Of a DNA stretch of 64,000 bases, positions 1 to 64,000 are shown in pieces. The stretch covers positions 128,001-192,000 of the forward strand of contig JBBRLI010000002.1 of assembly GCA_038231455.1 (NCBI GenBank). The letters run 5' to 3'. Source of the DNA: Vulcanimicrobiales bacterium. GTDB lineage: Bacteria > Vulcanimicrobiota > Vulcanimicrobiia > Vulcanimicrobiales > Vulcanimicrobiaceae. Below the pieces are notes generated by a model. It was not told where the DNA came from. It did not search any database and worked only from the letters and a program-made list of their open reading frames with translations. A program made the translations under genes and the position numbers. Positions within the stretch are counted from its first letter, which is position 1, and every line of letters starts with the position of its first letter.

Positions 1-729
1 GGCCGTGCGCTTGAGTTTTGCGACCGCCGCGCGGTCGACAATCCAGAGCAGTTCTCCGTCGGTTGGCGCGACAAGCTGAATCGGGTAGAGCGCCGGATTT
101 TGCGGTCCCTCGAGGACGGCAGCGAGTGCGTCGGCTTTGCTGTCGCCGCCCGTCTCGATTGTTACGCTGCGCGCGTGGTTGATCACGCGCGGGGTGAGCG
201 TGACGCGGTGCGTTGCAAATTTCTCGACCCACGGGGCGGCGGTCAATTTGCCGTCGTCGATTTGATCGAGCGTCCCGGGGAAGATCGAAGCGGTGTGCCC
301 GTCGGGACCCATCCCTAAGTGGATGAGATCGAAGCGCGGTCGAGCGCCCATCTCGCGTACGAGGACTTGCGCGTAGGCATCGGCCGCGGCTTGCGGTTCG
401 TCCTCGCCGCGGATGCGAAAGATTTGACTGTCCTCGATACGCAGCGGCGCGAACAACGACTCATTCGTCATGCGGTAATTGGAGTCGACGTGGTCCGGCG
501 GCACGCAGCGCTCATCGCCGAAGAAGAAACGAATGGATTCCCAGTGGACGCGATCTTTGCGCGGCGAAACGGCGAGTAGCGCGTTCATGGCCTTGGGCGT
601 CGAGCCACCGGCAAGCGCGACATCGAACGAGCCTCGCTCCATGATCGCCGCGCGGGCCTTTTCCACAAAATGATCCGCAGCGCGCTCGGCGAGTTCGACG
701 TCGCCGGCGACGATGACGAGATTGTCCAC
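1..729 (-). CDS. pgl: 6-phosphogluconolactonase (3' end runs off the window)
   Basis: Not in the ORF track. Manual translation from GTG at 729 gives MDNLVIVAGDVELAERAADHFVEKARAAIMERGSFDVALAGGSTPK...LIHLGMGPDGHTASIFPG, the Pgl motifs; it follows zwf-opcA. Confidence 0.93.
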   Translation of the reverse strand, partial: MDNLVIVAGDVELAERAADHFVEKARAAIMERGSFDVALAGGSTPKAMNALLAVSPRKDRVHWESIRFFFGDERCVPPDHVDSNYRMTNESLFAPLRIEDSQIFRIRGEDEPQAAADAYAQVLVREMGARPRFDLIHLGMGPDGHTASIFPGTLDQIDDGKLTAAPWVEKFATHRVTLTPRVINHARSVTIETGGDSKADALAAVLEGPQNPALYPIQLVAPTDGELLWIVDRAAVAKLKRTA

Positions 730-739
730 GACCGTCTTT

Positions 740-1741
740 CTAAGCGAGAATTGCGCCGACCATGCGCAGGGCGGTTTCGAAGATCTTATCGGTTTGGCGT
801 TCGAGGATCGCGCGTTCGATGAGCGAGGCGTTGTCGATTGCCTGCAGCGTTGCGAGGCGCTCCGGTCGCTCTTTCTTGCCCTCGACGTAGAGCCGTACGA
901 CGGCGGGGTCGCTGGTCACTTCTGCAATGTATGTCGAATTTGTGGTTGTGATGGCGACGGTTTGCACGCGCCGCATCCCGCCGTCTCGTACGAGCGAAAA
1001 TTTAATCGGCGTGCCGTCGCGGTCGCAGAATTCATCGTGCCCGCACGCCTTCCAACCGAGACGGCTGCCGAGCCAACCCGCAAGATAAAGCGCCTCGGCG
1101 CTGGAACCCGAGACGATCTTCAAGGACCGAATGCAAAAGAGTTCTTCCCTAAGCGCAGCGTCGTCGAAGAATTGTGCCACCATATCGTGCCACGGACTCA
1201 GCCGCATCCACGCAAGATCGCGTAGGGCAAGGCGTCGCCTCGTGCGTTCGAAGAACGCCGAAAGACCGAGGATCGCCCCGTCGTCGCGGGTGGAACCCGA
1301 CGAATCGACGACGACGTCTGCGGCAATTTCGATGAGTTTATCGAAGCGCGGACTGCCGGCGGTTTCCTCCGCCGTCCACCAGAGGACCGTCGGCAAATCG
1401 GGGATCGTGAGCGCGTGCGCGATCGCACGCAGTTCGTCGGCGCTCATTCCGCGGCAAGCAAGCGTAATGCGTTCGCTCTTGATCGTGCCGTGGCCGTCGC
1501 CGGAAAACGTCTCGACGGTCGCGCCGTCTTCGAGTCCGGTCGTATCGAGCACGATCATGCGCGAGGGATGTTTGTCGGCGATCATCGTCGCGCGCTCCAT
1601 CACCCACTCGCGCCGCTCGGCGTCATCGATAAACACGATGAAATTGATGGTCGTCGCGCTGACGGTCGTCGCGTCGTGCTTGAGACGCGAGAGTTCCGCG
1701 CGAATCGAATCGACGTCGGCGGGAAGATGTTGCGCGTTCAT
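740..1741 (-). CDS. opcA: Glucose-6-phosphate dehydrogenase assembly protein OpcA
   Basis: HPSR, LTIPDLPTVLWW, VVVDS and DLAWMRLSPW motifs; ATG at 1741 overlaps the zwf stop (ATGA). Confidence 0.9.
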   Translation of the reverse strand: MNAQHLPADVDSIRAELSRLKHDATTVSATTINFIVFIDDAERREWVMERATMIADKHPSRMIVLDTTGLEDGATVETFSGDGHGTIKSERITLACRGMSADELRAIAHALTIPDLPTVLWWTAEETAGSPRFDKLIEIAADVVVDSSGSTRDDGAILGLSAFFERTRRRLALRDLAWMRLSPWHDMVAQFFDDAALREELFCIRSLKIVSGSSAEALYLAGWLGSRLGWKACGHDEFCDRDGTPIKFSLVRDGGMRRVQTVAITTTNSTYIAEVTSDPAVVRLYVEGKKERPERLATLQAIDNASLIERAILERQTDKIFETALRMVGAILA

Positions 1742-3297
1742 ATGGTCCTCCAATCCCGGCCGTCGTCTTCGAGCATGGCATCCGATGCGATCGGCCCTTG
1801 TCCGCCGGCGGCGTAGTTGGGAAAACTATCGTCCTTGAGTTGCGTCCATCGATCGAGGATCGGGGTGACGGCCTGCCATGCCGCCTCGACGGCATCCCAA
1901 CGCGTGAAGAGCGTCGCATCGCCGCGCATCGCATCGCCGATGAGGCGTTCGTACGCGGGTGCCGAGACGACGCCAAAGCCCGTGCCGTAGTTGAAGTCCA
2001 TGCTTACCGCGCGAATGTGCATCTTGGGACCCGGCACTTTGGCCGAGAAGCGCAGCGAGACGCCTTCTTCGGGCTGGATCTTCATGACGAGCACGTTGTT
2101 GTCGATCGAGTCGCCCGCCTCACCGAAGAGGCGATGCGGAATGCCTTTGAAGCGGACCGCAATCTCCGAGTACTTCCGCGCGAGACGCTTCCCGGAGCGC
2201 AGGTAGAACGGCACTTCGGCCCAGCGCCAGTTGTCGATGTAGAACTTGACTGCTGCGTACGTCTCGGTATTGGAGTTCGGGGCAACGTCCGGTTCGTCGC
2301 GATAGCCTTGCACGGGCTTGCCATCGATCATTCCCGCGGCATATTGTCCGCGCGCGGCATCGTACATTACGCGATCGGGATCGATCGGACGCAGTGCTGA
2401 GAGCACCTTGAACTTCTCATCGCGGATGTTGTCCGCGTTCGGCGAGACCGGCGGTTCCATCGCGACGAGGGCGAGCAAGTTGATGACGTGATTTTGAATC
2501 ATGTCGCGCAGGGCCCCTGCGTTATCGTAGTAGCCGCCACGGAGTTCGACGCCGACGGTTTCGGATGCCGTGATCTGAATCGAGTCGACGTAGCGACGAT
2601 TCCAAAGCGGCTCGAAGATCACGTTGGCAAAACGTAAGGCCATAATATCTTGGACGGGTTCTTTGCCAAGATAATGATCGATGCGGTAGACCTGCTTTTC
2701 TTCGAACACTTTGCCGACGTCGGACTGGAGCGAACGCGCCGACTGCAAATCCGTACCGAACGGCTTCTCGATGATGATGCGCGTCCAGCCTTTGGGATTG
2801 TCTTTCGGCCCGAGACCCGCTTGCGCGAGCATATCGACGATCTTGCCGAAGACCGAAGGCGGCGTCGAGAGATAGAAGAGCCGGTTGCCGTTCGTCCCGA
2901 GTTCTTCGTCGTTTTTATCGAGCTGTTCTTTGAGGGCTTTAAATGCGGCCGCGTCATCGAACGTGCCCGAGACGTACGAGAGTTTCTTTGCGAAGTCCGA
3001 CCACAGCGGATCGCGCGCGGGGCCGGAGCGCGAAAATTCATCCACGCTCTTTTTCATCTCCGTTCGGAATTCTTCGGCCGAGAATTCCGAACGTGAGAAG
3101 CCCACGATGCCGAAGTTGGCCGGCATGATGTCGCCTAGGCGCAGATTGTACATCGCGGGCAGCAGCATGCGTTTCATCAGGTCGCCGGACGCGCCGAAGA
3201 AGACGATGCTGCACGGATCGCTGATGCGATTGCTCGCAACGCCAGCACGCAGCGGGTTTTCATCGAGGTTCGGGCGATCCAGAGTGATCTCGGACAT
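1738..3297 (-). CDS. zwf: Glucose-6-phosphate 1-dehydrogenase
   Basis: GASGDL, EKPFG, YRIDHYLGKE and DMIQNH signature motifs. Confidence 0.98.
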   Translation of the reverse strand: MSEITLDRPNLDENPLRAGVASNRISDPCSIVFFGASGDLMKRMLLPAMYNLRLGDIMPANFGIVGFSRSEFSAEEFRTEMKKSVDEFSRSGPARDPLWSDFAKKLSYVSGTFDDAAAFKALKEQLDKNDEELGTNGNRLFYLSTPPSVFGKIVDMLAQAGLGPKDNPKGWTRIIIEKPFGTDLQSARSLQSDVGKVFEEKQVYRIDHYLGKEPVQDIMALRFANVIFEPLWNRRYVDSIQITASETVGVELRGGYYDNAGALRDMIQNHVINLLALVAMEPPVSPNADNIRDEKFKVLSALRPIDPDRVMYDAARGQYAAGMIDGKPVQGYRDEPDVAPNSNTETYAAVKFYIDNWRWAEVPFYLRSGKRLARKYSEIAVRFKGIPHRLFGEAGDSIDNNVLVMKIQPEEGVSLRFSAKVPGPKMHIRAVSMDFNYGTGFGVVSAPAYERLIGDAMRGDATLFTRWDAVEAAWQAVTPILDRWTQLKDDSFPNYAAGGQGPIASDAMLEDDGRDWRTI

Positions 3298-3304
3298 GCT
3301 CTCC

Positions 3305-4231
3305 CTACTTCTTTGCCGGAGCCCCGTGTGCAGCGGTCTCCGCTTTGATTGCGTGACCGCCGAACTGATTGCGCAGCGCGGCGATGACTTTGGCGGAGAA
3401 CGATTCGTCCTGGCGCGAAACGAAGCGCGATAAGAGCGACATCGTAATCACGGGCGCGGGAACGTTCTGATCGATCGCAGCCTGCACCGTCCAGCGGCCT
3501 TCACCCGAATCTTCGACGAAGCCGCGTACGGTCGAGAGCGTCGTATCTTCTTTGAACGCAAGCTCCGCGAGTTCCAAGAGCCACGAGCGTACGACCGAAC
3601 CGTGCAGCCACAGTTCCGAGAGCTGATGCAAGTCGTACTTGAACGGCGAGGTCTCGAGAATTTCGAAGCCTTCACCGTAGGCCGCAAGCATGCCGTACTC
3701 GATGCCGTTGTGCACCATCTTCGAGAAGTGGCCGGCACCGACTGGACCGACGTGCGCGTAACCGTTCTCCGGCGCGAGCGTGATAAACACCGGCTCGCAG
3801 CGCTTTACCGCAGCATCGGCACCGCCGACCATCAGACAGTAGCCGTTGGCAAGGCCCCACACGCCGCCCGAGGTTCCGGCATCGACGAAATCGACACTCT
3901 TGACCTTGCATCGCTCGGCGCGCGCTTGTGAATCTTTCCAATTGGAGTTGCCGCCATCGATGATGACGTCGCCCGGTGCGAGCAGCCCCAGCAATTCGTC
4001 GATCGTCGATTCTGTCGGCGCGCCGGAAGGCACCATGATCCAGAGCGCGCGCGGTGCCTTGAGTTTGCCGACGAGGTCCGCAAGGCCGGTCGAGCCCGTC
4101 GCTCCTTCGGATACGGAATGCGCGATCGCATCAGCAGAACGGTCGTACACGACGACCTCGTGCTTGCCGCGCAAGAGACGCGTCGTCATATTCGCGCCCA
4201 TTTTTCCAAGTCCGATCATTCCCAGTTGCAT
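3305..4231 (-). CDS. gnd: 6-phosphogluconate dehydrogenase, decarboxylating (short type)
   Basis: MQLGMIGLGKMG, IDGGNS, DAGTSGG, KMVHNGIEYG, LRNQFGGH; start placed at ATG 4231. Confidence 0.96.
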   Translation of the reverse strand: MQLGMIGLGKMGANMTTRLLRGKHEVVVYDRSADAIAHSVSEGATGSTGLADLVGKLKAPRALWIMVPSGAPTESTIDELLGLLAPGDVIIDGGNSNWKDSQARAERCKVKSVDFVDAGTSGGVWGLANGYCLMVGGADAAVKRCEPVFITLAPENGYAHVGPVGAGHFSKMVHNGIEYGMLAAYGEGFEILETSPFKYDLHQLSELWLHGSVVRSWLLELAELAFKEDTTLSTVRGFVEDSGEGRWTVQAAIDQNVPAPVITMSLLSRFVSRQDESFSAKVIAALRNQFGGHAIKAETAAHGAPAKK

Positions 4232-4263
4232 GGTTGGCCGAGCCCCATTTCGGAAAGTGTGGA

Positions 4264-4272
4264 AAGGTAGCA
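4264..4272 (-). promoter_or_regulatory. Candidate extended -10 element (TGcTACCTT) upstream of gnd
   Basis: Minus strand reads ttgctacctt, 32 nt upstream of the gnd ATG and just downstream of an intergenic hairpin. Confidence 0.4.
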
Positions 4273-4289
4273 AGGGCTTCCAAGCAAGC

Positions 4290-4318
4290 CGCGGGGCTTC
4301 CCGCGATGGAGCCCCGCG
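4290..4318 (-). terminator. Intergenic hairpin between tal-pgi and gnd (weak terminator or mRNA-stability element)
   Basis: CGCGGGGCT (4290-4298) pairs perfectly with AGCCCCGCG (4310-4318); the U-tract is poor. Confidence 0.5.
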
Positions 4319-4329
4319 TTATTCGATTG

Positions 4330-7170
4330 TTATGCTTTGGCGGTGGCCACATCGTCCACGGCCGCGGCCAGTGCCGCAAGTCCGTGCGCAAGGTTGCCGG
4401 GGAAGTGGATGCGCGCGCCGCGCCGGTCGCGTTTGTCGAGCGATTCGAAATCGCCGAGCGCTTGCGAGCGTTCCAGGGTGCGGAAGCCGGTCATGCCGGG
4501 GATTTCGAGGTCGAACGGCACATCGGCGGTGATTTGCAGGTAGACGCCCGTTGGCGGGCCGCCTTTGTGCAGCTGACCCGTCGAGTGGAGGAAGCGGGGA
4601 CCAAACCCGACCGTCGTTGCGACGCGGAACGCATCGCGGATTTTCGTGCGCACCGCGCGGAAGAAGTCGATGTGTTCGGGCGTCATCGCGACGTACGCGT
4701 TGAGTGCAACGTAGTCGCCGGGGCGAATCTGCGCGGCGATCGCGGCAACGGCGGAATCGAGGTCACCGCCGAGGTTGATGCTTGCGGAACCTTTGAGCGG
4801 GATGACGGCAGCGTCGGTCGTCGTGAGCTTGGCGGCGGGTTCGGAGAACTTGCCGTTCTGCATGTATTCCGCGAGCAGTCGTTTCGTGTTGTCTTTGGAC
4901 TCTTGGACGTTGGGCTGATCGAAGGCATCGATGCCGATGACCGAACCCGCCGCGGCCGTTGCGATCTCCCAAGTGAAGAACTGCTCGCCGATGTCGAGTG
5001 CGTCGGTCATCTGCAAGCGGATCACCGGGTGTCCGGCAGCAGCGAGCTCATCGAGGCGTTTTTCCATTGCTGCATCGGCGTTCGGTAAGCCGGCACCGAC
5101 GTACACAAAGGTGCGATCCGTACCGTACGCCTCGACCGCGCCGAGCGGTTCGCCCTCGACGGGAACGATGCCGGTGCCGGATTTGCCGGTCGACTCAGCG
5201 ATGAGCTGCTCGGCCCACGCGCCAAAGGCCGCGAGAAGCGGATGCGTGACGATCGTGAGTTTGTCTTGGCCCGCTTTGGCGAGGCCCCCGATCGCCGAGC
5301 CGAATTTCATCCCCGGTGCATCGGAGACTTTGATCGAGGCGGCATTGGCGAACATCGCGCCTTTGGCGCGATCCAGAATGGTTGTGATGTCGTAACCGGC
5401 GAGGGCTGCGGGGACCATGCCAAAATACGAGAGCGCCGAGTAACGGCCGCCGATATCCGGGGCGTTGATGAACGTGCGCAAGAAGTTATGCGCTTTGGCA
5501 TCGGCTTCGAGTTTCGTTGCGGGATCGGTGATGGCGACGAACTGATCGCCCGCGGTCGTCGATCCGGAGAGCTTCTGCACTTTATCGTAATAATAGCGGA
5601 AGAAGGCATCGGGCTCGGTCGTCGTGCCCGACTTCGAGGCGACGATGAAGAGCGAGGTTTTGATGTCGAGCGCATCATCGAGCGCTTTGACTTGTACGGG
5701 ATCGGTCGAATCGAGCACGTGCAGTTGCGGATAGCCTTCGATTCGACCGAACGTCGCGCGCAAGACGTCGGGCGCAAGCGAGCTGCCGCCCATCCCGAGC
5801 ACGACGACGTGGTTGAAGCGCTTCGCGCACGTTTTGGCAAACGCGACGATGTCGCCGGCCGCCGCGTGGGTGACCTGCGGAATATTCAGCCAGCCTAAGG
5901 CGTTTTTGATGATGGCGACGTGAGCGGGATCGGCCGACCACGGTGCGGGATCGTGCTTCCAAAGTTTGTTGAGAAAATCTCCCTCACTCAACTTCGCAAG
6001 CGCCGCGTCCGCGTCGGCCTTCGCTTTTCCCAGTTGTAAGGACACCCGCTCGTGCGAGCCTTCGGCGAGAGCCTTCTGCTTATACTCGATCGCGGCGAGC
6101 AGCGCCGTGAATGAATCGGCAAACGACGCGAGCCCGTCGACGAGCAGCTTTTCCGTGACGTCGAAGAGCGAGATCTGCGCTTTGGCAAGATCCGCAAGAA
6201 CCGCTTTTGCAGCGTCGAGGTCGGTAAGGACGGTCTCGGCCACGACCGTACCGTGATCGAGCAGCGCATCGAGCGTAGGCGGCGGAACGGTGTTGACCGT
6301 CTCCTTACCGATCACGCACTCAACGTACATCAGATCGCTATAGGCCGGGTTCTTCGTCCCGGTCGACGCCCAGAGCGGCCGCATGACATGCGCACCGGCA
6401 GCACGGGCTTTTGCAAAACGCTCGCCGTGAAAGATTGCAAGAAAGCGTTGGTACGTCATCTTCAGATTGGCGACGCCCGCTTTGCCCAGCAGATGCTCGT
6501 ACTTGTTCCCTGCGGCTATTTTTGCTTCGAGCTGTTTGTCGACGGCGCTGTCGATGCGTGATACGAAGACACTTGCAACCGAGGCGATCCCCGCCACCGG
6601 TTCGCCGCGTCCGATGCGATCTTCAATCCCTTGCACGTACGCAAGGGCCGCCGTTTCGTACCGATCGACATCGAAAAGAAGCGTGACGTTGACGTTGATG
6701 CCCGCGCCGATGACGGCGCGGATCGCCGGTGCACATTCCGGCGTACCGGGAATTTTGATCATGACGTTCGGTCGGTCGACCGCGGCCCAGAGTCGTTTTG
6801 CCGCTTCGATCGTGCCATCCGAATCGCGCGCGAGGGTCGGCGCAACTTCGAGACTCACATATCCGTCGAGGCCTTTGCTTGCATCGTAGAGCGGACGGAA
6901 GAGATCGCACGCACTGCGGATATCTCGCACGGCGAGCGCTTCGAACAAGCGCTGCGGGTCGTGCTCGGTCCCGACGAGCGATTTGAGTTGCGTATCGTAG
7001 TCGTTACCGCTGCCGATCGCCTTCTCGAAAATCGTTGGGTTCGAGGTCATGCCGCGCAGACCCAGATCGATGAGCTTTTGCAATTCGCCCGAGGGGAACA
7101 TGCTGCGACGGATGTTATCGAGCCAGATGCTCTGGCCAACCGCGGTGAGATCGTGAAGTTGCGTGCCCAT
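4330..7170 (-). CDS. Bifunctional transaldolase / glucose-6-phosphate isomerase
   Basis: N-half has transaldolase motifs (GQSIWLD, GMTSNPTIF, VMIKIPGT, RPLWAST). C-half has PGI motifs (LGMGGSSL, SKSGTT, IGGRYSALS, QLIAESTGK, FDQPNVQESK). Confidence 0.95.
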   Translation of the reverse strand: MGTQLHDLTAVGQSIWLDNIRRSMFPSGELQKLIDLGLRGMTSNPTIFEKAIGSGNDYDTQLKSLVGTEHDPQRLFEALAVRDIRSACDLFRPLYDASKGLDGYVSLEVAPTLARDSDGTIEAAKRLWAAVDRPNVMIKIPGTPECAPAIRAVIGAGINVNVTLLFDVDRYETAALAYVQGIEDRIGRGEPVAGIASVASVFVSRIDSAVDKQLEAKIAAGNKYEHLLGKAGVANLKMTYQRFLAIFHGERFAKARAAGAHVMRPLWASTGTKNPAYSDLMYVECVIGKETVNTVPPPTLDALLDHGTVVAETVLTDLDAAKAVLADLAKAQISLFDVTEKLLVDGLASFADSFTALLAAIEYKQKALAEGSHERVSLQLGKAKADADAALAKLSEGDFLNKLWKHDPAPWSADPAHVAIIKNALGWLNIPQVTHAAAGDIVAFAKTCAKRFNHVVVLGMGGSSLAPDVLRATFGRIEGYPQLHVLDSTDPVQVKALDDALDIKTSLFIVASKSGTTTEPDAFFRYYYDKVQKLSGSTTAGDQFVAITDPATKLEADAKAHNFLRTFINAPDIGGRYSALSYFGMVPAALAGYDITTILDRAKGAMFANAASIKVSDAPGMKFGSAIGGLAKAGQDKLTIVTHPLLAAFGAWAEQLIAESTGKSGTGIVPVEGEPLGAVEAYGTDRTFVYVGAGLPNADAAMEKRLDELAAAGHPVIRLQMTDALDIGEQFFTWEIATAAAGSVIGIDAFDQPNVQESKDNTKRLLAEYMQNGKFSEPAAKLTTTDAAVIPLKGSASINLGGDLDSAVAAIAAQIRPGDYVALNAYVAMTPEHIDFFRAVRTKIRDAFRVATTVGFGPRFLHSTGQLHKGGPPTGVYLQITADVPFDLEIPGMTGFRTLERSQALGDFESLDKRDRRGARIHFPGNLAHGLAALAAAVDDVATAKA

Positions 7171-7184
7171 CGTATCCTTCGTTT

Positions 7185-9173
7185 CTAGACGCTGGCGAGC
7201 AGGCCCGAAGCAACGTCGGCGACGTGCTCGGGGGTAAAGCCGAATTCTTGTGCGATCGCGGGAGCGGGGGCTGATGTTCCAAAGTGGTCGAGTCCGTATG
7301 CGATCCCATAGTCGCCGACATATTTATGCCAACCGAACGTGGATGCGGCTTCGATTGAAACGCGCGCCTTTACCGCTGCCGGCAAGATTGTTTCACGGTA
7401 CGTCGCCGGTTGTGCATCGAAAAGCTCCATGCACGGCATCGATACGACACGCGCATGCGTCCCGCGCTCGGCGAGTTTCTTTGCTGCATCGACCGCAAGC
7501 GAAACCTCGGAGCCCGTCGCGATGAGGATGACTTCGAGGGCGCCCGTTGGTTCGTGAAGGATGTACGCGCCTTTGTCGACCGCCGCCGTGCGCTCGCCGA
7601 GGAACGGCAGTTTCTGACGGGAGAGCACGAGCGCCCACGGTCCCGTCTCCGGCTGGATCGCGAGTTTCCAGGCTTCCAGTGTTTCGAGCGCATCGGCCGG
7701 TCGCACGACACGGAAGTTCGGCGTCGCGCGCAAGGTCGCGAGTTGCTCGATCGGCTGGTGCGTCGGTCCGTCTTCGCCCAGCCACACCGAGTCGTGCGTG
7801 AGGACGTAGATCGAGCGGATCTTGTTGAGTGCGCCCAGGCGCATCGCGGGCTTCATATAGTCGACGAAGTTGAAGAACGTCGCGCAGAACGGCAAGAGTC
7901 CGCCGTGGAGTGCGATGCCGTTCATGGCAGCGGCCATCGCGTGTTCGCGCACACCGAAGTGCATGTTGCGGCCATCGTAGGTGCCGGGTTCGAAATCGCC
8001 TGCGCCTTTGAGGTATGTCTTGGTCGAGGGATCGAGATCCGCCGAGCCGCCGACGAGTTCGGGCAGTGCGCTCGCGATTGCATTCATGATCGCGCCGCCC
8101 GATTCGCGCGTCGCAACCGATCCGTTTTCCGCATTGAACGTCGGCCACGGGATCGTGTCCGGGAGTCTGCCGTCGCGGGTGCGCTCGAACTGCGCGGCAA
8201 GCGTCGCGTTCGCGCCTTTCCACTTGTCGTAATGCGCGTTCCAGTCGGCTTCCATTTTGGCACCGGCGACGGCGCGCCCGCGCCAGAACGTGGCGACCTC
8301 AGCGGGGATCAGGAATGCCGGTTCGAGCGGCCAGCCTAACGCCTCTTTTGTTTTTGTGACGTTGTCGGCGCCGAGCGGCTCGCCATGCGCGGCCGACGTG
8401 CCGGCGCGCGGCGAACCAAAGCCGATCGTGGTGCGAACGATGATGATCGAGGGTTTGTCGCTCACGGCTTTTGCCGCGACGATGGCTTTATCGATCGCCT
8501 CGACCTCCTCGCCCGCCTCGACGTGTTGCACGTGCCAGCCGTAGGCGGCGTACCGCATGCCGACGTCTTCGTTAAACGATTTCTCGGCTGGGCCCGCGAG
8601 CGTGACTTTGTTGTCGTCGTAAAAGAGGATCAGCTTGCCGAGTGAGACGTGTCCGGCAATCGAGGAGGCTTCACCCGAGATGCCTTCCATCATATCGCCA
8701 TCGCCCGCCATAACGTACGTATAATGATCGACGAGTGGCTCCGTGCCGCGGTTGTAAACCGCGCCAAGATGCGCTTCGGCCATCGCCATGCCGACCGCGT
8801 TTGCAACGCCTTGGCCGAGCGGTCCCGTCGTGACCTCAACGCCGGCCGTGTGGTGGTATTCCGGGTGGCCGGGTGTGCGGCTGCCGAGCTGCCGGAACGA
8901 TTTGAGATCGTCCAGCGTGAGGTCGTAGCCCGCGAGATGCAAGAGCGCGTAGAGAAGCGCCGATGCATGGCCCGCGCTCAAAACAAAGCGGTCGCGGTTG
9001 AACCAGTGCGGGTTCGTCGGGCTATAACGCAGGTGGCGCGACCAGATCGTGTAGGCCGTCGCGGCGGCGCCGAGCGGCATCCCGGGGTGGCCCGAGTTCG
9101 CTTTCTGCACCGCGTCGACCGCGAGAAAACGGATTGTATTGATGCGCTGCTCGTCGGCGGTGGAATTCGGCAC
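7185..9173 (-). CDS. tkt: Transketolase
   Basis: [41 protein letters not shown]. Start placed at GTG 9173 after GAGG; the track's extension to 9530 overlaps dapD. Confidence 0.97.
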
Positions 9174-9279
9174 AAACACCTCACGTGGCCTGGGGGGAAG
9201 GCGAAGTTCGCCGCCGTCCCGGCCGTTCATGCCGTATCTTAACGGGGGCGTCCGGCCTTGCGGCGTAAGCCCGCTTCCA

Positions 9280-10140
9280 ATGAAGATCGCCGAATGGGAA
9301 AAAGAAATTGACGCGCTTGTCGCCGACCCCGCCGGGGTGCGTGGCAAAGCCGGCAAGGTGGTCGACAAAGTGATCGCCGCGCTCGATGAGGGTCGTTTGC
9401 GCGTGTGCGAGCCATTCGATGGCGGCTGGATCACGCACGCCTGGGTCAAACGCGCGATCTTGCTGTACTTCGCGCGGCTCGATAGCGTGATCGTCGGAAC
9501 GCCCGGCGCGTCGCGCGGCAAATCGGCCACAGAACTGCGCGACGTCGTGCCATCCTATTACGATAAAGTGCCGACCAAACGCAATTACGAGGAACTCGGC
9601 GTGCGCTGCGTGCCGCCCGGCGTTGCACGCTACGGCTCGTTCCTTGCCAAAGGCGTGATCCTGATGCCCGGCTATGTCAACATCGGCGCCTACGTTGATG
9701 AGGGCTCGATGGTCGATACCTGGGCCACGGTCGGCTCGTGCGCGCAGATCGGCAAAGGCGTGCATCTTTCGGGTGGCGTCGGCATCGGCGGCGTCCTCGA
9801 ACCCGCCCAGGCGCAGCCGGTCGTGATCGAAGATGGCGCGTTCATCGGTTCGCGCTGCATCGTCGTTGAAGGCGTGCGGGTTGGCGCAGAAGCCGTACTC
9901 GGCGCAGGCGTCGTGCTCACCGCGAGTACGCCGATCGTCGATGTGAGCGGAAGTGCGCCCGTGACGACCAAAGGCAGCATCCCGCCGCGAAGCGTCGTCA
10001 TTCCCGGAACGCTACCGAAAAAATTCCCGGCGGGCGACTTCGGCGTGCCATGTGCGCTCATTATCGGCACGCGCACCGAAAACACCGATCGCAAAACCTC
10101 GCTCACCGCAGCACTGCGCGATTTCGAGGTTGCGGTATGA
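9280..10140 (+). CDS. dapD: Tetrahydrodipicolinate N-succinyltransferase
   Basis: YYDKVP, RCVPPG, VNIGAYVDEGSMVDTWATVGSCAQIG, GGVGIGGVLEP and C-terminal KTSLTAALR. Confidence 0.96.
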   Translation: MKIAEWEKEIDALVADPAGVRGKAGKVVDKVIAALDEGRLRVCEPFDGGWITHAWVKRAILLYFARLDSVIVGTPGASRGKSATELRDVVPSYYDKVPTKRNYEELGVRCVPPGVARYGSFLAKGVILMPGYVNIGAYVDEGSMVDTWATVGSCAQIGKGVHLSGGVGIGGVLEPAQAQPVVIEDGAFIGSRCIVVEGVRVGAEAVLGAGVVLTASTPIVDVSGSAPVTTKGSIPPRSVVIPGTLPKKFPAGDFGVPCALIIGTRTENTDRKTSLTAALRDFEVAV

Positions 10141-11276
10141 ACCCGAAGCTGCTCGGAATCGAGCCGTCGGTCATTCGCGCGCTTGCGGCAAAGAAGAAGC
10201 CGGATTCGATCGATCTTGGACTTGGCGAGCCGACGCTCAAACCGCAGCAACGTTTTTTCGAGGCGGCGACGCGCTGGGTTGCCGAGAACGGCACGAAGTA
10301 TACGACGAACGCCGGCGATCTTGCCACGCGCGAGCGCATCGCCGCGCATTACAATTATCCGGGGATGGCGAAGGCGAGTAACGTCTGCATGATGACGGGC
10401 TCGCAAGAAGCCGTTTTCGTAACGATCAAAACGATGTTCGATCCGAGGTTGCACGAATTGCTCGTCGTCGAACCCGCGTTTCCGGCGTACGGCAAGATGG
10501 CGCAGCTCGAAGGCATCGCTACGCGCCGCATCGCGATGCGCGCCGAAGACGATTTCGGCTACGACGTCGATGCGATTCTCGCCTCGATCGGACCGCGGAC
10601 GCGGATGATCGTCATCGGTTCGCCCGCTAATCCCACGGGCGCGGTTTTGCGACGCGCAGATGCAAAACGGCTCGCCGATGCCTTACTCGCGCGCGGCGGC
10701 GAACCGATTTGGGTGCTGCACGATGAAATTTATCGCGAGCTCACTTACGTCGATGATCCGGGTTACCTGGCCCAGGTGTATCCGTACACCATCGTTGCGA
10801 ACTCGCTCTCGAAATCAAATGCCCTGACCGGAATGCGCATCGGCTGGATCATTGCGCCCGATAGCGCGATCGACAAAATCACCCAAACGCATTCGTGGGT
10901 CACGGCGACGGCGAGTGCTTTCGGTCAGCGAATCGCGTATGAAATTTTTGGCGAACCGGGCGCTCTGCAAGAACAATTTGCCTGGTATCGCGACCAGCGT
11001 ACGAAGGTTGTCGCGGCGCTCCAACACAGCGGCATGCGCTTCATCAAACCGGATGGCGCGTTCTACGCCTGCGTGAAGCTGCCGGATGGACTGGACTGCC
11101 TTGTAGCGGCAACCGAACTCGTCGAACAGCGCGGCGTCGTCGCGATTCCGGGGAAGATTTTCGGTTCAACGCTTGCCGGTTGGCTGCGCCTGAGCTGGGT
11201 CGCGCCGATCGACCAATTTACCGAGGGAATTCGCCGAATCGCCGCCCTTGAAGCGCCAAGCGCAGTGCGGATTTAA
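10137..11276 (+). CDS. PLP-dependent class I/II aminotransferase (possibly DapC-like from context)
   Basis: LGLGEP, SPANPTG, DEIYREL, SLSKSNALTGMRIGW; ATGA overlap with dapD. Confidence 0.85.
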   Translation: MNPKLLGIEPSVIRALAAKKKPDSIDLGLGEPTLKPQQRFFEAATRWVAENGTKYTTNAGDLATRERIAAHYNYPGMAKASNVCMMTGSQEAVFVTIKTMFDPRLHELLVVEPAFPAYGKMAQLEGIATRRIAMRAEDDFGYDVDAILASIGPRTRMIVIGSPANPTGAVLRRADAKRLADALLARGGEPIWVLHDEIYRELTYVDDPGYLAQVYPYTIVANSLSKSNALTGMRIGWIIAPDSAIDKITQTHSWVTATASAFGQRIAYEIFGEPGALQEQFAWYRDQRTKVVAALQHSGMRFIKPDGAFYACVKLPDGLDCLVAATELVEQRGVVAIPGKIFGSTLAGWLRLSWVAPIDQFTEGIRRIAALEAPSAVRI

Positions 11277-11277
11277 A

Positions 11278-13461
11278 ATGAAACGTTCCTTATCAATCGT
11301 TCTTACTCTGCTCATGGTCGCTGGCGTAGCGATACCGACGCATGCCGCTGACGTCGCTCCGCTGCTTGGGTTTTCCGCTGCGACAAGTCGTGTGGAGCGA
11401 ACGCGGGAAGCCACGTTCGACGCCGCACTCAGCGCAAACAATCAGCGCGTTTGGATGAAGCGCATGTCCGCGCGCCCGCACCACGTCGGCTCGCCGCTCG
11501 ACAAGGCAAACGCTGAATTCATCGCTTCGCTCTACCGCAGTTGGGGATACGCGACGCGCATCGAGCGCTTCACGACGCTGTTCCCGACGCCGAAGCTGCG
11601 CACGCTCGAACTGATCGCACCAACACACGTGCGCGCGAAACTCTTCGAGCCGCCGATTCCCGGCGATCGAACCTCGGCACAAGCCGATCGCCTGCCGTCC
11701 TATAACGCGTACTCGATCGACGGTAACGTCAGCGCGCCGCTCGTCTACGTCAATTACGGCATTCCGGCCGACTACGACGTGCTTGCGCGCCACGGTATCG
11801 ACGTGCGCGGCAAGATCGTCATCGCCCGTTTCGGTCACTCATGGCGCGGCGTGAAGCCGCTCGTCGCAGCCGAACACGGCGCGGTCGGATGCATCATCTA
11901 CTCGGATCCCGCCGATGACGGTTACTCCGCCGGCGATGCGTATCCGAAAGGCACGGCGCGGAGTGCCGATGCCGTTCAGCGCGGCTCGGTGATGGATTGG
12001 CAGACGCGCCCGGGCGATCCAAGCGCCGACCGATCCGTGCTCACGAAGATTCCGACCCTGCCGATTTCCTCGAACGACGCGCGTCCACTGCTCGCCGCGC
12101 TTGACGGCGCCGTCGTGCCTGCCGATTGGCGCGGCGGGGTTCCGCTGACCTATCACTTCGGCAACGGTAAAGCGCGCGTGCATCTGCAGGTCGCGTTCAA
12201 CTGGACAACGGCCCCGCTTTACGATGTCATCGCCACGCTTCAGGGAAGCGAATTACCGGATGAATGGGTCGTCCGCGGTAACCACCACGACGGCTGGGTG
12301 CACGGCGCTGAGGATCCGCTCTCGGGACAAGTCGCGATGCTTGAAGAAGCGCGCGCGATCGCCCAGCTTGCAAAAGCCGGATTCCGGCCGCGGCGCACGG
12401 TCATCTTTGCGTCGTGGGACGGCGAAGAACCGGGGCTGCTCGGTTCGACTGCATGGACGAGAGCGCACGCTGAGGACTTGCAACGCCACGCGGTCATCTA
12501 TATCAATACCGATACCGACGATCGCGGCATCCTCGCGGGCGATGGTTCTTCCGTTCTCACCGCGCTCTTCAATTCCGTCGCGCGCGATGTCATCGATCCC
12601 GAACGCCACGTAAGCGTGTACGAGCGCGCACGCGACGCACAACTCGTCAGCGGCGATCGCGCGCTTGCCGACCTCGACACGGATCTTGCGCTCGAGCCTT
12701 TGGGTTCCGGGTCCGACTTCAATCCGTTCTCCGCGCACCTCGGTATCGAAACGATCGATTTTGCATACGGCGGCGAACCGCTCGGTGGGTTGTATCACTC
12801 GAACTACGATTCATTCGATGCATTCACCCGACTCGACGATCCGGGTTTTGCCTATGGCCTGCTGATGGCAAAAACCGGTGGACGGATGATTTTGCGTACG
12901 GCCAACGCCGACGTCTTACCGTACCGCTTCACGCCATTCGCTACGGCAGTTGCCGGCTACGTGAAGAACCTCGATGACGAAATCGCAACGCTACGCAAAA
13001 AAACCGAATCGCGCGCCGCACTTGCGAAACTCAATGCGTACGCGATCGCAAGCGATCCGCTCGCACCGGAAGTGACCGGCCGCCTCGGCACTGCTGTGCC
13101 GACAATCGATACGAGCGCACTGAGCGATGCGATCGCTCGACTGCAAGCTAGTGCCCGCGCCTGCGATGCGCGACTTGCCACAGCGCCTCCAACCCAGGCT
13201 GCCAGCGTCGATACGTTCCTGCGTTCAAGCGAACGCGCACTGCTCGACCCGGCCGGGCTGCCCCGACGTCCGTGGATGCGCCATCAAATCATGGTGCCGG
13301 GACGTTACACCGGCTACACGGCAAAAACACTTCCGTACGCACGCGAGGCCGTCGAGGCCGGAGCATGGGAAGAAGCCCGCACCGGCATCACAACCATAGC
13401 CGCCGCACTCAACCGCTACAGCGACATCATCGACCAAACAACAAAGGCTCTCTCACCATAG
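11278..13461 (+). CDS. Secreted M28 family peptidase, glutamate carboxypeptidase II-like (PA and transferrin-receptor dimerisation domains)
   Basis: Signal peptide; YVNYG, GNHHDGW, GAEDPLSG, WDGEEPGLLGS, YHSNYD motifs. Confidence 0.92.
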   Translation: MKRSLSIVLTLLMVAGVAIPTHAADVAPLLGFSAATSRVERTREATFDAALSANNQRVWMKRMSARPHHVGSPLDKANAEFIASLYRSWGYATRIERFTTLFPTPKLRTLELIAPTHVRAKLFEPPIPGDRTSAQADRLPSYNAYSIDGNVSAPLVYVNYGIPADYDVLARHGIDVRGKIVIARFGHSWRGVKPLVAAEHGAVGCIIYSDPADDGYSAGDAYPKGTARSADAVQRGSVMDWQTRPGDPSADRSVLTKIPTLPISSNDARPLLAALDGAVVPADWRGGVPLTYHFGNGKARVHLQVAFNWTTAPLYDVIATLQGSELPDEWVVRGNHHDGWVHGAEDPLSGQVAMLEEARAIAQLAKAGFRPRRTVIFASWDGEEPGLLGSTAWTRAHAEDLQRHAVIYINTDTDDRGILAGDGSSVLTALFNSVARDVIDPERHVSVYERARDAQLVSGDRALADLDTDLALEPLGSGSDFNPFSAHLGIETIDFAYGGEPLGGLYHSNYDSFDAFTRLDDPGFAYGLLMAKTGGRMILRTANADVLPYRFTPFATAVAGYVKNLDDEIATLRKKTESRAALAKLNAYAIASDPLAPEVTGRLGTAVPTIDTSALSDAIARLQASARACDARLATAPPTQAASVDTFLRSSERALLDPAGLPRRPWMRHQIMVPGRYTGYTAKTLPYAREAVEAGAWEEARTGITTIAAALNRYSDIIDQTTKALSP

Positions 13462-13630
13462 CTAGAGTCGTCGACGAAGCTCGCCCGTGCACAGGCCTGC
13501 GTCATCAAGAATGCCTGCCAAAGTACCGCGCTTGCGTGTCTCGCCCTTGTGAACGTAAACCGAAACCATTCGCCCGGACTCAGGCTGAGGCAGTTGAAGC
13601 ATAGGCGCCTTTCGTCGCGGACGAATTCAT
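13462..13630 (-). pseudogene. Decayed HicA-family toxin remnant
   Basis: ORF 13602-13462 reads MLQLPQPESGRMVSVYVHKGETRKRGTLAGILDDAGLCTGELRRRL, matching the HicA C-terminal half. Upstream pieces DEFVR and TKGAYA lie in two other frames. Confidence 0.7.
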
Positions 13631-13633
13631 CGC

Positions 13634-16312
13634 CTAGAACTTTGGGCCCGTGTAGACTTCGATCATTCGCTCGGGATGGATGTATGTTTTTGCTACGCGT
13701 AGGATATCGGCGGGCGTGATCGCGTTGTAATGTGAGCCAAGGTCGGCGTAATAGTCGAGCGGGAGTTGGTTCATCGCGATGTTTTCGACGCGGCCAACCA
13801 AGGCGCTCGTCGATTCTTCGGAGACGAGAGCGCCGGCGATAATCTTGGTTCGGGCGCGTGCCACTTCGTCGGCGGTAACCGGCGTCGTCCGAATGCGGTT
13901 GAGTTCTGTTTTTACGAGCGCGTCGGCGGCGCGGACGTTTTTCGGGTTGGCGTTGAATGCGATCGCGAAGAGTCCGCGGTCGCGGCTCACGTCGAGTGTG
14001 CTTGAGATGCCGTACACAAGGCCGCGCTTGGTGCGGACTTCGTCCATCAGGCGCGTGTCGAAGGAGCCGCCGCCGCCGAGGATATTGCTGAGCACGTTGA
14101 ACGCGTAGAAATCGGGATTGCTGCGCGTGATCGCATTCTCGCCGAGTTGCACCGCGACGGCGTCGCGCTCAGCTGGGACGCGCTGCTTTGCGGGATGTGT
14201 CGGCGGGACCGGCGGCAATTTTACGCTTGGCGTTGCGCCCTCGTTTTGCCACGAGCCGAACGTGCGCTCGATCGCGGCGCGCACGTCTTCGGGTTTCACG
14301 TCTCCGACGACGGCGATGGTCGTGAGGTCGGGGCGAAAGTAGCGGTGCTCGTAGGCGACCATGTCCGCGCGCGTGATCGAGCGGATGCTCGCAAGCGAAT
14401 CTTCGCGCAGTGTCGGATCGCCTTTGGGTAGGAGCAAATGCGAGAACGCACGCGAGGTGAGATAGTCGGGATCGCTCGTGCGCTGCGGGATCGACGCGAG
14501 TTCTTGCGCGCGGAAGAGGTCGAGATATTGTTCGGGAAACGTCGGGTTGCGTTCGCCGTCGGCGAGCACCGCGAGCAGCGCGGGCAAATCGTGGGCGAGC
14601 CCGTGCGCATCGAAGCTCGTACCGAAGTTAATCGAGGCGCCTAAGTCATCGGCGACTTTGCGTTGCGCGTCGAAGTCGTATTGCGCGCTGCCGTAAGCGA
14701 GCAAACCGGCCGCAAACGACCCGACGCCTTCTTTGCCTTGCGCCTCGAACGCCGGCGAGCCGTCGATCGTGCCGCTCACAAAAACGGTCGGATTCGTATG
14801 GACTTCCTGCACGAAAATGCGAAGGCCGTTCGCGAGGGTGAACGCCGTTGGCTGCACTTTGCTTCGGATCGCGACCGGTGCCCGCAGAGCGGCTTTGACC
14901 CAATCCGCTTGCACGATCGGGCCGCTTGGCGAACGTTTGGAGAAGTTATCGGAGACGCCGCTTGCCGCTGCCGCCGGGTCGCCTTTGGCGTTTGTGGCGC
15001 GCGGGAGTAACGTGCCCACGACGCTTGGCTCGTTCAAATAGGTTTTGAGTGCGGCGTCGATGTCGTTTGGTTTGAGCGCGGCGACTTCGGCGTCGTCGAT
15101 TGCGGGATCGGCGATGCCTTCGATTGCGATCGCCGCGCCGTAGCGGTCCCCGAGTCCGGCGATCGAGTCGCGCGCGAAGATCGCCTGCGTTGCAACGCCG
15201 CCTTTGGCGGCGGCGAGCAATGCGGGATCGACGCCGCTCGTGCGAAGCTGCGCGAGCGTTGCTTCGTACGCAGCGCGCGCTTCGGCGGCGGTGTGACCGG
15301 GTGTAATCGAGAGCGTCACGTGCAAGAGTCCCGACCGAAGCGTCGTTTCGGTCGTGGCAGAATAACTCAGCGCGACTTTACTCAAAACGAGCGACTTGTA
15401 AAACGGCGACCGATCGCTGCTCATCAGCGATGCGAGCACCTGGGGTGCGGTGGATGCGTGATCGCCCGCGCCCGGAATCCGATAGGCGAGGTCGACGATC
15501 TCGTACGGGGTGTCACCCGTAATACTGACCGCGCTTTTTTTGGCGTCGGGCGGAGGAGTTGGGAGTGCCGCTTGCGGCAGCGCCTTTGCTTTGATCGGTC
15601 CAAACCAGCGTTCGGCAAGTTCGAATGCATCGCTCGCACGAACGTCTCCCGTGATAACGAGCGTAGCGTTGTTGGGTGCGTAGAATTCATCGTAGTAGCG
15701 TTTGATATCGGCGACCGAGGCTTTGGCGACGTCAGCGCGATGCCCGAGCGCCGTCAATGCGAACGGCGAACTCGGAAAGGCTCGCGTACGAATTGCATCG
15801 CCGAGTTTGAAGCTCGGATTGCTGAAATCGCCGTCGATTTCGCCGAGAACGGCGCCGCGTTCGAGTTTCCAATCCGACTCCCGGAGCGAAAGGTTGGTCA
15901 TGCGATCGGCCTCGATCCGCAAGGCAAGTTCGAGATGGTCGGCGGGGACGACGAAATAGTAGCGCGTGTAGTCGTTATCGGTATTTGCATTCATCACCGC
16001 GCCAAGGCGCGCCGGAATGTCGTCCAGACCGCTACCCGAAAGTGCGGACGTGCCGCGGAACATCATATGTTCGAGCGCGTGCGCAAGACCCGTTTTGCCC
16101 GGTGTCTCTTGCAGGCTTCCGAAGTGATAGTAGATCGAACTCTGCACGACCGATGCGGCGTGATCCTCGACGACGACGACCTTGAGCCCGTTTGCAAGCG
16201 TCTTCGTCTGCGCGGCATTCGGGGGGAGGGTCGGCGGTGTACGCTGCGCTTCGAGGCCGAGCGGCAGAAGTAGTGCACTCAAGATGAGCGCGACGAGTCG
16301 GCGATTGATCAC
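13634..16312 (-). CDS. Secreted M16 family (pitrilysin-like) zinc peptidase with two M16 halves
   Basis: Signal peptide, inverted zinc motif HALEH, repeated TLANGL modules, C-terminal RTKRGLVY. Confidence 0.93.
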   Translation of the reverse strand: MINRRLVALILSALLLPLGLEAQRTPPTLPPNAAQTKTLANGLKVVVVEDHAASVVQSSIYYHFGSLQETPGKTGLAHALEHMMFRGTSALSGSGLDDIPARLGAVMNANTDNDYTRYYFVVPADHLELALRIEADRMTNLSLRESDWKLERGAVLGEIDGDFSNPSFKLGDAIRTRAFPSSPFALTALGHRADVAKASVADIKRYYDEFYAPNNATLVITGDVRASDAFELAERWFGPIKAKALPQAALPTPPPDAKKSAVSITGDTPYEIVDLAYRIPGAGDHASTAPQVLASLMSSDRSPFYKSLVLSKVALSYSATTETTLRSGLLHVTLSITPGHTAAEARAAYEATLAQLRTSGVDPALLAAAKGGVATQAIFARDSIAGLGDRYGAAIAIEGIADPAIDDAEVAALKPNDIDAALKTYLNEPSVVGTLLPRATNAKGDPAAAASGVSDNFSKRSPSGPIVQADWVKAALRAPVAIRSKVQPTAFTLANGLRIFVQEVHTNPTVFVSGTIDGSPAFEAQGKEGVGSFAAGLLAYGSAQYDFDAQRKVADDLGASINFGTSFDAHGLAHDLPALLAVLADGERNPTFPEQYLDLFRAQELASIPQRTSDPDYLTSRAFSHLLLPKGDPTLREDSLASIRSITRADMVAYEHRYFRPDLTTIAVVGDVKPEDVRAAIERTFGSWQNEGATPSVKLPPVPPTHPAKQRVPAERDAVAVQLGENAITRSNPDFYAFNVLSNILGGGGSFDTRLMDEVRTKRGLVYGISSTLDVSRDRGLFAIAFNANPKNVRAADALVKTELNRIRTTPVTADEVARARTKIIAGALVSEESTSALVGRVENIAMNQLPLDYYADLGSHYNAITPADILRVAKTYIHPERMIEVYTGPKF

Positions 16313-16345
16313 CGAGCGGGGTTCGCGTTTGCAGCGCGCGCCTCC

Positions 16346-17206
16346 TCAGGAGCGCTCCTCCCGCTCGACACCTAAATAAAACCGCGCGGTACGCGCGATC
16401 GCGCGCCTTGGCGCAAGCCCAATGAGTTCGGCGCGCCGAACCGAGACGCCGTGGTTTGCGGCAAGCGACCGTACCAGTTCCGTGATGCGGTAAAGCGGCA
16501 CCGCGTCGATATCCGTCACGTTGAACGACACCTGGACGCGCTGCTCATCGAGTCGCATCGCGAGCGCCTTCAGTGTCCGAAGTCCGCCGTCACGACCGCG
16601 CAGCAGGCGGGCAATCGTCGATGCGACGCCGAGGTCGCTTGTCGCAAGCTCGACGTTGAATGCAATCAGAAATGCTCGCGCGCCGACGGCACTTGCTCCG
16701 GCAGCAACGTGGAGATGATCGCCGAAGTCGGGCTGCCAGAGCGGATCGAGCATGCGCGCGGCAAGTGCCTCATACTCTCCGCGCCGGACGTCGGCAAGAT
16801 TTTCACGTTGACTCGTGCGCGCGGCTGCGCCGTAGAGATACGACGGCACGTGCAACTCGTTCCACAAACGCTCGGCGGCTCGCGTGGCAAGATCGACGGC
16901 TTCTGCCAGCGTGGACTTGCCGAGCGGTACGAACGGCAGAACGTCGAGTGCGCCGATGCGCGGGTGTTCGCCGCGATGGGTGCGCAGATCGATGCGTTCG
17001 ACCGCTAGCGCCGCGATCGCAAGCGCCGCATCGAGCACGTGCGGCCCCGTGCCGATCGCCGTGATCACGCTGCGATGATGCGCGGGGTCGCTTGTCGTAT
17101 GCACGACCCGAGCACCGGCGCGTTCGGCCGCATCGGCGCACGCCGCGATCACCGCCGCATCGCGGCCTTCCGAGATATTCGGAACAATCTCGAAGAGGGT
17201 GCTCAA
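16346..17206 (-). CDS. Glutamate formimidoyltransferase (formiminotransferase domain only)
   Basis: EIVPNISEGRD, DPAHHRSVIT, HRGEHPRIGALDVLPFVPL, VGARAFLIAFN. Confidence 0.92.
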   Translation of the reverse strand: MSTLFEIVPNISEGRDAAVIAACADAAERAGARVVHTTSDPAHHRSVITAIGTGPHVLDAALAIAALAVERIDLRTHRGEHPRIGALDVLPFVPLGKSTLAEAVDLATRAAERLWNELHVPSYLYGAAARTSQRENLADVRRGEYEALAARMLDPLWQPDFGDHLHVAAGASAVGARAFLIAFNVELATSDLGVASTIARLLRGRDGGLRTLKALAMRLDEQRVQVSFNVTDIDAVPLYRITELVRSLAANHGVSVRRAELIGLAPRRAIARTARFYLGVEREERS

Positions 17207-18564
17207 TCAAGCGCCGCCCGAACCGCTTGCGCGATATCGCGCACTTCGTGCATCCCCGTTCCCGTTTGGCCGGCTTTCGACCGCGGCACGACAAATTCGC
17301 GAAAGCCGAGCTTCTGTGCCTCGCCGATGCGTCGCGTCCCCTGCGAGACGCTGCGAATTTCGCCGGAAAGTCCGATTTCCCCGAACGCTACGGCATCGCT
17401 TGAGATCGGCACGTTCCGAAACGCCGAGGCGATCGCAAGCGCGATCCCAAGGTCGGCAGCCGGTTCGTTGACGCGTAGCCCGCCGGCAACCGAGGCATAG
17501 ATGTCGTGGCCGCCAAGGGCCATCCCCGCGCGGCGTTCGAGCACGGCGATGATCATCGCAAGACGCGCTTGGTCGAGGTTCGCGGCAAGGCGTCGCGGTG
17601 TTCCGTATGATGTCTCGCCAACGAGCGCCTGAATTTCCACCAGCACCGGACGCGAACCGACAAGCGAGGGGACGATGCACGAGCCGCTCGGGCGTTCACC
17701 GCGGCCGTCGAGAAAAATCGAGGACGGGTTCTTGATCTCGTGCAGCCCGCGCTCGTCCATCGAGAACACGCAGATTTCATCGGCCGAGCCGAACCGATTT
17801 TTGTACGCACGCACGATGCGATAGTCGCCACTATTGTCGCCCTCGAAGTAGAGCACCGTATCGACGAGATGTTCGAGCAGTCGCGGGCCCGCGATCGTGC
17901 CGTCTTTGGTGACGTGGCCGACAACGAAGGTCGCGCAGTCGGTGCGCTTGGCAAACTCCATCAAGAGTTGCGCGCAGTCGCGTACCTGCGAGACGCTGCC
18001 GGCGTACGATTCGACTTCCGGTATCCAGACGGTTTGAATCGAGTCGACGATCAGAAACTGCGGCTTGTGGCGTTCGAGTTCGGCGAGGATCGCGCGCAGA
18101 TTCGTCTCAGCGTACACAAGCACGTTGTCGCCGACGCCCAGTCGCTGCGCGCGCATCTTTGTCTGCGCGGCAGATTCCTCACCGCACACGTATACGGCGG
18201 TGGCGCCGGACTCCGCGATCGTCTGTGCGATCTGCAGCAGCAAGGTCGATTTGCCCGCGCCGGGCGGGCCGCCGAGCAGGACGAGCGAGCCGGGGACGAT
18301 GCCGCCGCCGAGCAGCGTATCGAATTCGCCGATCCCCGAGCGAAAACGCGCGACGCGCGCGCCGTCGACATCGGCGAGGCGCACCGGCACCACGCCCGTC
18401 GAACTGGCGCGCGTTTGCGATTGCTTCACCCCGCGCGTTGCGGTCGCCGTCGGCGCTTCGGCGAACGTGTTCCACGCCTCACACGCCGGGCAGCGCCCTT
18501 CCCAGCGTGCGGATTCGTGTCCGCAGGCCGCGCAGAAGAAGAGACTCGCCTTCGATTTCGCCAT
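17203..18564 (-). CDS. radA: DNA repair protein RadA/Sms
   Basis: C4 zinc finger, Walker A GPPGAGKST, KNRFG motif, Lon-like C-terminus. Confidence 0.97.
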   Translation of the reverse strand: MAKSKASLFFCAACGHESARWEGRCPACEAWNTFAEAPTATATRGVKQSQTRASSTGVVPVRLADVDGARVARFRSGIGEFDTLLGGGIVPGSLVLLGGPPGAGKSTLLLQIAQTIAESGATAVYVCGEESAAQTKMRAQRLGVGDNVLVYAETNLRAILAELERHKPQFLIVDSIQTVWIPEVESYAGSVSQVRDCAQLLMEFAKRTDCATFVVGHVTKDGTIAGPRLLEHLVDTVLYFEGDNSGDYRIVRAYKNRFGSADEICVFSMDERGLHEIKNPSSIFLDGRGERPSGSCIVPSLVGSRPVLVEIQALVGETSYGTPRRLAANLDQARLAMIIAVLERRAGMALGGHDIYASVAGGLRVNEPAADLGIALAIASAFRNVPISSDAVAFGEIGLSGEIRSVSQGTRRIGEAQKLGFREFVVPRSKAGQTGTGMHEVRDIAQAVRAALD

Positions 18565-18621
18565 TCCCGCATCGCTTCGGCGGGGAGTTGCGGACGCCCG
18601 GTGCGTCGTACATCGCGCCCC

Positions 18622-19014
18622 ATGCGCTCACCCGGACTTCTCATCGCACCGCTGCTCGCGATCCTCACCGTGCCGGCTCTTGCCGACGCACCCTCATGCA
18701 GAGAAGCCAATCGCGCGCCGAAAGTGATCGCTGCGTCAAAACCCAGCGATCCACCCGATGCCCTCAAGCTGAAACTCAAAGGGAACGTCGAGGTCATCAT
18801 TCGTCTGGCCGACGATGGGACGGTGCGTCTGGCGACGGCTTCGAGCGGGCCGGAACAACTGCGTAAATCGGCAGAAGACGCCGCACGGAGCACGACGTTC
18901 GAGCCGGAGTTGAAAGACTGCCGCAAAATCGGTGGACTCTACACCTTCGTCGTCGAGTACGACTATACGAATCCACCGCCGACACCAACGCCCGCGCCCA
19001 AAGCAACCAAGTAA
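18622..19014 (+). CDS. Small exported protein with a TonB C-terminal-like domain
   Basis: Signal peptide ending ALA-D, then GNVEVIIRLADDGTV...SSGPEQLRKSAEDAARSTTFEP (TonB_C pattern) and a Pro/Thr tail. Confidence 0.75.
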   Translation: MRSPGLLIAPLLAILTVPALADAPSCREANRAPKVIAASKPSDPPDALKLKLKGNVEVIIRLADDGTVRLATASSGPEQLRKSAEDAARSTTFEPELKDCRKIGGLYTFVVEYDYTNPPPTPTPAPKATK

Positions 19015-19015
19015 C

Positions 19016-19693
19016 ATGGCGGTTCGCATTTCCGTTGCCCTCGATGGTCCCTCAGCCAGCGGCAAGACCACCGTCGCGAAGCGTTTGGCGCGCGAGGTTG
19101 GGTATCTCTATCTCGACACGGGTGCGATGTATCGTGCCGTCGCGCTTTTGGCGTTACGCAACGCGGTCGAAGTCGATAGCGACGAGGCGCTCACGGATCT
19201 CATCGCAACGCATCTGATCCGCATCGATGCCGCTCCGGCGACGATCGCCGGCTACCGCGTGTTTGTCGACGATCGCGACGTGAGCGAGCAACTCACCGCG
19301 CCCGATGTTACGGCCGCCGTCTCGAGCGTCGCCGCGCAGCCGCACGTTCGTGCCGCGCTCGTGCAGCGTCAGCGCGAGATCGCCGAGCGCGGGCCGGTCG
19401 TCATGGCGGGCCGCGACATCGGCACGGTCGTGCTGCCGGATTCCGAATTTAAGTTTTTCCTGACCGCCTCGCTCGATGAACGCGCGAAGCGGCGCCTCGT
19501 CGAATTGCGCGATGCGGGCGTCCACACGGATGAAGGGCATGTGCGCGCGCAGCTCGCCGAGCGCGACCGCATCGATGAATCGCGAACGAACTCGCCGTTA
19601 CGCCCGGATGCAAACGCACTGATCATCGACTCGACCGACATCGACGCTGGCGAAGTCGTGCGCCGCATGCTCGCGCACATGGGTCGCGCATGA
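19016..19693 (+). CDS. cmk: Cytidylate kinase
   Basis: ALDGPSASGKTT, YLDTGAMYRA, GRDIGTVVLP. Confidence 0.96.
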   Translation: MAVRISVALDGPSASGKTTVAKRLAREVGYLYLDTGAMYRAVALLALRNAVEVDSDEALTDLIATHLIRIDAAPATIAGYRVFVDDRDVSEQLTAPDVTAAVSSVAAQPHVRAALVQRQREIAERGPVVMAGRDIGTVVLPDSEFKFFLTASLDERAKRRLVELRDAGVHTDEGHVRAQLAERDRIDESRTNSPLRPDANALIIDSTDIDAGEVVRRMLAHMGRA

Positions 19694-20292
19694 CGGCCTA
19701 CGACATCGCACGCGGCGGGCTCAACCTCTTCATGCGCTCGCTCTGGCGTATGGAAGTTACGGGACTGGAAAACGTGCCGATGAGCGGCCCGCTGCTCGTC
19801 GCCTGCAACCACGTTTCGTACGTCGATCCGGTTGCGCTTGGCTGCGCGCTGCCGCGACCGCTTTGGTATATGGCAAAATCCGAGCTGTTCGAAATCCCCG
19901 TGCTCGGGCCGGCGATCGCGCTCGTTAACGCGTTCCCGGTCGACCGCAGCAAAGGCGGCCTTGCCGCGATCCGCAAGTCCGTTGCCATTTTAAAAGAAGG
20001 CAAAGCGATTGGGATCTTTCCGGAGGGGACGCGCAACCTCAAAGGCGAGGCCGAAGAGAAGGGCGGGGTTGCCCTGCTTGCCTCGCTTGCCGGGGCCCTC
20101 GTGCTCCCGGCGGCCGTGGTTGGGACCGCCCGGGCGACCAAACTGGGCAAAATACGGGTCGCGTTCGGCGAACCGATCCGGGTCGAGCGGAACCGAAAAG
20201 CGGCGGGAGACGATCTGGAGAAGTGGACCCATGAAATCATGAGCCGCATCCGCGGACTCGAGGAGCAAATCGGTGCACATTCGGCGGGCTAA
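19690..20292 (+). CDS. plsC: 1-acyl-sn-glycerol-3-phosphate acyltransferase
   Basis: NHVSYVD (HX4D) and FPEGTR motifs; cmk-plsC-ispH context. Confidence 0.9.
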   Translation: MTAYDIARGGLNLFMRSLWRMEVTGLENVPMSGPLLVACNHVSYVDPVALGCALPRPLWYMAKSELFEIPVLGPAIALVNAFPVDRSKGGLAAIRKSVAILKEGKAIGIFPEGTRNLKGEAEEKGGVALLASLAGALVLPAAVVGTARATKLGKIRVAFGEPIRVERNRKAAGDDLEKWTHEIMSRIRGLEEQIGAHSAG

Positions 20293-21124
20293 AACTCAGG
20301 GATTCTGCTTTGGCGTGGCTATTACGGTCAAAAAGGCCGAGGAGGCCGTTGCCGTCCCCGGCGCGTCGGTCACGACGCTCGGGCATGTCGTGCACAATCC
20401 GCAGATGGTGCAGAAGCTCGAAGAGGCGGGTCTGAAAAACGCACACGCGATCGAGGATGTCGAGAGCGGCACGCTCTTCGTGCGTGCCCACGGTTTGCCA
20501 ACCGACGTCTACGAGAAAGCCAAAGCAAAGAACCTCACCATCATCGATGCGACGTGTCCGATGGTGACGAAAATTCACGTCCAGGCCGAGAAGCTCAAAG
20601 CCGAAGGCTACAAGATCGTCGTCGTCGGCGATCCGAATCACCCCGAAGTCAAAGGCACGCTCTCGCACGTGCCGGGCGCCTGGTGCATTGCCACGCCCGA
20701 GGAAATCGATGCGCTTCCGCGCGCGAGCCGCGTAGGTGTGGTCGTGCAGTCGACGTGGTCGGGTACGGGCTTCACCGAGATCGTGCGCCGCTTGAGTGAA
20801 AAGTATTACGAAGTGCGCGCCGTCAATACGATCTGCACCGATACGCGCAACCGGCAGTCCGAAGCACAGTCGCTCGCCCATGACGTTGAAGTGATGGTCG
20901 TCGTCGGTGGCAAGACCTCGGCAAATACCAAGCACCTCGCCGATCTTGCAGAGGCGAACGGCGCGCGCTCGTTCCACATCGAGGGCCCCGAAGACTTGCA
21001 GGCCGCGTGGTTCGATGGCGTGCGCGAGGCGGGCCTTATGTCGGGTGCATCGACGCCCGGTTGGCTCGTCGATGCGGTCGAGGCACGCATGAACGAACTC
21101 ACCGACCTTGCGGTCGCGCGCTAA
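20273..21124 (+). CDS. ispH: 4-hydroxy-3-methylbut-2-enyl diphosphate reductase
   Basis: GFCFGV, VHN, DATCPMV, HPEV, NTICTDT, SANT, GASTP. Confidence 0.97.
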   Translation: MHIRRAKTQGFCFGVAITVKKAEEAVAVPGASVTTLGHVVHNPQMVQKLEEAGLKNAHAIEDVESGTLFVRAHGLPTDVYEKAKAKNLTIIDATCPMVTKIHVQAEKLKAEGYKIVVVGDPNHPEVKGTLSHVPGAWCIATPEEIDALPRASRVGVVVQSTWSGTGFTEIVRRLSEKYYEVRAVNTICTDTRNRQSEAQSLAHDVEVMVVVGGKTSANTKHLADLAEANGARSFHIEGPEDLQAAWFDGVREAGLMSGASTPGWLVDAVEARMNELTDLAVAR

Positions 21125-22148
21125 GAACCCGGAGGGTCATCTGCCGATCGCGACGCCCGCCACGGTGGAAATGCTCGAGAGATTTCTGCAGCGTGCCGTC
21201 ATGCGCTTCGAGAGTGCGTCGCCGATAAGCGAGCAAGTCCGTTACCATTTTGGTTACTTGCACGGGGAAGGCGCACGACGTGGCAAGCGACTGCGTTCGC
21301 GGCTCTTGCTCGCCGTTGGTGAAGAAGAAGGGGCGTCGATCGAAGCGGGTCTGGATGCCGCTGCGGCGATCGAGATCCTGCACAATTACTCGCTCGTGCA
21401 CGATGATATCGAAGACGGCGACCGGATGCGTCACGGTCGGGAGACGGTTTGGTCGCGCTACGGGATCGCGCACGGGATCAACGCTGGCGATGCGATGTGC
21501 GCGTACAGTTATCTCACGTTGCTGGCAAACACCGGGCACCATCCTCCCGAACGCATCGTGCGCATGACGCAGCGCCTGCATGAAGCGAATCTCGATATGT
21601 GCGCGGGCCAGGGCCGGGACATCGAATTCGAGACCGCCGCAAGCGTCAGTCTCGATGACTATCTTGCAATGATCGCGGGCAAGACTGCGGCACTCTTTGC
21701 GATCAGTTGCGAACTCGGCGCACGGTCGGCGGGTCTCGATGATGAGCGCGCCGCCGCCTACGCGCGACTTGGCCGCACCTACGGCCTTGCCTTTCAGATC
21801 CGTGATGACGTTCTTGGGACATGGGGCGAAACGGCCCAAACCGGCAAACCCTCCGGCGCCGACATCGCAAAACGCAAGTGGTCCTTCCCGGTCGTCTGGG
21901 CGATGAGCTCGACGGATTCGGCCGACCGGCAGACTGTCGCGCGTCAATATGCCGCAGGCGAGCCGCTTGAAGGCGAGGCGGTCGCGGACGTTATCGCAGC
22001 GCTCGATCGTCTCGGTGCCCGCGCTGCGGCGGATGCCGCTGCGGCGGCCTATCTCCGTGAAGCTGATGGTGTCGCGGCGGCAGCCGGCATCGACCGCAGC
22101 GGCACGGTCCGGGCATTTCTGCGCGCATCGGCGAATCGGACGGCATGA
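21108..22148 (+). CDS. Polyprenyl diphosphate synthase (IspA/GGPPS family); start may be 21165 or 21171
   Basis: GKRLR, SLVHDDIEDGD, GQGRD, KTA, FQIRDDVLG. Confidence 0.92.
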   Translation: MRSRAKNPEGHLPIATPATVEMLERFLQRAVMRFESASPISEQVRYHFGYLHGEGARRGKRLRSRLLLAVGEEEGASIEAGLDAAAAIEILHNYSLVHDDIEDGDRMRHGRETVWSRYGIAHGINAGDAMCAYSYLTLLANTGHHPPERIVRMTQRLHEANLDMCAGQGRDIEFETAASVSLDDYLAMIAGKTAALFAISCELGARSAGLDDERAAAYARLGRTYGLAFQIRDDVLGTWGETAQTGKPSGADIAKRKWSFPVVWAMSSTDSADRQTVARQYAAGEPLEGEAVADVIAALDRLGARAAADAAAAAYLREADGVAAAAGIDRSGTVRAFLRASANRTA

Positions 22149-25100
22149 GCGCCGCCTCCCTTCGTCTTTCCGAACGCGCCCAGTCCTTTCGCGCGTATGC
22201 GCCGCTCGCCGCGATCCTCGGGATCGGTTTCCTGCTCCGGCTCCTCTTCGTGCGCGGCGACGGCTTTCACAACGACATCGCGGCGTTCGAAGCGTGGTCG
22301 CTCACGCTCTCCGAACACCCGCTTAAAGACTTCTTTGCGAACACGAGCTTCGCGGACTATCCGCCCGGCTATTTCTTCGTTCTCTGGGTCGTCGGTTCGC
22401 TGTATCACGGCCTGGTGAGTCTGGGCGTCGTACACGGCGACCCGTCGTACATGGCGCTGCGGGTCATGGTCAAATTGCCCGCTATCCTGATGGACCTTGT
22501 CGATGCGGCACTGATCTACGCGATCGTCGGCCGGTTCGCGAGCCGCGCGTGGGCGCTCGGCTGCGCGGCCCTCTTCGCACTCAATCCCGCGACGATTTAC
22601 ATCTCGTCCTACTGGGGTCAAGTCGATTCGATTTCGTCGGGCTTGGCGCTGGGCGGTCTCTTGCTGCTTCTCATCTCGCAAGAGCGTCCGCGCGGTCAGA
22701 TCGGCTGGATGATCGGCGCATACGCCGTGCTCGCGTACTCGGTCCTGATCAAACCGCAGGCGTCCTTTGTTGGGCTACTGTTCCTCGCGTTTGCCTTCAC
22801 AGCGCCGACGGCTGAAGAAGCCGCGCGGCGGCGAATCGGCACGCTCGCCGGGATCGGCGTGGGCCTTGCGATGGCATACGTTGCCGCTGCGATTTTCCAC
22901 AACGCGCTCAACCCGATCGAAGACTTCCGTTGGCTCTTGCAGCGTTATGAATTCGCCGCCAGCGTTTATCCGTACAACTCGGTGAACGCCTTCAATCTCT
23001 ATGCACTCAAGCAACACTTCTGGGAACTCGACTCGCAGCCGATGACGTTCTTGGGTATTGCGCTTGGGCCGATGGTCGTATGGGGCTGGTTGCTCACGCT
23101 TGCAGCCTCCGGGCTCATCGTCGCACGCTATATTCAGCGCAAGTCGAATGAGGCGCTGATCGAAGGCGCGATGCTCGCGACCTTTGCGTTCTTCGTGCTC
23201 AGCACGCGCATGCACGAACGCTACATCTTCACCGCACTCGCACTGGCGTTTCCGCTCGCGGCGCTGGGCAAACGCTATTTGTATGCAGCGGTGATCCTCA
23301 GCGGCACGATGCTTGCCAACATCGGCTACTCGCTCTACTATCAAAACGTGATGGAAGCAAAGATCGGCGGGGTCGACGCGACCGACTTGCTGCCGTGGCT
23401 CTCGCATCCGCTCTCGGCGCTCAACGTCGGGCTGTTTTTCTTCCTTGGCTACATCTATTTAGGCGGTCGGATTACCGGACTCGAAAAGGTCGAGACCCGC
23501 GTGCTTTCCGCCGCGCGAAGCTGGTTCGATCCGCGCCAAGGCACGGTCGGATTTAATCGCCTCGACTATCTGCTGATCGTTCTCTTTACGCTCGCGTCGT
23601 TCGTTTTGTGTTTGCTGTGGCTGCCGTGGCCGGCCGAAAAAGTGTTCGATGAAATCTACTACGCACGTGCGGGCGAAGAGTATCTCAAACATATCGACAT
23701 CTTTGAGTTCACCCATCCGCCGTTCACCAAACTCGTGATCACGCTCTCGATGATGCTCTTCGGTGGGCTCTCGGGGGCTGGCGATACGGGCCTGGGCTGG
23801 CGTTTCCTTAACGTCGTGATGGGCGCGCTGATGGTCGGCGTGACGTACGCGTTCGGCAAGAAGCTTACGGGCTCGACGCTCTGGGGCAGCGTCGCCGCCG
23901 GACTCTTGCTCTTCGATGGCTTCCACTACGTCCAGTCGCGCATCGCGACACCGGAGATTACCGTTGCGCTCCTCTCGCTAAGTACGCTCTACGCGTTCTA
24001 TCGCTACTGGATCGCTGCGCAAATTCGCACGCGTCAACTGCGCCGCGGGGCGCTCGTGCCGATGGTCCTCACGATGGTCCTTGGCACCGTTGTCGCGCTT
24101 GCGGGTGCGGCCTACCTCACCGGTTTGCATGAAATTCCCGGCATCGCAACGGCAAACGACGCCGAGACGACGGTGGCGAAACTCGTCGTGTTCGTTTACC
24201 TCGAGTCGGTCGCGTATTTGGTCGCGCGGCTGCTCGTTCCACGCTTCTTCCCGGCGGGACCCCGCGAGGCAAGTTACGCCGATGGCACGCGCGTTCGCGG
24301 GACAGCCGCATCGTTTTCCACCACCTTACCTGAGGGCTCCGTGCTACCCGTCGACCGCGGCAAAAACAGTGCACGCGTAATCGACGATGGCGACGGCGCG
24401 CGTCGGTCTTACGAACGTGATGGCTCGTTTGTTTACGCGACGCCGGATGGCACGGCGTCGTTCGCACCGCAGGGGACGCTGAGCGTGGGCGAGGTGACGA
24501 TCGAATCAAATGACGCCTGGAAGTGGCTGGTCGTCCTTGCCATTTCCGGTGGCTTACTGGCGGCGAGCAAATGGAACGGGCTCTTTGATTTCTTTGTCGT
24601 CTGGGGCTGCGCCGGGGCCGTCGTTAGCCAGCAGTTTTTCCGTCGTCGCGCGCTCTTTGGCAATCCGTTCGGCTTTCCGCTCGATCTGCTCGTCGTAACG
24701 ATGATGGTCGTCGCGGCGACGATTTATATCCTCTGCTACATTCCGTACTTCTCGCTTGGGCACGGTCTGCCCGATGTGATCGCGATGCAGCATTCGATGT
24801 ATCACTACCACTCGACGCTTGTCGCGACGCATCCGTATTCGTCGCGTTGGTGGCAGTGGCCGATTCTCGAAAAACCGATCTCGTACTTCTGGCAAGATCT
24901 CCGTCCGCCGATCGATGCGAATAATCCAAGCGCGTGCTGCGTCGCGGAGATTCTCGCGCTGCCGAATCCGATCGGTTGGTGGCTCGGCTTAATCTCCGTG
25001 CCGCTGCTCGGGTTTCTTGCCTGGCGCGAGCGCAACAAAGGCTACGCGCTCATCGTCATCGCGTACATCATTCAGTGGCTGCCATGGATCGGTTCGCCGC

Positions 25101-25351
25101 GACTCTCGTTCGAGTATCATTTTTTTCCGAACTTGGTCTTGATCGTCTTTGCGAACACGGTCTTACTCGAGCGTCTGTGGCGCTTGCGGTACAAGGTGCT
25201 CACCAATATCCCGGCCGGTAAAGTCGCGGTCGGGACGTTCCTCGTTGCCTACGTGGTGCTGTTCTTTTTCTTCTTTCCGGTCGTTGCGGGCGTCCACATG
25301 AGGTGGGACGAGTGGAACGCGCGCATGTGGTCGCGGCACTGGATTATCTGA
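22145..25351 (+). CDS. Large polytopic membrane glycosyltransferase with two GT-C-like modules (N-terminal DYPP type plus protein O-mannosyltransferase-like)
   Basis: N-module: DYPP, KLP, WGQVDS, IKPQ, MHERY. C-module: FDEIYYAR, THPP, GWRF, ASKW, HPYSSRWWQWP, RLSFEYHF. Confidence 0.85.
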   Translation: MSAASLRLSERAQSFRAYAPLAAILGIGFLLRLLFVRGDGFHNDIAAFEAWSLTLSEHPLKDFFANTSFADYPPGYFFVLWVVGSLYHGLVSLGVVHGDPSYMALRVMVKLPAILMDLVDAALIYAIVGRFASRAWALGCAALFALNPATIYISSYWGQVDSISSGLALGGLLLLLISQERPRGQIGWMIGAYAVLAYSVLIKPQASFVGLLFLAFAFTAPTAEEAARRRIGTLAGIGVGLAMAYVAAAIFHNALNPIEDFRWLLQRYEFAASVYPYNSVNAFNLYALKQHFWELDSQPMTFLGIALGPMVVWGWLLTLAASGLIVARYIQRKSNEALIEGAMLATFAFFVLSTRMHERYIFTALALAFPLAALGKRYLYAAVILSGTMLANIGYSLYYQNVMEAKIGGVDATDLLPWLSHPLSALNVGLFFFLGYIYLGGRITGLEKVETRVLSAARSWFDPRQGTVGFNRLDYLLIVLFTLASFVLCLLWLPWPAEKVFDEIYYARAGEEYLKHIDIFEFTHPPFTKLVITLSMMLFGGLSGAGDTGLGWRFLNVVMGALMVGVTYAFGKKLTGSTLWGSVAAGLLLFDGFHYVQSRIATPEITVALLSLSTLYAFYRYWIAAQIRTRQLRRGALVPMVLTMVLGTVVALAGAAYLTGLHEIPGIATANDAETTVAKLVVFVYLESVAYLVARLLVPRFFPAGPREASYADGTRVRGTAASFSTTLPEGSVLPVDRGKNSARVIDDGDGARRSYERDGSFVYATPDGTASFAPQGTLSVGEVTIESNDAWKWLVVLAISGGLLAASKWNGLFDFFVVWGCAGAVVSQQFFRRRALFGNPFGFPLDLLVVTMMVVAATIYILCYIPYFSLGHGLPDVIAMQHSMYHYHSTLVATHPYSSRWWQWPILEKPISYFWQDLRPPIDANNPSACCVAEILALPNPIGWWLGLISVPLLGFLAWRERNKGYALIVIAYIIQWLPWIGSPRLSFEYHFFPNLVLIVFANTVLLERLWRLRYKVLTNIPAGKVAVGTFLVAYVVLFFFFFPVVAGVHMRWDEWNARMWSRHWII

Positions 25352-25441
25352 GTTCGCCGCGCCTACGCGGGGCGATCTCCCACTTACGCTGCACTTGGCT
25401 CTCAAGGTGTGCGTCGTTCTCCTTAGCGAAGTTGGGGTCGT

Positions 25442-26185
25442 ATGTCCGGACATTCCAAGTGGCACAATATCAAGCTGCGCAAAGGCAAGGCCGACTCCGC
25501 GCGCGGCGCGGTCTTCACGAAGCTCAGCAAGGAGATCATCCTTGCGGCAAAAGGCGGCTCAGCCGATCCTGAGGCCAACCATCGTTTGAAGATGGCCGTC
25601 GAAAAAGCGCGCGCTAACAACGTACCGCAGGATAACATCAAGCGGGCGATCGCCCGCGGCAGCGGCGCCGGCAACGAGAAAGAGATCGAAGAGATTCGTT
25701 ATGAAGGCCATGGTCCGGCGGGGATCGCCGTCGTCGTTGATGCTGCAACCGACAACCGGAACCGTACGGCAAGCGAACTCCGCTTTCTCTTTAGCCGCAA
25801 CGACGGGGCGCTGGGCGAGACCGGCAGCGTCGGTTGGATGTTTGATGCGCGCGGCTTAATCGAAGTCGATCCGGCGGGGCTCGATGAGGATACGCTTACC
25901 GAACGCGCGCTCGTCGACGGCGTTATCGACGTGCGCTACGGCGATCCGACCGAGATCGTAACGGAAACCGGCGTCCTTGCCGGAGCGCGCACAGCGATCG
26001 AAAAGAACGGCCTCAAAGTGACGAGCATGCATCTTGGCGTCGTCGCCAAAGCGCCGACCCATCCGCAAGGCGATGACACCGCAAAAGTGCTCGCATTTCT
26101 GGACGCGCTTGACGAACACGAAGACGTGCAGCGCGTGTACACCAACGTCGAATTCGACGACGCCCAGCTGGAGGCGCTTGCCTGA
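25442..26185 (+). CDS. yebC: YebC/PmpR family protein
   Basis: MSGHSKWHNIK, YEGHGPAG, TDNRNRT, EDVQRVYTN. Confidence 0.96.
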   Translation: MSGHSKWHNIKLRKGKADSARGAVFTKLSKEIILAAKGGSADPEANHRLKMAVEKARANNVPQDNIKRAIARGSGAGNEKEIEEIRYEGHGPAGIAVVVDAATDNRNRTASELRFLFSRNDGALGETGSVGWMFDARGLIEVDPAGLDEDTLTERALVDGVIDVRYGDPTEIVTETGVLAGARTAIEKNGLKVTSMHLGVVAKAPTHPQGDDTAKVLAFLDALDEHEDVQRVYTNVEFDDAQLEALA

Positions 26186-27281
26186 TCCGATAATCCGGCG
26201 CCGTCGGCCGGTCACGGATCTTGCCGAGCCATCGGCGGGATCGCGTGTGTGGACAGACCGCTTCGCTCGCCTTCGTATCGATGCAATCGATCGCGACTGG
26301 CTCTTTGCAATCGCGCTCGCGCTTGCCGTCGGCGTGAGCGTGTGGTTCGGCCGCTCGATCCGCGACTTTTTCTCGCCCGCCGCGGCGAACGTGCTCGTCC
26401 CGGCTTTCGCGGGACAGACGCAGATCGACGCGCTTTCCGAGGCAGGACGGCTCAAACTCAAAGCCGTTGTCGTCGCCCAACAGCCCAGCGACCGGTATCC
26501 CAAAGACGTCGTCATGGCGCAGCAGCCGATCCCCGGATCCCGCGTGCGCGAGGGGCGTCAGATCTCGCTCATCATTAGTCGCGGCGCGACGATCTCCGCG
26601 ATGCCCGACGTGCGGTTCGAATCGCTGCGTGAAGCGGGGCTCGATCTTGCGCATGTGAAGTTGCAACTTGCAAAAACGACGCTCGTTGCGAACGACGACA
26701 TTCCGGCAAACCACGTCGTCGAGCAGAACCCCTCGCCGAATACGGCCGTGCGCGAAGGTACGCAAGTGACGCTCACCTTGAGCAAAGGTCCGCCGAACGG
26801 GATCAAAGTTCCGAACTTCCTCGGCGATGACGTCGACTTCGCCCGACTGGAAGCAACGCGTGAGAAAGTCCACCTCGGTCAGATCGTGTGGACGCCGTTC
26901 GGTCCGAACGGACCACCGCGCGGGCGGATCGTGCGTCAAACGCCCGTCGCGGGAGCGACCATCGATCCATTCGACACCGTGTCGCTGCAAGTGAGCGCGG
27001 GACCTAAGGAATACGGCTACCTCGTTCGGCAAGTGCATGTCAGCGCGACGGTGCCCGCACGCGATTCTGCCGCCAACGTGCGCATGGAAGTACGCGATGA
27101 AACCGGGACGTGGAATGTCTACAACGGTTACGCGCAAGGCGGTGCGAAGCTCGACTTCAATCTGACCGTGGTCGGGACGGCCGAACTCGATACATACATC
27201 AACAACGAGTTGCTCAATCAGGCACGACTCGGAAACGAGACGCCGGTCGTCGTACCGAGCGCGAAACCGGAGAAGAAGTGA
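26178..27281 (+). CDS. Membrane-anchored protein with three PASTA domains and no kinase domain (start uncertain: TTG 26178 or GTG 26247)
   Basis: One TM helix, then repeats VPAFAG/MPDVRF/VPNFLG with V..Q.P..G...ISLIISRG/VTLTLSKG/VSLQVSAG. Confidence 0.85.
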   Translation: MPDPIIRRRRPVTDLAEPSAGSRVWTDRFARLRIDAIDRDWLFAIALALAVGVSVWFGRSIRDFFSPAAANVLVPAFAGQTQIDALSEAGRLKLKAVVVAQQPSDRYPKDVVMAQQPIPGSRVREGRQISLIISRGATISAMPDVRFESLREAGLDLAHVKLQLAKTTLVANDDIPANHVVEQNPSPNTAVREGTQVTLTLSKGPPNGIKVPNFLGDDVDFARLEATREKVHLGQIVWTPFGPNGPPRGRIVRQTPVAGATIDPFDTVSLQVSAGPKEYGYLVRQVHVSATVPARDSAANVRMEVRDETGTWNVYNGYAQGGAKLDFNLTVVGTAELDTYINNELLNQARLGNETPVVVPSAKPEKK

Positions 27282-27955
27282 TCCGCATCGCGCCCTCGCT
27301 GCTCTCTGCCGATTTCTCCGACATCGCGGCGCAAATCCGCTTGGTCGAAGACGCGGGCGCGGGGATGCTCCATCTCGATTCGATGGACGGCCGGTTCGTG
27401 CCGAACATCACCTGGGGGCCGAAAATCGTCGGCGACTTGCGCAAGCTTACGACCTTGCCGTTCGACTGTCACCTCATGATCGCGGAGCCGGAGCGCTACG
27501 TCGATGAATTTCGCAAAGCCGGTGCCGACTACATTACCTTTCACTACGAAGCAACGCCCCACGCGCATCGCCTCTTGCAGTATCTGCGTTCGATTGGCGC
27601 CAAAGCCGGCGTCGGCATCAATCCGGGCACGCCCGTCGGAATGCTCGAAGATCTCATCGAAGATATCGACTTGCTCCTCATCATGTCGGTGAATCCCGGC
27701 TTCGGCGGTCAGAAATTCATCGAGCGCGCTCTTCACAAACTCGGCGAGGCGCGGGCGCTGATCGACGCGCGCAATCCGCAGTGCGAACTCGAAGTCGACG
27801 GCGGGATCGGCGTTGCAAACATCGAGCGCGCGGTGGAAGCCGGCGCGACGATCATCGTCGCGGGTTCGTCGGTCTACAACGCTTCCGACCCGCAGGCGGC
27901 GCTGCGCGACATGCGGGCGCGCGCCGAAGTTGCCGGAACGAAACGGACCGCGTGA
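27278..27955 (+). CDS. rpe: Ribulose-phosphate 3-epimerase
   Basis: IAPSLLSADF, HLDSMDGRFVPN, DCHLM, MSVNPGFGGQ, EVDGGI; GTGA overlap. Confidence 0.97.
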   Translation: MIRIAPSLLSADFSDIAAQIRLVEDAGAGMLHLDSMDGRFVPNITWGPKIVGDLRKLTTLPFDCHLMIAEPERYVDEFRKAGADYITFHYEATPHAHRLLQYLRSIGAKAGVGINPGTPVGMLEDLIEDIDLLLIMSVNPGFGGQKFIERALHKLGEARALIDARNPQCELEVDGGIGVANIERAVEAGATIIVAGSSVYNASDPQAALRDMRARAEVAGTKRTA

Positions 27956-27980
27956 TGCAGGCCCGCGGGCGGCTGCGGGC

Positions 27981-28961
27981 ATGACCGAAGAAACGCTCGT
28001 CACCGCCATCCGCGAACTCACCGTCTCCGCAACGAATACCAAACTCCGTTTGGGCATCGGCGATGATGCCGCCGCGTGGCAGCCGTCGCGTTCACATCTG
28101 AGCGTTATCACGACCGATGCGCTCATCGAGGACGTGCATTTTACGCGCGCTGCGATGTCGGCGGCCGACGTCGGCCATCGCGCGCTCGCCGCAAACCTCT
28201 CCGACATCGCGGCCATGGGCGCACGGCCGGTTTTGGCGACGATCGCTTTCGGTGTCTCACCCGCAATCGACGAGGCGTGGATCCGCGATTTCTATCGCGG
28301 CCTCGCTCGACTTGCCGAACGCACGGGTACGGCAATTGCCGGCGGTGATATCGTGCGCGCGCCGGTCGTCACAATTTCGATCACCGTCGTTGGTGAGGTG
28401 CGGCGTTCGTCGATGAAAACGCGATCGGGAGCACGAGCGGGCGACGTTGTAGCGGTAACGGGACCGCTTGGAGCGAGTCGAGCAGGGTGCGAGGTCTTGC
28501 TCGATCGACCGGACTTCGCGGGCGAGACGATCTTCGCCGAAACATTGCAGGCGTATCGCACGCCAGAACCCCGTCTGCGCGAAGGCCGGTTTCTCGGCGC
28601 TTCGCGCAATGTCCACGCGATGATGGACACCTCGGATGGAATCGCAAGCGATCTTGCTCGGCTTTGCGCTGCATCGGGGGTCGGGGCGACGCTCGATACG
28701 CTGCCGGTTTGCGTTGCGGTTGAAACGTATTGCAAACGACTAGCGGTCGATGCGCAAACTTTTGCGCTCGAAGCGGGAGAAGATTTCGAATTGCTCCTCG
28801 CAATCGATCGCCGAGCGTTCCCGTATCTTGCCGGCCGTTTTCGTGCCCACACCGGTCGCGAATTGATCGGCATCGGCGAGATTACCTCAGAGCGCGGACT
28901 GCGTTCGCGCGGGGGTGCGACCCTGAACGCTCGTGGTTACGATCACCTGAGGGCGCACTAG
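27981..28961 (+). CDS. thiL: Thiamine-monophosphate kinase
   Basis: GIGDDAA, EDVHF, NLSDIAAMGA, GGD, DTSDG, GEDFELL. Confidence 0.95.
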   Translation: MTEETLVTAIRELTVSATNTKLRLGIGDDAAAWQPSRSHLSVITTDALIEDVHFTRAAMSAADVGHRALAANLSDIAAMGARPVLATIAFGVSPAIDEAWIRDFYRGLARLAERTGTAIAGGDIVRAPVVTISITVVGEVRRSSMKTRSGARAGDVVAVTGPLGASRAGCEVLLDRPDFAGETIFAETLQAYRTPEPRLREGRFLGASRNVHAMMDTSDGIASDLARLCAASGVGATLDTLPVCVAVETYCKRLAVDAQTFALEAGEDFELLLAIDRRAFPYLAGRFRAHTGRELIGIGEITSERGLRSRGGATLNARGYDHLRAH

Positions 28962-29018
28962 TAGCGCTGAGATGAAACTGCCAGGAATCTATAAGCCTTC
29001 CTTGATACGTTCGCACGT

Positions 29019-29603
29019 ATGAAGAAGAAGGGTGTCTTTGTCGTTGTGTTCGCCTTACTCGTGTCGATGGGATCGGCCAGCGTAGCGCAGGCTGCGGAGA
29101 GTGCCGCGCCGCTGGTGCGTTTCGACGCATCGCTCGTCGATGTCATCGATTGCGCCGACGCCCGAGCCGTCGCTGCCGATTTCTCCAGTCGCCAAACGGA
29201 GATTTCCGTCGAAGACGCTCACGCAGCTGCCCGCGCGTTCATTGCGTGTGAACGGACGCGCCGGTCCGACGTCGAGAAAACGAATTTGATGCGCGTCCTT
29301 GCGGCGTCGTCGCTTCTCGTCGCAGCCAATGCGGAAAGAGATGAGGCGCAGCAAACGGATCTCTCCGCGGCTCAGGCCGAACTCCAGCAAGTCCAGCCCG
29401 CGATCTCTCTTACGTCGGGAAACGTCCGAGCAGCGTTCATTGGCCGACTCAGCACTCCGGCCGTCCGGGGCGATGACCGATTCGAGCGTGTTGAGACGTT
29501 GCCGCCGACGACTTCGCCCCCGCAAAACCGTCCGTTGGGAGCGTCGGTGTACGAACCGCTCGTCAAAGGTCTGCTCCTCGCGATCGAGATGCTGAGGAAG
29601 TAA
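29019..29603 (+). CDS. Hypothetical exported protein
   Basis: Clear signal peptide (MKKKG + hydrophobic stretch + AQA) and an extended -10 TGaTACGTT 7 nt upstream; no family recognised. Confidence 0.7.
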   Translation: MKKKGVFVVVFALLVSMGSASVAQAAESAAPLVRFDASLVDVIDCADARAVAADFSSRQTEISVEDAHAAARAFIACERTRRSDVEKTNLMRVLAASSLLVAANAERDEAQQTDLSAAQAELQQVQPAISLTSGNVRAAFIGRLSTPAVRGDDRFERVETLPPTTSPPQNRPLGASVYEPLVKGLLLAIEMLRK

Positions 29604-29727
29604 ATTCAGTCCGTCCGCTAGCGATGTTTCATCCCAGCGTTCTTGGCGAACGTCGCGGTTGGCGCCCACTAACATCGCCCAAGTACCCAGAGGTTGCTTA
29701 CTTTGCGGCGCCCAACTTGGGTAGAGC

Positions 29728-30681
29728 GTGGAAACTGATTTCGACCAGCGGGTCTACCCGCTCTTAGGCAGCATCCAAAACAGCGTCGGCATGGGCTTTC
29801 TCGGCAACGAGGCCGTCAACGCGATCGCGAACCGCTTGCGCGTTCGCGTGTGCGCGGTCCCCAGTTCTTTTGCTAGTGCCCGCGGCGGGATGGACGGCCG
29901 CATGAGCTTCGTCGTCGACCCGAAAGAATTTCGGCGCGGCGTGCAGTTTCTCGTGCGCCAAGAGCCGGGCGTGCTCGTAATTGGCTACTTGCCAAAACCC
30001 GAGTACGTCGATATCGTCGCGACGGCGATCCGTGATTTCGTCGGCCTGGTGGTGCTCGATCCGGTTCTCGGCGACTACGAAAAAGGCTTGTACGTAAGTG
30101 TTGAGACGGCGCGTCTGATACGCGATCTGCTCGTTCCGCGCGCGCAAGTGGTCACGCCCAACCGCTTCGAAGCCGAAGTCTTGCTCGATCTGACGCGCGA
30201 CCGTGCTGCAACGGAGCGCACCTTCCTCGACACGTTCGCGCAGCTCGGTCCGCAGACGGTCATCATCACCTCGTTCACACGCGACCGCGAACGCCGTTCG
30301 CTCACGACGCTTTTCTCGAACGGCTACCAGTACGAGAAAATCACGATCCCGCTGAGCCAAGCGCACACCGCGTACGGCGCCGGAGACGTTTTTGCAGCCT
30401 CGATGGCCTCGTTCTTGTCGCTGGGCACGAGCCCGTTCACCTCGACGCTCATGGCGACGGCCGTGGCTTCGGCCTCCGTTGCGCGAGCCTCGCAGTACGG
30501 CGGCGCCAGCGTCGATCCGGTCGCAGCGCTCGATGCCGTCCGGCCTATGGGCTATCTCGAAGAAGACAAGGCGCGGCTCTACTGCCAAAAATTTGGCATC
30601 ACCACGGCACCGATTCCGGCCACGGAAGAGCAGGGTAACCGCCTGCGCTTCGCTCCGCCGAAGAACCGGGTCGGCTCCTAG
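29728..30681 (+). CDS. Pyridoxal kinase-like protein (ribokinase/PfkB superfamily)
   Basis: SIQ..V..G..GN, LDPVLGD, TPNRFEA, GAGDVFAA. Confidence 0.8.
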   Translation: METDFDQRVYPLLGSIQNSVGMGFLGNEAVNAIANRLRVRVCAVPSSFASARGGMDGRMSFVVDPKEFRRGVQFLVRQEPGVLVIGYLPKPEYVDIVATAIRDFVGLVVLDPVLGDYEKGLYVSVETARLIRDLLVPRAQVVTPNRFEAEVLLDLTRDRAATERTFLDTFAQLGPQTVIITSFTRDRERRSLTTLFSNGYQYEKITIPLSQAHTAYGAGDVFAASMASFLSLGTSPFTSTLMATAVASASVARASQYGGASVDPVAALDAVRPMGYLEEDKARLYCQKFGITTAPIPATEEQGNRLRFAPPKNRVGS

Positions 30682-30703
30682 ATACCTCGCCGGACAACAC
30701 AAA

Positions 30704-30733
30704 GAAGAGCCCCGATGTGTATCGGGGCTCTTC
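30704..30733 (-). terminator. Rho-independent terminator for rpmB (possibly bidirectional)
   Basis: Perfect 13-bp stem GAAGAGCCCCGAT-gtgt-ATCGGGGCTCTTC, followed on the minus strand by TTTGTGTT, between convergent genes. Confidence 0.85.
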
Positions 30734-30756
30734 CGATATCCTGAGGTGGGTTGGTG

Positions 30757-30948
30757 TTAGACGGCCCGCTTGACGCGCTTGGAGCGCAGGCAATTGGTGC
30801 ACACACGGGCGGTCTTATGCGTTCCCCGGTCGTCAATGCGGACGGCCTGGAGGTTCGGAAGCCACCGGCGCTTGGTCTTATTCATCGCGTGGCTGACATT
30901 ATTTCCCGACATCGGGCCTTTGCCGCACACGTCACATCGCTTCGCCAT
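30757..30948 (-). CDS. rpmB: 50S ribosomal protein L28
   Basis: [21 protein letters not shown]...RRWLPNLQ...VCTNCLRS. Confidence 0.98.
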
Positions 30949-31088
30949 ATCGGCGGAAGCATATCACGCCCGGCAATCTCATTCAAGCCCTAAGGTCGGT
31001 CCCGTGGCGCGTCGCCTCGAGCCGGTCTCCGTCCGCCCTCGAAGAGGAAGCTCAAGGGGAGGGAAAGCCCGTTTACTTGGGTACTCAA

Positions 31089-32690
31089 ATGGCGCTTATG
31101 CCGGTGACTACCTTAGATGGGCGGGCGTTTTCCAAGTTCGTCGCTGCCGGCACGTACTTCTTAAGAAAATACCGTAGCGTCCTCAACGACCTCAACGTCT
31201 TTCCGGTCCCCGATGGGGATACCGGGTCGAATATGTATCTGACGGTCCGGGCGGCGCTGGCCGCGGCCCATAAGGTCCACGATCAGCCGCTCTCGGTCGT
31301 GGCGCTTGCCGCCGCAAACGGCGCCCTGCTCGGCGCTCGCGGTAATTCAGGCGTGATTCTCTCGCAGATGCTGCGAGGCTTCGCCCACAACGTCCGCCAC
31401 CGCGATACGATCGATACCTTCGAGCTTTCGGTCGCGATGAAAGACGCCGTCGCCGCCGCACGCGCCGCGCTGACAAAACCTGTCGAAGGCACGATCCTTA
31501 CCGTCGCCAATGCTGCCGCGGAAGAAGCCTATCGCCTCTCGATGCGCGAGCCGGATTTCTACCGGCTTACGACCGGGGTGTTGCGCGCGGCGAATGACGC
31601 TCTCGAGCGCACGCCAGAGCAATTGCCCGCTTTAAAAGAAGCGGGTGTCGTGGATTCCGGCGGGGCGGGCTTCTGTTATTTTCTCGAAGGCATCTTGCGC
31701 TTTTTGCCCGATGCGACCGTCCGGACCACGGCCTTCCCGCGGCGGCCGGTTCGCAGTCAGGTCTTTACCCGTCATCAGACGGTCGAAGAACACAAGTTTT
31801 GCACCGAATTCGTCTTAGAAGAAGCGACGATCGAAGCGCATCCGCTGCGCGACATGCTCGCGCCGCTTGGGAATTCGCTCATCGTCGCCGGCGGGAAACC
31901 CACGATTAAGGTGCACCTCCACACCGATCATCCGGACGATGTCTTTCTGCTCGCGCAGAAACACGGAACGCTCACGCGCAAAAAAGTCGAGAACATGGAA
32001 GAGCAGCACAACGTGCTCGTCGTGGATGCATCGACCGCGCCGTTTTCGATCGCCTGTGTCGTGCCGGGTGCGGGGTTCGAGCGAATTGTAACGGAACTCG
32101 GTGCCGATGTGGTCGTTCCGATGATCGCCGGCGCCAACCCGGCCGTGCGTGACCTGCTCGTCGGCATCAACGCGACGCTCTCCGATCGCGTCGTGCTCTT
32201 GCCCAACGACGCCAACGTCGCAATGGCTGCACGCGAGGCGGCCGCCCTCTCGACCAAGACCGTAATCGTCGCGCCGACGCGGGACATCGTCGGCGGTTTG
32301 GCGACCCTCCTTGCAATTTACGGAAGTCCCGCATTGCCCGATGCAGAGGCGCTTGCCGCTGCGGTCGCGGGCGTCCATTCGGCCTCCGTATTTTTCGCCG
32401 GCAAGTCGACGCACGCGGCAGGCGTCGCGGTCGCCAAGGGCGCGCCAACCGCAATGATTGGTGGCAAACTCGTGACCGCCGCATCCCTCTCCGCCGTGCT
32501 GCTCGAAGCAGCAAGCGCGCTCGGCGCGGCCGATGGCGGATTGCTAACATTATATTACGGCGGAAGTCAAAAGGAACGAGACGCGCAGCGTCACGCTGCA
32601 GAACTCGGCGAACAGCTCGCGCACGTAAGTGTCGAGTATTACTTCGGTGGTCAAGACAGCATCGAATACTGGGTGTCCTTTGAGCGATAA
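31089..32690 (+). CDS. fakA: DAK2-domain fatty acid kinase catalytic subunit (YloV/FakA)
   Basis: LNVFPVPDGDTGSNM, GARGNSGVILSQ, KPVEGTILTV, GVVDSGG, FCTEF, KVHLHT. Confidence 0.92.
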   Translation: MALMPVTTLDGRAFSKFVAAGTYFLRKYRSVLNDLNVFPVPDGDTGSNMYLTVRAALAAAHKVHDQPLSVVALAAANGALLGARGNSGVILSQMLRGFAHNVRHRDTIDTFELSVAMKDAVAAARAALTKPVEGTILTVANAAAEEAYRLSMREPDFYRLTTGVLRAANDALERTPEQLPALKEAGVVDSGGAGFCYFLEGILRFLPDATVRTTAFPRRPVRSQVFTRHQTVEEHKFCTEFVLEEATIEAHPLRDMLAPLGNSLIVAGGKPTIKVHLHTDHPDDVFLLAQKHGTLTRKKVENMEEQHNVLVVDASTAPFSIACVVPGAGFERIVTELGADVVVPMIAGANPAVRDLLVGINATLSDRVVLLPNDANVAMAAREAAALSTKTVIVAPTRDIVGGLATLLAIYGSPALPDAEALAAAVAGVHSASVFFAGKSTHAAGVAVAKGAPTAMIGGKLVTAASLSAVLLEAASALGAADGGLLTLYYGGSQKERDAQRHAAELGEQLAHVSVEYYFGGQDSIEYWVSFER

Positions 32691-33690
32691 ACCGCGGATC
32701 GCCGTCGATGCCATGGGCGGCGATCACGCCCCCGCTGAAATCGTCGCCGGCACGATCCTCGCCAACGCCGCGGGGATGGGGCACATGTCGCTCGTCGGCG
32801 ACCGCGACCGGATTGCGCCGCTCTTGCGTGGTCCGGGCTCTGAGAACATCACGATCGTGCACGCGCCCGGCGTCATCGCGATGGATGACGCGCCGTCGGT
32901 TGCCGTGCGCAATGCCGCGGGCACTTCACTTGGCGTCGCCGTCGAACTCGTCCGTGACGGCGCTGCGGATGCCGTCGTGTCCGCCGGCAATAGCGGTGCG
33001 TTTCTTGCGATCTCCTTGATTCGGTTGCGGACGATCCCCGGGATCGCGCGCCCGGCAATCGCCGCCGTACTTCCGACCCGTACCGGGCAGCCATGCGTGT
33101 TGCTCGACGCCGGGGCCAACGTCGATTGCCGTCCGGAGTGGCTCGTGCAGTTTGCGATTATGGGTAGCGCCTATGCAACCGCAGCGCTCGGCATCGCGAA
33201 CCCGCGCGTGGGCCTGGTTTCCAACGGTGAAGAACGCAGCAAAGGGAACGCGCAAACGACGGAAACGGGCGCGCTGCTCGATGTTGCCCCGGTGAACTTT
33301 GTCGGAAACGTCGAGGGCCGCGATCTTTTCGAAGGCAACGTCGACGTGTTCGTCACCGACGGCTTTGTGGGCAACGTCATGCTCAAGCTCGCCGAGGGCG
33401 CGGGGGCCTTTTTTCGTGACACCTTGCGCGAGTCGTTCGAAAATGCGTCGCCGATCGCGAAGCTCGGAGCGGTCCTCTCCAAACCCGTCTTCGGTGCGAT
33501 GCGCTACAAGATGAATTACGAGAATTACGGCGGCGCGCCGCTGCTCGGCGTCCGCGGCAACTGCATCGTCGCGCACGGACGTTCGAGCGGCAGCGCGATC
33601 GCAAGCGCCATTCGCGCGGCGGCGGCAGAAGTGCGCGAAGATGTGATTGGTAAAATCGCTCGCAACGTCGCCCAACCGGTGCAAACATGA
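32680..33690 (+). CDS. plsX: Phosphate acyltransferase PlsX
   Basis: IAVDAMGGDHAP, SAGNSGA, LDAGANVD, GNVEGRD, TDGFVGN, GGAPLLG, AHGRS; TTG start overlaps the fakA end. Confidence 0.96.
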   Translation: MSDKPRIAVDAMGGDHAPAEIVAGTILANAAGMGHMSLVGDRDRIAPLLRGPGSENITIVHAPGVIAMDDAPSVAVRNAAGTSLGVAVELVRDGAADAVVSAGNSGAFLAISLIRLRTIPGIARPAIAAVLPTRTGQPCVLLDAGANVDCRPEWLVQFAIMGSAYATAALGIANPRVGLVSNGEERSKGNAQTTETGALLDVAPVNFVGNVEGRDLFEGNVDVFVTDGFVGNVMLKLAEGAGAFFRDTLRESFENASPIAKLGAVLSKPVFGAMRYKMNYENYGGAPLLGVRGNCIVAHGRSSGSAIASAIRAAAAEVREDVIGKIARNVAQPVQT

Positions 33691-34538
33691 ACGTCGCCAT
33701 CGTAACCGACTCGACCGCCGACATCCTCGAAGCAAGCGCCGCGGCGCTTCATGTCGATGTCGTGCCGCTCTTCGTCAATTTCGGCGACGTTCGTTACCGC
33801 GATACGATCGATCTCTCGCGCGCCGATTTCTACCGCAAACTCCGGACGGAGAAAGTTTTACCGACGACCTCGCAGCCGACGTCCGCAGCCTTTGAGGATG
33901 CCTTCCGTCCGCATGTCGAAGCCGGCCGGCCCGTCGTCTGTATCACGATCGCGGGAACCCTTTCGGGCACGATCAATGCAGCGCAAGCCGCTGCGGCGCA
34001 ATTTCCCGGCGCGGCGATTTCCATCGTCGATAGCGAGACGGTGGCTGCGGGACTCGCACTGCAAGTGACGCGTGCAGCCGAACTTGCCGCAAATGGGAAG
34101 AGCGTCGAAGATATCCTCGCGTCGCTAGCCCACGATCGCCAAACGCAAGGCGGTTACGCAACGATCCCGGATCTCTCGCACGCCGTTCGCACCGGACGCG
34201 TCTCGCGTGCGCAAGCGTTCATCGGGTCGCTCGTCAAAATCGTCCCCGTCCTCAAGTTCGACCACGGCAAAATTTTGGAAGAGGCGCGCGTGCGCACTTT
34301 TGGTCGCGCACAAGATGCAATGATCGAGGCCGCCGTCAAACATTTAGGCGATAAGGCCATCGGCTCGCGCATCGGCGTCGTTCACGCCGATGCCGAACCG
34401 CTCGCCAAGATGATCGCCGCTGCGCTCCGCCGCAGTCTTGCCGCCGAACCCGCTTCGATCGTCGTGTATGAAGTTGGCCCGGTGATCGCCACGCACGCCG
34501 GTCCCGGTGCTGTCGGAGTCTTCGTCGCCGCCGATTGA
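33687..34538 (+). CDS. DegV family fatty-acid binding protein (FakB-like)
   Basis: [30 protein letters not shown]. Confidence 0.93.
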   Translation: MNVAIVTDSTADILEASAAALHVDVVPLFVNFGDVRYRDTIDLSRADFYRKLRTEKVLPTTSQPTSAAFEDAFRPHVEAGRPVVCITIAGTLSGTINAAQAAAAQFPGAAISIVDSETVAAGLALQVTRAAELAANGKSVEDILASLAHDRQTQGGYATIPDLSHAVRTGRVSRAQAFIGSLVKIVPVLKFDHGKILEEARVRTFGRAQDAMIEAAVKHLGDKAIGSRIGVVHADAEPLAKMIAAALRRSLAAEPASIVVYEVGPVIATHAGPGAVGVFVAAD

Positions 34539-35661
34539 AAGAGCGGCGCTGTACGTCCATCTGCCGTTCTGCCCGTATATCTGCCCGTACTGCGATTTCG
34601 CGAAGTGGGCGTTCGCACCCGAGGCGGCTGCCTCGTATCTGCTCGCTCTGGAGGCGGAGATCGAACGTGCCCCGCTTATCGCGGCCACAACGCTTTTCTT
34701 TGGCGGCGGGACGCCCAATACGTACGAACCGCACGAGATCGCCACGATCATCGCGCGTCTGCGCGCGCGCTTCGACTTGCGCGATGATGCGGAAATATCG
34801 GTAGAAATCAATCCGGACCTCGCGCTTTGCGAGCGGCTGGCCGGTTTGCGTGAGGCGGGGGTCAACCGGCTCTCGATCGGCGTGCAGTCCTTCGATGCTC
34901 GCGAACTCAAGACGCTCGGACGCCGACATTCTGCAAACGATGTTGCCGTCGTCCTCGAGCGTGCGCGCGCCGCGGGTTTTGCGAATATTTCGATCGATTT
35001 GATGTTTGGCGTTCCCGGTCAGACCGATCTCACATGGGCTGCTTCGCTCGATCGCGCTTTTGCACTGGGCATCACGCACGTCTCGACCTATGGATTGACG
35101 ATCGAAGAAGGCACGCCGTACGCGCGTTGGTACGAACGCGAACCCGGCGCGTTCTTTGACGACGAGCGCGAAGCGACGCTGTATCAGATCGCGATCGACC
35201 GAGCGGCCGCAGCGGGTTTCGAGCACTACGAGATTAGCAACTTCGCGCAGCCCGGTTACCGCTGCGCGCATAACGCGAACTACTGGCGCAACGGGAGCTA
35301 TCTTGGTCTCGGCGTCGGCGCGGCGTCGTATCGCGCGGGCGTGCGTTCCACGAACACGCGGGACCTTACCGAGTATGTCGCGGCGGCACGTTCCGGCGTG
35401 CCGATCCCCGGCGAATCCGAGGAACTCACGGGCGACGATCGCATCGGCGAGGCGACGATGCTTGCTTTGCGGACGCTGGAGGGGGTCAACGTGCGCGACT
35501 TCAGCGAACGGTATGGCGTGGATTTCCTCAAGCGCTACGCCCGGGTCATCGCGGACCTCGACGAAGCCGGACTCCTCGCCGTGAGCGGCGAGTCCGTCCG
35601 GCTCACGCCGCGCGGCCGATTTCTTGCAAACGACGTTTGTGGCGCGTTCCTCAACACGTAG
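34507..35661 (+). CDS. hemW: Radical SAM heme chaperone HemW (start approximate)
   Basis: [47 protein letters not shown]. Confidence 0.9.
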
Positions 35662-35680
35662 CGGCGGTTCTGCCACGACC

Positions 35681-36739
35681 GTGCTTCGGCTCATCTTTGC
35701 GGCCGTGTTCGGCACGACCGGATTTTTGCTCGGCCGCGAGGCCTACGCGCACCTGATTTCGATTCACCTCGCAAGTGAAGCGTGGCAAATCGCGGCCAAC
35801 GTCGTCGCGCCGGTCGTCGGCGCGGTCTTGGGCGTGTTCGTTGCCCCCTTCGCGCAGTCGCTCTTCGAGGTCGAACTCGTCTCCGTCGAACGTTCGATCG
35901 ATCGGCTTGCGCCGGGCGAACTCGTCGGCGGCGCGGTCGGTCTGATCGCCGGCCTCATCATCGCGTTCTTGATCAAGAGCGTGCTCTTTGAATTCATCAA
36001 CATCGCCGGTCCAGCCGGCGGTTATATCGCGATCCTGCTCTACATCATCGTGAGCGTGTTCGCGGCGTACCTCGGAGCGCGCGTCGGCGCAAAGCAGCGC
36101 GTGAGCCTGCGCGGTTTTTCATCGACCGTTCCGGCGGCAGCGCCCGGGAGCGTTCCCAAAGTCATCGACACATCGGTCATCATCGACGGGCGGATCCTCG
36201 AGATCGTGTCCACGGGATTTCTTGAAGGCCCGCTCCTCTTGCCGCGCTTCGTGCTGCGCGAACTGCAGCTCATCGCCGATTCCACCGATGCGATGAAACG
36301 TACCCGCGGTCGCCGCGGACTCGACGTGCTCACGAAATTGCAAGCACTGATGCCCCTCGAGATCGTCGAACGCGATTACGACGAGATCTCGGCGGTCGAT
36401 GCGAAGCTCGTCAAGCTCGCCCAAGAACGGGACGGCAAGCTCGTCACGAACGACTTCAACCTCAATCGCGTCGCGCACGTCGAAGGCGTGAGCGTGCTGA
36501 ACATCAACGAACTCGCGAATGCTGTAAAGCCCGTGCTGTTGCCCGGAGAAGAACTCCGTGTGGCGATCATCCGCGAAGGGAAAGAACCCAATCAAGGAGT
36601 TGGATATTTGGACGACGGCACGATGATCGTGGTCGAACACGGTCGCAAACTTATCGGTGAGACGGTCGACGTGGCCGTGACGAGCGCACTGCAGACGATG
36701 GCGGGCCGCATGATTTTTGCGCGTCCGAAGCGACCATGA
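35681..36739 (+). CDS. Membrane PIN/TRAM-domain protein (YacL-like)
   Basis: Four TM helices, [36 protein letters not shown]; conserved position before ispD-ispF. Confidence 0.93.
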
Positions 36740-37692
36740 TCTGGGGTGCGGTGATCGTCGCGGCCGGGCGCGGTACGCGCTTCGGCCGGCCAAAACAGCT
36801 CGCCTTACTTGGCGATCGTCCGATGCTCGCCTATTCGATCGAGACGTTCGCGGCGATGCCGGAGATTTGCGAACTCGTGATTGTAACCGAATCCGAGTAC
36901 ATCGAGGACGTGCAGGCGCTCGTCCTTGGGCGGGTCGGCTCGCTGCCGTGTAGCGTCGTTGCCGGCGGCCCCGAGCGGCAGGACAGCGTGCGGCTCGGGC
37001 TCGACGCACTCGGCGAGGGATGCGTTGGCGTGCTCGTGCATGACGGTGCGCGTCCGCTCGTGCGACCTGCCGATATCCGCGCCGGCATGCGGGTCGTGCG
37101 CACCGGTATCGCCTCGCTCCTCGTCACGCCCGTCGTCGATACGATCAAAGTGCTGGGCGAACACAATCACGTCGCGCGTACGCTCGACCGCGCGACGCTC
37201 GTCGCCGCGCAGACGCCGCAGTTTGCGATGACGCGCGACATGCGCCGTGCACACGCCGATGCCTACCGTAACGGCGCCGTTCTTACCGATGATACGGCGC
37301 TGCTCGAACGCGCCGGCTGCGATGTGATCGCCGTCGTCGGTTCGCCTGAGAATTTCAAAGTGACGCATCCGGAGGATGTGTTGCGCGCTGAGGCGATCCT
37401 CGCCGGGCGCAGTCCGACGATCGTCGATGAAGAAGAAGTCTTTGTCGTCGAATCCTACATCCCGGAACGAGCGATCGATGACGTTGCCGAAGAGATCGAA
37501 CGTCGCGAAGGACGCGTCGATGAGATCAATCGCGATCTGCCGGATGCGGCGATGATTCGCGCGTATATCGGCGCGTCCAATTTGCGCGGATTCGGTACGC
37601 AGCTCACCGTGCTCGGCGGCCCAGGTGCCATGTTTACGGCGCACCACGCCCACTACGCGCCGCGAGCGCCGGCTGACCGAACGCATTCGTGA
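36736..37692 (+). CDS. ispD: 2-C-methyl-D-erythritol 4-phosphate cytidylyltransferase with an extra C-terminal EF-G domain V-like domain
   Basis: [41 protein letters not shown], then an extension of about 90 aa. Confidence 0.93.
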
Positions 37693-38165
37693 GGGTCGGT
37701 CATGGATTCGATGCGCACCGACTCGTCATCGGTCGTCCGTTCATCTTGGGTGGCGTGCACGTGCCCGCCGATGTCGGTCCACTCGGACATAGCGATGCCG
37801 ACGTACTCGCGCACGCGATCTGCGATGCGCTTCTCGGTGCGGCCGCGCTCGGCGATCTCGGCGCGCACTTCCCCGATACCGACGAACGCTGGCGCGGCGC
37901 CGATTCGCTTGCGCTCATGGCCGAGTGCGTAGTCATGCTCCGTCGGGCGGGTTACGGAATTGCGAATGTCGATGCGACGATCGTCGTGCAGACGCCCAAA
38001 CTCGCACCGCATCTTCCGGCTATGCGCGAGCGTCTCGCCGCGACGCTCGCGGTTCCGCTCGGCCACATCAGCGTCAAAGCGAAGACCAGCGAAGGCCTGG
38101 GCTATACCGGCGACGGGAGCGGGATTGCCGCCTACGCCGTGGCGCTGATCGAACCGCTCGTTTAG
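37689..38165 (+). CDS. ispF: 2-C-methyl-D-erythritol 2,4-cyclodiphosphate synthase
   Basis: [35 protein letters not shown]. Confidence 0.97.
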   Translation: MRVGHGFDAHRLVIGRPFILGGVHVPADVGPLGHSDADVLAHAICDALLGAAALGDLGAHFPDTDERWRGADSLALMAECVVMLRRAGYGIANVDATIVVQTPKLAPHLPAMRERLAATLAVPLGHISVKAKTSEGLGYTGDGSGIAAYAVALIEPLV

Positions 38166-38231
38166 CAGGAGCGGTGCGTTGTGGCGCCGTTCCCAGAAAC
38201 GGTGAAGAATCGCGCCGTAGGCTCGGTGCAT

Positions 38232-38912
38232 ATGGAAAGCGAGCCGACCCGTGTTCTCGTCGTCGATGACGAGCGCCCGATCCGAGAACTGCTTGAAATC
38301 GGCCTCGGCCAGGCGGGTTTTGACGTGCGCACGGCCGCCGATGGAACCTTGGGCCTCGCCGCCGTGCGCGAATGGGAGCCCGATGCCATCGTGTTGGATG
38401 TGATGATGCCGCGGATCGACGGCATCACGCTCTTACCCATGCTCCGCAAGATCACCGAAGCGCCCATCTTGATGCTCAGCGCGAAAGGCGACGTCGTTGA
38501 CAAAGTCGAGGGACTGGCCCACGGTGCTGACGACTATCTCGCCAAACCTTTCGAGATTCCCGAGCTGATCGCGCGCATCCAAAGCGCGCTCCGTCGGCCG
38601 ACGCTGGCGAAACGCAGCACGCTCTCGTTCAGCGATCTCACGGTCTCGCTGGACGACCACATCGTCACGCGGGCCGGTAAACGCATCGACCTTTCGGCAC
38701 GCGAATTCGATCTGCTCGCGGCGCTGTTGAAATCGCCAAACCGCGTTTTCAGTCGCGCGCAACTGCTCGATCTCGTGTGGGGAATCGACCGTGACGTAAC
38801 GCTCGGAACCGTCGAAACGTATATCTGTTATCTCCGCGCGAAAGTTGACCGGGGTCAAGCGCCGCTCATTCATACGATACGCGGCGTCGGCTACTCGCTG
38901 CGCGAGGGCTAA
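38232..38912 (+). CDS. OmpR/PhoB family response regulator
   Basis: VLVVDDE, LDVMMP, GADDYLAKPF, IHTIRGVGY. Confidence 0.95.
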   Translation: MESEPTRVLVVDDERPIRELLEIGLGQAGFDVRTAADGTLGLAAVREWEPDAIVLDVMMPRIDGITLLPMLRKITEAPILMLSAKGDVVDKVEGLAHGADDYLAKPFEIPELIARIQSALRRPTLAKRSTLSFSDLTVSLDDHIVTRAGKRIDLSAREFDLLAALLKSPNRVFSRAQLLDLVWGIDRDVTLGTVETYICYLRAKVDRGQAPLIHTIRGVGYSLREG

Positions 38913-40304
38913 TTGTTTCGCGCCCTCGAGCAGCGGGTGACGTTTGCAATTGTCATCTCGGTGCTCGCGCTGTGCGCGATGCTGGGAGCCGTTGTCACGT
39001 GGGCAGCATGCACGATTATCGGCACGGGCTACATTCAAGCGCAGCATAACGCCGCAATGGAACTACCCGCAATCGCCGAGCGTGAAATCGCAAGCGCCGG
39101 CTCGCTCGAACGCGCGCGGCTTGCGATCGAACGGCATTTTGCGGGGACCGACATCGTCGTTCGCTTGCGGCCCGCGCGGCAACGTGGCATCGGAGGCGGC
39201 CCGCAGCCAAGCGATCTTCGTCACGGCGTGATGCCAGTGGGCGGACAAGCGCCGCGTGAATCGTTCGATGCGGCGCCATATCCCGGCGCCGTCCTCGTGA
39301 TGAGTCTCTCCGGTCTCCATCCGATGCGCGTCCCGATTGCAGGCGATCTGGCATTTATCATTCCGGACGTTTCTCGGCTCAACCGCGCTGCACTCGCGTT
39401 TTTCTCCGCGCTCGGCGCGATCGTCGCGGTCATCCTCATCGCTGGGGCGATTGCTGCGCGACTGCTCGCGCGCGCCGCAATTCGACCCCTCATCGATGTC
39501 ACGCTCGGATTACGCCGGCTCGCGCAAGGCGAGTTTACCCGGCATTGGATCGACACGAACGAGCGTAGTCCCCTCGGCGAACTCGCCGACGCCTATAACG
39601 GCGCCGTGGATCAGGTGACGGCGGCGATCGAAGAACGTCTGGAGACCGAATCCGAGATGCGCGCGTTCATTGCCGATGCCGGTCATGAACTGCGCACGCC
39701 GCTCACGGTCCTCACCGGCTACATCGACGTGCTGCAGAAAGGCGCGGCGCAGAACGCGCCGCTTGCCGAGCGCATCTACACCTCGATGCGGACCGAGAGT
39801 CGGCGCATGCGCTCGCTCATCGATAAACTCATTTTGCTCGCGCGGCTGGAGCGGCTCGATACGCACGCTGCTACACGCGTGGAACTCGAGCCCTTCGTCA
39901 AACGCGTGATCGACGCCGTCGCGCCGCACGGCTCGAACGTCGCGTTCCAAGCACACGCACACGACCTCGTCGTTTCGATCGACGATGCCGAATTGCACGC
40001 GGCATTTGCGAACCTGATCGAAAACGCGCTCAAATATGCACCGGGTTCTGCGGTCACCGTTGATTTACGCGCCGTCGGCAGCGAAGCGGAAATCGCGGTC
40101 AAGGACGCGGGTCCGGGCATGAGCGCGGCGGCACTCACGCACGCGTTCGACCGATTCTATCGCGGGGAGAACGTCGCGGCACCCGGATCCGGCCTTGGGC
40201 TATCGATTGCCAAGCGCGCGGTCGAACGCGCGCATGGGACGCTGAGGCTGGAAAGCCCGGCCGGAGACGGCGTGCGAGCGACGATCCGATTGCCTCGCGC
40301 CTGA
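38913..40304 (+). CDS. HAMP-domain sensor histidine kinase
   Basis: Two TM helices, HAMP, ADAGHELRTPLT, NLIENALKY, DAGPG, FDRFYRG, GSGLGL. Confidence 0.95.
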   Translation: MFRALEQRVTFAIVISVLALCAMLGAVVTWAACTIIGTGYIQAQHNAAMELPAIAEREIASAGSLERARLAIERHFAGTDIVVRLRPARQRGIGGGPQPSDLRHGVMPVGGQAPRESFDAAPYPGAVLVMSLSGLHPMRVPIAGDLAFIIPDVSRLNRAALAFFSALGAIVAVILIAGAIAARLLARAAIRPLIDVTLGLRRLAQGEFTRHWIDTNERSPLGELADAYNGAVDQVTAAIEERLETESEMRAFIADAGHELRTPLTVLTGYIDVLQKGAAQNAPLAERIYTSMRTESRRMRSLIDKLILLARLERLDTHAATRVELEPFVKRVIDAVAPHGSNVAFQAHAHDLVVSIDDAELHAAFANLIENALKYAPGSAVTVDLRAVGSEAEIAVKDAGPGMSAAALTHAFDRFYRGENVAAPGSGLGLSIAKRAVERAHGTLRLESPAGDGVRATIRLPRA

Positions 40305-40407
40305 GCCTGCTCGTTGCCGCTCGGTATGCCCGGCTGCGGCGGCGACCGAGCGTGAAAGAGGCAAGCGAACGAGTAGGAATGGCGCCGTCCGGGAATAGTC
40401 GGAAACG

Positions 40408-43400
40408 ATGATGCTATTTTCCGGACGCCGTCGTCTCACGATCGCGTACGTCGCGGGCGCCGTAGTCGTGCTCGCCTTCATCATCGTCTATATCGCACGC
40501 GCTTCGATCCTGCAGAACCTGGTGCAGTCAGGCGCGGGCGCGGCGACCGGTTACAACATCTCGTTTCGCACCTTCGCGGTCTCCGGATCGCATGCAGAGA
40601 TGCACGGCGCGTCGGTACGTACGCGCAGCGGCGAGCCGTTCCTGACCGCAGGTCACGTCGCGGTCGATTTCAACCTCGGCGACTTTCTCACAGGCACGCG
40701 GCAGTACGGACTGCGAACGCTCCTGGTCGAGAACCCGCACATCACGATCGTGCGGCACCGTGATGGGACGTACAACGTTGCCTTACCGCGTGCGGCCGCC
40801 AATACGACGAAGGCAACACGGGCGCCCGCTCCGTTCGATGCGAGCATCTCCGTACGAAACGGCTCGGTCGAGTTGATCGACGATGCCGCCATCTATCGCG
40901 GCTCGCAGCATCAGACGGTGGTCGACTTGAATGCCGAAGCGCAATTGCACAGCAATGCACGGTCCTCGTACACGATTGGATTTGCGTTCGCCGGATCCGG
41001 CGGCCGTTTCCCGGTGCACGGCGCGGCGATCCTCGACGACTTGCGCGGTACCGAATCGCATCACTGGACGGCCAAGGTCGTGCCGATCGGGCCGCTCGTC
41101 GATTACGCCGTCAATTCGACGGCCGTCCACTTGAGTGCCGGATTGCTGCGCGATGTCGATCTGCGATACTTCGGCTTACTCAATCGACACGGCGAAATCG
41201 ACCGTCATATCGGCGCGCGCGCGAGACTCGACGGCGCGCAGATTTACGTCGCCGCGCTGCGGCGTCCGCTACGCGATGTGCACGGGCCGGTGCGGGTATA
41301 CGACGATGGCTTGATGACGCCGCGGGCCGATGCGATCCTCGCCGGCATCCCGGTCCGAATCGCCGGCGGTCTCTATGATTTCGCGCATCCAAGTTTTCGG
41401 CTGGGAATCGTCGGAAGTGGTCCGCTCGAATCGCTCGTCACACTCGGCCCGCCCTCACCGTACGTGCACCGTCTTGCCGGTCCGCTCGATTTTGCCGTGC
41501 GGCTCGAAAGCGCCGTGGGGCATCCGGTCGTGTTCGGTCATTTCAGTGGGGCTCACGTTAGCTATAACGGGTTCCCCGCCCGCGACGTCCACGGCTTGGT
41601 GAGCATCGACGGAACGGAACTTGACATCATCAACGCGGGTGGCAACTACGCCGGAATCGGAATCGAGACGCAAGCTCTTATCGCGCTGGAACGACATCTC
41701 GGGATTCGCGCCGTCGTCCGGGCGGATGCCCCCGCGCACACGCTCCCGTATGTCGATTCGCTCGTGCCCGGTATGCCGGTCGGCGCGATCGGTGTCGTCG
41801 CGGGCATCGATACGTCGCTTGCAGCGCACGGAATTCTCGCCGGTGCGAATGCAGGCGACACGCTCGAGTCGCCGATTGCGATCGATCAAAGCGGCAACGG
41901 ACTCATCGGTCCGCTTGCGATTACGCACCGCGATGGATCGTCGCTCTACGCGCGCGCCTCACTGAGTCAACACCCGAATTCGCTTACCGCGATCGTCGAT
42001 GCGCGCGGCTTCCGCCTCTCGCCCTCGAGCGTGAACACGCTACCGGGGATCCAATTTCCGGCAATTCCGGCGATCGACGGCACGATCGATGGCGTCATCG
42101 GTGTCGCGACGAATCAAGGCGCCGTCGCCCTCGGCGGTATCGCGACGCTCACGGGTGCGCACGTTCAGGGAATCGCGATCGATCGCGCGGGCGGCCGCTT
42201 TGACGGATCGGCAAACGACGTGCAGGTCGGCGCGCTCGACGCACGCGGGCCGTGGGGTTCGTTCTCCGGCACCGGCGGATCGAACGGCACGCGTACGGCA
42301 CTCGACGGCCGGTTTCGCGGTTCGCTCGGCGCGCTGGCGTCGGTTGGCGTGCACGTTCCCGCTACGGGAGACGTCGACGCGCCGGTTTCGATCTTCATCG
42401 ATGGCGCGACGACCGTCGTGCAGACGCAGGACGCGCGTTTTTCGCGTGCGTCGCTGGGCGGCATCGCCGTCGACCATCTCGATGCAACCGTTGGACTCCA
42501 CGGCACGCAGGTCGCCGTTTATTCTGCGAGTAGTTCGGTTGGCGGTGGGCAGGTCGTTGCCTCGGGTCGACTCGGCGACGGCGGAACGATTGGTATTGCA
42601 ACGAGTGCGATTCACAATCCAAACGACCCGCGTATTCCCGTGACGAGCGGTACGGTGCAGCTCCTCGGGACGCTCGCGGGCACGCTGAACGCGCCGCGCG
42701 CCGACGCATCGGCGATCGTTAGTAACGGGCGCGTCGCCGGCGATATTCCGGTGGGCGGCGACTTTGCACTCGCCTACGCCCGCGACCGGCTTGGGCTCGA
42801 CGGTTCGCTGCTTCGCTTCGGCGATGCATACGCAACGCTCGATGGCTCGATTGCGGGCGTGACCGGCGCAAGACCGAGTTACGATCTCCAGTCTCGCGTA
42901 CGCGTCGCCGACTTTGGCGATCTCGCTTCGGTTCTCGACATACCGCTCCCGTATCTCGTCGGCAGCTTTGATGCGAATCTCGGTATTCACGGCGCCGGAA
43001 CGACACCGCAAGTCATCGGAGACGTCGCGATCCCCGAAGGCTCGGTGAACGGCCTTGCCTTTAAAGCGGGATTCGTGCGTTTGAATGCCGATGCGTTCGC
43101 AACCCGCGCGAGCGGCGGCAACATAACGGTCGGCACGACACACCTCGCCTTCGACGGAAGCTATGCGCGCGGTGCGACGCGCGCCAGCGTCCGCACCGAC
43201 CGCGCGGATCTGGCGGATTTTAACGATTACTTCGACATCGCCGATACGCTGGCGGGAACGGGTCCGATCGCATTCGATCTGCTCTCCGCAGGTGACACGC
43301 TGCAGACGCGTGGCAACGCAGCGATCGCTGCGGCACGTTTTCGACGCTTTACGCTCGGCGATGCGCGAGCGCGATGGTCGATGCGCGGTCGCTCGATCCT

Positions 43401-45510
43401 CGCAGATGCGGCAATTACCGGGACCTCCGGATCGTTCGGATTGACCGGCTCGATTTTGCCGGCGGCGCACGCGCCGCTGATCGATCCGATCAAACGCTCG
43501 ACGCTCGACCTCAACGCCCGCGTTTCCGCCGTCGATCTGGCGACGTGGCTACCGGCGTTCGGCGTGCATACGCTGCTCATCGGGCACGTCGATGCAAGCG
43601 CGCATGTCGTCGGCCGCTATCCGCGGCTGTCGCTTGGTGCAAACGCAGCGCTCACCGGTGGCGGATACGATCGTATCCCGATCCAGCAGTTCACGATCGC
43701 GGCAACGGCGCAAAATGGGCGCGCGACGATTACCGACGCCCACCTCGTCGCGCCCGCGCTCGACGTTCGCGCCAAAGGCAGCCTTGGTTTTCTTCCGACC
43801 GACCGCATTGCGCTTGACGTTTCTCTTACCTCGCCCGATGTCGGTTCGTTTTATACAACGGCGACGGGAATGGCCTCACCGGTGAGCGGATCGTTCTCGA
43901 CGCTCGCGACGATCGGCGGTTCGTTTCGCGTGCCGGTCGCATCTGCGGTTCTCGATGCGAATGCCGTCAAGGTGGCAAACGTTGCGATTCCGCACGCGCG
44001 GGCCGACATCACGTACGCGCGACAATCGTTCGTGCTGCATGCAAGTGAGATCGATTTTCTCTCCGGCAAGATTCTCGCCGAGGGGAACGTGCCGCTGACG
44101 CTCGCTGGGATCAGCGCGACGGCGCCCATTGCGGCAACCATCACGACCGTCGGGCTGGATCTTGCCAACTTCGCGCCGCTCGTGCCTTCCGGAACGCGCG
44201 TCGCCGGGATTCTCGATAGCCGGATCGTCGCCTCGGGATCGGCGACAGCGCCGCAACTTCTCGGTAGCGTCGCACTTCATAATGGCCGCTATCGCTCCGA
44301 CTTCGAACGAGCCGAACTAACGAACATCGCGGCGCACGTCGCGCTTTCCGGTACGCAGGCAACGCTGAGCGACTTCCATACAGATATCGGCGGCGGCGCA
44401 ATCGATGCAACCGGAAATGCGCGCGTCGTCGATCTACGCAATCCGATTCGAACGCTAGCCTACACAGCAAGCGCGCACGCAAATCGGGCCGGGCTCGATT
44501 TCCCGGCATATTTTCGCGGGAAGATGGACGGAACGGTCGCCGTCGCTCGTGCATCCGGGGCGCGACCGCTGGTCAGCGGGGACGTAGCGTTCACCAACAC
44601 GCGAATTCCGCTTACGGCAATTTATAATCCGAACGCGGTGCCCGCAGCGACGCCGGTGGCGCTGCCCGATGTTGCATTCGATTTGGGCATCCTCGCCGGT
44701 GAAGATGATCGCGTCCAAAGCGGAGCCGTCGATGTTGGTGCGACTGGAGCCGCGCGCTTGGGTGGGACGCTTGCTGCCCCAACGCTCGATGGACGATTCG
44801 AATCAACGGGCGGCACGCTCAGTTTCTACCGGCAATTCGTCTTGGAGCGCGGCGCGGTTCGTTTCACGCCGGATGCCGGCATTATTCCAAACGTGTACGC
44901 CGTCGCAACGACGCACGTGCCCGATCCCTCAACCGATATCAGTTTGACGTTAACGGGTCCGGCGACGAGTTTGAATTTAGCGTTCGATTCGACGCCCGGG
45001 TATAGTAAAGCGCAGATTTTGGGCCTGCTCGTCAACGCACAGGCGCTCGGGGCGATCGGTGGCCTCGCGCAATCCGGCTCGAACAGCAACCTGCCTTCGC
45101 CGATTGCGGATGCGGCCTTCGGCTACGTCGAACAACAGCTCTCGCGTTCGTTCCTGACCCCGCTCGGTAGCGGTCTTGGCAAAGCGCTTGGGTTTTCGAA
45201 CCTCAACCTCGGGTACGGCTTGACCGGCGGCTTCACCGCAAACGCATCGCGTCGCATCGGAAAAAATCTCGAAGTCGTCGTGGGCGAGTCGCTCGGCTAC
45301 CCGCAGCGCGAGTCCTTCGGCGTGCGCAGTACGTTCGGAAAGAGTACTTCCGCGCAGCTGACGTTCTTCTCATCGCAAGGGAACGCGACGTTCGGGTCGT
45401 TTTCGCAGAGTTATCTGCAATCGATCAATACCGATCAGACCATCCGCGCCATCGAGCCGCCGACAAGCGGCTCGGGCTTCGTGTTCACGCTCCAAAAGCG
45501 GTTTAAGTAG
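40408..45510 (+). CDS. TamB/AsmA-like envelope protein
   Basis: 1700 aa with an N-terminal TM anchor, long Gly/beta-rich repeats (GTLNAPR, GSATAPQ, GTLAAPTLDG) and a TamB-like C-terminus (STPGYSKAQILGLL). Confidence 0.82.
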   Translation: MMLFSGRRRLTIAYVAGAVVVLAFIIVYIARASILQNLVQSGAGAATGYNISFRTFAVSGSHAEMHGASVRTRSGEPFLTAGHVAVDFNLGDFLTGTRQYGLRTLLVENPHITIVRHRDGTYNVALPRAAANTTKATRAPAPFDASISVRNGSVELIDDAAIYRGSQHQTVVDLNAEAQLHSNARSSYTIGFAFAGSGGRFPVHGAAILDDLRGTESHHWTAKVVPIGPLVDYAVNSTAVHLSAGLLRDVDLRYFGLLNRHGEIDRHIGARARLDGAQIYVAALRRPLRDVHGPVRVYDDGLMTPRADAILAGIPVRIAGGLYDFAHPSFRLGIVGSGPLESLVTLGPPSPYVHRLAGPLDFAVRLESAVGHPVVFGHFSGAHVSYNGFPARDVHGLVSIDGTELDIINAGGNYAGIGIETQALIALERHLGIRAVVRADAPAHTLPYVDSLVPGMPVGAIGVVAGIDTSLAAHGILAGANAGDTLESPIAIDQSGNGLIGPLAITHRDGSSLYARASLSQHPNSLTAIVDARGFRLSPSSVNTLPGIQFPAIPAIDGTIDGVIGVATNQGAVALGGIATLTGAHVQGIAIDRAGGRFDGSANDVQVGALDARGPWGSFSGTGGSNGTRTALDGRFRGSLGALASVGVHVPATGDVDAPVSIFIDGATTVVQTQDARFSRASLGGIAVDHLDATVGLHGTQVAVYSASSSVGGGQVVASGRLGDGGTIGIATSAIHNPNDPRIPVTSGTVQLLGTLAGTLNAPRADASAIVSNGRVAGDIPVGGDFALAYARDRLGLDGSLLRFGDAYATLDGSIAGVTGARPSYDLQSRVRVADFGDLASVLDIPLPYLVGSFDANLGIHGAGTTPQVIGDVAIPEGSVNGLAFKAGFVRLNADAFATRASGGNITVGTTHLAFDGSYARGATRASVRTDRADLADFNDYFDIADTLAGTGPIAFDLLSAGDTLQTRGNAAIAAARFRRFTLGDARARWSMRGRSILADAAITGTSGSFGLTGSILPAAHAPLIDPIKRSTLDLNARVSAVDLATWLPAFGVHTLLIGHVDASAHVVGRYPRLSLGANAALTGGGYDRIPIQQFTIAATAQNGRATITDAHLVAPALDVRAKGSLGFLPTDRIALDVSLTSPDVGSFYTTATGMASPVSGSFSTLATIGGSFRVPVASAVLDANAVKVANVAIPHARADITYARQSFVLHASEIDFLSGKILAEGNVPLTLAGISATAPIAATITTVGLDLANFAPLVPSGTRVAGILDSRIVASGSATAPQLLGSVALHNGRYRSDFERAELTNIAAHVALSGTQATLSDFHTDIGGGAIDATGNARVVDLRNPIRTLAYTASAHANRAGLDFPAYFRGKMDGTVAVARASGARPLVSGDVAFTNTRIPLTAIYNPNAVPAATPVALPDVAFDLGILAGEDDRVQSGAVDVGATGAARLGGTLAAPTLDGRFESTGGTLSFYRQFVLERGAVRFTPDAGIIPNVYAVATTHVPDPSTDISLTLTGPATSLNLAFDSTPGYSKAQILGLLVNAQALGAIGGLAQSGSNSNLPSPIADAAFGYVEQQLSRSFLTPLGSGLGKALGFSNLNLGYGLTGGFTANASRRIGKNLEVVVGESLGYPQRESFGVRSTFGKSTSAQLTFFSSQGNATFGSFSQSYLQSINTDQTIRAIEPPTSGSGFVFTLQKRFK

Positions 45511-45553
45511 CAAACGATAGGAACCGCGGACCCGCATGCGAAGTTGGGCCAAA

Positions 45554-46012
45554 ATGCTTAAGTCCTTAAGTGATACTCCGGTCTCGTTCGGTCATCTCGT
45601 GCGGACGCTCGCCCGGCACGTCGACCGTGCGATGGCGCTGCGGGTGGCGGAGTTCGGATTGACGATCGCTGAGTATTACGTCTTGCGCGAACTCTACATC
45701 GATGATGGGCTTACCCAGCGTGCGCTTAGCGCGCGGCTGAACCTCACGGAGCCCGCAATGCTCCTCACCGTCCGCGGAATGTCCGAGAAGAAGCTCGTCC
45801 GTCGCGCTCGCGATGCAGACGATCGCCGAAAGATCAACGTTTTTCTTGCCGCGGGCGGGAAGCGGCTTCGGAGGCCGTTGCACGATCACGCGCTTGCGGT
45901 AAACGCCGTGGCACGGACGGGGCTTAGCGACGCCCAAATCGTGCGTTTTCGTTCCACGCTCGATCGTATGGCGAGCAACTTTCGCACATCTGGAGGGACA
46001 TCACTTGGCTAA
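45554..46012 (+). CDS. MarR family transcriptional regulator (start 45554 or 45536)
   Basis: GLTIAEYYVLREL, GLTQRALS, LVRR..D..DRR motif. Confidence 0.92.
   Translation: MLKSLSDTPVSFGHLVRTLARHVDRAMALRVAEFGLTIAEYYVLRELYIDDGLTQRALSARLNLTEPAMLLTVRGMSEKKLVRRARDADDRRKINVFLAAGGKRLRRPLHDHALAVNAVARTGLSDAQIVRFRSTLDRMASNFRTSGGTSLG
45557..45570. promoter_or_regulatory. Candidate MarR operator CTTAAG-N2-CTTAAG
   Basis: AT-rich dyad directly at the MarR start in otherwise GC-rich DNA. Confidence 0.45.
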
Positions 46013-46961
46013 TCAACTCTCGCGCGCCGCCTTCGTGGCGCTCGCAGCCGCAGCCGGCCTTGCACCGAATGCGGCGTTCGCCGCGAGCCTCAGCCTCAAA
46101 GCCGGATCCGCTCGCGACGACGATGCGACACCGTATCTGTACGCGATGCAGAGCGGACTCTTCAAGAAAAACGGCATCGACGCCGCGCTGACCGGCATGA
46201 ACAGCGGCTCGGCGGTCTCAACAGCGGTCGTGGGCGGTTCGTTCGATATCGGCAAGTCGAGTCTCATGGGCCTTATCGCCGCGCATGCGCGCAGGATTCC
46301 GTTCATCCTGATCGCGCCGGCAGGCGAGTATTTCTCGAGCGCACCCGTCAGTGGCATGCTCGTCAAAGTCGACGGTCCGATTAAAAAGGCCGCCGACCTG
46401 AGCGGGAAAGTCATCGCCGTCTCGGCGCTCAACGATCTCTACACGATCACGACGCGCGCGTGGATCGATTCGCACGGCGGCGATTCGACGACCGTGAAGT
46501 TTGTCGAACTGCCGATCAGCGCCGTGCCCGCGGCGATCGAGCAAGGCCGAATCGATGCCGGCAACGTGCTCGAACCCGAACTCGAAGTCGCGATCGAGTC
46601 GAAGACCGTGCGCGTGCTCTCGCACCCTTTCGATGCAATCGCGACGAATTTCACCTTCAGCGGCTGGTTCACAACGAAAGAATTTGCCGAAAAGAATCGC
46701 GATACGGTCGAGCGCTTCGTTCGTTCGCTTCGCGAGGCCGCTAACTACACGAACGCGCATCACGATCTGACCGTCGATGCGCTCGCGCAGTTTACGAAAG
46801 TCGATGCAGCGGTGATCAAGAAGTCGTCGCGCGCGACGGCCGGCGTGGACATCGAACTGAAGAAGATTCAGCCTCTCATCGATACCGCAGCGAAGTACAA
46901 GGTGATCCCGGAGCCGTTCGACGCGCGCGATCTCGTCGACCCAGCGGTGTTGCACCTCTAA
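46005..46961 (+). CDS. NitT/TauT (SsuA/THI5-like) ABC substrate-binding protein
   Basis: Tat-like leader (LSRAAFVALAAAAG), GLFKKNGID, DLSGKVIAV, GRIDA. Confidence 0.88.
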   Translation: MANQLSRAAFVALAAAAGLAPNAAFAASLSLKAGSARDDDATPYLYAMQSGLFKKNGIDAALTGMNSGSAVSTAVVGGSFDIGKSSLMGLIAAHARRIPFILIAPAGEYFSSAPVSGMLVKVDGPIKKAADLSGKVIAVSALNDLYTITTRAWIDSHGGDSTTVKFVELPISAVPAAIEQGRIDAGNVLEPELEVAIESKTVRVLSHPFDAIATNFTFSGWFTTKEFAEKNRDTVERFVRSLREAANYTNAHHDLTVDALAQFTKVDAAVIKKSSRATAGVDIELKKIQPLIDTAAKYKVIPEPFDARDLVDPAVLHL

Positions 46962-46962
46962 G

Positions 46963-48132
46963 ATGCTTGCACTGGGCGTGATCGGGCTCGGACGTGCGGC
47001 ATCCTCGATGCTGCCGAGCCTGCGCGCGCACCCCGATGTGCGGATCGTTGCGGCTGCCGATCCGAATCCCGCCGCGCGCGACCGCTTCCTTGCCGACTTC
47101 GGCGGCGAGGTGTACGGAAGTGGCGCCGAACTGTGTGCGCAGCCGCAGATCGATGCGGTCTATATCGCAACGCCGCACGCGTGTCATGCGGAGGACGTCC
47201 GCACGGCGGCGGCTCACGGAAAACATGCCATCGTCGAGAAGCCGATGGCACTGACCGCGTCGGAATGCCGGGGAATGATTGCTGCCGCGCGTGCTGCGGG
47301 TATTGTCCTAGTCATCGGACACACGCATGGCTTCGATCCCGCGATCCTCGCGATGCGTGCGCTCGTGGCAGGCGGCACGTACGGCCGCTTGCGGATGATC
47401 ACGAGCCTTGTATACACGGACTTTCTCTATCGACCGCGCCGACCCGAAGAACTCGACACGTCGCTTGGCGGCGGGATCATGTACAACCAGGTCCCGCATC
47501 AGATCGACCTCGTGCGGACGCTTGCGGGCACGCCGCTGCGCAGCGTCAAGGCGATCAGCGGCGTGTGGGATCCTAAACGCAGGACCGAGGGTGCACTTGC
47601 GGCGCTTCTCGAGTTCGAAGACGGCGTCGCCGCGACGCTTACGTATTCGGGATACGACCGGTTTGATAGCGACGAATTCCAATTTTGGATCGCCGAATCA
47701 GGCGCGGAAAAGAAGCCGAACCATGGAGCCGCGCGACACGCACTCGGCGAACGTTCGCCAAGCGACGAAGCCGCGCTCAAAGCGCAGAGCGGCTATAGTG
47801 GCAGCGGAATACGCGCTACGGCCGGGCCTGCGCATCAGCCGCATTTCGGGATGCTACTTGTTAGCTGTGAAGACGCGGATTTTCGCATCGCCCCCGATGG
47901 TGTACTGGTGTACGATCGTGAGGGCGTGCGTGAGATCGCCTTGCCCCAGTCGCGTGCGTTTCCCAACAAAGATAGCGTGATTGACGAATTCTACGATGCG
48001 GTCGTGCGGGGCGTCCCCGCCATCCACGACGGACCTTGGGGGATGGCGACCGTTGAAGCGTCGCTTGCACTCATGCAGTCTTCTGCAGAACGTCGAGAGA
48101 TTTTTCTGGGGGTGCCGCGTGCCGTCTCTTGA
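46963..48132 (+). CDS. Gfo/Idh/MocA oxidoreductase, phthalate 4,5-cis-dihydrodiol dehydrogenase-like
   Basis: GVIGLGRA, YIATPH, EKPMAL, YTDFLYRPRRPEELDT..GGG...NQ.PHQID, as recalled for Pht4/OphB-type enzymes; next to a Rieske oxygenase. Confidence 0.85.
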   Translation: MLALGVIGLGRAASSMLPSLRAHPDVRIVAAADPNPAARDRFLADFGGEVYGSGAELCAQPQIDAVYIATPHACHAEDVRTAAAHGKHAIVEKPMALTASECRGMIAAARAAGIVLVIGHTHGFDPAILAMRALVAGGTYGRLRMITSLVYTDFLYRPRRPEELDTSLGGGIMYNQVPHQIDLVRTLAGTPLRSVKAISGVWDPKRRTEGALAALLEFEDGVAATLTYSGYDRFDSDEFQFWIAESGAEKKPNHGAARHALGERSPSDEAALKAQSGYSGSGIRATAGPAHQPHFGMLLVSCEDADFRIAPDGVLVYDREGVREIALPQSRAFPNKDSVIDEFYDAVVRGVPAIHDGPWGMATVEASLALMQSSAERREIFLGVPRAVS

Positions 48133-48352
48133 GATAGCCTCCCTTGCCGCGTTGCTCGATGACGTGCGGCCGCTCGTCGTCGCGGCGCGCGAACGCGGCG
48201 ACCACCCGCGCTATTTGATGCTCGACGGCCCGGCGTACGATGCCGTCGCGCAGGTGAAAGACGGCGATCGGGAACGCGGTCTGCCGATGATCGTTTTGGG
48301 CCTTGAGATCGTCCGTTCCGACGATCCCGCTGCTCGCCCGCGCGTCTTTTAA
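48119..48352 (+). CDS. Small hypothetical protein (77 aa)
   Basis: GTG at 48119 after a G-run, overlapping the dehydrogenase end; fills the gap before the Rieske gene with host-like codons. Confidence 0.6.
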   Translation: MPSLEIASLAALLDDVRPLVVAARERGDHPRYLMLDGPAYDAVAQVKDGDRERGLPMIVLGLEIVRSDDPAARPRVF

Positions 48353-48382
48353 TCCGCACCGATCGAACGAGGTTCTCTGCCG

Positions 48383-49645
48383 ATGCTCTCACGCGAAGAA
48401 AACCAGCTGCTCACCACCGTCGACTCCGGAACGCCGATGGGCGTCGCGCTACGACGCTACTGGTTCCCCGCGCTTCTCAGTGAAGAACTGGTCGAGAACG
48501 ACGGCACACCGGTGCCGGTGCGAATGCTCGGCGAGGATTTGGTCGCGTGGCGCGATAGCAAGGGCCGCATCGGTCTCATGGACGAGCGCTGCCCGCACCG
48601 ACTCGCCTCGATGACGCTCGGTCGAAATGAGGACTGTGCACTGACGTGCATCTACCACGGTTGGAAATTCGATGTGAACGGTGCATGTCTTGAGATGCCG
48701 ACCGAACCGCCCGACTACAATTTCAAGAATCGCATCCGCATGAACGCCTATCCGACGCACGAAGCGGGCGGCATCATTTGGACCTACCTGGGTCCGCCCG
48801 ACCAGCAACCCACCTTCCCGGCCTACAAATTCACCTCGATGGCAAGCGATCGCGTGGGCGTCGTGAAGATCGGGATCCGGGCGAACTACTTGCAAACGGT
48901 CGAAGGCGCGATCGACTCCGCGCATTCGTGGTTCCTCCATCGCGGTAGTTCGCGCGATTGGGAGAAGCGGCTTTCAATCTCCGAGGATCAGTCGCCCAAA
49001 CTCGAGGCGGAAGATACCGCCTACGGGTTCCGGTATGCCGCAATCCGCAAACCCATCGATAATCCGGAGACGACGAAGTACGTCCGCGTAACGCTTTTTG
49101 CCGCGCCCTCGACGGCGTTCATCCCGCCGCCGCTCAACCCGAATCTGCCCGTGCACACGCAGATCTTCGTGCCGATGGATTCCGAGACCACGATGCTCTT
49201 CGATGTTTTCTACGCGCAGAACGATACGCCGGTCGATCAGGCGGACTTGCGCCGCAGCCTGAACGCGCAGGCCGGCATCGATTTGGACGAACGTGGATTT
49301 CGATTTGCCAGACGCGAGAATCGCTGGAATCAGGATCGCGCGGCGATGAAAGACGGCAGTTGGACCGGCATCCGCGGCTTTCAAAATCAAGATATCGCGG
49401 CGCAAGAATCGATGGGTCGCATCGTCGACCGCAGCCAGGAGCATCTTGGCACCTCGGACGTTGCGGTGATCCGCATGCGTCGCCGGTTACTGGAGACGCT
49501 GCGACGCTCGCAGGCGGGAGAACCGCTCGTCGGACTTGAGCATCGGGTCGCATACGAGCGGATGGCAAGCGAACAGCGCGTCATAGCGATCGACGAACCA
49601 TGGCAGCACGTCGGCGCGCATGCCGGCGAGGTTTCGGCCGTATGA
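48383..49645 (+). CDS. Rieske aromatic ring-hydroxylating oxygenase, phthalate 4,5-dioxygenase-like (alpha-only type)
   Basis: N-terminus MLSREENQLLT...GTPMG..LRRYW, Rieske CPHR...CIYHGW, iron site EGAIDSAHSWFLH, QDIAAQESMG.IVDRS.EHLG.SD. Confidence 0.9.
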   Translation: MLSREENQLLTTVDSGTPMGVALRRYWFPALLSEELVENDGTPVPVRMLGEDLVAWRDSKGRIGLMDERCPHRLASMTLGRNEDCALTCIYHGWKFDVNGACLEMPTEPPDYNFKNRIRMNAYPTHEAGGIIWTYLGPPDQQPTFPAYKFTSMASDRVGVVKIGIRANYLQTVEGAIDSAHSWFLHRGSSRDWEKRLSISEDQSPKLEAEDTAYGFRYAAIRKPIDNPETTKYVRVTLFAAPSTAFIPPPLNPNLPVHTQIFVPMDSETTMLFDVFYAQNDTPVDQADLRRSLNAQAGIDLDERGFRFARRENRWNQDRAAMKDGSWTGIRGFQNQDIAAQESMGRIVDRSQEHLGTSDVAVIRMRRRLLETLRRSQAGEPLVGLEHRVAYERMASEQRVIAIDEPWQHVGAHAGEVSAV

Positions 49646-50352
49646 TCGCCGCTCCATCGCAAGCCCTCCTCGACGATCTCGTTACCGGCAATCGCATTCT
49701 CTTCAACGAGAAGATCGTCGATGGATTCGGACATATCAGCGCGCGCAGCGATACGGACCCCTCAACGTTCGTTATGTCCCGCTACGTCGCACCGGGCCTC
49801 GTCGAACTCGCCGACTTGCGTTCGTTCGATTTGGAGAGCAACCCGCTGGATGACGACGGCGCGCGACACTATAGCGAACGTTTTATCCACGGCGCGATCT
49901 ACGCAGCACGTCCCGACGTGCAGTCGGTCGTGCACTGCCACGCTGCGCAACTCTTGCCATTCGGTGTCAGCCGTGATACGACGCTTAAGCCGGTCTATCA
50001 CATGTGCGGATTTCTCGGTAGCGGCGTGCGCGTGTTTGAGATTCGCGACACCGCCGGGATGACAGATATGCTCATCCGCACGCCGCTGCTGGGCACCGCC
50101 CTGGCCGCCGAACTCGGTGCGGATCCGATGATTTTGATGCGCGGGCACGGCGCGACGATGGTCGGCAATTCGATCAAACAGGCGGTGTACCGCGCGATTT
50201 ACGCAGCGCAAAACGCCGCCGTTCAGCTCGACGCGATGCGACTCGGTGCGGTCACCTACCTGAGCGAAGAAGAAGCAGCGCTCTTTGAAGCGCACGCAAA
50301 CCTCATCTACGAACGTCCGTGGGAACTTTGGAAGCGCGAAGCGCTCGCGTAG
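49642..50352 (+). CDS. Class II aldolase/adducin-fold protein, putative aromatic carboxylate decarboxylase
   Basis: DGFGHISAR, YSERFIHGAIY.ARPDV.SVVHCH, LMRGHG; ATGA overlap with the Rieske gene. Confidence 0.85.
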   Translation: MIAAPSQALLDDLVTGNRILFNEKIVDGFGHISARSDTDPSTFVMSRYVAPGLVELADLRSFDLESNPLDDDGARHYSERFIHGAIYAARPDVQSVVHCHAAQLLPFGVSRDTTLKPVYHMCGFLGSGVRVFEIRDTAGMTDMLIRTPLLGTALAAELGADPMILMRGHGATMVGNSIKQAVYRAIYAAQNAAVQLDAMRLGAVTYLSEEEAALFEAHANLIYERPWELWKREALA

Positions 50353-50363
50353 CCCTCGCTCTT

Positions 50364-51011
50364 TTACGGTCGCGGAGTTCCGGCTCTGATGCGCAACGCC
50401 GCCGGCATCGACGGCGATTGCATTCGCGCTGACTTCAGCGTCGAAGCTAGCCACGCGAGATCCTCGAGCATCACGTCCAACACCAATTGAAGCGATGCAT
50501 TTGTCGGCTTCCCGTCCGCTCCGAATGCGTTGGAGATGAATGGAATAAGCGTTGGCGTTCGAACCGGCACGGCTTCCGTCTCGATCAGCACTGTATTGAG
50601 ATGCTCGATCGCGCGTGCGCCGCCCGTTGCCGCAAGACTGTAGCCGATGCACGCCACCGGCTTGCGACGAAAGCCAAAAGAGAAGAACACCGAATCGAGG
50701 GCATTCTTGAGCACGGCCGGGAAGCTATGGTTGTACTCCGGGGTCACAACGATGTAGCCGTCCGCTTCTGCGATTTTGTTGTTCCAGCGCTTCACGAGTG
50801 GGTCCGAATAGGTTGGATCGGCGAAGTCGCCTACCGTCGCAATGGTTTCCCCAAAGAACGGCAGCGGCCAGTCGCGTAGGTCGAGTATTTCGACGTCGAA
50901 TGCTGTATGTGCAGCAACGAGGGGTGCGATCCATCGTATGACGGAGTCGGCATTGCGACCGCTCCGGGTGCTGCCGACGATGATTTGAAGACGAAGGTTG
51001 GGCATTGTCAT
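50364..51011 (-). CDS. NADPH-dependent FMN reductase family flavoprotein
   Basis: IVGSTRSGR, TPEYNHSFPAVLKNALD, GGARAIEHL; start ATG 51011 or 51005. Confidence 0.92.
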   Translation of the reverse strand: MTMPNLRLQIIVGSTRSGRNADSVIRWIAPLVAAHTAFDVEILDLRDWPLPFFGETIATVGDFADPTYSDPLVKRWNNKIAEADGYIVVTPEYNHSFPAVLKNALDSVFFSFGFRRKPVACIGYSLAATGGARAIEHLNTVLIETEAVPVRTPTLIPFISNAFGADGKPTNASLQLVLDVMLEDLAWLASTLKSARMQSPSMPAALRIRAGTPRP

Positions 51012-51060
51012 TCCTCGGGGACCGGGATGAAACAGCGATCGATTCGAATTGCGGAGAGTA

Positions 51061-51084
51061 CTGTCAACTAGTTTATATAAGTAT
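51061..51084. promoter_or_regulatory. AT-rich divergent promoter/operator with palindromes AACTAGTT and TTATATAA
   Basis: Lies between the divergent FMN reductase and MarR starts. Confidence 0.45.
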
Positions 51085-51090
51085 GGTGAT

Positions 51091-51522
51091 ATGTCAAGCG
51101 ATCTAGAACGGTTGGGTTGGCTGATCAAACGCGTCCAGCATCTCCACCATCGAGAACTCGACGCCAAGTTGGCTCGGTTTGATATCAGCCTTGTCCAGTG
51201 GAACGCACTTCGGGAAATCGCACGGAATCCAGAAGTTTCGCAACACGGCTTGGCCGAGCGGACGTTCAATTCTGACCAGTCGTTCGGGACGTTGCTTGCA
51301 AGGTTGCTCGCGCGAGGACTCATCGAGCAACACAAAAAAGTCGGACGAGCGACCTTCCATCGTTTGAGCGCCAAGGGAAAGAAACTGCTTCGGGACGGAC
51401 AGGACGTGATGTCCGAGGTTGTCATACAATCGTTTTCTGTTCTCCAGAAGAACGAACGGTCGGAACTTACCCGCTTACTCGTCAAAGTGCTCGACGCGCG
51501 CGCTCAGAATTCCGACCGGTAG
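51091..51522 (+). CDS. MarR family transcriptional regulator
   Basis: LGWLIKRVQH, ISLVQWNALREI, SQHGLAE, LSAKGKKLL; divergent from the flavoprotein gene. Confidence 0.88.
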   Translation: MSSDLERLGWLIKRVQHLHHRELDAKLARFDISLVQWNALREIARNPEVSQHGLAERTFNSDQSFGTLLARLLARGLIEQHKKVGRATFHRLSAKGKKLLRDGQDVMSEVVIQSFSVLQKNERSELTRLLVKVLDARAQNSDR

Positions 51523-51586
51523 GCAAAGGGTCCATCGCGGCTTCGATTAACTACATCGAATCGGGTTAACCGGAGAGAGTAATGCC

Positions 51587-51847
51587 ATGATGCAATTTGA
51601 AGAATTCGTATCCGCGCTCGAAGCGGAACTGCGCAAAACACCGGGCGCCGCCTTTGCCGCCAAGGAACGCGCGGTGACGTGGACGATGCAGGAGCGCGTT
51701 GCGATCGTGGCACTCGTGCCGCCGCTCAACGTGAGCGTGACACTTAGCGGTGCGGCAGCCGAGCCAGTGACGAATTGGTATCCGATCGATGCGGCGCTCG
51801 TTCCGGTCGTTTCGCATCGCGTCGCCGGTTTTCTCGGCGCGCACTGA
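51587..51847 (+). CDS. Hypothetical protein
   Basis: GGAGAG RBS-like sequence upstream and host-like codon usage; no family recognised. Confidence 0.6.
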   Translation: MMQFEEFVSALEAELRKTPGAAFAAKERAVTWTMQERVAIVALVPPLNVSVTLSGAAAEPVTNWYPIDAALVPVVSHRVAGFLGAH

Positions 51848-51848
51848 G

Positions 51849-52145
51849 ATGCCACATGCGCAAGCGCTTGTGATCGCACGCGACCCATCGCGTGTCGCAG
51901 CGGACCTCACCGCGCGACTTCGGCACGAGTTCGAAACGGAGTGGGCGGCCGAGGCGGGCTTCGTGAAGCTCGCCGAAGGCACGTGCTCGCTTTACGCCTG
52001 GCCCGAAGGGTTGCGGCTCGATGCCGTCGCGCAATCGGGCGATGATTTGACGCGCGTCGAGGCGTTCATTCGCGAGCAACTCGAAGCCAACGGCGTGGCG
52101 CGCGTCGAGTGGCGTCGGCGTCCGCTCTCGGAGATTCCGCGCTAG
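51849..52145 (+). CDS. DUF2218-like small protein
   Basis: Pattern SR....L.....H......G.....G.C.L.A....L.L...A.....L.RVE..I...LE......VEW resembles DUF2218 as recalled; ATG 1 nt after the previous stop. Confidence 0.55.
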   Translation: MPHAQALVIARDPSRVAADLTARLRHEFETEWAAEAGFVKLAEGTCSLYAWPEGLRLDAVAQSGDDLTRVEAFIREQLEANGVARVEWRRRPLSEIPR

Positions 52146-52153
52146 TAGACTTG

Positions 52154-53347
52154 CTACAAGCGCTCGAAAATCGTCGCGATGCCTTGGCCCATCCCGATGC
52201 ACATGCTCGCGACACCGTAGCGTCCGCCGCGGCGGCGCAGTTCGTGTAATAAGGTCGTCGTGATGCGCGCGCCGCTGCATCCCAGCGGATGTCCGAGCGC
52301 GATCGCGCCGCCGTTCACGTTAACGATCGCCGGATCGAATCCAATTTCGCGCACGCAGGCGATCGCTTGCGCGGCGAAGGCTTCGTTGAGTTCGACAAGG
52401 TCGATGTCACGGACGCTCAGATGCGCGCGCTCGAGCGCTCTACGCACCGCGCCGATCGGTCCGATACCCATGACTTCGGGACCCACGCCGAACGTCGCTG
52501 AGGTGAGGATGCGCGCCATCGGTGTCCAGCCGTGACGCTGTGCGGACTCGCTGCTGCAGACGAGCAGTGCCGCCGCGCCGTCGTTCAGCGGCGATGAATT
52601 GCCGGCCGTTACCGTACCGCCTGCTTTGAAGGCGGGTTTCAGTTTTGCCAAACTCTCGAGCGTCGTATCGAAACGGGGCGGTTCGTCGCTTGTGACATCG
52701 TAGCTTTTTTTGCCGGCCTCGACGCGGATCGGAACGAGTTCTCCGGCGAAACGACCCGCTTCGGTTGCAGCTTTTGCTTTCATCTGCGAATCCAGGGCGA
52801 AGGCATCTTGGTCGGCGCGCGTGATACCAAACTGTTCGGCGACGTTTTCGGCGGTCGCTCCAAGTGAAATTGGTGGGTACATCGCGGCGAGTCTCGGATT
52901 AAGCCAGCGCGAACCCAGCGTCGTGTCGTGAATCTCCGGGGCGCGATCCCACGCCTTCTCGGCTTTGGCAATCGCAAAGGGCGCGCGCGTCATCGATTCG
53001 GCGCCGCCCGCGATTACGATGTCGTTGACGCCCGCGGCGATCGCGTGATACGCCGAATTGATCGCTTGCAGACCGCTGCCGCAGAGTCGATTCACCGTCG
53101 TTCCCGGGACGCTCGTCGGCAAACCGGCGAGCAAGAGCGCCATGCGCGCAGCGTTGCGGCAGTCTTCGCCCGCTTGATTTGCCGCGCCCCAAAAGACGTC
53201 GTCGATCGAAGCCGGATCAAGACCCATGCGCGCGACGAGCGCGCGGATCGCCTCCGCACCTAAGTCGTCGGGGCGGACGGGCGCAAGAACCCCACCGTAG
53301 CGACCCATCGGCGTGCGCAGTGCATCAATGATAACGGCTTCGGACAA
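52154..53347 (-). CDS. Acetyl-CoA C-acyltransferase (thiolase), PcaF/PaaJ-like
   Basis: RTPMGRYGG.LA.VRPDDL, ANQAGED.RN.ARM, VNRLCGSG, NEAFA, GHPLGCSG, CIGMG. Confidence 0.92.
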   Translation of the reverse strand: MSEAVIIDALRTPMGRYGGVLAPVRPDDLGAEAIRALVARMGLDPASIDDVFWGAANQAGEDCRNAARMALLLAGLPTSVPGTTVNRLCGSGLQAINSAYHAIAAGVNDIVIAGGAESMTRAPFAIAKAEKAWDRAPEIHDTTLGSRWLNPRLAAMYPPISLGATAENVAEQFGITRADQDAFALDSQMKAKAATEAGRFAGELVPIRVEAGKKSYDVTSDEPPRFDTTLESLAKLKPAFKAGGTVTAGNSSPLNDGAAALLVCSSESAQRHGWTPMARILTSATFGVGPEVMGIGPIGAVRRALERAHLSVRDIDLVELNEAFAAQAIACVREIGFDPAIVNVNGGAIALGHPLGCSGARITTTLLHELRRRGGRYGVASMCIGMGQGIATIFERL

Positions 53348-53401
53348 CGGAGTTCTCCCAGCGGTAGAGGGGCGCGAGCGTGCGGGACGTAGCTTGCGCT
53401 A

Positions 53402-53950
53402 GTGATTTCGAATGAAACGGCGCCGCCGTCGATCCTTGCAATCGCCCGCGTCTTTGGACGAATTTCTGCGACGGCGTTTGGGGGCGGACAGATTGCGGCG
53501 ATCCGGCGTGAGGTCGTCCGCAACAACGCGTGGTTGACCGAAGACGAATTTCTCGCCTTGCTGGCAATCGCGCAAATTTTACCGGGCGCGAATCCTACCA
53601 ACGTGGCGGTGCTGGTTGGATCGCGTTTGCGAGGCGTCCTCGGTGCAGCCGCGGCGCTCGCTGCGGCGGTCTTGCCCGGCTTTGCAATTCTAATGGTCAT
53701 CGCGGCGATCGCGCTCGACTCGCATGCGCCGGTACTGCGAGGCGCACTCCGCGGCTGCGCGGCGGTTGCCGTCGGATTGACGCTTGCAAATGCAATCGAG
53801 ATGACGCTCCCACGGCGGAAGAGTCTGATCGATCTCGCGCTCATCCTCGCGGTTGGATGTTCGGTTGTTTTTCTCCACCTATCGCTGGTGGTCACGTTGC
53901 TCGTGTTCGTTCCGATCGCGCTGCTTGTGAGGCGCCCGGCCGCCGCGTGA
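53402..53950 (+). CDS. Short-chain chromate transporter (ChrA family), subunit 1
   Basis: AFGGG, WLTEDEF, AQILPG.N. Confidence 0.88.
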   Translation: MISNETAPPSILAIARVFGRISATAFGGGQIAAIRREVVRNNAWLTEDEFLALLAIAQILPGANPTNVAVLVGSRLRGVLGAAAALAAAVLPGFAILMVIAAIALDSHAPVLRGALRGCAAVAVGLTLANAIEMTLPRRKSLIDLALILAVGCSVVFLHLSLVVTLLVFVPIALLVRRPAAA

Positions 53951-54465
53951 ATCTCACCCGACTCGCGCTCGTCTTCACCGTCCTCTCACTGCTTGGATTC
54001 GGCGGCGGCAACGCGATCATTCCGCAAATGCACGCCGACGTTGTGGACAAATATCACTGGATAACATCGGTTGATTTTACGCGCTACTATGCGCTTGGAA
54101 AACTCGCACCGGGCCCCACGACAACGATGGCAGCCCTCGTCGGGTATGCGGTAAGCGGTCCGCTCGGTGCGATTGTGGCGACACTTGCCGTTTTCGTTCC
54201 GGCCGGAATTCTGGTAGCCGCGTTCGGCCACTATTGGCAGAAGCTGCGCGGTAATCCATGGCGCGAACGCTTCGCGCGCGCGATCGCGCCAGTGGTCCTT
54301 GGATTGATCTGGGCGGGCGTCGTCACGCTCGCGCACGGCGCGCTCGATTCGCCCGTTACGATCGGACTTGCCGCCGTAGCTGCGGGCGTTCTTCTGTGGT
54401 CGAATTGGAATCAAAGCATCATCGTGCTCGTTGCCGGCGCGGTCGGCGCGATTGCACTGCGGTAG
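53947..54465 (+). CDS. Short-chain chromate transporter (ChrA family), subunit 2
   Basis: GFGGGNAI, HWITSVDF, APGP; GTGA overlap with subunit 1. Confidence 0.88.
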   Translation: MNLTRLALVFTVLSLLGFGGGNAIIPQMHADVVDKYHWITSVDFTRYYALGKLAPGPTTTMAALVGYAVSGPLGAIVATLAVFVPAGILVAAFGHYWQKLRGNPWRERFARAIAPVVLGLIWAGVVTLAHGALDSPVTIGLAAVAAGVLLWSNWNQSIIVLVAGAVGAIALR

Positions 54466-54551
54466 AAAATGGCAGGGAACGCGTCGAAATCGGGAAATTG
54501 GCTCCAAAACGGTAATCCGATGCATCGAATTCAACGCTAGGGACGGTACCC

Positions 54552-55355
54552 TTGGTCGCTTCTCAATCTCGTCGCGCGACAGTTTCGGCCGGCGCTAACC
54601 CGCTGCTGCCGGGCCTGCTGTTCGTTCTTGGCATTACCGCGGTCGTCGAAGTCGCCGCGCGGCTTGGCTGGCTCACCAGCTACGTACCGCCGCCCTCGAC
54701 CATCATCGTCGCGCTGTTCGTCGGCTTGTTCAATGGCGAGATTTCAGCCGAGATCGGCATGACGCTGAGCGCGTTTGCCGTCGGACTCCTCTTGGCAACG
54801 TCCCTCGCCATCGTCATCGGCATCCTGATGGGCGCGATTCCGGTCGTGTATGACGGACTCAAGGTCATCGTCGAGTTCTTGCGACCCGTTCCGTCGGTTG
54901 CGATGATTCCGCTTGCGATTCTGTTTCTTGGACTGGGGACGCAGATGCGCGTGGCCGTCATCACCTATGCCGCGTTTTGGCCGCTGCTCATCAGCACGAT
55001 CTACGGCGTGCGCGCGATCGACCCGGTCGCACTCGACACGGCACGTAATTTCGGCGTTCCGCCATTTGAAGCGTTGTACCGCGTCACCTTACCCTCGGCG
55101 CTCGTGAATATTGCGACCGGCCTGCGCGTGTCGGCGTCGATCGCACTCGTGGTAACGGTCACGACCGAACTCGTGGCAGGCAATAGCGGTCTTGGATTCT
55201 ACGTTGCGCAAATGGAGCAGGCCAGCCGCCTGCCGCAAATGTATGCCGCGATTCTGCTTACCGGCGTGCTTGGCTATATCATCAACGTGCTCTTCTCGCT
55301 GCTCGAGAAGAAGGTCGTGTTTTGGTCGCCGGCCAGCCGCGGAGAAACACAATGA
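54552..55355 (+). CDS. NitT/TauT ABC transporter permease
   Basis: PPPS, EFLRPVPSVAMIPLAIL, EAA-like loop, ELVAGNSGLG. Confidence 0.92.
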   Translation: MVASQSRRATVSAGANPLLPGLLFVLGITAVVEVAARLGWLTSYVPPPSTIIVALFVGLFNGEISAEIGMTLSAFAVGLLLATSLAIVIGILMGAIPVVYDGLKVIVEFLRPVPSVAMIPLAILFLGLGTQMRVAVITYAAFWPLLISTIYGVRAIDPVALDTARNFGVPPFEALYRVTLPSALVNIATGLRVSASIALVVTVTTELVAGNSGLGFYVAQMEQASRLPQMYAAILLTGVLGYIINVLFSLLEKKVVFWSPASRGETQ

Positions 55356-56158
55356 GAAACGCATCGCTGCCGGCGAAGCGCCTCTATTGGGGAACCACGA
55401 CGCAGCGCAATTTGCTGGGTGTCGGGGTCGTGTTGCTCTTGCTCGTTTTTTGGCAAGTTGTCGCGACACTCAAAGCCAACGTGTATTTACCGCCGGTCAG
55501 CTCCATCGTCGTGACGTTCGTGCACGAGTGGTTCACGACCCAATTCCGCGATCAGGCGTTACCGAGTTTATACCGGATGATCGTCGGCTATCTTTCGGCG
55601 TGCGCGATCGGCGTGACCGTCGGCGTTCTGATCGGTGCGTACAAGCGGGTGTTCCGCTTGCTCGATCCGTTCTTGCAGTTCTTGCGCGCGATCCCGCCCT
55701 CCGCGATCATTCCCGTTGGCATCCTGCTCATTGGGATCGGCGATCAGATGAAGATCGTCGTGATTTGCTTTGGAGCGGTGTGGCCGATCTTGATCAATGC
55801 CGCCGACGGCGCGCGCAATGTGCCGCGCGAGCGACTCGATACCGCGCGCATTTTCGGCGTCAGCGGCGTCGATACGCTCTTGAGCGTCACGCTCCCCTCG
55901 GCGATGCCGGGCATCTTCGCCGGTTTGCGAACCGGACTTTCGATCGCGTTCATCATGATCGTTGTCTCGGAGATGATCGGCAGCACCAACGGTCTTGGCT
56001 ATTACATCTTGCAATCGCAGCGGACGTTCGCGATCCCGGAAATGTACGGCGGCATCGTGCTACTCGCCATTCTTGGGTACTCGCTGAATGCGGGCTTTAT
56101 CGCCATCGAGCATCGCGTGCTCGCCTGGCATCACGGACAATCTGCGCGCGCCGTCTAG
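55352..56158 (+). CDS. NitT/TauT ABC transporter permease
   Basis: FLRAIPP, LPSAMPGIFAGLR, SEMIGSTNGLG; ATGA overlap. Confidence 0.92.
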   Translation: MRNASLPAKRLYWGTTTQRNLLGVGVVLLLLVFWQVVATLKANVYLPPVSSIVVTFVHEWFTTQFRDQALPSLYRMIVGYLSACAIGVTVGVLIGAYKRVFRLLDPFLQFLRAIPPSAIIPVGILLIGIGDQMKIVVICFGAVWPILINAADGARNVPRERLDTARIFGVSGVDTLLSVTLPSAMPGIFAGLRTGLSIAFIMIVVSEMIGSTNGLGYYILQSQRTFAIPEMYGGIVLLAILGYSLNAGFIAIEHRVLAWHHGQSARAV

Positions 56159-56183
56159 CGCGCGCTGCAAGTAAGGAGACTTG

Positions 56184-56987
56184 GTGAATACGATCGACGA
56201 AAAACTGCTCGACGTTGTCGGACTCGAGAAGCGCTACCACTCGAGCGGCACGCTCGCGATCGAAAGCGTCACGCTCGACGTGCGTCGCTCCGAGTTCGTC
56301 TCAATCGTCGGGCCGTCGGGCTGCGGAAAGACGACCTTGCTCAAAACGATTTGCGGTCTCTTGCATCCAAGCTCCGGGACGGTTCGTTTGAACGGGCGCC
56401 TCATTGCGGAGCCGCCGCCGGAAATGGTCCTCGTCTTCCAAGATTATGCCCGCTCGCTTTTTCCGTGGCTCACCGTTGAGGGCAACGTTGCGTTCCCGCT
56501 CAAGAAGAAAAACTTGAGCAAGGCGGACAAATCCAAGGTCATCGACGACGTGCTGCGCGCCGTCAACCTCGAACGTTTCGCAAAGCACTATCCCTGGCAG
56601 CTCTCGGGCGGTATGCAGCAGCGGGTTGCGATCGCCCGAGCCGTCGCATTCTCGCCGGAAATTCTGCTCCTGGACGAACCGTTCGCGTCGGTCGACGCGC
56701 TAACGCGTGCCGAACTCGAAGATCTGACGCTCGACTTGCGCGATAAGCTCGGTATCACGATGCTGCTCGTGACGCACGATATCGATGAAGCCGTGTATCT
56801 CTCGGATCGGGTGTTCGTGCTCTCGCCGCCGCCATCGGTCGTCGTGCGCGAGTTCGCAATTCCGCTCGGTCGCGCGCGCGATCAGGAAACCACGCGTAGC
56901 GATGCGCGCTTTCTCGAACTGCGCAACGAAATCCATCACCTCATCGGGCGCCCGCGTCAGCTCGCACCGGAGCCGACCGCGGTCTGA
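56184..56987 (+). CDS. NitT/TauT ABC transporter ATP-binding protein
   Basis: GPSGCGKT, LSGGMQQR, LLLDEPF, VTHDIDEAV; AAGGAG RBS. Confidence 0.95.
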   Translation: MNTIDEKLLDVVGLEKRYHSSGTLAIESVTLDVRRSEFVSIVGPSGCGKTTLLKTICGLLHPSSGTVRLNGRLIAEPPPEMVLVFQDYARSLFPWLTVEGNVAFPLKKKNLSKADKSKVIDDVLRAVNLERFAKHYPWQLSGGMQQRVAIARAVAFSPEILLLDEPFASVDALTRAELEDLTLDLRDKLGITMLLVTHDIDEAVYLSDRVFVLSPPPSVVVREFAIPLGRARDQETTRSDARFLELRNEIHHLIGRPRQLAPEPTAV

Positions 56988-58717
56988 TGCGTCGCGCCAT
57001 TCCGCTTCGCGCGTCGCGCACGTCGCTGCGTGCGCCCGCTGCGGAAGGCTTCATCATGGCCGGCGCGTCGCTGTTGCTCGCGTATCTTGCGATCGTCCCG
57101 GTTGCAACGATGCTCTATGCAAGCTTCCACGTCGGGTTTTTGAGCGACAGCGCTCACTGGTCGATTGCGAACTACACGCGCTCGTTTTCCGATCCCGCAT
57201 TCTACCGACTGCTCGGCAATACGCTCGCCTACGGTGCCTCGGTTGCGGTTCTCGCGATCGTCCTCGGCTTCGGTCTTGCGTTTCTCTACGCGCGCACGGA
57301 CGCGCCGCTACGGAGTCTTGGCATGGCGACGGCGCTCGTGCCGCTCATCTTGCCGGGTATTCTCAATACCGTCTCGTGGTTGTTTCTCGCATCGCCGCGG
57401 ATCGGGATCCTCAATGCGATCGCGCAAACGCTGACGACGCTGCGACCGTTCAACGTCTATTCATTGCCGGGGATGGTATTCGTGCAGGCGATGCACGTCG
57501 CGCCAACGGCTTTCATCATGGCGGTCGCCACATTCACCTCGATGGATCCGGCGATGGAAGAAGCGGCCGTGTCTTCGGGCGCCGGAAGTTTGACCGCGTT
57601 TCGTCGCGTGACGCTCGGACTTGCGCGACCCGCGATCGTCGCTGCAGCACTGCTCGTCTTCATTCAAACGATTTCGTCGTTCGAAGTGCCGCAGCTCATC
57701 GGCGTCCCCGCGAACGTCTCCGTGTTTACAACGCAGATCTACGGCGCGCTGCAAGCGTTCCCGCCGGACTACGGCGGTGCCGCAGCGATGGGCGGCGTGG
57801 TGCTTGTGATCGCGGCGGCGGGGGTAGCGTTTGCGAATCGGCTCAATAGCGCCGGGCGTCACGCGACGGTTACCGGCAAAGCATTCCGGCCGCGCCGGAT
57901 CGAGCTTGGACCGATGCGGCCACTCGCCGGCGCTGCAATCGTCGCATTTTTCACGATCGCCGTCGCGCTGCCGCTGGCGGTTCTTATTTGGGTGTCGTTC
58001 TTACCGGGTTTCGAGATACCGTCGCTTGCGGCGCTGCGTCACCTTACCGGAGCGAACTACATCACGATGTGGAATTATCCGCTCATTCGGCAGTCGATGC
58101 TCAATAGCACGATCGTCTCGCTAAGTGCCGGCGCGATCGTTACCGTGCTTACGGCAATCGTCGCGTACGTGACGCTTAAATCGCGCGTGCGGTTTGCGTG
58201 GTTGCTCGACGTGCTCGTCTCACTGCCGATCGCCGTGCCGAGCATCCTCATGGGCGTGGGTATTTTGTTCTGGTACCTGGTCGCGCCCTTACCGTTCCAT
58301 CTCTACGGCACGCTCGCGCTTTTGGTCATCGGCTTCGTCACGATCGGCATTCCCTATGGCATGCGGTACGCAAGCTCGGGGCTCGCACAGATCCGAGACG
58401 AACTCGAAGAAGCTGCGGCGGCAAGCGGCGCCGATTGGCTCACGCGCTTTTGGCGCATCTACGTGCCGCTCTTGATGCCCTCGCTCCTCGCGGGTTTTCT
58501 GACGACGGTAATCGTCGCGTTCCGCGAGATTTCCGCGGCCATCTTTCTCTACTCGCAAGGCAGCGAAGTCGTTGCGATCGCGATCTTCGATCTGTGGTCG
58601 AACGGGCAGTACCCGGCGATCGCCGCGCTCGGTTGCGTGCTCGTGGTGTTCTTGTTCGGTCTTGTGAGCATCGTCCAACGTTTGGGCGGTCGCTTGGGAC
58701 TGGGCGCCGCTTCATAA
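56987..58717 (+). CDS. Fused double ABC permease, FbpB/ThiP (Fe3+/thiamine-type) family
   Basis: Two BPD_transp_1 halves with MDPAMEEAA and ELEEAA loops. Confidence 0.88.
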   Translation: MRRAIPLRASRTSLRAPAAEGFIMAGASLLLAYLAIVPVATMLYASFHVGFLSDSAHWSIANYTRSFSDPAFYRLLGNTLAYGASVAVLAIVLGFGLAFLYARTDAPLRSLGMATALVPLILPGILNTVSWLFLASPRIGILNAIAQTLTTLRPFNVYSLPGMVFVQAMHVAPTAFIMAVATFTSMDPAMEEAAVSSGAGSLTAFRRVTLGLARPAIVAAALLVFIQTISSFEVPQLIGVPANVSVFTTQIYGALQAFPPDYGGAAAMGGVVLVIAAAGVAFANRLNSAGRHATVTGKAFRPRRIELGPMRPLAGAAIVAFFTIAVALPLAVLIWVSFLPGFEIPSLAALRHLTGANYITMWNYPLIRQSMLNSTIVSLSAGAIVTVLTAIVAYVTLKSRVRFAWLLDVLVSLPIAVPSILMGVGILFWYLVAPLPFHLYGTLALLVIGFVTIGIPYGMRYASSGLAQIRDELEEAAAASGADWLTRFWRIYVPLLMPSLLAGFLTTVIVAFREISAAIFLYSQGSEVVAIAIFDLWSNGQYPAIAALGCVLVVFLFGLVSIVQRLGGRLGLGAAS

Positions 58718-58727
58718 TCGAGCGCGG

Positions 58728-60110
58728 ATGATCGAAGACGGACTCCCGCTTGCGCAGCGTCGCTTCGCGGTTCTCGCAACGGCCCTGGGCACGCTGCTCT
58801 CGATGATGGATTCGACGATCGCGAACGTCGCGTTGCCGACGATCGCAAGCGATCTTGGCGCGACGGCATCGGCATCGATTTGGATCGTCAACGCCTACCA
58901 GCTCGCGATCGTCATGCTGATCGTGCCGCTGGCAACCTGCGGCGACATCGTCGGCTATTCGCGCGTTTACCGCACGGGTCTCGTGATTTTCATTCTGGCA
59001 TCGGTCATCTGCGCGATGTCGCACTCGCTTGCCACGCTGGCACTAGCTCGATTCGTTCAAGGGATCGGCGCCGCCGCTATGACGACGACGATCGGCTCGC
59101 TCAACCGCCTTGCCTATCCACGAGCGATGCTCGGACGGTCGGCGGGTCAAGGCGCGCTGATGGTTGCCGTCGGCGCTGCGGCAGGCCCCGTCGTCGCCGG
59201 AACGGTCCTCCACTTCGCGCCGTGGCCGTGGCTGTTCCTCATCAACATTCCACTGGGTCTCGTTGCCCTCGGAATCTCGCTGCGTTCGCTCCCGGACCAC
59301 CGCGGCAGCGGAGCGCGCTTTGACTGGCCGAGCGCCATCATGAGCGCGACGAGTTTTGGCCTTCTCGTCGCAACGAGCAGTGCGGTCGGTCATCACGAAG
59401 GTCCCGTTCCGGTCCTCGCGTTTCTTATTGCTACCGTTGCGATGGGTACGATTTTCGTCCGCCGACAGCAACGACTTGCGGTTCCATTATTAGGCGTGGA
59501 CTTATTTGCAAAACCCGTGTTCTCACTCTCGATCGTCTCCTCGGTGACGTCGTTTATCGCCCAGACCGTCGCTTACGTCGCACTCCCGTTTCTGTTCGAA
59601 AACGCGCTCGGGCACTCGCCATTCGTCACCGGGCTCCTCATGCTTCCGTGGCTCGTCGCCGCGGGTCTGATGGCGCCGATTGCCGGGCGACTCTCCGATC
59701 GGTTCGAACCCGGTATCATGGGCGGCCTTGGCATGGTGATTATGGCGATCGGCCTCGGCGCGCTCGTCTTCACGCCGCCGCACGCAAGCATCATCGATGT
59801 GGTGTGGCGCATGGCGCTTTGCGGTTTCGGTTATGGTTTTTTTCAGTCACCGAACAATCGCACGATTCTCGGCACCGTCGCACGCGAGCGAACGGGCGCG
59901 GCACAAGGCATCCTTGCAACGGCGCGCGTCACCGGGCAGACGCTAGGCGCTGCGATCGTCGCGCTCGTTTTTGGTGCGACGCTCGAAGGTCACGCCGGTG
60001 TCGCGGAGCTCGGAGCGATCACGCTCGCGCTCGAAATCGCCGTGGCGTTTGCAATCGCGGCGGCAATCGCGAGTTCGTTCCGCCGTGTGAATTCTGCCAA
60101 TCGTTCTTGA
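58728..60110 (+). CDS. MFS transporter, DHA2 (14-TM) family
   Basis: DSTIANVALPTIA, WIVNAYQL, WPWLFLINIPLG, FFQSPNNR. Confidence 0.92.
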   Translation: MIEDGLPLAQRRFAVLATALGTLLSMMDSTIANVALPTIASDLGATASASIWIVNAYQLAIVMLIVPLATCGDIVGYSRVYRTGLVIFILASVICAMSHSLATLALARFVQGIGAAAMTTTIGSLNRLAYPRAMLGRSAGQGALMVAVGAAAGPVVAGTVLHFAPWPWLFLINIPLGLVALGISLRSLPDHRGSGARFDWPSAIMSATSFGLLVATSSAVGHHEGPVPVLAFLIATVAMGTIFVRRQQRLAVPLLGVDLFAKPVFSLSIVSSVTSFIAQTVAYVALPFLFENALGHSPFVTGLLMLPWLVAAGLMAPIAGRLSDRFEPGIMGGLGMVIMAIGLGALVFTPPHASIIDVVWRMALCGFGYGFFQSPNNRTILGTVARERTGAAQGILATARVTGQTLGAAIVALVFGATLEGHAGVAELGAITLALEIAVAFAIAAAIASSFRRVNSANRS

Positions 60111-60141
60111 CCGCTTAGGAATTACATGACATAAATGGCAA

Positions 60142-60166
60142 GAGCCCTCGCAAATTGCGAAGGCTC
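60142..60166 (-). terminator. Probable terminator hairpin downstream of the DUF5343-like gene
   Basis: Minus strand GAGCCUUCGCA-auu-UGCGAGGGCUC followed by UUGCCAUUUAU. Confidence 0.55.
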
Positions 60167-60262
60167 CGCCGCTAAGTGTTTGGATTCGACGCTCCGCGTC
60201 TTAAGCAACCAGGGCACAGGGTCCATCACCCCCTTTCCAGGGTATCAGTGGCAATCAGCGGG

Positions 60263-61015
60263 TCAGGCTACAATGCTTGACTCGCTTTTAGTTTTCGACG
60301 CCATGTTTTTTACGAATAAAAACGCCGCTTTAAACACGAGATACCATTCTTCTAGCTCCTCGGCCGTGTCAAGATCTGGAACCGATTTTAATAGGCCAGC
60401 AAGTACCGGATTGAGGCCGGTATTGTACTCGATCGGCCGCGTCGGTGGCGCCTCTTGAGGGACAGGAGGTGCATCGGCGGCGCTCACTTTGCGAGGCAAT
60501 TCCGTGGTTGCCGTTTCCACACGCGAACGTTTAACGGGTGGCGAATTTGCACGACGCGCGGCGCCGTCGCGTTGAGGAGGTGCTTCTTTAAGGGGCATGC
60601 CGGCGAGAGCGCACAGGCCCAGAAAACATGCGACCATTCGCGAGCGCTGTGCTTGAGGTTGTTCGTGCCGAAATGCATCGTCAATGCGTGTCCGCGAGTC
60701 AATGGACGGATTTCGAATTTCGAAAACCTTGCGGTAAGATTTGCGGATTATTTCTTCAAGCACGGATGGGTATTCTTCAGACGTCGCCGTTCGGAGGCGC
60801 TGGGCGACATCAGTTGTGAAGCCCAAGTCATCGACCAATCCCAAATATCTCAGCGCGTGCATATTTTTTGTAGAAAGGTGCGCTGAAAGTCCGATACGCT
60901 CCAGCCATTCCTTTCCCAGCTGCTCGGGCATCGAGCGATCACGCCAGGTATCGAATATCGCTTTGAGGTTCGCCGTTGGTCCATAAGGTGGCGAAGCGCT
61001 GTTTCCTTGCTCCAT
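60263..61015 (-). CDS. DUF5343-like protein
   Basis: PPYG...L..IF......P......WL..IG.........LRYLGLVD..G..T N-terminus, F..LC..AG, low-complexity linker and small C-terminal helical domain; family assigned from memory. Confidence 0.65.
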   Translation of the reverse strand: MEQGNSASPPYGPTANLKAIFDTWRDRSMPEQLGKEWLERIGLSAHLSTKNMHALRYLGLVDDLGFTTDVAQRLRTATSEEYPSVLEEIIRKSYRKVFEIRNPSIDSRTRIDDAFRHEQPQAQRSRMVACFLGLCALAGMPLKEAPPQRDGAARRANSPPVKRSRVETATTELPRKVSAADAPPVPQEAPPTRPIEYNTGLNPVLAGLLKSVPDLDTAEELEEWYLVFKAAFLFVKNMASKTKSESSIVA

Positions 61016-61070
61016 GTTTCTCGCTTTCCAAAAACAATGTAGCACCCATGCAAAGCGTCGTCAATACCCG

Positions 61071-61096
61071 CAGGAAAACAAGTGTTTGTTTTCCTG
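61071..61096. promoter_or_regulatory. Perfect 11-bp inverted repeat CAGGAAAACAA-gtgt-TTGTTTTCCTG, candidate operator
   Basis: In the divergent intergenic region, with extra half-sites AAAAACAA (61030-61037) and CTTGTTTTCA (61106-61115). Confidence 0.7.
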
Positions 61097-61129
61097 GAAC
61101 TGGCCCTTGTTTTCAGGCATGCTAGTGCT

Positions 61130-61387
61130 ATGGGAATTCATATCTACAAGGTCGCTGGCGGTTGGCAGGCCGAGGACGATCAGCTAGTGATCGCTTGCTT
61201 CGGCCAAGACGTCGAAAGAGCTACGGCTGCTCTGGAGCGGGCTTGCCAGCGCGCTCGAGATATCGCTTCGCGATGGGCAAATATGGCTGAAATTGACGAA
61301 CAATTTACCACGGAAGAGCTATCTGAAATGGAAATTGCTAAATCGGAAATCGCTCACGGACAGACACGTGTAATTCGAATAAAATAG
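61130..61387 (+). CDS. Putative antitoxin with a HicB-like N-terminus and an acidic C-terminal helix
   Basis: GGWQAE...L.IACFGQDVERA.AAL..A resembles the HicB N-terminal fold; FTTEELSEMEIAKSEIAHG acidic segment; directly upstream of RelE. Confidence 0.65.
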   Translation: MGIHIYKVAGGWQAEDDQLVIACFGQDVERATAALERACQRARDIASRWANMAEIDEQFTTEELSEMEIAKSEIAHGQTRVIRIK

Positions 61388-61435
61388 GTCTCCAAGCCGA
61401 GGAAGCCACTGCGGCTGCGAGAACGTTTCCGGTGG

Positions 61436-61696
61436 GTGAGCTATAACGTTGAATACCCGAAAAGCGTTGAGAAAAAACTTGCAAGCTTGCCTGTGGATGC
61501 GCGCAAGGCATTGTGTGTTGCCTTTGAAAAATTTGCTGCCGACCCGCTAACTCGCGAAGTGGATGTTCTCAAAATCAAAGGCAAATCCGATCAGTATCGC
61601 ATTCGGTGCGGAAACTACCGGCTTATTTTTCAACTTAATAAGGTGAAGAACGTTCTACAAGCGTTGACAGCGATAGATCGCAAGGATGCGTATTAA
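61436..61696 (+). CDS. RelE/ParE family toxin
   Basis: MSYNVEY...VEKKL..LP, KIKG...YRIRCGNYRLIF, RKDAY C-terminus. Confidence 0.92.
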   Translation: MSYNVEYPKSVEKKLASLPVDARKALCVAFEKFAADPLTREVDVLKIKGKSDQYRIRCGNYRLIFQLNKVKNVLQALTAIDRKDAY

Positions 61697-61711
61697 CAGG
61701 CCGACGATCGA

Positions 61712-62572
61712 CTAATTTAGCACATATTTTTCAAACGCGCGCTCGGCGCCCGTGCGATAGCGACCACGCATCCAGGCAAGGCCAATGCGGCGTACCGCAC
61801 GCGGCGTGCGGACGTGCAAACTCACGAGTCCGTCGCGAACGCTCGATAGCGGAACCAGCGCAATCCCAAAGCCCGCTTTGACGAATCCGCGAATGACGCT
61901 CGACTCATCACCCGCGAACACCACATCCGGCGCGAAGCCGGCGCTCGCACACAGCTCGTCGGTAATGGCGCGAATCGCGTGACCGGTTTTAAACGAGAGG
62001 AGCGGCTCGTCACGAATCGCCGTGAGCGCTATCGTCCGGCGCGATGCGAGCCGGTGGTCGCGCGGAACGACGACGACGAGTTCTTGGTCGAGAACGTGTC
62101 GCCACTGAAGGCGCTCGTCCGCGGGCGGGCCGGAGATCAGGCAACAATCGATCTCTCCCGTACGCAGCTGCGTCTCGAGTGTTGCGCCATTGTTTTGCGT
62201 GAAGTCGAAGGCAACTTCGCCGTTGCGTTCGCGAAAGCGCCGCACGACGTCGGGAACGTACTCGCTGCCGAGCGACCGCAGAAAGCCCAGGTGGATGCGA
62301 CCGCGCGCCTTGCCGGAGAGATCGGCGATCTCACGTCGACCCTCGTCGATTTCGCCGAGCGCGCGTTCGACACGCGCGAGGAAGAGTGTGCCGTACGGCG
62401 TGAGCACGACCGCGCGACCCGAAGGCGCGAAAAGTGGCACGCCAAGTTCGCGCTCGAGCCGTCCGAGCGACCGACTTAAGGTCGGCTGTGTGATCCCGAG
62501 GCGTTCCGCCGCGCGCGTGATGTGCCCCATTCGTCCGGCGGTGCGAAAATAGTCGAGCTGTTCCCAATCCAT
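61712..62572 (-). CDS. LysR family transcriptional regulator
   Basis: HITRAAERLGITQPTLSR.L.RLE.ELGVPLF, LTPYG, C-terminal substrate-binding domain. Confidence 0.95.
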   Translation of the reverse strand: MDWEQLDYFRTAGRMGHITRAAERLGITQPTLSRSLGRLERELGVPLFAPSGRAVVLTPYGTLFLARVERALGEIDEGRREIADLSGKARGRIHLGFLRSLGSEYVPDVVRRFRERNGEVAFDFTQNNGATLETQLRTGEIDCCLISGPPADERLQWRHVLDQELVVVVPRDHRLASRRTIALTAIRDEPLLSFKTGHAIRAITDELCASAGFAPDVVFAGDESSVIRGFVKAGFGIALVPLSSVRDGLVSLHVRTPRAVRRIGLAWMRGRYRTGAERAFEKYVLN

Positions 62573-62573
62573 G

Positions 62574-62597
62574 ATTCATGCCTTCGACGACATGAAT
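62574..62597. promoter_or_regulatory. Inverted repeat ATTCATG-N10-CATGAAT, candidate LysR binding site
   Basis: Abuts the LysR start in the divergent LysR/UbiD gap; spacing is T-N12-A rather than the canonical T-N11-A. Confidence 0.5.
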
Positions 62598-62653
62598 GAC
62601 TTTACTGGGCGGCTATTTGTCCTTCCCGAGCGTGAATTGCTACCCTAGAAGGC

Positions 62654-64000
62654 GTGATTGCAACATCGACGGCTACCGCTCAAAACGACCTGCGCGAGTT
62701 CATCGCGGCCTGCGAGGCGCGCGGCGAACTCGCCCACGTGAGTGGTGCGCATTGGGATAAAGAAATGGGCGCAGTCACCGAAGTGCTCTATCGACAAAAA
62801 GTCGAAAAAGCGCCAATGCTGGTGTTCGATGATATTCCGGGCTATCCCAAAGGCTACCGCACGACGTACGGGATGTTCGGCTCGCCGTTTCGTCTTGCAA
62901 CGGTGCTCGGCATGGACCCCGCGCTCTCCGACGATCGCTCGGCGATGCTCAATTATTTTCGCAAAAACATCAAACGCGCGTACCAGCAGATCGAACCGAG
63001 TGTCGTGACGGAGGGCCCGGTACTCGACAACATCGTGCGCGATGGCGATGTCGACGTCTTTACGTTGCCCGTTCCGATCCATCACGAACTCGATGGCGGA
63101 CGATATATCGGCACGGCGTGTGCCGTCGTTACCAAGGACCCCGATAGCGGGCGCATCAACGTCGGCACGTACCGCGTGCAGGCACTCGGGCCAAATCTTT
63201 GCGCGTCGTATATCTCGAACGGTAAACAAGGTCAGATCCAGCGCGATAAATATCTGAAAGCCGGCAAACCCTGTCCGGTCGTCATCATCGTCGGCTGCGA
63301 TCCGATCACGTATCTCTCCGGCGGCTACACGATGTCGGATAGCGTGCCGGAATATCACTGGGCCGGCGGCATGATGGGCCGGCCGCTCGACGTGATCGAA
63401 GGCGAAGTGACGGGCTTGCCGTTCCCCGCGCGGTCGGAAATCGTGCTCGAAGGCTGGATTCTCCCGGATAAGACGGTGAAAGAAGGCCCCTTCGGCGAGT
63501 GGCATGGGTACTACGCGGGCGAAGCGCGCGACGAGCCCGTGATCCGCATCGAGCGCATGTACCATCGGACGAATCCGATCCTCACCTGCGCGGCAAGTCA
63601 GAAGCCGCCGCACTCGCATCTCTTCGAACGTTGCTTCCTGCGCTCGGCAGCGCTGCTCGATTCGCTCGAGGGCGCGGGTATTCCGGACGTCACTGGAGCG
63701 TGGCTCCATCAAGCGGGTTCTGGGCGCACGTTCTGCGTCGTCTCGATCAAGCAGCGCTATCACGGGCACTCGACGCAGGTGGGTCTGGTCGCATCGCAAG
63801 TCAATCCGGTTGGCTATGTCGGCCGCTGGATCGTCGTCGTCGATGACGACATCGATCCAACCGATATCCACGAAGTTATTTGGGCGATGGGGACGCGCTG
63901 CGATCCGAAGACGCGCACGACCATGCTCGACAACTGCTGGTCATCGCGACTCGATACGATGGTGACCGACTACAACAAGCTCACCAATTCGCGTATGGTG
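62654..64000 (+). CDS. UbiD family (prFMN-dependent) decarboxylase, runs off the window
   Basis: Not in the ORF track. From GTG 62654: MIATSTATAQNDLREFIAACEARGEL...FDDIPGY...NVGTYR...EIVLEG...EGPFGEWHGYY...VVVDDDIDPTD..EVIWAMGTR. Confidence 0.93.
   Translation, partial: MIATSTATAQNDLREFIAACEARGELAHVSGAHWDKEMGAVTEVLYRQKVEKAPMLVFDDIPGYPKGYRTTYGMFGSPFRLATVLGMDPALSDDRSAMLNYFRKNIKRAYQQIEPSVVTEGPVLDNIVRDGDVDVFTLPVPIHHELDGGRYIGTACAVVTKDPDSGRINVGTYRVQALGPNLCASYISNGKQGQIQRDKYLKAGKPCPVVIIVGCDPITYLSGGYTMSDSVPEYHWAGGMMGRPLDVIEGEVTGLPFPARSEIVLEGWILPDKTVKEGPFGEWHGYYAGEARDEPVIRIERMYHRTNPILTCAASQKPPHSHLFERCFLRSAALLDSLEGAGIPDVTGAWLHQAGSGRTFCVVSIKQRYHGHSTQVGLVASQVNPVGYVGRWIVVVDDDIDPTDIHEVIWAMGTRCDPKTRTTMLDNCWSSRLDTMVTDYNKLTNSRMV

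Follow-up and report, generated by a model that had tools for sequence, protein, structure and literature searches.

The systems closest to the protein described here are the monofunctional IspD (YgbP) cytidylyltransferases, represented by the families PF01128 and TIGR00453 and by the structures of the Bacillus subtilis (PDB 5ddt) and Escherichia coli (PDB 1i52) enzymes. IspD is a herbicide and anti-infective target, so a new way of modulating it has some general interest, although the present finding alone opens no long-standing question. Two related architectures likewise carry a second C-terminal domain. In bifunctional IspDF proteins (NF006899), which reflect the functional link between ispD and ispF, the added domain is IspF; human ISPD, a CDP-ribitol pyrophosphorylase (PDB 4cvh, 411 aa), is an IspD-family cytidylyltransferase with an extra C-terminal domain, a different substrate and a different lineage. 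On the translation side, domain V of elongation factor G (EF-G; PF00679, EFG_C) occurs, to our knowledge, almost only within translational GTPases. We analyzed a 64,000-nucleotide stretch of contig JBBRLI010000002.1 from a Vulcanimicrobiales bacterium (the window), in which an ispD gene encodes an enzyme with an EFG_C tail. The fusion is a lineage-restricted and selected domain recruitment: the protein belongs to the IspD family and to the EFG_C family, and is neither a translational GTPase nor an IspDF. What is new is the tail as an accessory domain of an otherwise known enzyme. Features of the locus are collected in Table 1.

Table 1. Coordinates of the fused ispD gene, its parts and its immediate neighbors (nucleotide positions in the window; residues refer to the fused protein).
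Feature	Position	Strand	Basis and remarks
Fused gene ispD-EFG_C	36736..37692	+	318 codons + TGA; ORF list, Pfam, NCBIfam
IspD catalytic domain (MEP cytidylyltransferase), residues 5-222	36748..37401	+	PF01128, TIGR00453, Foldseek, invariant motifs
Linker, residues 223-234, acidic (DEEE), predicted flexible	37402..37437	+	low pLDDT, raised omega
EFG_C (EF-G domain V-like) domain, residues 235-309	37438..37662	+	PF00679, PDB profile, AF2, Foldseek
R-D-L-P beta2-beta3 hairpin, tail-specific, residues 266-269	37531..37542	+	invariant columns, own EF-G alignment
Disordered C-terminal end, residues 310-318	37663..37689	+	pLDDT <50; length varies among relatives
ispF (MEcPP synthase), separate gene	37689..38165	+	ORF; PF02542 E 4.6e-64
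Membrane-anchored PIN + TRAM protein, upstream gene (YacL-like context)	35624..36739	+	ORF; PF01850, PF01938

A preliminary description of this DNA had observed that IspD homology ends well before the reading frame does, and that the frame continues to a GTGA overlap with ispF. Both points hold: the homology ends at L222, and the frame runs for a further 96 residues to a TGA (37690-37692) that overlaps the GTG start of ispF at 37689 (GTGA, 37689-37692). The linker joining the IspD and EFG_C domains is about 12 residues long, and a reading of the window DNA found no in-frame stop and no internal start within it. We rejected a wrong gene call, a frameshift or separate translation as the source of the tail, because the linker carries no in-frame start or stop and the same continuous IspD-tail frame is present in 30 of 31 further tail-bearing loci that were read, the exception (L064, genome G360) being frameshifted. 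The GC content of the tail (0.59-0.62) lies inside the local range of 0.58-0.68. The neighboring gene on the upstream side codes for a protein of 371 aa, hydrophobic in its N-terminal half and carrying PIN (PF01850, E 2.1e-8) and TRAM (PF01938, E 1.4e-7) domains after it; the stop codon of this gene overlaps the start of ispD. The order PIN-TRAM, ispD, ispF resembles the yacL-ispD-ispF arrangement known from Firmicutes. Downstream of ispF (38181-40304, + strand) lie an ORF of 243 aa (38181..38912) that looks like an OmpR-type response regulator and one of 463 aa (38913..40304) that looks like a sensor histidine kinase, as read from their translations alone.

The catalytic portion of the protein is that of an ordinary IspD. 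Residues 1-226 align end to end with monofunctional IspD (E 5.1e-31 against 5ddt in a PDB sequence search), with which the fused protein has in common both the conserved motifs and the gene order with ispF. The PF01128 match reaches 178.8 bits (cut-off 27; E 1.8e-52), with residues 5-222 covering profile positions 3-219 of 221, and the NCBIfam ispD model TIGR00453 scores 201.2 bits against a cut-off of 181.3. Residues A9, A10, G11, G13, R15, K20, H102, D103, G104, A105, R106, P107, K208 and T210 do not vary among 17 fused proteins; we take the Gly-rich loop, the lysines and the HDGARP motif to have the catalytic roles assigned to them in the E. coli IspD literature. A full-length AF2 model (mean pLDDT 86.8, pTM 0.77) gives the IspD domain a nucleotidyltransferase fold at pLDDT 87-96, with long strands at residues 125-140 and 146-165 forming the dimerisation beta-arm; linker residues 227-232 fall below 50, and the last 10 residues are also of low confidence. 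When this model was compared with the PDB by Foldseek, all 38 matches listed were IspD-family cytidylyltransferases (36 IspD and 2 S. aureus TarI) and spanned just 220-235 columns; the top matches, all IspD, had TMt values of 0.81-0.91. Judged by its sequence, the catalytic domain looks fully functional, and the protein is predicted to be an intact MEP cytidylyltransferase (CTP + MEP to CDP-ME).

Where the known enzymes stop, this one continues. The solved IspDs of bacteria and plants reach no further than query residue 217-232, whereas the fused protein adds about 90 residues that form a second domain, and neither the PDB sequence search nor Foldseek found a solved structure covering IspD together with the tail. 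The likeness to IspDF does not extend to the added domain, which in the window protein is not IspF, IspF being encoded by a separate overlapping ORF; the NF006899 model reaches only 130.3 bits against a cut-off of 417 and covers residues 4-224 only, so the protein is not an IspDF. Human ISPD matches query residues 4-232 (4cvh, E 4.2e-11 in the PDB sequence search), but its C-terminal domain has no sequence match to the tail and is absent among the 47 Foldseek matches listed for the tail model.

To identify the tail, we compared it with family models, sequence profiles and structures. EFG_C (PF00679) matches residues 235-309 with 30.0 bits in the whole protein and 31.7 bits in the 97-residue tail alone, above the gathering cut-off of 27.9, and NCBIfam EF-G models match residues 233-309, though weakly. 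The Pfam scan found no other family on the tail at E up to 10, ACT or other regulatory families included, and at the same limit no GTPase domain and no EF-G domain II, III or IV anywhere in the fused protein, which is hence not a translational GTPase. Eleven of 12 tails match PF00679 individually at E up to 0.01 (best E 1.2e-11). A profile of these 12 tails was searched against all PDB chain sequences, where the 37 best distinct sequences are all EF-G (36 full-length or truncated EF-G chains and one L9-EF-G chimera); the best match (E 7.6e-7) sets profile positions 13-89 of 96 on domain V with one 1-residue gap. Much weaker matches follow, to mitochondrial RRF2 (an EF-G homologue), BipA, eEF2 and a spliceosomal Tr-type G-domain protein. 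An AF2 model built on the tail alignment has the topology beta-alpha-beta-beta-alpha-beta, with core pLDDT 95-98 and a C-terminal end below 50. All 47 Foldseek matches listed for this model (ranks 1-50 against the PDB) are domain V chains of the EF-G/eEF2 type, comprising EF-G, EF-G2, mitochondrial EF-G, eEF2/aEF2 and spliceosome entries, the last presumably of the Snu114 type; the listed matches have TMq values of 0.68-0.73 over 72-80 columns, identities of 18-28% and rmsd values of 0.8-1.8 A in 46 of 47 cases (3.0 A in one). The domain V likeness that the preliminary description had drawn by eye is therefore borne out by the profile search, and the Pfam and structure comparisons it had proposed agree, the latter returning the ferredoxin-like fold.

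The tail's source within the EF-G superfamily can also be narrowed. The window genome holds four PF00679 copies, namely an EF-G-sized frame, two frames of about 612-615 aa and the IspD tail. A 30-tail HMM searched in this genome matches the IspD ORF (3e-34) and EF-G (1.4e-6) only, leaving the two other PF00679 ORFs unmatched. Because the EF-G frame is the only one reached besides the IspD ORF, the sequence comparison indicates that the tail descends from the domain V of an EF-G-type factor rather than from that of a LepA- or BipA-type factor. The two domains have in common the fold (rmsd about 1 A over 72-80 columns), VEV in beta1, R/K-A in beta3, G-F/Y before alpha2, and T and FSH in beta4. 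They differ in that the tail stands outside any GTPase, is only 18-28% identical to domain V, is far more acidic and carries its own D...RDLP hairpin. The net charge of the tail core ranges from -4 to -10 (median -6; 77 alignment columns, 30 tails), compared with -2 for the 75 residues of domain V in the genome's own EF-G, and the invariant D262...R266-D-L-P269 hairpin is absent from that domain V. A feature search of the ESM Atlas returned EF-G-fragment clusters only, one of them commonest in Vulcanimicrobiota; these clusters probably represent tail fragments labelled EF-G.

The distribution of the fusion was examined in protein libraries and in genomes of the phylum. The closest named relative belongs to a metagenome-assembled genome of Vulcanimicrobiota (= Eremiobacterota) and is 89% identical over all 318 residues, and a whole-protein search for related loci returned three loci. 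A word-indexed search of 5.8 billion proteins yielded seven tail relatives, all of 292-319 aa; six of the seven were already annotated with PF01128 and PF00679, and one of the seven is named, as '2-C-methyl-D-erythritol 4-phosphate cytidylyltransferase'. An exhaustive HMMER search of 1.84 billion cluster representatives gave 10 proteins at E 1e-10 or better. Ten matches of this search were scanned: P0008, P0010, P0012, P0013, P0016 and the weaker P0019 (E 4.4e-8) match the end of PF01128, and P0009 (PF00679 only) and P0014 (no family) both start with the end of an IspD domain. Two more, read but left unscanned, are a truncated tail (P0011) and a truncated tail running into unrelated sequence (P0015). 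The remaining matches are weaker (E 4.7e-10 and worse), and two scanned among them, P0017 and P0020, are true EF-G fragments. No stand-alone tail protein and no other host protein was found in the 1.84-billion library, its short matches being IspD-ended, truncated or frameshifted fragments. In that library the tail family appears only as IspD fusions, with true EF-G as the next relative.

Within the phylum, the tail profile was searched in 401 genomes, 297 of them from the window's family (f1, the window's own genome included) and 104 from 20 other families. Strong matches (E 3e-19 or better) numbered 90 and came from 89 genomes, every one of them in family f1 (89 of 297); the 104 genomes of the other 20 families had none. 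The separation is clean: the next matches lie at 1e-11 or worse, mostly in frames of about 700-840 aa, and correspond to each genome's own copy of EF-G. Unpublished genomes account for eight of the 89 (G022, G029, G020, G262, G372, G233, G361 and G205), and 81 remain without them; sequences from unpublished genomes in alignments A2-A5 (L004 and L018 from G022, L023 from G029, L027 from G020) feed the profiles, models, tree and statistics. Of the 53 IspD loci that we read, one is frameshifted (L064), 21 encode a plain IspD, and the other 31 have a tail of 86-101 residues, attached to IspD at an identical junction in every case. Twenty of the 21 plain IspDs end 5-14 residues past the domain, and the remaining one, L029, runs off its contig 10 residues past the domain.

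These results bear on two further points of the preliminary description. The fusion had been called unfamiliar, and this holds: no solved IspD structure extends past about residue 227-232, and literature searches for IspD/EF-G fusions, for Eremiobacter* IspD and for EFG_C/PF00679 in main texts found no description of an IspD-EFG_C fusion. The PF01128 + PF00679 architecture is nevertheless catalogued by machine, in the Pfam annotation of metagenomic homologues, while being undescribed in the literature. It had also been considered that close relatives might stop at about residue 225, and indeed all 21 plain loci end at about 226-235 (L029 at its contig end), but a same-genus relative and 87 further genomes keep the tail, which makes 89 when the window's own genome is counted.

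Conservation of the tail was assessed by substitution rates and by alignment. The closest pair sets the window protein against its relative from the same genus at a dS of about 0.7-0.8, with omega values of 0.076 (IspD domain), 0.075 (tail core) and 0.195 (linker and C-terminal end). Five more pairs, in which dS is higher and in part saturated, have omega values of 0.12-0.23 in the tail core versus 0.155-0.235 in IspD; in a seventh pair tail-core dS is saturated and yields no omega. Purifying selection acts on the tail core as strongly as on the catalytic domain. Thirty tails, 31-51% identical to that of the window (one same-genus tail reaches 87%), align almost without gaps, with single-residue gaps in two of the 30 rows and otherwise only C-terminal length differences, and eight positions are invariant among them: R225, E239, D262, R266, P269, R275, A276 and T301.

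A maximum-likelihood tree of the IspD domain was built from 51 rows (30 fused and 21 plain), omitting the frameshifted L064 and also L043, whose IspD-tail protein and junction are identical to those of L014. Fused and plain forms are interspersed on this tree, with 7 state changes (bootstrap range 6-8), at least 4 of them forced by well-supported branches, and the fused forms make up one clade in none of 200 bootstrap trees. From this interspersion the tail was probably lost several times. Given that the tails are homologous and share one junction with IspD, a single gain followed by several losses is the simplest reading, while exchange of ispD alleles within the family may be an alternative, the tree being a gene tree and not a species tree. 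A module kept under selection yet apparently lost in several lineages would be a useful accessory rather than an essential part of the enzyme. The plain IspD L037 (G004) is sister to the fused L047 (G261) of the same genus, g4 (support 95/83). This pair amounts to a natural tail deletion and could show tail loss and the changes that accompany it. More broadly, enzymologists gain an IspD with a built-in accessory domain together with natural tail-less sister genes for comparison.

We propose that IspD acquired a copy of EF-G domain V at its C-terminus, attached by a short acidic linker that is flexible. This probably happened a single time, in one family of Eremiobacterota (Vulcanimicrobiota), and the module has been kept under purifying selection while being lost again in several lineages. 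The module most likely has no remaining connection to the ribosome and would serve in docking or regulation, as a small, acidic domain of ferredoxin-like fold. It may pack, by way of its open beta-sheet face and the RDLP hairpin, against a basic patch on IspD, of its own or of the partner subunit, made up of Arg148, which lies in the dimerisation beta-arm, and Arg167, where helix 166-179 begins. Such a contact could stabilise or tune the IspD dimer and the active site, the putative docking site adjoining the dimerisation arm that helps build that active site. We hold with moderate confidence that this explanation, an intact IspD with a once-fused and repurposed non-ribosomal domain V that docks onto or regulates it, is the best overall, the role and the docking being what we infer. 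It would make the tail a clean natural repurposing of a ribosome-factor domain, recruited by a metabolic enzyme and selected across dozens of genera of an uncultured phylum.

The docking proposal is drawn from the acidity of the tail, from its invariant RDLP hairpin and D262, which EF-G lacks, and from a more basic IspD patch in fused proteins. Columns 167, 174, 112, 148 and 175 are the best separators of the 30 fused from the 21 plain IspDs. Position 167 is Arg in 22/30 fused versus 1/21 plain proteins and position 148 is Arg in 25/30 versus 5/21, whereas Glu at position 174 occurs in 1/30 fused and 14/21 plain proteins and Asp at position 112 in 0/30 and 10/21; position 175 is acidic in 27/30 fused proteins, and its commonest plain residue is Ala (8/21). 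The top four of these changes all make the IspD surface more positive in fused proteins. In the AF2 model, positions 167, 174 and 175 lie on helix 166-179 and position 148 on a long beta-arm strand. Three separate lineages of plain IspD, each nested within fused forms, have neither R148 nor R167; exceptions are the fused L047, which lacks R167, and the plain L019, which has both arginines. An independent-pairs test of tail presence against columns 167, 174, 112, 148, 175, 2 and 126 had just two usable pairs and no power, and since shared ancestry also confounds the comparison, the association between these columns and the tail serves as a lead only. The predicted flexibility of the linker counts against docking of the tail on IspD. 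Repeated loss, for its part, would mean that the module is dispensable, and would also fit a weak or condition-specific role.

Alternatively, the tail could be an adaptor for IspF (or IspE), binding the IspF trimer as a non-covalent analogue of the bifunctional IspDF hexamer and channelling MEP intermediates. Covalent IspD-IspF fusions exist elsewhere (NF006899 is among the NCBIfam matches of the window protein), and ispF directly follows ispD in every fused locus that is readable there: 25 of 29 fused loci have a complete ispF ORF starting -4 to +6 nt from the stop, and two more show the IspF N-terminus. However, the plain IspD genes of the same family are equally tightly followed by ispF, so adjacency does not discriminate in favor of an adaptor, and the IspD and IspF steps of the pathway are non-consecutive. 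A published study reports no IspD/IspE/IspF complex in Bacillus subtilis (PMC5821942), which also speaks against an adaptor. A complex prediction for the tail (residues 9-92, alignment A4) with three IspF copies (A5) gave a score of 0.02 (mark 0.32), which argues neither for nor against binding. On balance we find an adaptor function unlikely.

A second alternative is an ACT-like allosteric sensor, in which the ferredoxin-like module would bind a metabolite, be it an MEP intermediate, an isoprenoid diphosphate or a nucleotide, and modulate IspD. The beta-alpha-beta-beta-alpha-beta topology of the AF2 tail model is the same as that of ACT/RAM-type regulatory domains, and a ladder of conserved polar residues (E239, D262, R275 and T301) runs across the four tail strands. 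E239, R275/A276 and T301 are also present in EF-G domain V, and may simply be fold determinants because they are common to it. ACT domains usually bind their ligands at dimer interfaces, and there is no sign of tail dimerisation; this, together with EFG_C being the tail's sole Pfam match, makes a sensor improbable in our view, and the docking or regulatory module set out above is preferred.

It had also been suggested that the tail links MEP flux to translation. The module would then keep the contact of EF-G domain V with the ribosomal GTPase-associated centre or with an EF-G-interacting partner, and would either tether IspD there or compete with EF-G; if true, IspD would be physically or regulatorily coupled to translation, and the making of isoprenoid precursors would be directly connected with protein synthesis in Eremiobacterota. 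The homology of the tail to a ribosome-contacting domain is clear and closer to EF-G proper than to LepA/BipA-type factors, and its acidic surface may still be compatible with binding a basic ribosomal protein or another partner. The tail is, however, an isolated 75-residue domain without a G domain or domains II-IV, has diverged from domain V in identity and charge, bears a conserved hairpin unlike EF-G, and has apparently been lost repeatedly in one family while being found nowhere else. We consequently disfavor this suggestion and regard it as very unlikely. That the tail is a neutral passenger, a historical accident without present function that perhaps aids folding or solubility only, would fit its patchy distribution with several losses and the fact that the IspD of most bacteria works without it, but is highly improbable given an omega equal to that of the catalytic domain (0.075 vs 0.076, dS about 0.8) and the near absence of indels and eight invariant positions across 30 tails at 31-51% identity.

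Several loci depart from the common form of the fusion. In two loci of genus g57 (L062 in G359 and L063 in G162) the tail matches profile positions 1-83/84 only and ends soon after beta4, without the F-S-H-Y end, and the catalytic domain is without R167. At the frameshifted locus L064 (G360:C17:29500-32800), the IspD match covers residues 94-214 only and tail profile positions 1-63 lie in another frame, indicating an assembly error or else a pseudogene that is losing its tail. The unpublished metagenome-assembled genome G022 contains two differing tail copies on two short contigs, L004 (C208, at the contig end) and L018 (C232); both are followed by ispF, one being cut by the contig end, and the double copy looks like strain heterogeneity or a mixed bin rather than a true duplication.
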